A stretch of DNA of 44,690 nucleotides. Origin: an archaeon (GTDB taxonomy: Archaea; AGJL01; Methanococci; Methanococcales; Methanocaldococcaceae). The position numbers and the translations under genes are program-made. Below the pieces are notes generated by a model. The model did not search any database. It saw only the letters and a list, made by a program, of their open reading frames with translations, and had not been told where the DNA came from. Shown here one piece after another: positions 1 to 44,690 of this stretch. The stretch lies in assembly GCA_024278985.1 (NCBI GenBank), contig JAJRSC010000026.1, forward strand, positions 1 through 44,690. Reading direction: 5' to 3'. Every line of letters begins with the position of its first letter. The first letter of the stretch is position 1.

Positions 1-423
1 ATAGCTGGGGCTTTACTCCATGATATTATGAAACCATATAATTATGTAAAAACAGAGGAAGGTTTTGACCATTATGATTTATTCAACTTAGACCATCTAA
101 CTCTTGCAGTTGCTGAACTATATAAAAGGAATTTTCCTTTAGATGTTATAAAAATAGTTGCTTCTCATCATGGAGAACATTCTCCAACAAGACCAAGCTC
201 CTTAGAGGCATTAATAGTTCATTATGCTGATGAAGCTGATTCTAAAATAAATGATGTAGCAATTAGGGTATGTTCTGCAAGAAGTAGAGATTTAGGAATA
301 GATGAACAAGAAATTTATAAAAATATAACACCTCTTAAAGTGTTTGAAATTAGAAGTAGAGAAGGAAAAGAGAAAACTTTAGAATTCTTAAGGGAGATAT
401 TAAGATTAATAGAAGAAGATTAA
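1..423 (+). CDS. HD-domain phosphodiesterase, 5' partial; probably dihydroneopterin 2',3'-cyclic phosphate phosphodiesterase (MptB-like)
   Basis: Frame 1 is open from base 1 (IAGALLHDIMKP), with the HD motif, later DH, SHHG and HYAD metal ligands. The ORF-track start at 28 is internal. MptB identity is from recalled similarity. Confidence 0.7.
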   Translation: MAGALLHDIMKPYNYVKTEEGFDHYDLFNLDHLTLAVAELYKRNFPLDVIKIVASHHGEHSPTRPSSLEALIVHYADEADSKINDVAIRVCSARSRDLGIDEQEIYKNITPLKVFEIRSREGKEKTLEFLREILRLIEED

Positions 424-427
424 AAAA

Positions 428-504
428 TGGAGCCTCGGGCGGGGTTTGAACCCGCGACCTCCTGCTTACCAAGCAGGCGCTCTACCAGGCTGAGCCACCG
501 AGGC
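428..504 (-). tRNA. tRNA-Thr (GGT), CCA encoded, no intron
   Basis: Reverse complement GCCTCGGTGGCTCAGCCTGGTAGAGCGCCTGCTTGGTAAGCAGGAGGTCGCGGGTTCAAACCCCGCCCGAGGCTCCA folds as a cloverleaf with anticodon loop TT-GGT-AA and a GTTCAAA T-loop. Confidence 0.97.
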
Positions 505-532
505 ACGCGTTAATATAATATTTTAGCAGATA

Positions 533-548
533 TATATAAAATTTTCGG
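533..548 (-). promoter_or_regulatory. BRE + TATA box of the tRNA-Thr gene
   Basis: Minus strand reads CCGAAAAT-TTTATATA about 30 nt upstream of the mature tRNA 5' end, matching the archaeal BRE/TATA consensus. Confidence 0.7.
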
Positions 549-601
549 TTTGTGTTTTATAATGTATTAAAATAATAAAATATTAAAATATAGTTAAAAA
601 A

Positions 602-1183
602 TTATTTTTTGATTAATTTAATAACTTCAGCAACTTTTTTACCTAAGTTTCTTGCTGTTTCTATTCCTATACTATCATTTTTACAATCTTCAGCCTTTCT
701 ACCAACTCCTGTACCCCCATAATGAGCTGTTGGTTCGCTATCACCAACGACAATCATAGAGTGGATTAAATAAAAATTATGTATTTGTTGAATAGTTGTT
801 TCTTGTCCTCCGTTTCTACTACCTCCTACTGCTATAGCCCCTCCAACTTTATTTTTTAATTGAAAACCAACTCTTAAAGGTCTTGACCTATCCATAATCA
901 TTTTTAATTGAGCAGTAACTCCACCAAAATAGACTGGAGAACCCATAATTATTCCATCTGCTTCTTTCATTTTTATTAAAATTTCTTCAACATCATCAAC
1001 AATTTCACATTTTCCACTTTCTTTACATAAGTCACAAGCTATACAAGGGTTAAGTTCTTTGTCATATAATGGAATATATTCTACATCAATACCTTCCTTT
1101 TTAATAACATTTAAAGCTTCTTTTATTAAAAATGCTGTATTTCCCTCAGGTCTTGGACTTCCACAAATCCCTACTACTTTCAT
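602..1183 (-). CDS. Iron-sulfur flavoprotein (Isf, flavodoxin-fold)
   Basis: GSPR..GNT FMN loop, compact CX2CX2CX5C motif (CIACDLCKESGKC), GSPVYFG and RNGGQE. ATG at 1183. Confidence 0.9.
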   Translation of the reverse strand: MKVVGICGSPRPEGNTAFLIKEALNVIKKEGIDVEYIPLYDKELNPCIACDLCKESGKCEIVDDVEEILIKMKEADGIIMGSPVYFGGVTAQLKMIMDRSRPLRVGFQLKNKVGGAIAVGGSRNGGQETTIQQIHNFYLIHSMIVVGDSEPTAHYGGTGVGRKAEDCKNDSIGIETARNLGKKVAEVIKLIKK

Positions 1184-1371
1184 AGTTATCAACCAAAATT
1201 TTTAATGTTTTTATAATTAGTTTATTATAATGTTTATTTATATACCTATCTTTTAAATTTGGTGTAAGTTTAAAAATATAAATTAAAGATAAGACTTAAA
1301 TATTATGATTATTATATTTTACATTACATTAATACATTAATGTTTATTTTATTACTTGGTAGGGATTTATT

Positions 1372-2472
1372 ATGTTGTTAGGAATTGTAGGGGCTGGTTT
1401 ATCAGGATCAGTTTTATATTCACTGCTAAAAAAGACGGGATTTTCTGTAGATATATATGACCATACTTTAGTTAGAGGGTGTAAAAGTTCAATTTTCTTT
1501 TTTAATAACTCATTAGAATATAAAAATTTAGTTACTGTCTTAAAAATGTGTGGGGTTAATTTTAAAGATTACATTATTAGAGATATAAAAAATATAATAG
1601 TAAATGGAGATGAATACAAGCTAAAAACAATGATAATATTATGTGTAGATAAATCAAAATTAATTGAAGACTTAGTACCAAGAACTGTAGTTATTGATAG
1701 GGAAATATCATCTGCAACAGATAGATATATAACAAAAGTAACAGAAACAGGGCATTTAGTTAAACATTCTGAAACAGTTGCTGAGCTTATGAATTATAAG
1801 GTGTTAATTGACTGTTCTGGTTCTGCAAAAATATTAATTCCAGGAAGTAAAAAATATGACTATGATATTAGAACTTGTCAATTTTTAGTAAAATTTGAGA
1901 AAGATATAGATTTAGATAACTCAATAATAATTAATCCATTAAAAATTAGAAAAGGTCATACAATTATAGAACATTTTAGATTATATCCTTTAGCAGATAA
2001 TAATGGCTCTACTATATATCATGCCTGTATAATGGGATATAAAACAGATTTAGAATTATGGAGATCTCTTGAAAAAATTTTAAGAAATAAATTTGGAAAC
2101 TTTGAAAGATTATGTGGATGTAATTTTAAAATTTCTGGAAGTATCCCAATGGAATCTTTTATATGTGGAAGTTATGAAAAAAGATATCTTTTTGGATGTG
2201 GGGAAAGTATTGGATTAACTGACTGTTTTGGAAATGGAAATGTTTATTCAATTTTGTCAGCATATTATTTATTTCAGGCTATAAGGAAATATGATATTAA
2301 TGAAGCAATTAACATTTATAGATCAACTATATTAAAAAAATTCAAATATTTAAATTATGAAAAAGAAAGTATTAAAAAAGGAAATATGTTAAGTATAGCA
2401 AGTATTTTAAAATCTAAATTAGGAATCACTTTCCCAAATGCTATGAAAATAATATTAAGTTCCTTAATTTAA
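1372..2472 (+). CDS. FAD-dependent oxidoreductase, divergent geranylgeranyl-reductase-like
   Basis: N-terminal GAGLSG Rossmann motif, DCSG, and GCGESIG at the position of the GGR GDAAG motif. Confidence 0.65.
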   Translation: MLLGIVGAGLSGSVLYSLLKKTGFSVDIYDHTLVRGCKSSIFFFNNSLEYKNLVTVLKMCGVNFKDYIIRDIKNIIVNGDEYKLKTMIILCVDKSKLIEDLVPRTVVIDREISSATDRYITKVTETGHLVKHSETVAELMNYKVLIDCSGSAKILIPGSKKYDYDIRTCQFLVKFEKDIDLDNSIIINPLKIRKGHTIIEHFRLYPLADNNGSTIYHACIMGYKTDLELWRSLEKILRNKFGNFERLCGCNFKISGSIPMESFICGSYEKRYLFGCGESIGLTDCFGNGNVYSILSAYYLFQAIRKYDINEAINIYRSTILKKFKYLNYEKESIKKGNMLSIASILKSKLGITFPNAMKIILSSLI

Positions 2473-2949
<477 letters not shown>

Positions 2950-2953
2950 TCTT

Positions 2954-4992
<2,039 letters not shown>

Positions 4993-5106
4993 ATCTTATA
5001 ATTTTTATATATGAATTTACTATTTTTAAAAATATTATATTGAGTGAAAGATAATTATTAAGTAAGGTTTTACAATTAAATAAATTTAAATTAATTAGTG
5101 ATAAAT

Positions 5107-8100
5107 ATGCATGTTGCATGCTCTGAGGAGATGAAAAAATATTTTGAGAATTTAGTTAAAGAAGTAAAAAGAATTTACAAAATTGCAGAAGAATGTAGAA
5201 AAAAAGGATTAGATGTTTCTGATAATGTTGAGATTCCATTAGCTTTGGATATGGCTGATAGAGTTGAGGGTATTGTTGGGCCAAAAGGAGTTGCCAAAAG
5301 AATAAGGGAATTAGTTGAAGAGTATGGAAAAGAAGAGGCAGCTTTAAAAATAGCTGAGGAAATAGTTCAGGGAAAATTTGGAGATATGCCAAGAGAAAAA
5401 AGAGCTGAACAAGCTGTTAGAACAGCTTTAGCAGTATTAACAGAGGGAATTGTTGCTGCTCCATTAGAAGGAATTGCTGATGTTAAAATTAAAAAAAATC
5501 CTGATGGTAGTGAGCATCTTTCTATATACTATGCTGGACCTATAAGAAGTGCTGGAGGTACTGCTCAGGCATTATCTGTTTTAGTTGGAGATTTTGTTAG
5601 GAAGGCAATGGGATTAGATAGATATAAACCTACTGAGGATGAAATAGAGAGATATGTTGAGGAAGTTGAGTTGTATCAATCTGAGGTTGGAAGTTTTCAA
5701 TATTCCCCTACAGCAGATGAAATTAGAAAAGCAGTAAAAAATATTCCTATAGAGATTACTGGGGAAGCTACTGATGATGTTGAAGTTTCAGGACATAGAG
5801 ATTTACCAAGAGTTGAAACTAATCAAATAAGAGGAGGGGCATTACTGGTTATTGTAGAGGGAGTTCTTCTTAAAGCTCCTAAGATATTAAAGAGAGTTGA
5901 AAAATTAAAATTAGATGGTTGGGATTGGCTTAAAGATTTTGTAAATAAAGGAAGTGAAAAAGAAGAAGAGGAAGAAGACACTGAAGAAACAGAAGAAATA
6001 AATAAATACTGGAGAGATTTTAAGATTGAAGAAAATAAAAAATTTATTAAGGAAGTTATAGCAGGAAGGCCTGTTTTTGCTCATCCTTCAAAAATTGGAG
6101 GATTTAGATTAAGATATGGAAGAAGTAGAAATACAGGTTTTGCTACTCAGGGAATACATCCTGCATTAATGTATTTAGTAGATGAATTTATAGCAATTGG
6201 TACTCAACTAAAAACTGAAAGGCCTGGGAAGGGAACAGTTGCTGCTCCAGTTGATTCCATAGAGGGGCCAATAGTCAGATTAAAAAATGGAGATGTAATT
6301 AGAGTTGATACTGTTGAAAAAGCATTAGAAATTAAAGATAGAGTAGATAAGATATTATTTTTAGGAGATATATTAGTAAATTATGGAGATTTTTTAGAAA
6401 ATAATCATCCATTAATTCCAAGTTGCTGGTGTGAAGAGTGGTATGAGGAAGAACTAAAAAGTAAAAATATAGAATATAGCAAAGATTTTATAAAAAATCC
6501 TAAACCTGATGAAGCTGTTGAGTTTGCTATAAGAACAAAAACTCCTTTACATCCAAGATATACATATAGATGGCATGATGTTAGTAAAGAAGATATTTTA
6601 ATTTTAAGAGAACACTTATTAAATGGATATGAAAAAGATAACTTATGGATTATAGATTATGATAAAAAAGTAAAAAATATATTGGAATATATAGGTTGTT
6701 GTCACATAGTTAGAGACAATAAAATAATTTTAGATGAATATTATCCACTATTATACTCTCTTGGCTATGATGTTAAAAATAAGGAGGATTTAGTTAAAAA
6801 TATTAAAGAATGTTATGAAACTGCAAAGAATTCCATGCATTTTATTAATCTCTTAGCACCTTTTGAAGTTAGAAGGAACACATATGTATATGTTGGAGCA
6901 AGAATGGGAAGACCTGAAAAAGCAGCTCCAAGAAAAATGAAACCCCCAGTTAATGGTTTATTTCCAATAGGAAATGCTGGGGGAAATGTTAGATTAATAA
7001 ATAAGGCTGTTGATGAAAATAAAGTAGATACTATTGAAGTTAGTTATGGTATTTGTAAATGTGGTAAAATTTCATTATATAGAACTTGCCCATTTTGTGG
7101 AGAAAAAGTAGAACTTAATAAATTTGGAAAAATAAAAGCTCCTCTTAAAGAGTATTGGTTTAAAGCCCTTGAAAGATTAAAAATTAAAGGTGGGGATGTA
7201 AAGTGTATTAAGGGAATGACATCAAAATATAAAATTGTTGAACCTTTAGAAAAAGCAATATTAAGAGCAAAACATGATGTTTATGTCTTTAAAGATGGTA
7301 CTGCAAGATTTGACTGTACTGATATGCCTTTAACTCATTTTAAGCCAAAGGAAATTAATGTAAGTGTTGAAAAACTTAGAGAATTAGGTTATACAAAGGA
7401 TATATATGGTAATGAATTAGTTGATGAAAATCAGATTGTTGAACTAAAACCTCAGGATATTATTCTTCCAGAAGCAGGTGCTGAATACTTTATTAGAGTT
7501 GCCAATTTTATAGATGATTTATTAGAAAGATTCTATAAGGTAGATAGATTTTACAATGTTAAGAAAAAAGAGGATTTAATTGGGCACATAGTTATAGGTA
7601 TGGCTCCACACACTTCTGCAGGAATGGTTGGGAGAATAATAGGATATGTTAAGGCAAATGTTGGATATGCACATCCATATTTCCATGCTGCAAAGAGAAG
7701 AAACTGTTTTCCAGGAGAGACAAAGATATTAGTTAATATAAATGGAAAAAAAGAAAAAATAACATTTAAAGAATTGTATGAGTTATTTGAAAATGAAAAA
7801 TATGAAAAATTTGCATATATTAAAAATAAGCCTAAAGTTGATATTAAAATATACTCCTTCAATCCAGAAAATAAAAAGGTAGTTTTAACTGATATAGAAG
7901 AAGTTATAAAAGTAAGAGCTCCAAATCATTTAATAAAAATAGTTCTTGAGGATGGTAGAAGTTTTACAACAACACCAGACCATCCAGTTATAATATACAA
8001 TAAAAAACTAATTAAAAAAATGGCTATGGAAGTTAGTGATGAGGATTATATTATAGTTTTAGATAATGATAAATTTAATATTTTAAGAGTAAGAGAAATT

Positions 8101-8946
8101 AAATATATTAAATCTAAAGATAGATATGTGTATTCAGTAAATGCAAAAAAGTATCATAATGTAATAATTAATGATAATATATTAGTACATAATTGTGATG
8201 GAGATGAAGATGCAATATTTTTACTTTTAGATGCATTTTTAAACTTTTCAAAACTCTTTTTACCTGATAAAAGAGGAGGACAAATGGATGCTCCTCTTGT
8301 TTTAACTACCATATTAGACCCAAAAGAGGTAGATGGAGAAGTTCATAATATGGATGTTATGTGGAGGTATCCATTAGAATTTTATGAAAAAACCTTAGAT
8401 ATGGTTTCTCCTAAAGAAGTTAAGGAATTTATGGAAACTGTTGAGGATAGATTAAGCAAAGAAGAGCAGTATGAAAATCTTGGTTATACTCATGAAACTA
8501 CATCTATAGATTTAGGCCCTAAATTATGTTCATATAAAACATTGGGAACTATGTTAGAAAAAACAGAGGCACAACTTAAAGTTGCCAAAAAAATAAGGGC
8601 AACTGATGAGAAAGATGTAGCTGAAAAAGTTATACAATCTCACTTTATACCTGATTTAATTGGAAATTTAAGAGCTTTCTCAAGGCAGGGAGTTAGATGT
8701 AAGTGTGGAGCTAAATTTAGAAGAGTTCCATTAAAAGGAAAATGTCCAAAATGTGGGTCATCATTAATATTAACTGTATCTAAGGGAGCAGTTGAAAAAT
8801 ATATGGACGTAGCTGAAAAAATGGCAGAGCAGTATAAAGTAAATAACTATATAAAACAGAGGTTAAAGTTAATAAAAGAAGGAATTAACTCAATATTTGA
8901 AAATGAGAAAAATAAACAAACTAAAATAAGCGATTTCTTTGGATAA
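5107..8946 (+). CDS. polC: DNA polymerase D large subunit (DP2), intein-containing precursor
   Basis: [34 protein letters not shown], catalytic CDGDED, DAPLVLT, C-terminal Zn finger and PIP-box QTKISDFF. Alternative GTG start at 5098. Confidence 0.97.
7705..8193 (+). mobile_element. Mini-intein (163 aa, no homing endonuclease) in DP2
   Basis: In-frame insert between AKRRN and CDGDED. Block A CFPGET, block B TTTPDH (TxxH), terminal ILVHN followed by Cys+1. Too short for a LAGLIDADG domain. Confidence 0.93.
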
Positions 8947-9293
8947 TATTTTAATCTTATTATTTAAAATATTAAAGTACTAAACTTAAATACATATTAT
9001 TAGAAGAGGGTAATATTGAATTTGTTAAATTAATGGGGATATTATTTAATTTTATTGTAATGTTTAAGCTACAAAAATGGAACATCGTTTTATGATGTTG
9101 TTAAAAAGTGTAGTAAAGAAATGTTTATCATAATTACCACTGTTAGTATATTTAAGTTTTTAGTTCAATATTATTCTACATTGTCAGAATTCACACTATC
9201 AGTAAATTTATAATTTATTTTAAATATTTAAAATATTAAATTTAAATGATTAATTATAAATATTATTACTAAATTTATTATAGGTTGATAAAT

Positions 9294-10604
9294 ATGAAAA
9301 AGATATTAATTGTATTAGGGTTAATATTGATAAGTCCAATAGCATTTGGAGAACTTATGGGAGATGTTAATGGAGATGGCTCAATTAATATTGCAGATGT
9401 AGTTTATCTTTTCATACATAGAGATGTTGGATTAGACAAAGGAGATTTAAATTGTGATAATTCCGTTGATATTGCAGATGTTGTATATTTATTCAATAAC
9501 TATCAAAAATGGAGAGAACCCGTAGTGTTTGCTAAAGATTTTGAGATTCAATATTATGATAAAAATGGTATTCCTATATCTTATTTAGATGCATTAAAAA
9601 ATGGTTGGGAATACAAAATATTAACAACAAAATATGGAGATGACGTTTATAATAAGTACTGTATTGTAAAAGAAGGTGAAAATCCTCCAAGTAACTTACC
9701 TTCAGATGTAAAAGTTATATACACTCCTAAAGTTGCTGCATTAAATTCCTTCCATGTAGCAATGCTAGTAGCATTAAATGATAGTAATGTACTAAACTCA
9801 ATAAAAGGAGTGTCTACTAGTACATATGAAAGAATAAAAGATGGTATATTTCCAGAATTAAAACCCTATGTTGATAATGGAAATATTATTTCAATTGGTT
9901 CTTGGAGTACAATAAATAAAGAGGCTTTATTAAATATAAGTCCTGATATAGTGTTTATTCCATGGTCACATGGTTACTTAGTTACAGATATTGAAACTGT
10001 AAAAGATTTAGGCTTAAATTATCTTGTAACTGTTGAGTCAAATGAACCAGATTTCCTTGGAAAAGCAGAGTGGGAAAAAGTATTTGCTTCATTATATAAC
10101 TTAGATAGCAAGGGAAATGACTATTTACAAAAAGTTTGGATGAAAAGAAATGAACTTATAAGAAAAACAAGAACCGCTACAGATAGACCAAAAGTAGGAA
10201 TGCTTTATTGGAGTAAAGATTTAGGTCCTTGGATATACTGTGCTCAAAACTATTATGTAAAATGGATTTTAGATGTAAAAGGAGATTATTGCTTCCTTGA
10301 CTTCCCTGGAACAAGTTATGAGAATATTGATCCAGAAACTGCTTTAGAACATTTGCAAAATTGTGATGTTTTAATATATATGAATTGGAATTCTATATAT
10401 GAGCCAATATATACACTTGAAGATTTAGAAAAATATAAACCAGAGTTAATTCCAGTAATAGAACATGCAAAAAGAGTTTATGTAACTAAACCAAACTACT
10501 CATATGATGGAAATGTCCATATGGACTTATTAATGGAGGACTTTGCAAGAATGGTCCATCCAGAATGCTTTGATGGAGGAGATAGTGAATTACATTATTT
10601 ATAG
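9294..10604 (+). CDS. ABC transporter substrate-binding protein (iron-chelate/cobalamin class) with N-terminal dockerin module
   Basis: Signal peptide MKKILIVLGLILISPIAFG, two Ca-loop repeats (GDVNGDGSINIADVVYLF, GDLNCDNSVDIADVVYLF), then a type III SBP body (EALLNISPDIVF, EPDFLGKAEW, DFARMVHPE). Followed by two FecCD permeases. Confidence 0.85.
   Translation: MKKILIVLGLILISPIAFGELMGDVNGDGSINIADVVYLFIHRDVGLDKGDLNCDNSVDIADVVYLFNNYQKWREPVVFAKDFEIQYYDKNGIPISYLDALKNGWEYKILTTKYGDDVYNKYCIVKEGENPPSNLPSDVKVIYTPKVAALNSFHVAMLVALNDSNVLNSIKGVSTSTYERIKDGIFPELKPYVDNGNIISIGSWSTINKEALLNISPDIVFIPWSHGYLVTDIETVKDLGLNYLVTVESNEPDFLGKAEWEKVFASLYNLDSKGNDYLQKVWMKRNELIRKTRTATDRPKVGMLYWSKDLGPWIYCAQNYYVKWILDVKGDYCFLDFPGTSYENIDPETALEHLQNCDVLIYMNWNSIYEPIYTLEDLEKYKPELIPVIEHAKRVYVTKPNYSYDGNVHMDLLMEDFARMVHPECFDGGDSELHYL
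9360..9494 (+). other. Dockerin (type I-like) duplicated F-hand module
   Basis: Two repeats matching GDxNxDxxxxxxD followed by an identical helix IADVVYLF, with a short linker IHRDVGLDK. Confidence 0.82.
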
Positions 10605-10619
10605 TGAATTACATTATTT
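10582..10619 (+). repeat. Perfect 19-bp tandem duplication at the SBP 3' end
   Basis: ATAGTGAATTACATTATTT occurs at 10582-10600 and 10601-10619. Confidence 0.95.
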
Positions 10620-10659
10620 CATAAAATTAAAGTAATTTAAGTAAAATAACTTTAATATA

Positions 10660-10678
10660 TTTTTAATTTTTTATTTTT
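10660..10678 (+). terminator. Possible oligo-T terminator between SBP and permeases
   Basis: Successive T runs downstream of the SBP stop. Archaeal intrinsic terminators are U-rich, but the AT background is high. Confidence 0.3.
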
Positions 10679-10722
10679 ACAAAAATTAAATTTAGGAATT
10701 ATATTATGAATTGGTGATATTA

Positions 10723-11766
10723 TTGAAATTCAAAATATTCATAATTTCTATAATTCTTTTTTTTATTTTAGTCTTATTTTCAATTTTAAGTATAACAACC
10801 GGAACTATTAAAATTGACACAGAAAAAATTTTTAATTATTTTTTATCAGGAACTACTGGAAATTCTTTATATGATAATATAATTGGAAAATGTAGGATTC
10901 CAAGAACTGTTGGGGCAATATTTGCAGGAATGGGTTTAGCAGTTGCAGGATTATTAATGCAAAGTTTTTTTAGAAATCCATTAGCAGATCCATATTTAAT
11001 AGGTGTTTCAAGTGGAGCATCTCTTGGTGTGGCCTTGTATGTATTTACATCTTTATTATTTAAGTTTGGATTTCCAAAATCTATATGGGGATTTATATTA
11101 TCTGCCTATATTGGGGCATTATTTACAATGTTAATTGTTATTTCTCTTGCAAAAAAAGTTAAACAAATTACTACCTTGTTAATAGTTGGAATAATGATTT
11201 CATATATTTCTTCAGGATTAATAACCATTGTTATATCCTTTAGTGATTTTATAGGTGTTGATAACAATGTTTTAGCAAGCTTTATAATGTGGGGCTTTGG
11301 AACTTTAAATAATATAACTCTAAAACAATCAACAATTATGGGAGTTATTGTTTTATTATGTTGTTTTATTACTTTTTTCCTCTCAAAATATCTTGATACA
11401 TATTTACTTGGAGAAAATTATGCAAGAAGTTTAGGAGTTAATATAAAAAATTTAAGAGTGACAATTATCTTATTGTCTTGTATGATCACTGCAACTATTG
11501 TTGCATTTACAGGACCTATTGGTTTTGTAGGATTAGTATGCCCTATAGTAACAAGATTATTATGCGGAACTTCTAAACATCTTTATGTAATTCCTAATGC
11601 TATGCTAATTGGGAGTATATTTTTAGTTATGGCTGATATTCTTGTAAGACCTGGAGTTATTATTCCTTCAACTAATCCAGAATTACCTTTAATGTGCCCT
11701 TTAGCAGTTATAGGTGCACCAATTGCCATATATATTTACTTAAAAAAGAGAGATATTGGGATATAA
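10723..11766 (+). CDS. FecCD/BtuC-family ABC permease
   Basis: [32 protein letters not shown] and GPIGFVGL, with many TM helices. GGTGA SD then TTG at 10723 (alternative 10711). Confidence 0.92.
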
Positions 11767-12786
11767 ATGAAGAAAATGATTATAATTATATTTTTAATGT
11801 TGTTAGTATTTATATTATCTATTCTCAGTATATTTTTAAGTGGTACTGCAAAATCTATAACTGTTGAAGATGTTAAAAACTTTATATTGTATGGTACAAC
11901 AGGAGATAAATTTAAAGATACTATTTTATGGGATGTTAGAATACCTCCCTTAATAACAGCAATAATTGTTGGTGGAGTGTTATCTGTTGCAGGTTTAATA
12001 TTACAAACATTATTTAGAAATATATTAGCATCTCCATATACAACAGGAATATCAAGTGGAGCTATACTTGGAGTAGCTATATCTATATTTTTAGGATTAT
12101 CATTACCTTCCTTTTTTGATATTAATAAAGATATTATTGGAGGATGGATAGGTTCAGGATTAGCATTAATTGTTTTGTTATATCTTGCTATAAAATTAAA
12201 AGATACTACTGGAGTTTTAGTTTGTACATTGTTATTTTCTTATTTATACTATGGAGTTGAGAGTTATCTTATAAGTTTTGCAGATAATACACAAATTCAA
12301 GAATTTTGGATGTTTTTGCAGAGTAGTTTTTTTGCTCCAAAATGGAAAGATTTAAAGATAATGGCAATATCATCAATAATCTTTCTACTTTCTACATATC
12401 TACTATCAAAACAATTAAATGCATTACTATTTGTAGAAAATTATGCAAAAAGTTTTGGAATTAATATAAAACACCTTATAGTAATTATTTTATTTCTTTC
12501 AGGTTTTATTGTTGGAGTTATTATTCCTCTTGTTGGAATAATCCCATTCATTGGATTGGCATCTCCATATATTGCAAGAATAATAATGAATACTTCAGAC
12601 CATAGATGGACAATTCCAGCATCAATTCTAATAGGAATACTTATTTCACTAATATGTTATTTAATATCCATAAAACTATTTGCTCCAAAAGTTATTCCTG
12701 TAAAATCAATTTTAGATTTATTTGGAGGAATGTTGGTTATTTATTTAATTTACAGAGCAGAAAAAAGAAATATTATAAATTTATAG
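11767..12786 (+). CDS. FecCD/BtuC-family ABC permease (second subunit)
   Basis: RIPP, LFRNILASPYTTGISSGA, ENYAKSFG and GIIPFIGL. Starts directly after the previous stop. Confidence 0.9.
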   Translation: MKKMIIIIFLMLLVFILSILSIFLSGTAKSITVEDVKNFILYGTTGDKFKDTILWDVRIPPLITAIIVGGVLSVAGLILQTLFRNILASPYTTGISSGAILGVAISIFLGLSLPSFFDINKDIIGGWIGSGLALIVLLYLAIKLKDTTGVLVCTLLFSYLYYGVESYLISFADNTQIQEFWMFLQSSFFAPKWKDLKIMAISSIIFLLSTYLLSKQLNALLFVENYAKSFGINIKHLIVIILFLSGFIVGVIIPLVGIIPFIGLASPYIARIIMNTSDHRWTIPASILIGILISLICYLISIKLFAPKVIPVKSILDLFGGMLVIYLIYRAEKRNIINL

Positions 12787-13450
12787 ACTTAAATCTTAAA
12801 TAACTAAGGACTAAAAATACAACTATACCAATTAAAATGGCTTCATTCTTTTTTAATCTGTAATTTAGTGGGTAGAATGGTTTTATTCCCTTTGGTGTTG
12901 TAGCATCAGCTAAAATATGAGATAAATATCCTGTAAAAATAGGAAGAAAATAACTAAATAAATTAATACTACTTTTATATCCAATAATTGATAATATTGT
13001 CCATCCAACAATAGCAAAAAATATTATCCTACCAAGTATTTTTTCAGATGTTACTAAACATAAGATTAATAAACTTGCCAAAGTTGGAGATATTGTAGAT
13101 AATTTAAGTTGAAAGTATGCTAAAATTAGAGATACAAAAATTAAAGCATAAAATGTATGTGTATAAGTTCTATGCTCAGAGAAATATGGAAAAAGAAATA
13201 TAAAAAAAATTAAAACTGCTAAAATAAAAAATTCTATGTTAAATAAACTTTTATTTAAATAGTATAATAATATGTTTATTAAAATAACTGAACCAGAAAT
13301 AAATAATGCTCTTTTTACAATTTCTTCCTTAACTTCATGGTCTAAATCTGGATACAATGAGCCAGCAATGGCTAAGAACAAATGTTCAGGAGCATAAATA
13401 ACTGGCAAAGAGTAAAGAAGTCCAATAATAATATGTTCCTTCCAATTCAT
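12773..13450 (-). CDS. Membrane-bound metal-dependent hydrolase (YdjM/DUF457-like)
   Basis: N-terminal H, GSLYPDLDH, HRTYTH and SHILADATTPKG motifs, with multiple TM segments. Confidence 0.85.
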   Translation of the reverse strand: MNWKEHIIIGLLYSLPVIYAPEHLFLAIAGSLYPDLDHEVKEEIVKRALFISGSVILINILLYYLNKSLFNIEFFILAVLIFFIFLFPYFSEHRTYTHTFYALIFVSLILAYFQLKLSTISPTLASLLILCLVTSEKILGRIIFFAIVGWTILSIIGYKSSINLFSYFLPIFTGYLSHILADATTPKGIKPFYPLNYRLKKNEAILIGIVVFLVLSYLRFKSINL

Positions 13451-13553
13451 AATATCCAACCATATAATCCTTAATTTTTTAATGTATAAAGTTTTAATAT
13501 TATTTATAACTTAAAAAAACATTTAAAAAATATAATTAAATAAGGTGATTTCT

Positions 13554-14462
13554 ATAAATAATTAAAAATATGAAAGATTTTCACATTTAACTAAAACCCA
13601 TCCATGTTTCAATGAGAAAGTTCATGATAAATATGGTAGAGTCCATCTTCCTGTTGCTCCAAGGTGTAATATTGCATGTAAGTTTTGTGTTAGAAGTTTA
13701 GGAAGTGATGAAAAAAGGCCAGGAGTCTCATTTAAAGTTTTAAAACCTGAAGATGTTGAAGAATATTTAAAAAGAATATTAAAAGAGATTCCTAATTTAA
13801 AAGTTGTTGGTATTGCAGGACCAGGAGATAGTTTATTTAATAAAGAAACTTTTGAGACTTTAAAAATAATTGATGAAAAATTTCCTGACTTAATAAAGTG
13901 TATATCAACTAATGGGTTATTACTTCCAAAATATTATAAAGATTTGGCTAATTTAAATGTTAGAACTATAACAGTAACAGTTAATGCAATAAAACCAGAA
14001 ATATTAAAGGATATAGTTGAATGGGTATATTATAATAAAAAAGTATATAGAGGTGAAGAAGGGGCTAAGATATTAATAGATAACCAATTAGAGGGAATAA
14101 AAAAGGCCTATGATGAAGGATTGATAATTAAGGTTAATAGTGTTTTAATTCCTGATATTAATATGAAGCATATAGTTGAGATTGCAAAAGAACTTAAAGA
14201 TTATATATATATACATAATATTATCCCATTAATCCCTCTTTATAAAATGAAACATCTTAGACCTCCAACCTGTGAAGAGATTAAAAAGGTTAGAGAAGAA
14301 GCAGAAAAATATGTTCCACAATTTAGAGCATGTGGTCAATGTAGAGCAGATGCTGTTGGATTAATTAAAGAGAAAAAGATTTTAGAGGAGTTTTTTAGAG
14401 AAAAAAATAAACCATTGAATAAAAATATTGATTTATTTGATTTAAAACATTTCTCCCATTAA
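13554..14462 (+). pseudogene. nifB: NifB-type radical SAM protein (stand-alone, no NifX domain) with a disrupted 5' end
   Basis: The frame is open from 13566: HPCFNEK, RVHLPVAPRCNIACKFC, RPG, GIAGPGD, STNG, CGQCRADAVG. There is no in-frame ATG/GTG/TTG before 13944. SD GGTGA at 13544 is followed by ATA AAT AAT TAA. Confidence 0.8.
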
Positions 14463-14476
14463 GAGAGATGATAAAA

Positions 14477-15454
14477 ATGATAACTGTTGGAATTGACCAT
14501 GGAACTTCTGGAATAACAACATGTATAAAAAATAATAAAAAAAAAATTATTTTTAAATTAAAGAGGTCAGAACTTATAAACAAAAGTTATTTAGAAGAAT
14601 TAAAAAAGCATGTTAATATTGATGATATTGACTTATTAGTTTTAACATACTCTATGGGAGATGGAATTGATAGAATTTTACCAATAGAAAAAGTAAAAAA
14701 TAGAGGAGTTAAGAGTATAGAAGGAGCTGGGAAAAAGATAGGTGGTGGAACTAAGGTTTATGATGAAATTAAAGAGAGTGGAATACCAACAGTTGTAATT
14801 CCTGGATTACATAGAAATATAAAATGTTTAGATGAAAGATTTAGAGCTTTATTTTCTCATATAGCCTCACCAGAAAAAATTTCCATTGCATACTATGCCC
14901 ATAAGGTTTTTAGATTAGATAATTTTATTCTTTCAGATATTTCTTCTAATACTGTAACATTATTAATAAAAAATAAAATATTTTTTGGAGGATTTGATGC
15001 TTGTATTGGAGCTATTGGAATGTTACATGGTCCAATTGACTTAGAATTTATTAGATTAATAGATGAGAAAAAAATAACTGCAAATGATGCCTTTTCTCAG
15101 GCTGGGGCTGTTAAGATAGCTAAGTTATATAAAGGTGTGGAAAATACAAAAGAAGAAATTTTAAAAAATTATCATAAAAATAAAAATTGTAAGTTGGCAG
15201 TTGATAGCTTAGTTTTAAGTGTATCTATGGAAATTAATTCACTTCTACCTCTATCAAATAAAAAGATTGTTGTTTTATCTGGTTCAGTTGGAACATATAG
15301 AGAAAATATAGATATTCCTAAAATGATAAAGAAGTATGTTAATGCAAAAATATTTACTCTCTCAGGAGAAAGTGGAGCAATTGGTGGAGCAATAATTGGA
15401 GAAGATATTTTAAAAGGAAAAAGAGATATTTTAGGAATTCCTGTGGAATTATGA
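14477..15454 (+). CDS. Methanogenesis marker protein 12 (UPF0285, ASKHA fold)
   Basis: VGIDHGTSG, TYSMGDG, SHIASPEK, DISSNTVT and HGPIDLE. Confidence 0.8.
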   Translation: MITVGIDHGTSGITTCIKNNKKKIIFKLKRSELINKSYLEELKKHVNIDDIDLLVLTYSMGDGIDRILPIEKVKNRGVKSIEGAGKKIGGGTKVYDEIKESGIPTVVIPGLHRNIKCLDERFRALFSHIASPEKISIAYYAHKVFRLDNFILSDISSNTVTLLIKNKIFFGGFDACIGAIGMLHGPIDLEFIRLIDEKKITANDAFSQAGAVKIAKLYKGVENTKEEILKNYHKNKNCKLAVDSLVLSVSMEINSLLPLSNKKIVVLSGSVGTYRENIDIPKMIKKYVNAKIFTLSGESGAIGGAIIGEDILKGKRDILGIPVEL

Positions 15455-16164
15455 TAGGTTTAGGAATTGGAGATAATAAAGAAGAAATTTTAAAGGCATA
15501 TAATAAGTTGATTAAAGAGGGTTATAAAGTTAAACTTATTGATAACTATAAAGAGTTAGTAGATAAAGTATTAAATAAGGAACTTTCTGGAGCAGTGAGG
15601 GGTTCTTTATCATCAAAAACCATACTTTACCTTAGAGAAAAAATAGGAAAATTTTACAGAGCTTCAATTTTAAAAAATCCATTTTACAAGGATGAAGTTT
15701 TTTTATTGGTTCCTGTTGGTATTGATGAACTACCAGAAAATCCTGAAGAAAGAATTAAAGAAAAAATTAAAATTATTGAGCTATCAAGGAATTTTTTAGA
15801 ATCTTTAAATAAAAAACCTAAAATTGCTCTACTTTCTGGGGGAAGATTGGAAGATTTAGGAAGAGGAAAAAAAATTGATGAGACAATATTAGAAGCTGAA
15901 AAAATTAAAGAATCTTTAAAAAATTATGATATTATACATAAAGGTATAGTAATAGAAGAATATTTAAAAGATAAATGTAATATTATTATAGCCATAGATG
16001 GAATTACTGGAAATTTAATTTTTAGATGCTTAGGATTGGTTTGTAAGATAGAAGGATATGGGGCTATTCTTCTAAACAAAAATATCAAATTTATAGATAC
16101 CAGTAGAAATGCAGATTGGAGAAGGTATTATAATGCAGTAAAGCTTTTAGGTGAGAAAGAGTGA
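15451..16164 (+). CDS. mtxX: MtxX / methanogenesis marker protein 4
   Basis: AVRGSLS, PVGIDE, LSGGRLEDLGR, DGITGNLIFR and DTSR. ATGA overlap. Confidence 0.8.
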   Translation: MIGLGIGDNKEEILKAYNKLIKEGYKVKLIDNYKELVDKVLNKELSGAVRGSLSSKTILYLREKIGKFYRASILKNPFYKDEVFLLVPVGIDELPENPEERIKEKIKIIELSRNFLESLNKKPKIALLSGGRLEDLGRGKKIDETILEAEKIKESLKNYDIIHKGIVIEEYLKDKCNIIIAIDGITGNLIFRCLGLVCKIEGYGAILLNKNIKFIDTSRNADWRRYYNAVKLLGEKE

Positions 16165-16973
16165 AAAAATATTTAAAAAGGATTTTATTAGATATCTATG
16201 AATTTACGGAAAAATCTGGATTATGTAAAATTTATGAGAAAATTTTAGAGGAGAAAATAGATAAAAATAAGTTACCTAAACATGTTGGAATAATTATGGA
16301 TGGAAACAGAAGAACAGCAGAAATTTATGGAAAAGAAAAATATTATGGTCATTATTTAGGTGCTAAAAAAGCAAAAGAAGTTTTAAGATGGGCAAGAGAT
16401 TTAGGAATTAAAGTAGTGACATTATATTCCTTTTCATTAGAAAATTTTAATCGTCCAAAAGAGGAAGTTAATGTTTTAATGGATTTGTTGGAAAAAGAGT
16501 TTTATGAAGCTGCAGAAGATGAAGAGATTCATAAATACAGGGTTAGAATTAAAGCCATTGGAAGAGTGCATCTTCTACCTAAAAGAGTACAGAGAGCAAT
16601 AAAATATGCTGAAGAGAAAACTAAGAATTATAACAATTTTTTTATAAATGTAGCAGTTGCCTATGGAGGTCAGCAGGAAATTATAGATGCTGTTAAAAAA
16701 ATTGCTGAAAAAGTTAAAAAAGGAGAATTAAATCCTAAAGATATAGATAAGAAAACAATTGATAAACATTTATATACAGCAGATATTCCATTCCCAGAGC
16801 CAGATTTAATAATAAGGACATCAGGAGAAGAAAGAATAAGTAATTTTTTAATATGGCAAAGTTCATACTCAGAACTATATTTTACTGATGTATATTGGCC
16901 ATTTTTTAGAAGGATAGATTTTTTAAGAGCTATAAGAGAATATCAAAGAAGACAGAGAAGATTTGGAAGATAA
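16161..16973 (+). CDS. uppS: cis-prenyltransferase (undecaprenyl/polyprenyl diphosphate synthase)
   Basis: HVGIIMDGNRR, FSLENFNRP, YGGQQEI, RTSGEERISNF and RRFGR. GTG start after GGTGA. Confidence 0.95.
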   Translation: MKKYLKRILLDIYEFTEKSGLCKIYEKILEEKIDKNKLPKHVGIIMDGNRRTAEIYGKEKYYGHYLGAKKAKEVLRWARDLGIKVVTLYSFSLENFNRPKEEVNVLMDLLEKEFYEAAEDEEIHKYRVRIKAIGRVHLLPKRVQRAIKYAEEKTKNYNNFFINVAVAYGGQQEIIDAVKKIAEKVKKGELNPKDIDKKTIDKHLYTADIPFPEPDLIIRTSGEERISNFLIWQSSYSELYFTDVYWPFFRRIDFLRAIREYQRRQRRFGR

Positions 16974-16976
16974 AAT

Positions 16977-17441
16977 ATGAAAAAAATAATTTTAATTATA
17001 TTAATATTTTTATTGTTTTGTGGATGTTTTGAATATAAAAAGAATTTTGAAAATACTAATAATAACCCTTCCAATACAGGAAATAAAGACAATAAACATT
17101 TAAATAATATAAATTTAAGTATATCAAATAATAAATCTATAAATTATATTAAAAATATCTCATATGAAGTTATAGAATTTGGACAATGGGGTGAAAAAGA
17201 AGAAGGTTATTATTTTTATTCCAAAGATAACAAAACAATAATTGTTATTAATGCAGGATTTAAGCCATTTGGAGGATATAAAATAAAGATAATTAATATA
17301 ACTTTAGAAAATAACACATTATTAATTTATTATAAAGTTATTCCACCAAAAAATTTTTCAATAGCAGTAATAACCTATCCCTATATAAAGATAGCTGTTA
17401 ATGGAACGTTTAAGGATGTGAAAGTTTATGAATCTAAATAA
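16977..17441 (+). CDS. Putative lipoprotein with PrcB C-terminal-like domain
   Basis: Lipobox-like LLFCGC, Asn-rich linker, and a GFKPFGGYKIKI...VITYPY pattern typical of PrcB_C. Confidence 0.65.
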   Translation: MKKIILIILIFLLFCGCFEYKKNFENTNNNPSNTGNKDNKHLNNINLSISNNKSINYIKNISYEVIEFGQWGEKEEGYYFYSKDNKTIIVINAGFKPFGGYKIKIINITLENNTLLIYYKVIPPKNFSIAVITYPYIKIAVNGTFKDVKVYESK

Positions 17442-18027
17442 TAAAAATATTATTTTAATTTCTTTAGTTTTATTATCAATATTAGGAACAGTTTATTTAT
17501 TTATTAATCCTATCAAGGCAGAGAATAAAAAAATATCTGAAGTTGAAGAAGGAGACTATGTAAAACTCTCTGGACATATTCAAAAACTTTATTTAAAAAG
17601 AGATGAATATAGAAAACCAATAGATATTTACAAAATAACTATTAATGATGGTTCTGGAAACTTGGATATTGTTGTTTTTGGAGAAAATAGGAAAAAACTT
17701 TTAGATTATCTACTCTCCTATACACCAATGATTAAAGAAGGAGACTTAATTGAAGTTGAAGGAAAAATAAATGTTTATAATGGAAAATATCAAATAATAT
17801 TAAATGATATTTCAAACTTTAAATTATTGAAAAAAATAAACTTTGAAAGAGATATTTATCTATCTGAATATCCTACAAATATATATGCATCAAAATATGG
17901 AAAAATATATCATATAAAAGAAGATTGTCCTTATGGCCAAAAAATTAAAAATAAAATCTATTTTTATAGTGAAGAAGATGCAAAAGCTTTAGGTTATAGA
18001 TTATGTAAAAAATGTAATAATTCATAA
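17428..18027 (+). CDS. Membrane-anchored OB-fold protein with C-terminal Ada-like Zn-binding domain
   Basis: N-terminal TM, OB-fold (INDGSG..VVFG, EGDLIEVEGKINVYNGKYQI), and YASKYGKIYH-x4-C...F.SEEDA..GYRLCKKC. Confidence 0.72.
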   Translation: MNLNNKNIILISLVLLSILGTVYLFINPIKAENKKISEVEEGDYVKLSGHIQKLYLKRDEYRKPIDIYKITINDGSGNLDIVVFGENRKKLLDYLLSYTPMIKEGDLIEVEGKINVYNGKYQIILNDISNFKLLKKINFERDIYLSEYPTNIYASKYGKIYHIKEDCPYGQKIKNKIYFYSEEDAKALGYRLCKKCNNS

Positions 18028-18213
18028 TTTTAATGCAATTGTTATAATATAATAAAGAATTATTAAAATAGCAACACCTAAGAACATATAATTTAATCTC
18101 ATCATTCTTTTCCTTTTTTGTAAATATTCCAACCTACATTTTTCTGAACAAAATACTTTATCTGGTGGAATTGAAATTCCACAATTTAAGCAATGTCTAT
18201 GTTTCTCAACCAT
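18022..18213 (-). CDS. DUF2116 family Zn-ribbon membrane protein
   Basis: HRHCLNCGISIPPDKVFCSEKC plus a C-terminal TM helix. Confidence 0.82.
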   Translation of the reverse strand: MVEKHRHCLNCGISIPPDKVFCSEKCRLEYLQKRKRMMRLNYMFLGVAILIILYYIITIALKL

Positions 18214-18227
18214 TTAAATCATCTCCT

Positions 18228-19517
18228 TCAACTATTTAGAACTTTTGTTTTCTTATATTCAATAATTTTTATACCACAATATAATCCAATAAATATAGAT
18301 ATCAATATTATCCAAAATTCTAATGATAAATTAAGAATTTCAAAATGTTTAAAATACTCCTCTAACCCAGATGTTACGATTAATACATGTGTTGCTTCTA
18401 AAGCATAGATTCCAAATATTCCAATCTCTAAAACTTCCATTGCTTCTCCTAAAGCAACCTGATATTTTGTATTTTGAGCTAATTGCTTAACAATTTCCCT
18501 TTCTAAATCTTCTGATATTGTTGTTAATAATCTTGTTAAACTTGTTGCCAACTCACTATTACTTTTTAAAAGATTATCAATTTCAGTTAATCTATATCTT
18601 ATCCTACTTATCTTTTTATCTGTATCTATTAACTCTAAAATTGTTTTTGTAAAATCATCAAAATCTGGAGGATAATTTTCATGAATTATATTAATTATTT
18701 CCTCCAAATAACCCAATACAATCTCAATAACTGAAAGTTCTTTATCTATACTACTTAACTCAGCTCTAATTTTATCAATCTCTTCAATATCCATTTTTTT
18801 TAATTTGTCACTAATATACTCTAATTTTGAGGATATATAAACTAATCTGAAAAATAAATCTCTTGAAACACCTGTTAAGCTTCTAATAAACGAATAGTAT
18901 CCTAAAAAATTTTCAAATTTTTCTGGTTTCTTTGTTGATATATATATCCCAAAATCTCCAAATATTATATCTCCATCACTAAGTTTTAAAATTTTCTTTA
19001 TACCTCCAATTATTTGAGTTAATTTGTGAAGTTCTTCATTATTAAAATTTTCTTCTGATATAACTCCAATATGTTTATATATTTTAAATCTTCCATATAA
19101 TATTTCTAATAAGTACCTCTGTGAGGATGAAATTAAAGGATACATTATATGGGATGATTTTAATATTAAATTAGGAATAATACATGAAAGTTTTTTTAAG
19201 CTACTACTTTCCAGCTCAACTGCATATATAACCCTTCCAAGATAATCAACAGAAATAAAAAAGCTAAGGTCTTCATCTAAAACATTTGAAGTAAATTGGA
19301 CATATGTCTCAGGTTCAAACTCAATAATATTTACAGCAGTTTTATATTCAAACACTTCAAATATACCTTTATCTCTTATATCTCCTTTACCTACAGAAAA
19401 ATACCTCTTTCTTTTACTTTGATATTCTTTAAGTGTAATTCTATCTATAAATTCATTCATGTAGTTTTTACCAAAAGGAATCCATTCAGTTAAAATAATT
19501 TTTGGATTCTTTAACAT
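18228..19517 (-). CDS. Conserved hypothetical protein: soluble N-domain, long helical stalk, two C-terminal hydrophobic segments
   Basis: 429-aa ORF with host-like codon usage and an SD-like GGAGAG. Function not recognised. Confidence 0.7.
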   Translation of the reverse strand: MLKNPKIILTEWIPFGKNYMNEFIDRITLKEYQSKRKRYFSVGKGDIRDKGIFEVFEYKTAVNIIEFEPETYVQFTSNVLDEDLSFFISVDYLGRVIYAVELESSSLKKLSCIIPNLILKSSHIMYPLISSSQRYLLEILYGRFKIYKHIGVISEENFNNEELHKLTQIIGGIKKILKLSDGDIIFGDFGIYISTKKPEKFENFLGYYSFIRSLTGVSRDLFFRLVYISSKLEYISDKLKKMDIEEIDKIRAELSSIDKELSVIEIVLGYLEEIINIIHENYPPDFDDFTKTILELIDTDKKISRIRYRLTEIDNLLKSNSELATSLTRLLTTISEDLEREIVKQLAQNTKYQVALGEAMEVLEIGIFGIYALEATHVLIVTSGLEEYFKHFEILNLSLEFWIILISIFIGLYCGIKIIEYKKTKVLNS

Positions 19518-19535
19518 AGCTATTTCTCTCCATTA

Positions 19536-19934
19536 TTATTCTAAAACTTTCAATGCTTTAAATGGGCATGCCTTAACACAGTTTTTACAACCAACACATT
19601 TATCTTTATCAAATTCTATACTATAATCTTCACTAACATATATAACATCAAATGGACACTGAGTTACACAACAACCACAATGAACACATCTTTCTTCATC
19701 TCTCTTTATAATGTCTTTTATCTCCTCTAATTCTCCATATTTTGATAAGTATTCTAAAGCTTTATTTACAACCTCTTCATCTCCAATAATTTCCAATATT
19801 AAAAATGCCTCCTGTGGTTCAACTTTTGCCTTTAATATATTAATTTTTACTCCAGTATTTAAAATTACATCTGCAATAACTGGCTTACTTATATACTTTG
19901 AATATGTCCAAAAATATATTCTTTTTTTTATCAT
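19536..19934 (-). CDS. NIL domain + 2[4Fe-4S] ferredoxin (MJ0099/MA1822-like partner of aspartate semialdehyde sulfurtransferase)
   Basis: INILKA NIL motif, CVHCGCCVTQCP and CVGCKNCVKACP. ATGA-coupled to the upstream DUF39-CBS gene. Confidence 0.88.
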   Translation of the reverse strand: MIKKRIYFWTYSKYISKPVIADVILNTGVKINILKAKVEPQEAFLILEIIGDEEVVNKALEYLSKYGELEEIKDIIKRDEERCVHCGCCVTQCPFDVIYVSEDYSIEFDKDKCVGCKNCVKACPFKALKVLE

Positions 19935-21454
19935 TTTTCTCTCCCTATCAATCTTGATAAATCTTCAGATGTTACAATTCCTACGATTCTTCTATTTTTA
20001 TCAATTATTGGAATCCCTGATATGTCATATTTCTCCATTTTTTTAGCTATAATTTCAATAGGTTCGTCTTCATATGCAGTTATAACCTTTTTTGTCATTA
20101 TCTCATTAATATCTTTTTTACCTAAAGCAACAGCCTTGGCAATATCCCAAGATGTAACAATTCCTATTAAAATCCCATTTTCATCAACTATAGGGAGATA
20201 ATTTATATCATACTCAACCAAAATTTTTGAAGCCTTTTCTAAAGTAATATCTTTTCTTGCAGTTATAACAGGTGTGGTCATAATATCCTTAGCCAATATA
20301 ACTGGAGATTTCATTGGTTTAAATTCACCTTTTCCTATAGGACTTACTCTTTCAGTTAGTAAAAACTCTCCTCTTAAAATCCATTTTTTTAATTCTTCAG
20401 CAACTTCTCTGGACATTTTATAACTTGAAACTGAACCTGTTTTTATTTATTTTAAGACTTTTTTATTATCAATTTCAACCTCTAAACAAATTTTTCCACT
20501 TCTTAATTCTTTATAGTTTGTTATTCCAACTACTGGTCTTTCTCTTCTTGGTATTCCATAGTCATAAATTTTTACTTCAATATCTTCATCTTTTATAGCA
20601 CATCTTTTAGCTATTTCCTCATTCAAAACAGGAATTGGCACACCAATACCAATATACAACGTAGGCCCATATTTTGGCATTGTTGCAGCTCTTACATATC
20701 TTGGATTCATCTTTTTTAAATCCCCTTTAACCATTAGAGTACCAAATGGAGGATTATGTTGGGTTCCCTCTCCTATTATAAAACCTTCTCCACCACCTAA
20801 GAAAATTTTAGTGCCTATACCAATGGTATTATAGCCTTTGGTTTTGGGATTATAATCATTTTGTAGAGGATTTAATTGTCCTGCTCCTGAAAAGTGTATA
20901 TTTCCATACTCTGGCCAAAGAATTCCCATATAGGTATAAATTTTTTCTTCTCTACTATTTGTAGCAGCAGGATATGCCTGATAACAGTTTCTTGGATTAA
21001 CCATTATTGCCTGATTAACATCATCTAATGTTATTTTAACATTAACCTCTTTTCTTGGATAACAGTCAGTAGTATATCCTTCAGCATATAACTCTATTTC
21101 TTTTCCTCTTACTAAGTCCTCAATAACATGAGCTCCTCCATATTCAATATCAATATCTGGGTCTTCATTTGGCTGAGCGGCTCCTATATAAGTATCTACT
21201 GCGGCCAATCCTCCGTATGCTTCCACATTATTTAAATATATATTGAGCATTTTTATTGGTGGGTCTGAATGACCAAAGTTTATAAATACTCCAGATGAAC
21301 ACATAGCTCCAAAGGTTCCTGTTGTAACAACATCAACATAATCAGCAGCCTTTTTAGCTCCTTCTTCTTCAACTATTTTAATCATTTCCTCAGCAGTAAC
21401 TACAACTGCCTCTCCTTTCTTAATTTTTTCATTAATTTCTTTTATAGTTTTCAT
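19931..21454 (-). pseudogene. L-aspartate semialdehyde sulfurtransferase (DUF39 + CBS pair, MJ0100/MA1821-like) interrupted by an in-frame TAA at 20447-20449
   Basis: [21 protein letters not shown] and NPRNCYQ. The frame continues through the stop (VLK*IKTGSVSSYKMSREVAEELKKWI) into two CBS domains, so the two track ORFs are one gene. Confidence 0.85.
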
Positions 21455-21590
21455 AAATATCTCCAGATTATATGCTTTAAGATAAAAAATAAGGGAAATA
21501 TATTTATGTTACTAATTTATATATAGTTCTTACTTTTAAAATATAACATTTAAATTAAACATAAAAATAGAAAACTAAATATTGGTTGGG

Positions 21591-22205
21591 TTATATTATA
21601 TCTAAGATATCATCAAATTTTATTATTCCCTCTCTAACTAATTTTATATTATTATTTTCAATTTTAATAACAGTTGAAGGTTTTTTATATTTACACTCTC
21701 CTATATCTACAACATAATCAACCTTTTTAATAACTTCCTTATCAATATCCTCAACTCTATAAGCTTCTTTATTCCCTGATATATTGGCAGATGTTGTAGT
21801 TAATGGAACTGTACATAAATCTCTTGTAAATTTAACATCTGGAACTCTAATTCCAATATATTCCTTTGCAACAATATCAGGAATAATATCTTTCTTCTTT
21901 AAAATTATTGTTAAAGGTCCTGGCAAGAAGTTATCTATAATTTTTTTGGCCAAATCATTTACATAGGCATATTTTTCTATCTCATTGGTATCTTTTAGAC
22001 ATATAGAAATTGGTTTTGAGAAATCTCTTTTTTTTATCTCATATATTTTTTTAACTACATCTACATCTAAGGCATTTCCTGATATTCCATAAACTGTATC
22101 TGTTCCAACAATAATAATTTTACCCTTTATGAGTTCTTTCATCAAAAATTGTAAAATATTTTCATCATAATTATTAATATCAGTAATTTTTATGAATTTG
22201 TTCAT
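21591..22205 (-). CDS. tsaC: Threonylcarbamoyl-AMP synthase (YrdC/TsaC type)
   Basis: TDTVYG, KKR..KP, PGPLTIIL, IGIRVP, TTSANISG and PSTV. No Sua5 C-terminal domain. Confidence 0.92.
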   Translation of the reverse strand: MNKFIKITDINNYDENILQFLMKELIKGKIIIVGTDTVYGISGNALDVDVVKKIYEIKKRDFSKPISICLKDTNEIEKYAYVNDLAKKIIDNFLPGPLTIILKKKDIIPDIVAKEYIGIRVPDVKFTRDLCTVPLTTTSANISGNKEAYRVEDIDKEVIKKVDYVVDIGECKYKKPSTVIKIENNNIKLVREGIIKFDDILDII

Positions 22206-22311
22206 ATTTCTTCACCTTAATATTAAATAATAAAAGTTTCTATAACTATTTTATATAGGTTAATTTAAAAGTCATAAGAGTATAAAAAATAAAAAAATAC
22301 AAGGTGAGAAA

Positions 22312-22608
22312 ATGGAAGAACAACAAATTAGAGTTAGAATACCAAACAAGGAAGAAAATGAAATATTAGGGATTGTTGAGCAAATGTTAGGAGCTAGTAG
22401 AATGAGAGTAAGATGTTTAGATGGAAAAACAAGATTAGCAAGAATTCCAGGAAGATTAAAGAGAAAAATATGGATTAAAGAGGGAGATATAGTTATAGTT
22501 AAACCTTGGGTTGTTCAAGGAGATGAAAAATGTGATATTATTTGGAGATATACAAAAACACAGGTAGAATGGTTAAAAAGAAAGGGATATTTAGATGAAC
22601 TTTTATAG
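22312..22608 (+). CDS. eif1a: Translation initiation factor aIF-1A
   Basis: [23 protein letters not shown] and WRYT. GGTGA SD. Confidence 0.96.
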
Positions 22609-23436
22609 ATGGTGATAAATATAGATTTTGAAGATTTATTAAGTAAGAAGGATTTAAAAAAAGTAGATGAAGAAATTCAGGAATTAATTGAAAGAGAAAG
22701 AAAATTTTTTGAAGAGTTAAAGACAGCAAATGAAATATTTGATAAAAGAACATTAATGAATCTATTTAATTTATTGGTTGGGAAACATCTAACTGAATAT
22801 ATAGGAGTTATTAACTCTGGGAAGGAGGCAGTTGTTATTAAAGCAAGAAAAGGTAAATTTTATAGAGCAGTAAAAGTTTATAGAGTTGCAACCTGTGATT
22901 TTAAAACAATGAGTAAATATATACAAGGAGACCCAAGATTTCATTTAAAAAAAAGTAGTAGAAGGGCAATTATACATGCATGGGTTGAAAAAGAATTTAG
23001 AAATTTAAAAAGAGCATCAGAAATTATAAATGCACCTAAGGCAAGAGTTAGAAGGGAGAATATTTTAGTTATGGACTTTGTAGGATATAGAGGAGAACCT
23101 GCTCCAAGATTAAAGGATGTTAATGTTGATTGGAACAAATTTTATAAAGAAATTAAGGACAGTATGATTAAGTTATACAATGAGGGAGAAATGGTTCATG
23201 GAGATTTAAGTGAATACAATATTTTAGTTAAAAATGATGAACCTGTTATTATTGACTTTTCTCAAAGTGTAGTTATACAGCATCCTCTTGCAGAGCCATT
23301 ATTAATAAGGGACTGTATAAATATAGCCAACTTTTTTAGTAAAAAAGGAATAAATACAAATTATAAATCATTGTATAAAGAAATTACAGGGAGGGATATA
23401 AATCCAGTAGATGAAGCTATGGTAAAATGCTTATAA
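22609..23436 (+). CDS. rio1: RIO1 family Ser/Thr kinase
   Basis: SGKEAVV, AVKVY, WVEKEFRNL, HGDLSEYNIL and IIDFSQSV. Conserved position after aIF-1A. Confidence 0.93.
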   Translation: MVINIDFEDLLSKKDLKKVDEEIQELIERERKFFEELKTANEIFDKRTLMNLFNLLVGKHLTEYIGVINSGKEAVVIKARKGKFYRAVKVYRVATCDFKTMSKYIQGDPRFHLKKSSRRAIIHAWVEKEFRNLKRASEIINAPKARVRRENILVMDFVGYRGEPAPRLKDVNVDWNKFYKEIKDSMIKLYNEGEMVHGDLSEYNILVKNDEPVIIDFSQSVVIQHPLAEPLLIRDCINIANFFSKKGINTNYKSLYKEITGRDINPVDEAMVKCL

Positions 23437-24258
23437 AGGTTTCCATTCTCTTTTTATATCTGGCACTTCTGAAAATATATCATATTTTATATTTTCTAAT
23501 AAAAAACTATCCATATCCCTTATATTATATAATAAACATCCTTTTATAGTTATGTTGGTTTTATTGTTAAGTTTTCTCATCTCATCAACCATTAGAAGAA
23601 GATGCTTTAAAGACCCAAGTTTTTCTTTATCAATATTTAGAATATCTATAATTTTTTTGTCATAAACAATAAGATGATGAACCATAATTTCATCAACATT
23701 CAATTTAGCAATTTCTAATAAATCATTTTCATTAACTCCTGGGATATATATGGTTCTAATTATTGTATGAAATCTTTCATTACACAACTTAATATTTTCT
23801 AAAACCTTTTTTAAATAGTCTTTTCCACAGATTTCTTTATATCTATAATAAGCAGGGAGGGAAATCATAACTAAATCTAACTCAAGTTTTTCAAATTCAT
23901 CCAATATTTTTTCATTTAAGAGAAGACCATTAGTTTGTAAATCTACTCTTAAATTATACTCTTTACCTATCTGAATTGCCTTTTTAACACCTTCAATATC
24001 TAATAATGGTTCTCCATACTGGGATATTGTAACAGCTTCTGCTTCTTCTAAGTTCCCATATATTCCTCTTCTAACTTTTTTTAGTTTTGAGTAGCAAAAT
24101 AAACAACATAAATTACATTTTTGAGTTAATTCTATTGATGGGTGATGATAGGGATTTTCTTTATTAGTTATTCCCTCACATCCATAGCAATGTTTAACAT
24201 ATTTTAATTCTTTAACAATCTTTTTTAGTTTTTTAGATGTTTCACTTCTTAAAATCAT
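23431..24258 (-). CDS. Radical SAM protein of unknown function with an extra N-terminal CxxC
   Basis: HCYGCEG, HHPS..CNLCCLFC (CX3CX2C), QYGEP and QTNG. ATGA-coupled to marker 17. Confidence 0.85.
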   Translation of the reverse strand: MILRSETSKKLKKIVKELKYVKHCYGCEGITNKENPYHHPSIELTQKCNLCCLFCYSKLKKVRRGIYGNLEEAEAVTISQYGEPLLDIEGVKKAIQIGKEYNLRVDLQTNGLLLNEKILDEFEKLELDLVMISLPAYYRYKEICGKDYLKKVLENIKLCNERFHTIIRTIYIPGVNENDLLEIAKLNVDEIMVHHLIVYDKKIIDILNIDKEKLGSLKHLLLMVDEMRKLNNKTNITIKGCLLYNIRDMDSFLLENIKYDIFSEVPDIKREWKPL

Positions 24259-24806
24259 TTTATCATTTCAAGTTTCTCTTTTAATTTTTTTGCTTCTTCA
24301 ATCTCTTCAGGTTTTAAAGGTCTTTCAGAAGCAAGTAAAACAATAGCTTTGTCTATAAAGCTTTTTCTTATTCTCATACCTTCAGGGAAAACTCTATTCA
24401 TAAAATCTAAGACCTTATCAACAAAATCCTTACTTGTATCATATATTTCCATATCCAAATCAATATTTGAGTCAGTTATTATTTCAAATCTTGTAGGTTG
24501 TTCAATAACATGAATCTTTTTTAATAAATATGGGAGATAAGTTTCATCAGTTATTTTTAGTTTATAAATGATTTTTCCATTTTCTTTTTTCTGTTCAACA
24601 ATTTCAGCCATATCTCTCAATTTAATTATTTTTCTTGTTGGTTTTGGTAATGCACCTAAGATAAAATAAGGATCTTTTTCTCTTGCAATAAATTCAACTC
24701 TAATTAATGACTTTCCTAACAGTAAATCCTCTAAAGCAGTCTGAATAACTTTAGTGTATATTTTTTTCGCTGCTTCATCTTTACAATCAACATAAATATC
24801 TGCCAT
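24255..24806 (-). CDS. Methanogenesis marker protein 17
   Basis: ALEDL.LGKS, DETYLP.LL, EQPTRFE and RVFPEGMRIR, recognised as the Mmp17 pattern. Confidence 0.78.
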   Translation of the reverse strand: MADIYVDCKDEAAKKIYTKVIQTALEDLLLGKSLIRVEFIAREKDPYFILGALPKPTRKIIKLRDMAEIVEQKKENGKIIYKLKITDETYLPYLLKKIHVIEQPTRFEIITDSNIDLDMEIYDTSKDFVDKVLDFMNRVFPEGMRIRKSFIDKAIVLLASERPLKPEEIEEAKKLKEKLEMIK

Positions 24807-24883
24807 ATTTTAACACCTACAATAAATTTTTATTTATGATAAACATTTAAAGTTTAATCTACATAAAATTAACTGGGATTTTT

Positions 24884-26170
24884 ATGAGGAGCTTAATATT
24901 AAGTGTAGTTATATCTCTAATATCTTATATAATACTTTCAAATTTTTTATTACCAGTTGAAGCCAAATTTATTGGAGTAGTTATTTTATTAATTTTACTT
25001 TGGAGTTTAGAGGCTTTACCTTTAGGAGTAGTTTCTTTACTACCTATAATTATTTTCCCAATATTGGGAATTTTAGATATTGGAGATGTAACTTCCAACT
25101 ACTCAAAACCCATAATTTTTTTATTTTTAGGAGGTTTTTTAATTGCTATTGCAGTTGAAAAATATAATCTTCATAAATATATTGCTACAAAATTTTTAAA
25201 AATATTTCCAAAAAATCCATTTGGAATAATATTTTCTATTTCTTTTACATCTGCTTTATTAAGTTCTTTTCTTTCAAACACAACAACCACATTATTACTT
25301 CTACCTATGGCTATATCCTTAATTGAAAAATTAGATATTCAGAAAAAGTTGGTTTTAGCAACTGCATATGGAGCAAGTATTGGAGGAATATTAACACCTA
25401 TTGGAACTCCACCCAATTTAATACTCATAGGATTTCTGGAGGAATTTGGACTAAAAAAAATTAGTTTTGTTGATTGGATAATAATGATGTTTCCATTAGT
25501 TATAATAATGCTAACAATTATGAGCTTTTTGTTATCCTACGATATAAAAGAGATTAAATTAGATTACAACAAAAAAATGACTTTAGATAAAAATCAAAAA
25601 AAGATTTTAGTAATTTTAATTTTAATGATTATCTCACTGTTTATAAACTCTTTCTATTTAAAGTTAAATGATAGTATTATATTACTAACTTTTGGATTAT
25701 TATTATTTTTACCAAAAATATCACTTTTAGATTGGGAAGACACTAAAAAAATTCCATATCAAATAATATTTTTATTTGGAGCTGGTTTTACAATAGCTAA
25801 GGGATTTGTAGAGATTGGATTAGCTGATAAAATTGCAATATTTTTATTAAACTATACTAATTTACCAGATATACTATTAACTTTATTAGTTGCTGGAATA
25901 GTTACATTTTCAACAGAAATAACCAGTAATACTGCATTAACATCAATTATTTTACCAATAATATATAAATTAGGATATTATAAGTTGTTAATTGTTTCTA
26001 CTATATGTGCAAGTTATGCATTTATGCTACCTATTGCAACCCCTCCAAATGCCATAGCCATGAGTTCAGGAGTATTAAAAACTAAAGATATGATAAAATA
26101 TGGATTTATATTAAATATAATTGGTATTACTTTAACTACAATTATATCAACAATTTATTGGAGGATATAA
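24884..26170 (+). CDS. SLC13/DASS divalent anion:Na+ symporter
   Basis: [29 protein letters not shown] and [12 protein letters not shown]. Confidence 0.9.
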
Positions 26171-26172
26171 AT

Positions 26173-26757
26173 ATGTTATTAATAGGGATAACTGGAATGC
26201 CAGGAGCTGGAAAGAGTGCAATATTTAAAGTGGCAGAAATGCTAAATATTCCAATAATAGCAATGGGAGATGTAGTTAGAGAAGAGACAATAAAAGAGGG
26301 ACTTAAATTAACACCTGAAAATGTTGGAAAGACAGCTATAAAATTAAGAGAAAAGTATGGGAATGAAGCAGTTGCAGTTGTTTGTTTAGAAAAAATAAAT
26401 AAAGAGTTTAAAAATAGGGATATTGTTATTGTTGAGGGAATAAGAAGTTTATATGAATTAAACTATTTTAGAAAAAACTATCCTCTTGTCTTAATAGGGA
26501 TTCATTCTTCTCCTTTAACAAGATATAACAGAATCAAAGAAAGAAAAAGAGAAGATGATTCTTCTGATTGGAATATCTTTATAGAGAGAGATTTAAGAGA
26601 GTTAAACTTTGGAATTGGTAATGTTATTGCACTCTCTGATTTTATGGTTATTAATGAAGACAGTTATGATAATTTAGTAAATAACTTAAAGAATATTGTA
26701 GAAAATATTATCAAGAATAAAGATAAATTTAAAGAACATAAATTTATATATAGATGA
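26173..26757 (+). CDS. P-loop kinase, dephospho-CoA-kinase-like (UPF0200)
   Basis: [26 protein letters not shown] and RDLREL. Confidence 0.82.
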
Positions 26758-26761
26758 AAAT

Positions 26762-28546
26762 ATGTGTGGGATTATTGGATATATTGGGAATAAAAAGGCT
26801 TCAGAAATTTTATATAAAGGATTAAAAAGGTTGGAGTATAGAGGATATGATAGTTGTGGTATAGGAGTAATAAATAAAAAGTTAATAATTAAAAAAGATG
26901 TTGGTAAAGTTGAAGATGTTGCTAAAAAGGAGAAATTTTTAGAAGTTGAGGGAAATATTGGATGTGGCCATGTTAGATGGGCAACACATGGGAAAGTTTC
27001 TAAAGAAAATGCTCATCCACATTCAGATTGTTCTGAAAAAATAGCTGTAGTTCATAATGGTATTATTTCCAATTATAAAGAGCTAAAAGAAGAGTTAATA
27101 AGAAAAGGACATATATTTAAATCTGAGACAGATACTGAAGTTGTAGCACACTTAATTGAAGAAGAGCTTAAAAATCTTGATAGGAATGGAGAGAATTATA
27201 TAACTGCTGTTAAAAATGCATTAAAAAAAATATCTGGAACTTATGCATTAGTTATAATAAATGAAGATTATCCTAATATTCTAATTGGAGCAAGAAATGA
27301 AAGTCCTCTAATTTTGGGAATTGGAGAAAATGAGTATTTTTTAGGAAGTGACATTTCTGCTTTTTTAGATTTTACAAATAAAGCTGTGCCATTAGAAGAT
27401 GGTGACGTTGTAGTTATAAAAAATAATTCCTATGTAATTGAAAATAACAATAAAATAATTAAAAGAAAACCAATAACTATATCATGGTCTCCAGAAGAAG
27501 CTGAAAAATCTGGATATGAGCATTTTATGCTCAAAGAGATTATTGAACAAAAGGATACTTTAAAAATATCTGCTAAAATATCCTCAGAAGAGATTAATGA
27601 ACTTGTTAAAATAATTGATAAAGTAGATAAAATATATTTTGTTGGAGCTGGAACCTCTTTACATGCTTCAATATATGCAGAGTACTTATTTGCTAAATTA
27701 GGGAAATTAGTGGTTGCCGTTGATTCATCAGAATTTTTAAATAAGGGTGTTGTAGATGATAATACCCTTGTAGTTGGAATTACACAAAGTGGAGAAACTT
27801 ATGATACACTAAAAGCTTTAAAATATGCTAAAGAAAAAGGTGCTAAAACTGCAAGTATAGTTAATGTTCTTGGTTCTACAGCAACAAGAATCGTAGATAT
27901 TCCTATTTTAATGGGTGCAGGTTTAGAAGTGGCTGTATGTGCAACAAAAACATTCACATCCCAATTAATGATAATATATAGATTGTTTATTAAGTATGGA
28001 GAACTTTTAGGTAGAGATATGGAAATTTATAAAAAAGAAATTGAAAATATCCCCAAATATATTGAAGATGTTTTAAATAAAAGGGAAGATATAAAGGTAA
28101 TAGCTGAAAGTTTAAAAGCAAATAACTATATATTCATTTCAAAAGGTATTAATATTCTAAGTGCTTTAGAGGGAGCATTAAAATTTAAAGAAATCACATA
28201 TTTACATGCTGAAGGTATGAGTGCAGGAATGTTAAAGCATGGAACAATTTCATTAATAGATGAAAATTTTGATACTATAGCTATAGTTCCTCCAAAAAGT
28301 TCTAATGTATATAATTCAATATTATCAAACATTGAAGAAGTTAAAGCAAGAAATGGAAGAGTTATTGCAATATCTCCATACAACTTAGAAAATACTGATA
28401 ATATTATTGTTCCAGAGGTTTTAGAAGAAATTTCTCCAATAGTTTATGCTCCTGCATATCAACTCTTAGCATATTATAAAGCTGTTCAGTTGGGGAGAGA
28501 TGTAGATAAACCAAGAGGTTTGGCTAAAAGTGTAACAGTTGAATAA
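26762..28546 (+). CDS. glmS: Glutamine-fructose-6-phosphate aminotransferase (intein-free)
   Basis: MCGIIG, EYRGYDS, RWATHG, HNGII, SETDTE, QSGET and DKPRGLAKSVTVE. Confidence 0.97.
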   Translation: MCGIIGYIGNKKASEILYKGLKRLEYRGYDSCGIGVINKKLIIKKDVGKVEDVAKKEKFLEVEGNIGCGHVRWATHGKVSKENAHPHSDCSEKIAVVHNGIISNYKELKEELIRKGHIFKSETDTEVVAHLIEEELKNLDRNGENYITAVKNALKKISGTYALVIINEDYPNILIGARNESPLILGIGENEYFLGSDISAFLDFTNKAVPLEDGDVVVIKNNSYVIENNNKIIKRKPITISWSPEEAEKSGYEHFMLKEIIEQKDTLKISAKISSEEINELVKIIDKVDKIYFVGAGTSLHASIYAEYLFAKLGKLVVAVDSSEFLNKGVVDDNTLVVGITQSGETYDTLKALKYAKEKGAKTASIVNVLGSTATRIVDIPILMGAGLEVAVCATKTFTSQLMIIYRLFIKYGELLGRDMEIYKKEIENIPKYIEDVLNKREDIKVIAESLKANNYIFISKGINILSALEGALKFKEITYLHAEGMSAGMLKHGTISLIDENFDTIAIVPPKSSNVYNSILSNIEEVKARNGRVIAISPYNLENTDNIIVPEVLEEISPIVYAPAYQLLAYYKAVQLGRDVDKPRGLAKSVTVE

Positions 28547-28564
28547 ATATATGGAGATGATAAA

Positions 28565-29056
28565 ATGCCTATTGATGAATTAAAAAGGTTCTTTAAAAAA
28601 ATAGCAGGTAATAAAAAAGTTCCTGAGCCAGTTCCAGTCCCTGAGATGGAAGAGTATGAAGAAATTTCAATAACTCCAGATACAGAGAAGAGTGAAAGTT
28701 TATTATTAAAAAGGAAGGAAGAAGAAAAAAAAGAGGAAGAGGTTAAAGTAGAAGTTAAAGAAGTAATTAAAGAGGTTAAAATATATCCAAAAATGTATAT
28801 TGTTAGAATAAAGCATCCTAAAGATTTTGATGAAATAAAGAGATTTTTAGATAATTATGACATAATTATACTTAACTTAGAAGAGGCTCCTATGGAGGCA
28901 ATAAGTAAAAATATAAAGGATTTTATTGATTATGCTTCAATACTTGGATTTAAATTAGGTTTAATAACAGAAACTGTTATGTTAGCTTTTAAAAATGAGG
29001 TTGAGATAGATAAGTATGTTTCAAATATAAAAGAAGATGCCGAACGTGTTGAATAA
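28565..29056 (+). CDS. sepF: SepF-like cell division protein
   Basis: N-terminal amphipathic helix, acidic linker, and a C-terminal core (DFDEIK..L...DIIILNL) resembling archaeal SepF. Confidence 0.6.
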   Translation: MPIDELKRFFKKIAGNKKVPEPVPVPEMEEYEEISITPDTEKSESLLLKRKEEEKKEEEVKVEVKEVIKEVKIYPKMYIVRIKHPKDFDEIKRFLDNYDIIILNLEEAPMEAISKNIKDFIDYASILGFKLGLITETVMLAFKNEVEIDKYVSNIKEDAERVE

Positions 29057-29562
29057 TGAGAATAGCAATAACTGGTACTCCTGGAGTTGGAAAAACAACA
29101 ATATCTAAAATTTTATCTAAAAAATTAGGATATGAACATATTGATATAACTGAAATTGTTAAAAAATATCATCTTTATAAAGAGTATGATGAAGATATGG
29201 AGAGTTATGTTATTGATTTTAATAAGCTAAACAACTTTTTAAAAAATAAGAATAATGTTATATTAGATGGACATGTCTCCCATTTATTAAATCCTGATTA
29301 TACAATAGTTTTAAGATGCAATCCTGAGATTATTAAAGAAAGATTAAAAAAAAGAGGGTATAAAGAAAAAAAAATATTAGAAAATGTTCAGGCTGAAATA
29401 TTGGATGTATGTCTTTGTGAATCTAAGGGTAAGGTTTATGAAATAGACACTACTAATAAAACACCTGAAAAAATTGTTGATGAAATTATTTTGGCTATTA
29501 ATGGAAAGAGAGAAAGAAAGGGAGTTGTTGATTGGCTATCTAAATATTATTATCTACTCTAA
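29056..29562 (+). CDS. Fap7/AK6-type adenylate kinase
   Basis: ITGTPGVGKTT, ILDGH (hhhDxH), VLRC and ENVQAE. Confidence 0.88.
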   Translation: MRIAITGTPGVGKTTISKILSKKLGYEHIDITEIVKKYHLYKEYDEDMESYVIDFNKLNNFLKNKNNVILDGHVSHLLNPDYTIVLRCNPEIIKERLKKRGYKEKKILENVQAEILDVCLCESKGKVYEIDTTNKTPEKIVDEIILAINGKRERKGVVDWLSKYYYLL

Positions 29563-29993
29563 TCTTTTTTAACCTCCATAAGAGCTATTTTTTCTAAAAC
29601 TCTCTCTACAATTCCTCCAAAACCCTTTATATTAAAAACATTTTTTATTATTCTTTCTTTTTCTTCATTTAATTCTAAAACAGAGTCATCAATTTCTCCA
29701 CCAATTATTTTATAAATCTTGTTAAAAGTCTCCTCATCTTCACATACAACACATACATCTCCATCCTTAGCCCCAAAAATTTTAATTGCTTCCGATATTT
29801 GCCTTCTTCCTGATGCCCTAACTAAAATTTCCATCCAAAAATCTTTTGAAATCATATTTTTGGTTTTTGCCTGATTTATGGCATGTAAAATATGTTTTTT
29901 AGTGGCTATAACTTTGGCATTCAATATTTGACAATTCTTTATTTTAAATACTTCATCCTTTATTTTAGCCCCTCTAATCCCTCTAATATACAA
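29559..29993 (-). CDS. cgi121: KEOPS complex subunit Cgi121
   Basis: HILHA, MEILVRASGRRQISEAIK. GGTGA SD then TTG. Confidence 0.88.
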   Translation of the reverse strand: MYIRGIRGAKIKDEVFKIKNCQILNAKVIATKKHILHAINQAKTKNMISKDFWMEILVRASGRRQISEAIKIFGAKDGDVCVVCEDEETFNKIYKIIGGEIDDSVLELNEEKERIIKNVFNIKGFGGIVERVLEKIALMEVKKD

Positions 29994-30007
29994 AATAGCT
30001 CACCATT

Positions 30008-30769
30008 TTAGTATATTTTAGAATATTTCCCATCTTCAACTATTTTAACATCTTTTAAACTTTTTAGATTTAAGTTTTTAGCAGTCTTTTCTATTCCTAA
30101 TTCTTTATCAGTATCAATATAAACAACATATGCCTCCAACTCCTTAATACCTAAGTTATAGGCAGCAACTGCTCTATGATGTCCATCTACTAATATATAA
30201 TGATTATTTCTATTTGTTTTAATAACTATTATTGGTTCGGCTAATCCTTTTTTAAGTTCATATATTCTCCCCATATATTCATCAGCATCAATTTTTGCCT
30301 GTGTAGGCTTTAATAGACTTACAGGAACTTTTTTTCTCTCAACTTTAACATTATAACCAAGATTTTTATATGTCCTAATTAAGTTTTCCAACTTTTTTGG
30401 AGTTGTTTTTTCTATTTGAGACCTAATAACATCCATATTTGAAATAATTCCAACTAAATTATTCTCTTCATCAACAACTGGTAACTTGGAAAATCCTGTC
30501 CTAAACATTATTCTACCAACATCCATAATATTGGCATCTGGATAGGTAACTACTAACTTATCTCTTTTTGTCATAACATTTTCTACTCTCTCATCTAAAT
30601 CTTTTCCAACTATATCCCTAACAGATACAACACCTATAAGTTTTCCATTTTCAACAACAGGGAAAGAACCATGTTTTGTTTTATTTATAAGTTCAATAAC
30701 ATCTCTTATTTTCAAATCTTTAGATACTGTATATACTTTTTTAGTCATATAATCCTTAACTTTAACCAT
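30008..30769 (-). CDS. CBS pair + ParB/sulfiredoxin-like domain protein
   Basis: Two CBS repeats (SFPVV, KLPVV), then LKPTQ, EPIIV and LVDGHHR. Confidence 0.85.
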   Translation of the reverse strand: MVKVKDYMTKKVYTVSKDLKIRDVIELINKTKHGSFPVVENGKLIGVVSVRDIVGKDLDERVENVMTKRDKLVVTYPDANIMDVGRIMFRTGFSKLPVVDEENNLVGIISNMDVIRSQIEKTTPKKLENLIRTYKNLGYNVKVERKKVPVSLLKPTQAKIDADEYMGRIYELKKGLAEPIIVIKTNRNNHYILVDGHHRAVAAYNLGIKELEAYVVYIDTDKELGIEKTAKNLNLKSLKDVKIVEDGKYSKIY

Positions 30770-30778
30770 TTTAATCTC

Positions 30779-31531
30779 CTAAAATTTTATTTTTTTCCCA
30801 GATGCATCTCTTTTATAATTTCCAAACTCTTCTAATAATTTTAACTGTTCTCCAGTAAATACTGGTCCATCCTTACAAACAGTAAATTCTCCAATACAAC
30901 ATATTCCACATATTCCAATAGCACATTTCATATATCTCTCTAAAGATGCCTGAATAGGAATATTATGTTTATTGGATATATCAAAAACCTTTTTCATCAT
31001 TATCTCTGGCCCACATGTAATAATTAAATCATACTTATCTTTTTTTAGTATTTCTTTTAATTTATCAGTTGTAAATCCCTTATAACCACAAGAACCATCA
31101 TCTGTACAAACCTCTAAATTACAATATTTATTAAATTCCTCCCTGAATAATAATTCTTTTTCTGTTCTTGCTCCTAAGATAACAGTAATGTCTAAATCTT
31201 TATATTCTCTAACAAAGCTCATTATTGGAACAGCCCCTACACCTCCAGCAACTGCCAAAATTTTCTCCCCATATGGTTTAAAGTAAGAACCATAAGGTCC
31301 TCTTATTCCAATTTTATCTCCCTCTTTTAGTTTGAACATTTTATTTGTAAAGTCTCCAACTCTTGCAATGGTAAATTTATCTTTATCCATAAAACTAAAG
31401 GGTTTTTCATCTACACCAGGAAGCCAGAGCATAGCAAACTGTCCTGGCTTAAAATCTATTTTTTCATTAATAACAAATGTTTTTATATTTGGAGTCTCAT
31501 CAATTATTTTTTTAATCTTCACTATCTTCAT
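30779..31531 (-). CDS. pyrK: Dihydroorotate dehydrogenase electron-transfer subunit
   Basis: KPGQF, EKPFS, RGPYG, AGGVG, CGPEIMM and MKCAIGICGIC...VCKDGPVF [2Fe-2S] motif. Confidence 0.88.
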   Translation of the reverse strand: MKIVKIKKIIDETPNIKTFVINEKIDFKPGQFAMLWLPGVDEKPFSFMDKDKFTIARVGDFTNKMFKLKEGDKIGIRGPYGSYFKPYGEKILAVAGGVGAVPIMSFVREYKDLDITVILGARTEKELLFREEFNKYCNLEVCTDDGSCGYKGFTTDKLKEILKKDKYDLIITCGPEIMMKKVFDISNKHNIPIQASLERYMKCAIGICGICCIGEFTVCKDGPVFTGEQLKLLEEFGNYKRDASGKKIKF

Positions 31532-33510
31532 AATATCCTATACCTCCCTGGCCTTGCTTCATCAATATCTCCATATTTTATTAATTTTTTAATAATATTA
31601 CTTACCTCTTCTTCATCATAACCTTTTTTCTTTGCTATTTCAACAATATCCTCAAACTCTACCAATTCAAATTTTTCATTTAACTCTTTAATTATATTGT
31701 ATATCTCAGATAATTTTTCTCTCTCTTTCTTAGAAACTCCAATAATTTTATCAACATCATATATTCCTGTTTCTGGGTCATAGGCAATTTCTTTTAAACA
31801 TTCAGTTATTATTTTTAATGCTTCTTTGACATCTTCTTCATCAACAACATCCTTTAATCTTGCTTTTGCATGTGCCTCTGCTAACCTTATAGCAGCCTCT
31901 AATTGTCTGGCAGTTATTTGATGTTCTTTTCTCATTTGAATATAGAAATCTACCAATATTTTTTTAGCTTTCTCTCCTATAACAGGTTTTTTTTCTCTTG
32001 CATAAAAAATGTACTTTATTATTAATTCTCTATCAACCTTTATCCCCTCTATCTCAATATAATCCAAACCTATTTTTTTGTTTATATCCTCATCTAAATA
32101 AGCCCTATGTAAATCAACAATATACTCAGCAACATCTTTATCTCTACTTTTATCAGAAATATCTTTAATTGGAAATATTAAATCAAATCTACTTAATAAA
32201 GGTGGAGGAATATTTATTTGCTCTGCAACTGATTTATCATTATCAAATCTTCCCCACTTAGGATTACATGCTGCTAAAACAGAACATTCTGCAGGAAGTT
32301 TAACATTTATTCCTCCTTTACTTATATGAATTGTCTGACTTTCCATAGCCTCTAAAACATAATTTTGTATTTCTTTATTAACTGTTAGCTCATCAATACA
32401 TGCAGTTCCTTTATTTGCCTTTACCAATAAACCAGGTTTTACTACCCACATCTCTTCTCCTATCTCTGTCCTCTCTTTAACAACAGCAGCAGTTAATCCC
32501 ACACCTGTAGCAGTTGTAATAGAACCATACACATTTCCAGGAATATCTGCAATTTTTCTTAAAATAACAGTTTTTCCAATTCCTGGGTCAGTTATTAGTA
32601 AGATATGAATATCTGCCCTCTTTCCTGGTTTTTTAACACCTTTAATTTGCTGTAAAAAAACAGCTTTTTTAATTAATATATTCCCTCTAATTTCAGGAAT
32701 TAATCTATCTGCTAAAATATCAATGATGTTATTTATTTTAGATAATTTTTTTATTTTTTCTTTGTCTTCTTCAGTAATTTTTATCTTTGCCTTACTGTCT
32801 AATATTTCATATCCATAAGCTTTAACATATATATCATAAATTGGAAGTTTTTTACTTTTTTTAACTTTTATTGGCTCTCCTAATATCTTAATCCTTCCTG
32901 CATATATCCCAGGACTGTTTTCTATAAAAACAGTTATATACTTAGGAGGCTCTTCAGGATTTTCCATAAATTCAACTGGTTCCTGAATCTTTAATTCTTG
33001 AAAATCTGTAAAAATAGATTTTTCATCTATCAACTCAACATCTCCACAACATAATTTTTTTTCTTCAAATAAATCAATATCTTCATAAAATGCTTTCCCA
33101 CATTTCTTACATATAAAATAACCTCTTTTTAAAATAGGTCTCAACTTAGAAGCTGAAACAATAATTCCCTCAAATTCTATTAACTTTCCTATATCCCTAC
33201 TTTTAATATCTCTTATTCTATACTCCCTTCCTCCAACAGTTTTAAAAATTTTTGGTAAATTTTTTATTCCAAAAATTAAATTATAATCAGGATAATATCC
33301 TTTTAATGAAAAAAATGCCTCTTTAAAACATTCTTCTAAAAATTTTGTATTTTTTGGATTATTAACTATTTTCTCAACAACTTCCATAAAACCAAATTTA
33401 TACATATCTTCCAAATCTATCATAATATAGTTATTTTCAAAAATAATATCCTTAAGATAGACATTTTTAAAATAGGTTATTAAGTTATCCTTTATTTCTT
33501 CAAGTTCCAT
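31528..33510 (-). CDS. mcm: MCM replicative helicase family protein
   Basis: Walker A ITDPGIGKT, Walker B CIDE, EAMESQ, AACNP, Arg finger SRFD, TARQLE and a C-terminal winged helix. No intein. Confidence 0.95.
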   Translation of the reverse strand: MELEEIKDNLITYFKNVYLKDIIFENNYIMIDLEDMYKFGFMEVVEKIVNNPKNTKFLEECFKEAFFSLKGYYPDYNLIFGIKNLPKIFKTVGGREYRIRDIKSRDIGKLIEFEGIIVSASKLRPILKRGYFICKKCGKAFYEDIDLFEEKKLCCGDVELIDEKSIFTDFQELKIQEPVEFMENPEEPPKYITVFIENSPGIYAGRIKILGEPIKVKKSKKLPIYDIYVKAYGYEILDSKAKIKITEEDKEKIKKLSKINNIIDILADRLIPEIRGNILIKKAVFLQQIKGVKKPGKRADIHILLITDPGIGKTVILRKIADIPGNVYGSITTATGVGLTAAVVKERTEIGEEMWVVKPGLLVKANKGTACIDELTVNKEIQNYVLEAMESQTIHISKGGINVKLPAECSVLAACNPKWGRFDNDKSVAEQINIPPPLLSRFDLIFPIKDISDKSRDKDVAEYIVDLHRAYLDEDINKKIGLDYIEIEGIKVDRELIIKYIFYAREKKPVIGEKAKKILVDFYIQMRKEHQITARQLEAAIRLAEAHAKARLKDVVDEEDVKEALKIITECLKEIAYDPETGIYDVDKIIGVSKKEREKLSEIYNIIKELNEKFELVEFEDIVEIAKKKGYDEEEVSNIIKKLIKYGDIDEARPGRYRIL

Positions 33511-34685
33511 TTTTTCACAATATCCTTATATACTTTTAAAACTCCCATTGCTATTCCTTCTACTTCAATTCCACCCTTTCCTTTTACTCCATCACCAACT
33601 AAATATAATTTATCATTAACTTTATTATCCAATAAATTTTCATATGAATGATTAACAGGCCATTCATCTCTATAACTTTGTATTAAAAGAATTTTGTAGT
33701 CTTTTCCTTTAAAGAGGTTATCAATATCTTCTAAACCTAAATCAATCTCTTTTTTTATATTTTTACTTCTTAAATATTGATGACTCATTACTAAATGCCA
33801 ACCATCTTTTGCTAAACTTTTATCAACATTACTTACTTGATTTAAGCCATTAATTCTTTCACATTCAGGAGTAAATAAGACACCACTATGCTTAATTAAA
33901 CCAGATTTTGTGGCTATATTTATTTTAATCCCTCCAGATGGCTTTAATTTTTTATTTAAAAATTTTATATTACAAATTTTTTCTGTTTTTTGTGGGGAGA
34001 TATTACTAATAACAATATCAAATTCCTCACCATCAATATATGCATTATCATCAATTTCAATATTTTTAATTTCTTTTTCTAAAATAATCTCTCCATTATT
34101 GTTTATTATTATTTTGGCTAATTCATCAACTACTTTTTTACATCCCCCAATAGGAACTCCTGGACCTCCAAATTTATAGTAGTTGTTTGCTATCATTGTA
34201 ATTTCATCCATCTTAACATCATAAGGACTTACTGACAAACTCCAACCAGTAAAAGCCTCTCCTATTTTTAAACCTAATTCAATATCTTCTAAAAACTCTC
34301 CAAATGACATATTAGGATTAACTTGATTTAACTTTAATTTAGCTGCTTTTTCTATAGCTCTTAGCTTATCCCTAACATTTAATAAAGAAAATAGTTCATT
34401 ATATAAATATTCTTTTCCATTAATTAAAAAAGTACCATCAGGTTGAGAATTAACTATTTTAACATTTGCATTAACCATTTTTAATATTTTAGCTAAATAA
34501 CCATCAGCTCCATGAGGAATCATATGCAAAGCTCCAGTAGTTAATTTAAATCCATCATAATCAAAGTGTGTAAATCTTCCTCCAATAAAAGGTAGTTTTT
34601 CAAAAATCTTAACCTTAAAATACTTAGATAACAAAGCTCCAATTAATAACCCACCTAACCCAGCTCCAACAATTCCAATTCTCAT
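33492..34685 (-). CDS. FAD-dependent oxidoreductase (phytoene dehydrogenase/amine oxidase superfamily)
   Basis: GAGLGGL, E....IGGR, TGALHMIPHG, GG and LYLVGDG. Confidence 0.8.
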   Translation of the reverse strand: MRIGIVGAGLGGLLIGALLSKYFKVKIFEKLPFIGGRFTHFDYDGFKLTTGALHMIPHGADGYLAKILKMVNANVKIVNSQPDGTFLINGKEYLYNELFSLLNVRDKLRAIEKAAKLKLNQVNPNMSFGEFLEDIELGLKIGEAFTGWSLSVSPYDVKMDEITMIANNYYKFGGPGVPIGGCKKVVDELAKIIINNNGEIILEKEIKNIEIDDNAYIDGEEFDIVISNISPQKTEKICNIKFLNKKLKPSGGIKINIATKSGLIKHSGVLFTPECERINGLNQVSNVDKSLAKDGWHLVMSHQYLRSKNIKKEIDLGLEDIDNLFKGKDYKILLIQSYRDEWPVNHSYENLLDNKVNDKLYLVGDGVKGKGGIEVEGIAMGVLKVYKDIVKKWNLKK

Positions 34686-34925
34686 AGTTATCACAAAAGA
34701 TTTTAATCTTCACCCAAAAATAAACATAATTAATTATAAATTATAAAAATATCTTTCATTGTAGTTATTACTTTTGGTATAAAAACATCAATTTAATTTC
34801 TATAGAAAAATATTTATTTTATAACTTATAAAACTAAAAACATAACATATCAGATTTTAAATTTTAGCTATTTTTATAGAATAATAAATCTATTTTTTGA
34901 TTAAAAATAATATTGAGGGAGTACT

Positions 34926-36629
34926 ATGGTTAAAATTTCTGATGTTACATTAAGAGATGCTCAACAGTCATTAATGGCCACAAGATTAAGAACTGAGGAT
35001 ATGCTTCCTATAGCTGAAATGATGGATGAAGTTGGATTTTATTCTATGGAAGTCTGGGGAGGAGCTACTTTTGATGTGTGTATAAGATATCTAAATGAAG
35101 ACCCTTGGGAAAGATTAAGAGCTTTAAAACAAAAAATCCAAAATACTCCATTAGAAATGCTTTTAAGAGGGCAAAATTTAGTTGGATATAGACACTATCC
35201 TGATGATATTGTTGAGAAATTTGTAGAAAAAGCTTTTAAAAATGGAATTGATATTTTTAGAGTTTTTGATGCTTTAAATGATATAAGAAATATGATTACA
35301 GCTATAAAGACTGCTAAAAAGTTAGGTGCTGAAGTTCATGGATGTATTTGTTATACCATTAGCCCAGTACATACAATAGAGAAATTTGTAGAATTTGCTA
35401 ATGAACTTGCAAGTTTAGACGTTGATGTAATAGATATTAAAGATATGGCTGGACTTTTATCTCCATATGAAACAGAAAAATTGATAAAATCTTTAAAAAA
35501 AGAAGTTGGTTTGCCTGTTAAGTATCATAGCCATTGTACATGTGGATTATCTCCAATGTCTATAATCAAAGCAATAGAGGCAGGTGTAGATATAGTACAT
35601 ACTGCTATATCTCCTCTATCCATGGGAACCTCTCACCCACCAACAGAGAGTTTAGTGGCTGCTTTAAAAGGAACAAAGTATGATACAGGTTTAGATTTAA
35701 ATCTTCTTTTAGAGATTAGAGATTACTTTATAAAAATTAGAGAAAAATACAGAGCTTTAATTCCAGACCATGCTTTAATTCCAGATGCAAGAGCTTTATA
35801 TTATCAAATTCCTGGAGGAATGCTAACAAATTTAATATCTCAATTAAAAGAGCAGGGTGCTTTAGATAAATTAAAAGAAGTTTTAGAAGAAGTTCCAAGA
35901 GTTAGAAAAGATTTAGGATATCCTCCATTAGTTACTCCTATATCTCAAATTGTTGGTACTCAGGCAGTTATGAATGTTTTAACTGGAGAGAGATATAAGA
36001 TAATTACCAATGAAGTAGCAAACTATGTTAAAGTATTTTATGGAAAACCTCCAGCTCCAATTAGTAAAGAATTGTTAAAAAGAGTATTAGATGAAGATGA
36101 AAAACCAATAACTGTAAGACCTGCAGATTTATTAGAACCAGAATGGGAGAAGGTCAAAGAAGAAGCAGAAAAATTGGGAATTGTTAGTAAAGAAGAAGAT
36201 ATCTTAACTTATGCATTATTCCCTCAAATAGCCATTAAGTTCTTAAGAGGAGAGTTAAAAGCAGAACCTATTCCACAACCAAAGAAAATAGAAAAAATTT
36301 TAGATATTCCAACTGAGTATATTGTAGAAGTTGATGGAGAAAAGTTTGAGGTTAGAATTGAACCAAAAATAGGTACTGAACTCAAAAGAAAGAAGGAAGT
36401 TATTAAGGCAGATATTGAAGGAGCAGTTACATCTCCAGTTAAAGGAATGATAACAAAAATAAAAGTCAAGGAAGGGGATAAAGTTAAAAAAGGAGATATT
36501 ATAGCAGTTGTTGAAGCTATGAAAATGGAGCATCCTATTGAAAGTCCAAGGGATGGAGTTGTTGAGAAAATTTTAATTGATGAGGGAGATGTTGTCAATA
36601 TTGGGGATGTAATCATGATTATTAAATAA
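34926..36629 (+). CDS. pycB: Pyruvate carboxylase subunit B (carboxyltransferase + biotin carrier)
   Basis: LRDAQQS, WGGATFD, EDPWERL, IKDMAG, HSH, QIPGGM and the biotinyl motif EAMKM. Confidence 0.95.
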   Translation: MVKISDVTLRDAQQSLMATRLRTEDMLPIAEMMDEVGFYSMEVWGGATFDVCIRYLNEDPWERLRALKQKIQNTPLEMLLRGQNLVGYRHYPDDIVEKFVEKAFKNGIDIFRVFDALNDIRNMITAIKTAKKLGAEVHGCICYTISPVHTIEKFVEFANELASLDVDVIDIKDMAGLLSPYETEKLIKSLKKEVGLPVKYHSHCTCGLSPMSIIKAIEAGVDIVHTAISPLSMGTSHPPTESLVAALKGTKYDTGLDLNLLLEIRDYFIKIREKYRALIPDHALIPDARALYYQIPGGMLTNLISQLKEQGALDKLKEVLEEVPRVRKDLGYPPLVTPISQIVGTQAVMNVLTGERYKIITNEVANYVKVFYGKPPAPISKELLKRVLDEDEKPITVRPADLLEPEWEKVKEEAEKLGIVSKEEDILTYALFPQIAIKFLRGELKAEPIPQPKKIEKILDIPTEYIVEVDGEKFEVRIEPKIGTELKRKKEVIKADIEGAVTSPVKGMITKIKVKEGDKVKKGDIIAVVEAMKMEHPIESPRDGVVEKILIDEGDVVNIGDVIMIIK

Positions 36630-36680
36630 ATTAAATAAAATAATTCTCTTTTTTTTATTTTATTATTTTAAAGGGAAATT

Positions 36681-36902
36681 ATGGAGAAAAAATGGAAATG
36701 TCCAAAATGTGGAAATTCAGATGTTTTTGAAAGAGAGGTTTCTATGACAGGTGGAATATTTTCAAGAATTATGAATGTTCAATACAATCGTTTCATAGCA
36801 ATAACCTGCAAAAAATGTGGATATACTGAATTTTATGACAAAAAAGTTTTGAGAGGGAAAAATACCTTAGCAGATATCTTAGATATTATATTTGGAGGGT
36901 GA
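36681..36902 (+). CDS. Small Zn-ribbon protein (DUF2082-like)
   Basis: CPKCG...CKKCGYTEFY. Confidence 0.8.
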   Translation: MEKKWKCPKCGNSDVFEREVSMTGGIFSRIMNVQYNRFIAITCKKCGYTEFYDKKVLRGKNTLADILDIIFGG

Positions 36903-36908
36903 AGTGTT

Positions 36909-38402
36909 ATGTTTAATAAAATATTAATTGCTAACAGGGGAGAAATTGCCATAAGAGTTATAAGAGCATGCTGGGAATTAGGAATTAAGGCTGTTGCTGT
37001 ATATTCTGAAGCTGACAAAAAGGCATTACATGTTTCTCTTGCTGATGAGGCATATTGTATAGGTGAAGCTCCTGCTATTAAAAGTTATTTAAATATTGAG
37101 GCAATTATTAACGCTGCTGAAAAGGCTGGAGTTGATGCTATACATCCAGGATATGGTTTTTTAGCTGAAAACGCAGATTTTGCAAGAGAAGTTATAAAAC
37201 ATGGTTTTGAGTGGATTGGACCTCATCCTGATGCAATTGAAGCAATGGGTAGTAAGATAAATGCTAAAAAAATTATGCAAAAGGCAGGTGTTCCAACAAT
37301 TCCAGGGAGTGATGGAGCTGTTGAAGATATTGATGAGGCAAAAGAAATTGCTAAAGAAATTGGTTATCCTGTGGCTATTAAAGCATCTGCAGGTGGGGGA
37401 GGAATAGGAATAAGTATAGCACATAATGAGGAGGAGCTTGTTGAGGTTATAGAATCTGCTAAAACATTAGCAAAAAATGCCTTTGGAGACCCTACTATAT
37501 TTATAGAGAAATATTTATCTAATCCAAGACACATAGAAATCCAAATTTTGGCAGATAAGTATGGAAATATTGTCCATCTTGGAGAGAGAGAATGTTCCAT
37601 TCAAAGAAGAAGACAAAAACTAATTGAAGAAGCTCCTTCTCCAATAATAGACGAAGAACTTAGAGAAAGAATGGGAAAAGCAGCTATAAAAGGGGCTAAA
37701 GCTATTAATTATGATAGTGTAGGAACTTTGGAGTTTTTATATCAAGATGGAAACTTCTACTTTTTAGAGATGAACACAAGAATACAAGTAGAACATACAG
37801 TTACAGAACAAATAACTGGCATTGATTTAGTTAAAGCAATGATAAGAGTAGCTGAAGGAGAAAAATTAAATTTAAAACAGGAGGATATAGAATTTAGAGG
37901 ACATGCAATACAATGTAGAATTAATGCTGAAGACCCATTAAATGATTTTGTCCCATGTCCAGGAAAAATTAGATTGTACAGGTCCCCAGGTGGTCCTGGA
38001 GTTAGAATAGATAGTGGAGCCCATTCAGGAGTAGAGATTCCTCCATATTATGACCCATTAATTGCAAAACTTATAACTTATGGAAAAGATAGGAATGAAG
38101 CAATTGCAAGAATGAGAAGAGCTTTAAAAGAGTATGTAATTGTAGGAATAGAAACAAATATTCCATTCCATAGAGCAGTAATGGAAGAAGAAAACTTTTT
38201 AAAAGGTAATTTAAGTACTCATTATATTGAGCAAAACAAAGACAAACTATTACCAAAAGTTAAAAAATATGCTGCTGAGACTAAAGATATGTATAAAGTG
38301 CTCTCTGAAAAGGTATTTGAGAGAAGAAAAGAAGTTGTAGCTGCAATTGGTGGATTAAGTATGTATATTTCTCAAGCTATGAAAGATTATAAAGGAGAGT
38401 AG
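36909..38402 (+). CDS. pycA: Pyruvate carboxylase subunit A (biotin carboxylase)
   Basis: [30 protein letters not shown] and [10 protein letters not shown]. Confidence 0.95.
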
Positions 38403-38429
38403 ATATATTATTTATAATAAATTTTTTTT

Positions 38430-39653
38430 ATGATTATTATGGAAATGTTCATAAAAATAGAAAAGATGTATAAAATATATAAAATAGTATTAATATCATC
38501 AATTATTGGAATAATTGGAGGACTAAGTTCTGTTATTTTGTCTTTAATTATTTTTAATTTTCCATATCAAAAAAATATTTTTATGTTGCCTATAATATTT
38601 TTTATTGTTGGTTTAATAATTGATTATAACAAAAAATTAAAAGGTTCTGGGATAGATATATTTTTAAAATCTCTTTATGAAAATTTACCTCTATCCTGGA
38701 TAGAAGGGATATTAAAGGTTATCTTATCTGGAATTATTATAGGTGTTGGTGGAAGTGCTGGAAAAGAAGGACCTTGTGTATTTTCAAGTGGTGCATTTGC
38801 TTATAGTTTTATAAAAATAAAAAAAATGAATATTAAAAATAAAATTTTGGCAAGTTTAGCAGCAATTTCTGGAGGATTAGCAGGGGCTTTTTCTTCACCT
38901 CTTGGAGCTGCTGTTTTTGCATGTGAATTAATTGAAAGTGAAAATTTTAAGTACTTTGATTTATTACCCTGTATATTAGCCAGTATTTCAGGATATACAA
39001 TTTATTATATTATAACAAAAAAGAATTTAAAATATTATATTAGTGGATTAAATATTTACTATAATTATTTTCCACCAGACTTAATATTTTTTATTTTAGC
39101 TGCTTTTATTTGTTCATATATAGCTCTCTTATATATAAAAATTTACAGATATGTATCTAACTATTTTGATAAACTAAATTGTCCTTGGAGCATAAAATTA
39201 TTAATTGGAGGTTTAGTAGTTTCAGGAATTGGCTATTTTTATCCTCAAACCTTAGGTTTAGGATTAGATTTATTGAGAGATATCTTTATAGACATATATA
39301 ATTATGGAGTTATATTCTTTTTACTATTGTTAATAAGTAAAATTTTAACAACAACCTTTACAGTTGGTTCTGGAGCTCCTGGAGGTTTAGTATTTCCATC
39401 TCTTTGTATTGGTGCAATTGCTGGAGCATTATCTTATTCTCTTATATCTTTAATTTATCCAATAAGCCCAATACCTTTTATAATATTGGGTATTGCTACA
39501 GTTGTATCAGCTACAACAAACACACCTTTAGGAACAGCAATTATATGTATTGAATTATTTGGGCATGATTTTATTATCCCTGCAACAATTGGTGCAATTA
39601 TAGGATTTAAAATGACCAAATCAGAAACAATATTCAAATATATAAGATTCTAA
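38430..39653 (+). CDS. CLC family chloride channel/antiporter, no CBS domains
   Basis: GSGID, GGSAGKEGP (gating Glu present), AFSSPLG and GAPGGLVFP. Exact start among 38430/38439/38445 is uncertain. Confidence 0.88.
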   Translation: MIIMEMFIKIEKMYKIYKIVLISSIIGIIGGLSSVILSLIIFNFPYQKNIFMLPIIFFIVGLIIDYNKKLKGSGIDIFLKSLYENLPLSWIEGILKVILSGIIIGVGGSAGKEGPCVFSSGAFAYSFIKIKKMNIKNKILASLAAISGGLAGAFSSPLGAAVFACELIESENFKYFDLLPCILASISGYTIYYIITKKNLKYYISGLNIYYNYFPPDLIFFILAAFICSYIALLYIKIYRYVSNYFDKLNCPWSIKLLIGGLVVSGIGYFYPQTLGLGLDLLRDIFIDIYNYGVIFFLLLLISKILTTTFTVGSGAPGGLVFPSLCIGAIAGALSYSLISLIYPISPIPFIILGIATVVSATTNTPLGTAIICIELFGHDFIIPATIGAIIGFKMTKSETIFKYIRF

Positions 39654-39726
39654 TGCCCCGGCCGGGATTTGAACCCGGGTCTAAGGATCCGCAGTCCTTG
39701 AGGATATCCAACTACCCCACCGGGGC
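39654..39726 (-). tRNA. tRNA-Arg (GCG), CCA not encoded
   Basis: Reverse complement GCCCCGGTGGGGTAGTTGGATATCCTCAAGGACTGCGGATCCTTAGACCCGGGTTCAAATCCCGGCCGGGGCA, with anticodon arm AAGGA-CT GCG GA-TCCTT and A20 (Arg identity element) in the D-loop. Confidence 0.94.
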
Positions 39727-39737
39727 AAAAAAAAGTT

Positions 39738-40442
39738 TTAGCATAGAAATTTAAGCTCTTTAACTAGTTCTCTATCTATTTTTCCTGTATTCCTATCTCC
39801 ACCTTTACAAGCAGCTCCTCTTACACCTACTATATCAGTTCCTATTTTTTTGAGAATAGGGAAATGTTCCTTCTTTATAGACCCTGCTAAGGCACATTTT
39901 AGTCCATATTTATGGCATTCTTCAACAAATTCAGATAATATTTTTTCATCTAAGAAATCAAATAATGTTTTTCCATCTTTAATAGCAGTATCAAGCATAG
40001 CCACATCTGCACCTGCATCTCTTGCAATTTTTGGGATTATTAAAGGTTCAACAGCTCCAACTCTATAAGCATCTGCATATCCTGCTGCAACAACTATTTT
40101 ATTTTCATCAAAATCTTTAACAGCTTTAACAATATTTTTCATTAACTCAACTCCTTCTCTATAATTTTTTACACCATACAAACCAACTTTTATATAATCT
40201 GCTCCAGAATATGCTGCTCCTAAAGCTGCCAATGAAATAGTCCCTGGTTTAAAAGGAACATCTCCAACTGTTGCACTAACTAATAAATTTTTTGGTGTAA
40301 TTTCTCTAATCTCTTTAATAACCCATGGAAAATTTGCTCCTAATGACCCCTCCTTAGGATTTTTAACATCTATTATATCTGCCCCTCCTTCAATTGCTTC
40401 AATTGCTTCCTCTCTATTAATTGGACTAACTAATAGTAACAT
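39738..40442 (-). CDS. mfnB: (5-formylfuran-3-yl)methyl phosphate synthase (methanofuran biosynthesis)
   Basis: [42 protein letters not shown] and GVRGAAC. Confidence 0.92.
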
Positions 40443-40546
40443 TAAAAATCACCATCCTTATTTATAATATTTATAACTTAAAATAATCTTATTAGAAATA
40501 CTTATTTAAATATTTTTTATACTAATCTTTATAAGGTGATATTTTT

Positions 40547-41716
40547 ATGATTCCTAAAGGCTTTAAATTAAATGGTATTAAAAAAGATGGTTATGGTGTT
40601 TCAATAATCTACTCAGAAGTTCCTGCTGTTGGAGTAGGAGTTTTTACTCAAAACAAAATAAGGGCTTATCCTGTAGAAATTTCTGAAAAGTTAATTAAAA
40701 ATAAAGATAAATTTAGAGTTATTTTAGCAAATAGTGGAAATGCAAACTGTTATAATAAAAATGGATTACTTGCCTGTAAGGAGATGATTAATTTAACATC
40801 AAAGTTATTAAATGTTGAAAAAGATGATATTTTAATAGCTTCTACTGGAGTTATTGGTAGGGATATAGATATAGATAAGGTTAAAAAAAGGATTGAGGAA
40901 TGCTATAACTTATTAAAAAATGAAAGTAATGTTGAAAATGCTGCTAAAGGAATAATGACTACTGATAAGTATCCAAAATATAGATATGTAACTTTTAGAG
41001 TTAAAGATAAAGAAGTTAAAATTTTAGGAATAGCAAAAGGGGCAGGAATGATACATCCAAATATGGCCACTATGTTGGCATTTATTATAACAGATATTGA
41101 AATTGATAGAAAAGAATTAGAAAAACTATTAAAAATAACTGTTGATAAAACATTTAATAATATATCTGTTGATGGAGACACGTCAACAAATGATACTGTT
41201 TTTATCTTAGCTAATGGACAGAGTAATGTAAATTATAATGAATGTAAAAATGAATTTAAAGAAGCTTTAAATTACATATGTGAAGAACTTAGTAAGGAAA
41301 TAGTTAAAGATGGTGAGGGAGCAACAAAATTAATGGAGGTTGTTGTTAAAGGAGCTAAGGATAGAGAAGATGCTAAAAAAGTAGGTAAAGCAATAATAAA
41401 CTCATTATTAATTAAAACTGCTTTATTTGGTAATGACCCAAACTGGGGAAGAATTTTAGCAGCAGTTGGTTACAGTGGGGCAGATTTTAAAGATTTAGAT
41501 ATTATTTTATCAGACTATAATGAAAGTGTTTATTTAGTTAAAGATGGAGAGCCAGTTGCAGTTGAAGGGGAGATATTAAAAAAAGCTGAAGAAATAATAA
41601 AAGCTAAAGAAATTCAACTAACAATTAATTTAAAAATAGGTAGATATGAGGAAAAATTTTATGGCTGTGATTTAAGTTATGGGTATGTCAAAATCAACTC
41701 AGAATATACTACATAA
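40547..41716 (+). CDS. argJ: Ornithine acetyltransferase / N-acetylglutamate synthase
   Basis: NSGNAN, STGVIG, IMTTD, KGAGMIHPNMATML, DGDTSTND, DGEGATK, DPNWGR and terminal EYTT. Confidence 0.96.
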   Translation: MIPKGFKLNGIKKDGYGVSIIYSEVPAVGVGVFTQNKIRAYPVEISEKLIKNKDKFRVILANSGNANCYNKNGLLACKEMINLTSKLLNVEKDDILIASTGVIGRDIDIDKVKKRIEECYNLLKNESNVENAAKGIMTTDKYPKYRYVTFRVKDKEVKILGIAKGAGMIHPNMATMLAFIITDIEIDRKELEKLLKITVDKTFNNISVDGDTSTNDTVFILANGQSNVNYNECKNEFKEALNYICEELSKEIVKDGEGATKLMEVVVKGAKDREDAKKVGKAIINSLLIKTALFGNDPNWGRILAAVGYSGADFKDLDIILSDYNESVYLVKDGEPVAVEGEILKKAEEIIKAKEIQLTINLKIGRYEEKFYGCDLSYGYVKINSEYTT

Positions 41717-42398
41717 AACAGTTGTTGTTATTCCTGCTTATAATGAGGAAAAAAACATTATTAGGGTTTTAAAAGATATTGAAAAAATAGGTTTGGATTG
41801 TATAGTTGTAGATGATGCCTCAACAGATAACACCTATAAAGTTATTGAAGAGTTTAAAAAGAATAGTAAATTAAAAATTTTTCTTATAAAAAATAAAAAA
41901 AATTTAGGTAAGGCAAAAAGTTTAGAAAGAGGAGTTAAATTAGCTCTTTCTCTTGGATATGAATATATAGTTTTTATGGATGGAGACTATCAACATAAAC
42001 CTAAGGATATTCCTAAACTATTAGATAAAATTAAAGATGCTGATGCTGTTTTTGGTGTTAGAAACTATAAATTGTTACCAATAAAAAGGAGAATTATGAA
42101 TTATATAGCATCTTTTTTAACATCCTTAGCTATATCATTGTACTCTAAAAAGTTTTATTATTTTTGTGATATACAATGTGGATTTAGAGTTATAAAATCT
42201 AAATATTTAAAAGATATTTATTTTGGAGAAGGTTATGCTGTTGAGCATTTGATAGCTTTTCAACTTGCAAAAAAAGGAGTTAAAATAAAGGAGGTAAATG
42301 TTAATATTGAGTATCATGATAATGCTATTTCTTATATAACTAAAAAGAAAGTTATTGATGTTATAAAACAGATAATTTTATTTTTACTAAAAAAATAA
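41679..42398 (+). CDS. Glycosyltransferase family 2 (polyprenol-phosphate glycosyltransferase-like)
   Basis: IPAYNEE, VDDASTD, NLGK, MDGDYQH and DIQCGFR. Overlaps the argJ 3' end (start 41679 or 41685). Confidence 0.88.
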   Translation: MGMSKSTQNILHKTVVVIPAYNEEKNIIRVLKDIEKIGLDCIVVDDASTDNTYKVIEEFKKNSKLKIFLIKNKKNLGKAKSLERGVKLALSLGYEYIVFMDGDYQHKPKDIPKLLDKIKDADAVFGVRNYKLLPIKRRIMNYIASFLTSLAISLYSKKFYYFCDIQCGFRVIKSKYLKDIYFGEGYAVEHLIAFQLAKKGVKIKEVNVNIEYHDNAISYITKKKVIDVIKQIILFLLKK

Positions 42399-42879
42399 CT
42401 ATATAATAATATAATAATAAATTTACTAATGGAGCTATAAATTTATGGAATATAATAGCTCCAACAGCTAATCCAAGTAAATAAGCAATTGCTGTTTTAT
42501 TTCCTTCAGCAGCCATAACATAGTTTCTTAATGGACAACCACCCTGAATAACTGAGAAGAATCCTACACCAAAACCCCCTATAATAGCTAATATTAAATG
42601 CCCTATTAAAGTACCACTTGCACCTAAAGGGTCTCCTGGAATTGGAGCTAATCCCTTATCAGCTATCCATGGAAACGCTGAAATTAATCCAACAGCACTA
42701 AAAATAATAAATTCAATTAATGCTCCAGCAAAGAACCCAAATAATCCTTTAATTAACCATGTATCTCTTATTAAGTAAAAGTCCCTCATTCCTCCAATAA
42801 AACACATTCTTGCCCTTTGGAACAAATAACCTAAAATTATACCAAATATAAATGTTCCTATTACATGGAGATATTCCAT
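42361..42879 (-). CDS. YeeE/YedE (sulfur/selenium transport) family half-protein
   Basis: QRARMCFIGG.RD and GGCP motifs, hydrophobic, GGTGG SD. Confidence 0.85.
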   Translation of the reverse strand: MEYLHVIGTFIFGIILGYLFQRARMCFIGGMRDFYLIRDTWLIKGLFGFFAGALIEFIIFSAVGLISAFPWIADKGLAPIPGDPLGASGTLIGHLILAIIGGFGVGFFSVIQGGCPLRNYVMAAEGNKTAIAYLLGLAVGAIIFHKFIAPLVNLLLYYYIVIFLVKIKLSVL

Positions 42880-42899
42880 AAAACCACCTTAAAACATTT

Positions 42900-43357
42900 T
42901 TAGAGATTTCTTTTTAAATAAACCTCACTTGCTACAACTACTCCAATAAACATAGCTATTAAACTAATTAATGCAATAATATCTCCATAAGCTGTTCTTA
43001 AAGTCTCTCTAACTGGACACCCTCCCATTATTAAAGCAAAGTTAATAACCAAAATTCCTAAAATAAAACCAATTACTGGATTATGAGTTTGTTTTAATTT
43101 AAACTCTTTATGTGCAAATGCCCCTATTAAAGCTCCAATAAATATTCCTACAACAGTTAAAACAGGAAAAACCTTAGAAACAGGAGCTAATCCCAATGAT
43201 GTCCCAAATAAATGATTAACAATCCAATTTACTAAATCTCTTGTGTGGCATGCTATACAAATACCATATGCTGGTGGGGGAAACACTTTAAACAATGCTG
43301 CAACATTGCTGCAATAAAACCTCCTATCAATCCAGCAGTTAATGGGGATACTCTCAT
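42900..43357 (-). pseudogene. YeeE/YedE family half-protein with a 1-nt deletion near 43297
   Basis: GGTGA SD + ATG at 43357 gives MRVSPLTAGLIGGFIAAMLQ, then only 2 nt (CA) before the frame LFKVFPPPAYGICIACHTRD...GGCP. Confidence 0.8.
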
Positions 43358-43554
43358 AACTTCACCATTATTAGAATTTTTAATATGAGTATTATAATTT
43401 ATCTTAATTAAATTATATCTTATAAATATTCCTATAAAAAAGTTAATATGTAAATAAGGTAAAAAAATTATTAAATGATTAGGAAATATAGCAAAATATT
43501 TATTGAACTATTATTAAATAATAACAAACACTAAAATATTGTGTGGGGGTGTAG

Positions 43555-44690
43555 ATGATTGATATAAAATCTATAAAATTTAGATTATATGCAGTTATTA
43601 TTTTTATTATCTTAATTTTCACAGGTACAGCTGCTATTAGTTATGAATTATTAAAAGATGTTAATAATAATAGTAAATTAGTTGATATTGCAGGTTATCA
43701 AGGGTCTTTAATTGTTCAAATACTTGCACATAGTTTTATTTATGCATATTATCCTACAGAAGACAATAAAAAAATTTTATTGGAAAAAATTAATACATTT
43801 GAAAATAGATTAAACCTACTGATAAATGGTGGAACTTTAGAGATTGATGGTAAAAAAATATATATCAGCCCAGCACCACCTGAAATTAAAAAGCAGTTGC
43901 TAAAAGTTAAAGAGATGTGGGAAACAGAATTTAAACCTAAAGTTCAGATAATTCTCAATTCACCAACCTCACCTGAAAGTAAAGAGGCATTACTATATTT
44001 GGATAAAAACCATGATAAGCTACTATCTGAAATGAATAAAGTAGTTTTATTATATAGGAACATAATTATCAAAGATAACAACTTATTAAGTACAATATTA
44101 GCAGGAGCGGTAGTATTATCTATAATTCTTGGTATTTTATCATTATTCTTAATAGATAGATTAGTTATTAGACCAATAAAAGAACTTGAGTATATAACAG
44201 ACATGATGGCACAAGGAAATTGTAACGTACAACCAAGAATTAAGTTTTTAGATGATGAAATAGGTAAAGTCTATAATAATCTAAAAAGAATCTGCGAGGA
44301 ATTACACAAAAAAGTTGAACTTGAAACTAAAGAGAAAGAGAAAATTAAAAAGGTATTTGATGATATCATTAAAGTTATGGAGGCAATAGCAAATGGAGAT
44401 TTAAGAGTTAGATGTAAAAGATATGAAGGATTTGAACGTGTTGCAGATATTATTAATAATTCTTTAGATAAGCTCTCTAAGATGATAGTTGATATTAAAA
44501 AAAGTATAGTTACATTAAATAATGGAATTGATACTATAAATAATGAACTTAGTAGAGTAAGAGAAGTATCAGACCAAGTAGCGGATGCAACACAACAAGT
44601 AGCGACAGCGGCAACAGACCAATCTACAAAGTTACAAGATATAAGTCAAGAGTTAGAAGAAGTTACCAACATTGCGAAGGGTGTTTATGA
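43555..44690 (+). CDS. Methyl-accepting chemotaxis protein, 3' partial (TM, NarX/PilJ-like sensor, TM, 2 HAMP, start of signalling domain)
   Basis: Not in the ORF track because it has no stop inside the window. I translated an open frame from ATG 43555: TM1, VDIAGYQGSL, TM2, RPIKEL..MAQGN...DDEIGKV, IANGDL, and QVADATQQVATAATDQSTKL. Confidence 0.9.
   Translation, partial: MIDIKSIKFRLYAVIIFIILIFTGTAAISYELLKDVNNNSKLVDIAGYQGSLIVQILAHSFIYAYYPTEDNKKILLEKINTFENRLNLLINGGTLEIDGKKIYISPAPPEIKKQLLKVKEMWETEFKPKVQIILNSPTSPESKEALLYLDKNHDKLLSEMNKVVLLYRNIIIKDNNLLSTILAGAVVLSIILGILSLFLIDRLVIRPIKELEYITDMMAQGNCNVQPRIKFLDDEIGKVYNNLKRICEELHKKVELETKEKEKIKKVFDDIIKVMEAIANGDLRVRCKRYEGFERVADIINNSLDKLSKMIVDIKKSIVTLNNGIDTINNELSRVREVSDQVADATQQVATAATDQSTKLQDISQELEEVTNIAKGVY

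Follow-up and report, generated by a model that had tools for sequence, protein, structure and literature searches.

The window, that is, the whole 44,690-nucleotide stretch of archaeal DNA analysed here, carries a transport cassette in which the gene for a substrate-binding protein (SBP) is followed by two FecCD-family permease genes (Table 1). The SBP reading frame opens at 9285 or 9294, and translation from the ATG at the latter position gives the full protein. The start of the second permease gene abuts the stop codon of the first. Downstream of the pair there is no ATPase gene; the next gene, on the minus strand, belongs by Pfam to the YdjM family. At gathering thresholds Rfam returned two tRNAs only, and no riboswitch was found upstream of the SBP gene. 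Promoter-like sites numbered 49 where 39 were expected and terminator-like sites 1 where 1.1 were expected, in both cases with bacterial models that are ill-suited to an archaeon.

Table 1. Features of the window cassette, followed by the associated genes on other contigs of the same genome
Feature	Position	Strand	Basis and remarks
SBP gene, dockerin-tagged	9294..10604	+	436 aa plus stop; ORF, with Pfam Peripla_BP_2 and Dockerin_1
Putative Sec-type signal peptide, residues 1-19	9294..9350	+	Inspection; KK, hydrophobic core with Pro, A-F-G, then Glu20
Dockerin module, residues 23-70	9360..9503	+	Two Ca-loop plus helix repeats: 9360-9419 and 9441-9500
Binding domain, Peripla_BP_2 family, residues 80-436	9531..10601	+	Pfam
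FecCD-family permease 1	10711..11766	+	351 aa; Pfam FecCD, E 2.1e-73
FecCD-family permease 2	11767..12786	+	339 aa; Pfam FecCD, E 1.4e-61
Small cohesin protein with C-terminal membrane helix	C18:11176-11709		178 aa; cohesin profile
ABC ATPase assigned to the system	C1:1291-2418		Encoded away from the window cassette

The Pfam Peripla_BP_2 profile matches residues 147-365 of the SBP (E 2.7e-11) at 43.8 bits, above the family cut-off of 27.5, which makes the protein a member of this family of cluster-A SBPs. The family comprises receptors for siderophores, haem and B12. The closest homologues, 70-73% identical, bear the source name Methanocaldococcus, and the four closest carry precomputed PF00404 and PF01497 assignments. 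Among the source names given for homologues are Methanocaldococcus, Methanothermococcus, Methanotorris and Methanococcus.

The SBP has a single hydrophobic segment, at residues ~4-18, which is free of cysteine. Small residues at positions -3 and -1 of the predicted signal peptide are kept in the alignment of homologues, and the peptide is probably cleaved. On inspection, no lipobox ([LVI][ASTVI][GAS]C) is present at the end of the signal peptide; the cysteines of the protein lie at residues 54, 123, 316, 333, 357 and 425. In these respects the initial annotation, which had described a signal peptide, two dockerin repeats, two FecCD permeases and the lack of both a lipobox cysteine and a C-terminal membrane anchor, was borne out.

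A two-repeat dockerin at the N-terminus of the binding protein

A type I dockerin (PF00404) is built from a tandem pair of segments, each some 22 residues long and composed of a 12-residue calcium-binding loop and a following helix. In the window protein both loops (residues 24-35 and 51-62) have Asp or Asn at all of positions 1, 3, 5, 9 and 12, and each repeat carries the same IADVVYLF motif (residues 33-40 and 60-67), as the initial annotation had noticed; at the DNA level the repeats agree at 42 of 60 bases. Taken alone, the protein scores 21.4 bits with Dockerin_1, below the cut-off of 22.9, and only the first repeat is aligned. A six-frame search matched the repeats at 9360-9404 and 9438-9497 with a summed 28 bits, above that cut-off, and the orthologue in genome G001 (74% identical) scores 26.7 bits. 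Furthermore, a profile built from nine such modules retrieved only dockerins from the PDB (six of six matches at E<=0.01, among them 2ccl_B at 1.5e-5 and 1ohz_B at 5.6e-5), and with HMMER both repeats of the window type align to both repeats of these two chains. By homology, the N-terminal module of the SBP is a genuine two-repeat dockerin.

The module is rare within the genome and well conserved beyond it. The double motif, a pair of Ca loops spaced by 27 residues, is found in 2 of 3382 genome ORFs and in none of 20 shuffles. Both ORFs encode binding proteins, which are also the only dockerin proteins of the genome, and the second of them, a paralogue of the window SBP, adjoins cohesin genes on contig C18. 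Over 136 pairs the dockerin is the best-conserved part of the SBP, with a mean pairwise identity of 76.5% compared to 41.9% for the binding domain.

Cohesins in the same genome and across the Methanococcales

No cohesin was found within the window by profile search, in agreement with the initial annotation, which had placed the partner elsewhere, on a membrane or S-layer protein. The iterated module profile detected eight cohesin modules among the 3382 ORFs, on four proteins all encoded on contig C18; no further match scored below E 0.1. The window cassette and the cohesin genes of this genome lie on different contigs. Three of the four have a C-terminal hydrophobic helix with Lys/Arg behind it. 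One is a scaffoldin of 1003 aa, reconstructed through a 26-nt overlap of contigs C5 and C18, in which three cohesins alternate with CARDB adhesion-type domains before an S-layer-like end (S_layer_C, 41.9 bits; cut-off 23.9). Membrane-anchored and S-layer-linked carriers, the two forms foreseen by the initial annotation, are both encoded in the genome. Of all the cohesins, the second module of the scaffoldin shows the highest conservation between families, with 68% identity to G026. Identity among the eight modules is otherwise low, at 17-27% except for one pair at 51%.

The cohesin fold (Pfam PF00963) is a nine-stranded beta-sandwich, or jelly-roll. A broad profile of 34 cohesin modules (A4) gave cohesin or scaffoldin chains as its best 22 PDB matches, from 3l8q at 1.3e-12 down to E 1.4e-3, and matched the Archaeoglobus cohesin 2xdh at 9e-7. 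Two profiles of the small cohesins (A2 and A3) had no significant match in the PDB, and phmmer with a scaffoldin orthologue found CARDB-like chains only. With Pfam Cohesin (cut-off 24.1), the scaffoldin itself scores 24-24.4 bits, its orthologues 30.2 and 52 bits, and the 178-aa protein alone 18.8 bits, below the cut-off; in the small-cohesin family it matches six of 20 members, the best at 1.4e-10. The stored Atlas model of an orthologue 65% identical to the 178-aa protein matches cohesin clusters at TM 0.69-0.71. Judged by profile match to solved cohesins, the putative partner proteins on C18 carry cohesins.

The initial annotation had named the joint occurrence of dockerin-SBP and anchored cohesin genes across the order as a check. 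Among 40 Methanococcales genomes, dockerins are present in 27 and cohesin modules in 27; 26 genomes have both and 12 lack both, and of the remaining two one has a dockerin only and the other a cohesin only. Within the window's own genus the division is clean, with eight genomes holding both, eight holding neither and no exception. The cohesin-only genome, G030, has a completeness of 64%, and the start of a contig truncates its binding-protein gene; this exception is an assembly cut. The dockerin-only genome, G017, is 99% complete and has a dockerin-tagged binding protein, and searches with A2, A4, Pfam Cohesin and the scaffoldin protein found no cohesin in it. In 24 genomes with both, counted by hand from gene coordinates, a gene for an anchored cohesin of ~190 aa stands divergent to, and less than 500 bp from, a dockerin-tagged binding-protein gene in 18, and within 4 kb in four more. 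G006 is the minimal case: its two dockerin-tagged binding proteins are accompanied by just one cohesin, that of the small anchored type, which adjoins one of them.

As the 40 genomes are kin and the genes are neighbours in most of them, a single island gained or lost could account for part of this co-occurrence. In seven genomes without cohesins, however, genes for the binding protein are still present and encode a lipobox, and we therefore rejected island loss as the only cause. All 12 exported orthologues from seven genomes that have neither dockerin nor cohesin carry, at the position of the dockerin, a lipobox cysteine and a low-complexity linker of 25-40 aa, with the remainder of the transporter locus preserved. 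This argues against island gain or loss as the whole account, and it is what one would expect if, as the initial annotation proposed, the usual anchor has been replaced by the dockerin. When only the binding domains are used to build a tree, the lipobox forms fall into two clades, both with SH-aLRT 99, which lie within two paralogue groups amid dockerin forms; the tree comes from a quick search with SH-aLRT support only and has long branches for G017_a and G021_a. We read the swap of dockerin and lipobox on this tree as having arisen once in each of the two paralogue clades. Compensation by the dockerin for a missing lipoprotein pathway was also considered and rejected, because other lipobox candidates number at least 11 in the genome of the window, further binding-protein-like ORFs among them.

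The transporter and its likely ligand

Corrinoid import and salvage involve systems such as BtuFCD, the haloarchaeal corrinoid ABC transporter and the salvage of cobinamide by CbiZ. The present system shares with these its FecCD/BtuC-type permeases and a locus on C18 that contains CbiZ (6e-53), CobN and a TIM-barrel protein whose best match, below cut-off, is CbiR (1.4e-14). The best match of the ATPase over its whole length is the corrinoid ABC ATPase model (2.9e-70; 237 bits against a cut-off of 537, G001 orthologue). Permease 1 best matches BtuC in NCBIfam (6.5e-54; 183 bits against 334), and every NCBIfam match of permease 2 falls below its cut-off. In contrast to the known importers, there are two different permease genes instead of one, and the binding domain is not detectably BtuF-like; its family profile finds 4ovk in the PDB at 3e-9 and siderophore and Fe-citrate binding proteins at 5e-6 to 5e-5, whereas BtuF appears only at E~0.5, so that the domain stands closer to the siderophore binding proteins. 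With both BtuC and ATPase matches below the curated scores and BtuF at that level, the system may work like a BtuFCD corrinoid importer, and we do not class it as a member. Judging from the neighbouring genes, a corrinoid (cobamide or cobinamide) is tentatively the most likely ligand. The 'metal chelate' of the initial annotation is in this way kept and provisionally narrowed, on gene context only.

A proposed plug-and-socket tether for a surface receptor

With a dockerin in the place of a lipid anchor and cohesins encoded in the same genome, plug and socket are the most likely means by which the receptor stays at the cell surface. We propose that the SBP would be exported by Sec and its signal peptide removed. 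The N-terminal dockerin would then plug, with calcium, into a cohesin of the surface proteins encoded on C18, and the SBP would be kept between the membrane and the S-layer, in reach of the FecCD-type permease pair. The likeliest socket would be the 178-aa small cohesin protein with its C-terminal membrane helix; the three cohesins of the S-layer-linked scaffoldin and two more anchored cohesin proteins could offer further sites. The dockerin would be the functional equivalent of the lipid anchor and flexible linker on the orthologues of sister species. We give this reading, with a corrinoid as the likely ligand, a probability of roughly two in three.

Dockerin-cohesin binding might instead serve display, with the scaffoldin forming, on the outer face, an array of SBPs for scavenging or adhesion that might, for instance, take corrinoids from neighbouring cells, and with coupling to transport secondary. 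The alternation of cohesins with adhesion-type domains in the scaffoldin, its S-layer-like end and the conservation of its second module fit such a role, and the authors of the study of anaerobic methanotrophic (ANME) archaea (Chadwick et al., 2022) also weigh cell-cell roles. However, the gene that most constantly adjoins that of the binding protein is the small membrane-anchored cohesin, which G006 retains alone; the lipobox in sister genomes puts the protein at the membrane, and ABC permease genes follow the SBP gene. We consider display unlikely as the main function. A two-tier calcium-dependent relay for corrinoids, in which receptors docked on the scaffoldin at the outer canopy of the cell would capture scarce ligand and then move to short membrane-anchored cohesins by the permease, would be permitted by a symmetric dockerin with a dual binding mode, which could be handed over between sockets. 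That such a relay operates, and that cohesin-dockerin tethering is ancestral in the Methanococcales, seems to us rather doubtful.

Other readings do without cohesin binding altogether. Eight very divergent cohesin modules face only two dockerin proteins, and most of the modules may therefore bind something else. From this disproportion, and from the fact that physical linkage alone can yield co-occurrence, it could be argued that the dockerin binds an S-layer protein or the permease and that the cohesins have another surface function on a shared island. To our knowledge, however, cohesins are the only partners of dockerins, and the lipobox swap coincides with the absence of cohesins while the transporter locus is otherwise kept, which leaves this reading highly improbable. 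An uncleaved signal peptide could itself be the anchor, with the dockerin-like segment a calcium-binding, stabilising or spacer module. Such a role would suit its retention in G017, where no cohesin was detected, and the weak matches of Pfam EF-hand profiles to the window protein. Yet at about 15 residues the hydrophobic core is short, it has a proline and it is followed by small residues at -3 and -1, and neither the co-occurrence and adjacency of cohesins, nor the far higher conservation of the dockerin than of the rest of the protein, nor the exchange for a lipobox in both paralogues exactly where cohesins are absent, would be explained. We regard this too as very unlikely.

The proposed tether has its closest likeness in the ANME archaea. 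Chadwick et al., 2022 (PMC9012536) describe dockerins fused to periplasmic binding proteins of ABC importers, of the NikA/OppA and TroA types, in genomes that also encode multi-cohesin scaffoldin-like proteins, with a function that is put forward as a proposal. By comparison, the present case is set in Methanococcales and concerns SBPs of the Peripla_BP_2 family; it has a conserved locus in which the small anchored cohesin gene is divergent from the SBP gene, a scaffoldin with an S-layer-like end, and a natural exchange of dockerin and lipobox. No title or abstract opening was found on dockerin-tagged SBPs in Methanococcales. Such proteins are already in print for ANME archaea, and what is new here is their occurrence in cultivable methanogens.

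With the cellulosomal type I pairs, such as the xylanase dockerin and CipA cohesin of Clostridium thermocellum (1ohz, 2ccl), the system shares the two Ca-loop plus helix repeats, cohesins whose profile matches the solved ones, and a multi-cohesin scaffoldin. In contrast, the cargo consists of two transport receptors and not of glycoside hydrolases; the dockerin is N-terminal and short (about 48 residues), with Ile-Ala in the profile alignment where 1ohz_B has its Ser-Thr recognition pair; and the scaffoldin has CARDB and S_layer_C domains and no carbohydrate-binding module. With neither dockerin-bearing glycoside hydrolases nor such a module, the system does not class as a cellulosome. The cohesin of Archaeoglobus fulgidus (2xdh) is likewise archaeal and without a link to cellulose, whereas here cargo, anchors and a natural control can be identified. 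The lipobox-anchored sister orthologues have the same SBP family, operon partners and N-terminal position of the anchor. There, as in archaeal lipoproteins generally (AliA/AliB, PMC12462473), the anchor would be a covalent lipid with a linker, and here a non-covalent protein plug.

The proposed plug-and-socket pair suggests itself as a heat-stable tool for archaeal surface display. For the question of what non-cellulosomal cohesins and dockerins do in archaea, the Methanococcales offer a small, defined system of two cargo proteins and one constantly adjoining anchored cohesin in cultivable methanogens. A natural control is at hand in sister species, which lack cohesins and tether these receptors with a lipid anchor. 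The tethering hypothesis is thus directly testable.

The dockerin-tagged binding protein and its cassette

The binding protein of the window, which matches Pfam Peripla_BP_2 with an E-value of 2.7e-11, has a 19-residue signal peptide followed by two repeats at residues 23-42 and 50-69, both made up of a 12-residue loop with Asp or Asn at positions 1, 3, 5, 9 and 12, and then IADVVYLF. Pfam Dockerin_1 scores slightly below its cut-off on this protein (21.4 against 22.9 bits) and aligns repeat 1 alone; a six-frame search with the same model picks up both repeats, with a sum of 28 bits, the 74% identical orthologue in the Methanococcales genome G001 reaches 26.7 bits, and precomputed PF00404 is present on the four closest database homologues. 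When a profile built from nine such modules was searched against the PDB, all six matches at E<=0.01 were dockerins, and the classical xylanase dockerin (1ohz and 2ccl) was aligned with both repeats. Among the genome's 3382 ORFs, two contain the motif pair, and 20 shuffles yielded none. Sequence inspection found no Cys before residue 54 and no hydrophobic segment other than the signal peptide. The initial annotation of two dockerin repeats without a lipobox Cys or second hydrophobic segment is confirmed in full.

A dual binding mode is a known property of type I dockerins, and the helices of the two repeats, being nearly identical, would be compatible with it. The dockerin is by far the best-conserved part of these proteins: over 136 pairs, taken across paralogues and genera, its mean pairwise identity is 76.5% and that of the binding domain 41.9%, a degree of conservation that would fit a common partner surface. 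The same N-terminal dockerin is found in P0035, P0038 and P0039 (528-627 residues), in which the binding-protein-like domain is shortened and the C-terminus is extended by a long additional region; they appear to be a further cargo variant of the dockerin system.

In the ORF listing, three same-strand genes span positions 9294-12786 of the window. No ABC ATPase gene was found 3' of the permease genes, where Pfam places a YdjM-family membrane protein on the opposite strand, and the surroundings are housekeeping genes, with the DNA polymerase II large subunit (DP2) upstream and prenyltransferase and homocysteine biosynthesis downstream. The catalytic-domain match of DP2 falls in two stretches, and its translation holds an insertion of about 160 residues whose ends are intein-like, probably a mini-intein. 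For four ORFs of 172-429 residues, Pfam gave no match at E<=1e-5.

Features of the window and of related contigs and loci
Feature	Location	Strand	Basis or remark
DP2	window 5098-8946	+	Pfam
Binding protein, 436 aa	window 9294-10604	+	ORF; ATG with purine-rich stretch 5' of start
Permease gene 1	window 10711-11766	+	ORF; Pfam FecCD 2.1e-73
Permease gene 2	window 11767-12786	+	ORF; Pfam FecCD 1.4e-61
ORFs without Pfam match	window 13944-14462, 14468-15454, 15451-16164, 18228-19517
ABC ATPase	C1:1291-2418		adjoins ChlI-like chelatase subunit
ATPase and chelatase subunit genes (locus L029)	G000:C1:176-2418
Three cohesin modules	scaffoldin, directly downstream of C18 paralogue		iterated profile
Three cohesin modules and PKD domain	677-aa protein, C18		iterated profile
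One cohesin module	278-aa protein, C18		iterated profile
One cohesin module	178-aa protein, C18		iterated profile
Paralogue with conserved C-terminal tail	L007:2666-4048; orthologues in L013, L014, L016, L019, L023, L025	- (L007)	alignment A1

Candidate cohesin partners in the same genome

It had been proposed that the dockerin plugs the binding protein into an anchored cohesin encoded elsewhere. The genome (1.1 Mb, 30 contigs, 86% complete) does encode cohesins: another dockerin-tagged paralogue, of 461 residues (Peripla_BP_2, 3.7e-20), is found on contig C18 together with four secreted proteins that contain cohesin-like modules. In these four, an iterated profile run across the genome's ORFs delimited eight modules, and the same profile found no further cohesin-bearing ORF below E 0.1 outside these four. 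When a profile of 34 modules from five genomes was compared with the PDB, the best 22 matches were all cohesin or scaffoldin chains (1.3e-12 to 1.4e-3), and the Archaeoglobus fulgidus cohesin was among the matches (9e-7). Within the small-cohesin family, 6 of 20 proteins reached Pfam Cohesin (best 1.4e-10), as did scaffoldin orthologues at 30 and 52 bits (cut-off 24.1), and the stored Atlas model of an orthologue of the 178-residue protein has a TM of 0.69-0.71 to cohesin clusters.

Both kinds of anchor foreseen for such a partner, membrane and S-layer, are encoded, since each of the three smaller cohesin proteins has a hydrophobic C-terminal helix with Lys/Arg after it and the scaffoldin ends in an S_layer_C domain (41.9 bits, cut-off 23.9). 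The scaffoldin, in which CARDB domains alternate with the cohesins, is 1003 residues long across the join of contigs C5 and C18 (26-nt exact overlap). The mutual identity of the eight modules is 17-27%, with the exception of one pair at 51%. The genome has two dockerin proteins for these eight modules, and some of the modules probably serve other partners or roles.

In the alignment of the small cohesin family (A3), the window's genus and one further genus have a C-terminal membrane helix with a basic tail; the remaining genera have an amphipathic tail with Phe-Gly(-Gly) at its end, which would be an alternative way of holding the membrane. The S_layer_C-like end of the scaffoldin, ~140 residues long, recurs C-terminally in 13 large ORFs of genome G017; this suggests that it may be a general surface-attachment module of Methanococcales.

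We propose that the window protein would be exported via Sec, with cleavage of the signal peptide after A-F-G as judged by inspection, and that the dockerin would fold Ca-loaded and in that form dock onto a cohesin. In the small cohesin protein only about 15-20 residues separate the module from the membrane helix, a short spacing that would hold the receptor near the permease, much like a lipid anchor and linker.

Co-occurrence across Methanococcales and exchange with a lipobox

The check for co-occurrence was run across the order, and profile searches of 40 Methanococcales genomes found dockerin modules in 27 and cohesin modules in 27: 26 genomes have both, 12 have neither, and one each has cohesin or dockerin alone, counts that overstate independence because the genomes are kin and the genes mostly neighbours. 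Within the window's own genus eight genomes have both and eight have neither, with zero exceptions. The cohesin-only genome, G030, is 64% complete, and a contig start cuts its binding-protein gene just before a cohesin gene; in the dockerin-only genome, G017, which is 99% complete, five separate cohesin searches found no cohesin. Nearly all dockerin matches lie in frames of 425-475 residues, the size of the binding protein.

As counted by hand from the coordinates of the search matches, a cohesin gene of ~190 codons lies divergent from a dockerin-binding-protein gene and <500 bp from it in 18 of 24 genomes with both, and within 4 kb in four more. A single locus of G001 holds CobN, ferredoxin, the ABC ATPase, three anchored cohesin proteins, a first dockerin-binding protein, the scaffoldin, a second dockerin-binding protein (the orthologue of the window protein), two permeases, a radical-SAM enzyme and a TIM-barrel protein. 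The window's genome has this locus in pieces, with the cassette on C28 (the window's contig), the ATPase on C1 and the rest on C18. Since genome G006, with two dockerin-binding proteins, retains the small anchored cohesin alone, this protein would be the best candidate for the essential socket.

Dockerin- and cohesin-free genomes of the same genus retain the transporter locus and both binding-protein paralogues. In seven such genomes, the signal peptides of all 12 exported orthologues end at a lipobox Cys, which is followed by a low-complexity linker of 25-40 residues at the exact position of the dockerin, after which the alignment of both forms resumes at the same conserved motif. A quick-search maximum-likelihood tree was built from 40 rows that comprise only the binding domains; its root is provisional, so the swap may have run in either direction. 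The 12 lipobox forms fall into two six-member clades, each with an SH-aLRT of 99 and each nested among dockerin forms in a different one of two paralogue groups; thus both paralogues underwent a change of anchor type in the genomes without cohesins. The window protein's type is a third, long-stemmed clade of dockerin forms only. As at least 11 lipobox candidates, several of them binding-protein-like, occur elsewhere in the window's genome, lipidation is available there, which makes the dockerin a specific alternative to it.

Peripla_BP_2 paralogues of a third class, 324-330 residues long (L018, L021, L022, L024 and L027, in G005, G008, G011, G012 and G016), lack a signal peptide altogether and serve as outgroup of the tree; they seem to be cytoplasmic 'binding proteins'. 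The paralogue group of the C18 protein has a conserved extreme C-terminal tail, Asn-Thr-Ala-x-Pro-Tyr/Phe-x-Ala-x, common to dockerin and lipobox forms.

Candidate ligand and relation to published work

Searched against the PDB, the binding domain matched 4ovk, which is uncharacterised (3e-9), and, at 5e-6 to 5e-5, binding proteins of known structure for siderophores and Fe-citrate, with BtuF at E~0.5 at best. CbiZ (6e-53) and CobN are located in the C18 locus. Three best matches fall below their curated cut-offs: CbiR, a cobamide-remodelling enzyme, for the TIM-barrel protein; a corrinoid ABC ATPase model for the ATPase, over its full length including the C-terminal extension; and BtuC for the permease. 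Corrinoid uptake is a reasoned guess from this gene context, at about even odds. The transporter ATPase has 375 residues, with a C-terminal extension of about 130, and its gene is divergent from the adjoining gene for a ChlI-like AAA+ chelatase subunit, an adjacency that would be a further link of the transporter to tetrapyrrole metal insertion. In genome G005 a NifH-like gene follows the lipobox binding-protein gene and matches the nitrogenase reductase-like family above cut-off and the CfbC model below it.

Dockerin and cohesin domains were described as abundant in ANME archaea, with their function called unknown, in the relevant passage of Timmers et al., 2017, and experiments on the ANME proteins are called for in the corresponding part of Chadwick et al., 2022 (PMC9012536). 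Judged by titles and the start of abstracts, we found no published work on dockerin-binding proteins of Methanococcales; mention in supplementary tables is possible, and the domain architecture is already visible in the precomputed Pfam annotation of homologues. Because dockerin-tagged binding proteins are already in print for ANME, the Methanococcales case belongs to a known kind, and what is new here is the evidence: a conserved locus, order-wide co-occurrence, and the exchange of dockerin and lipobox.
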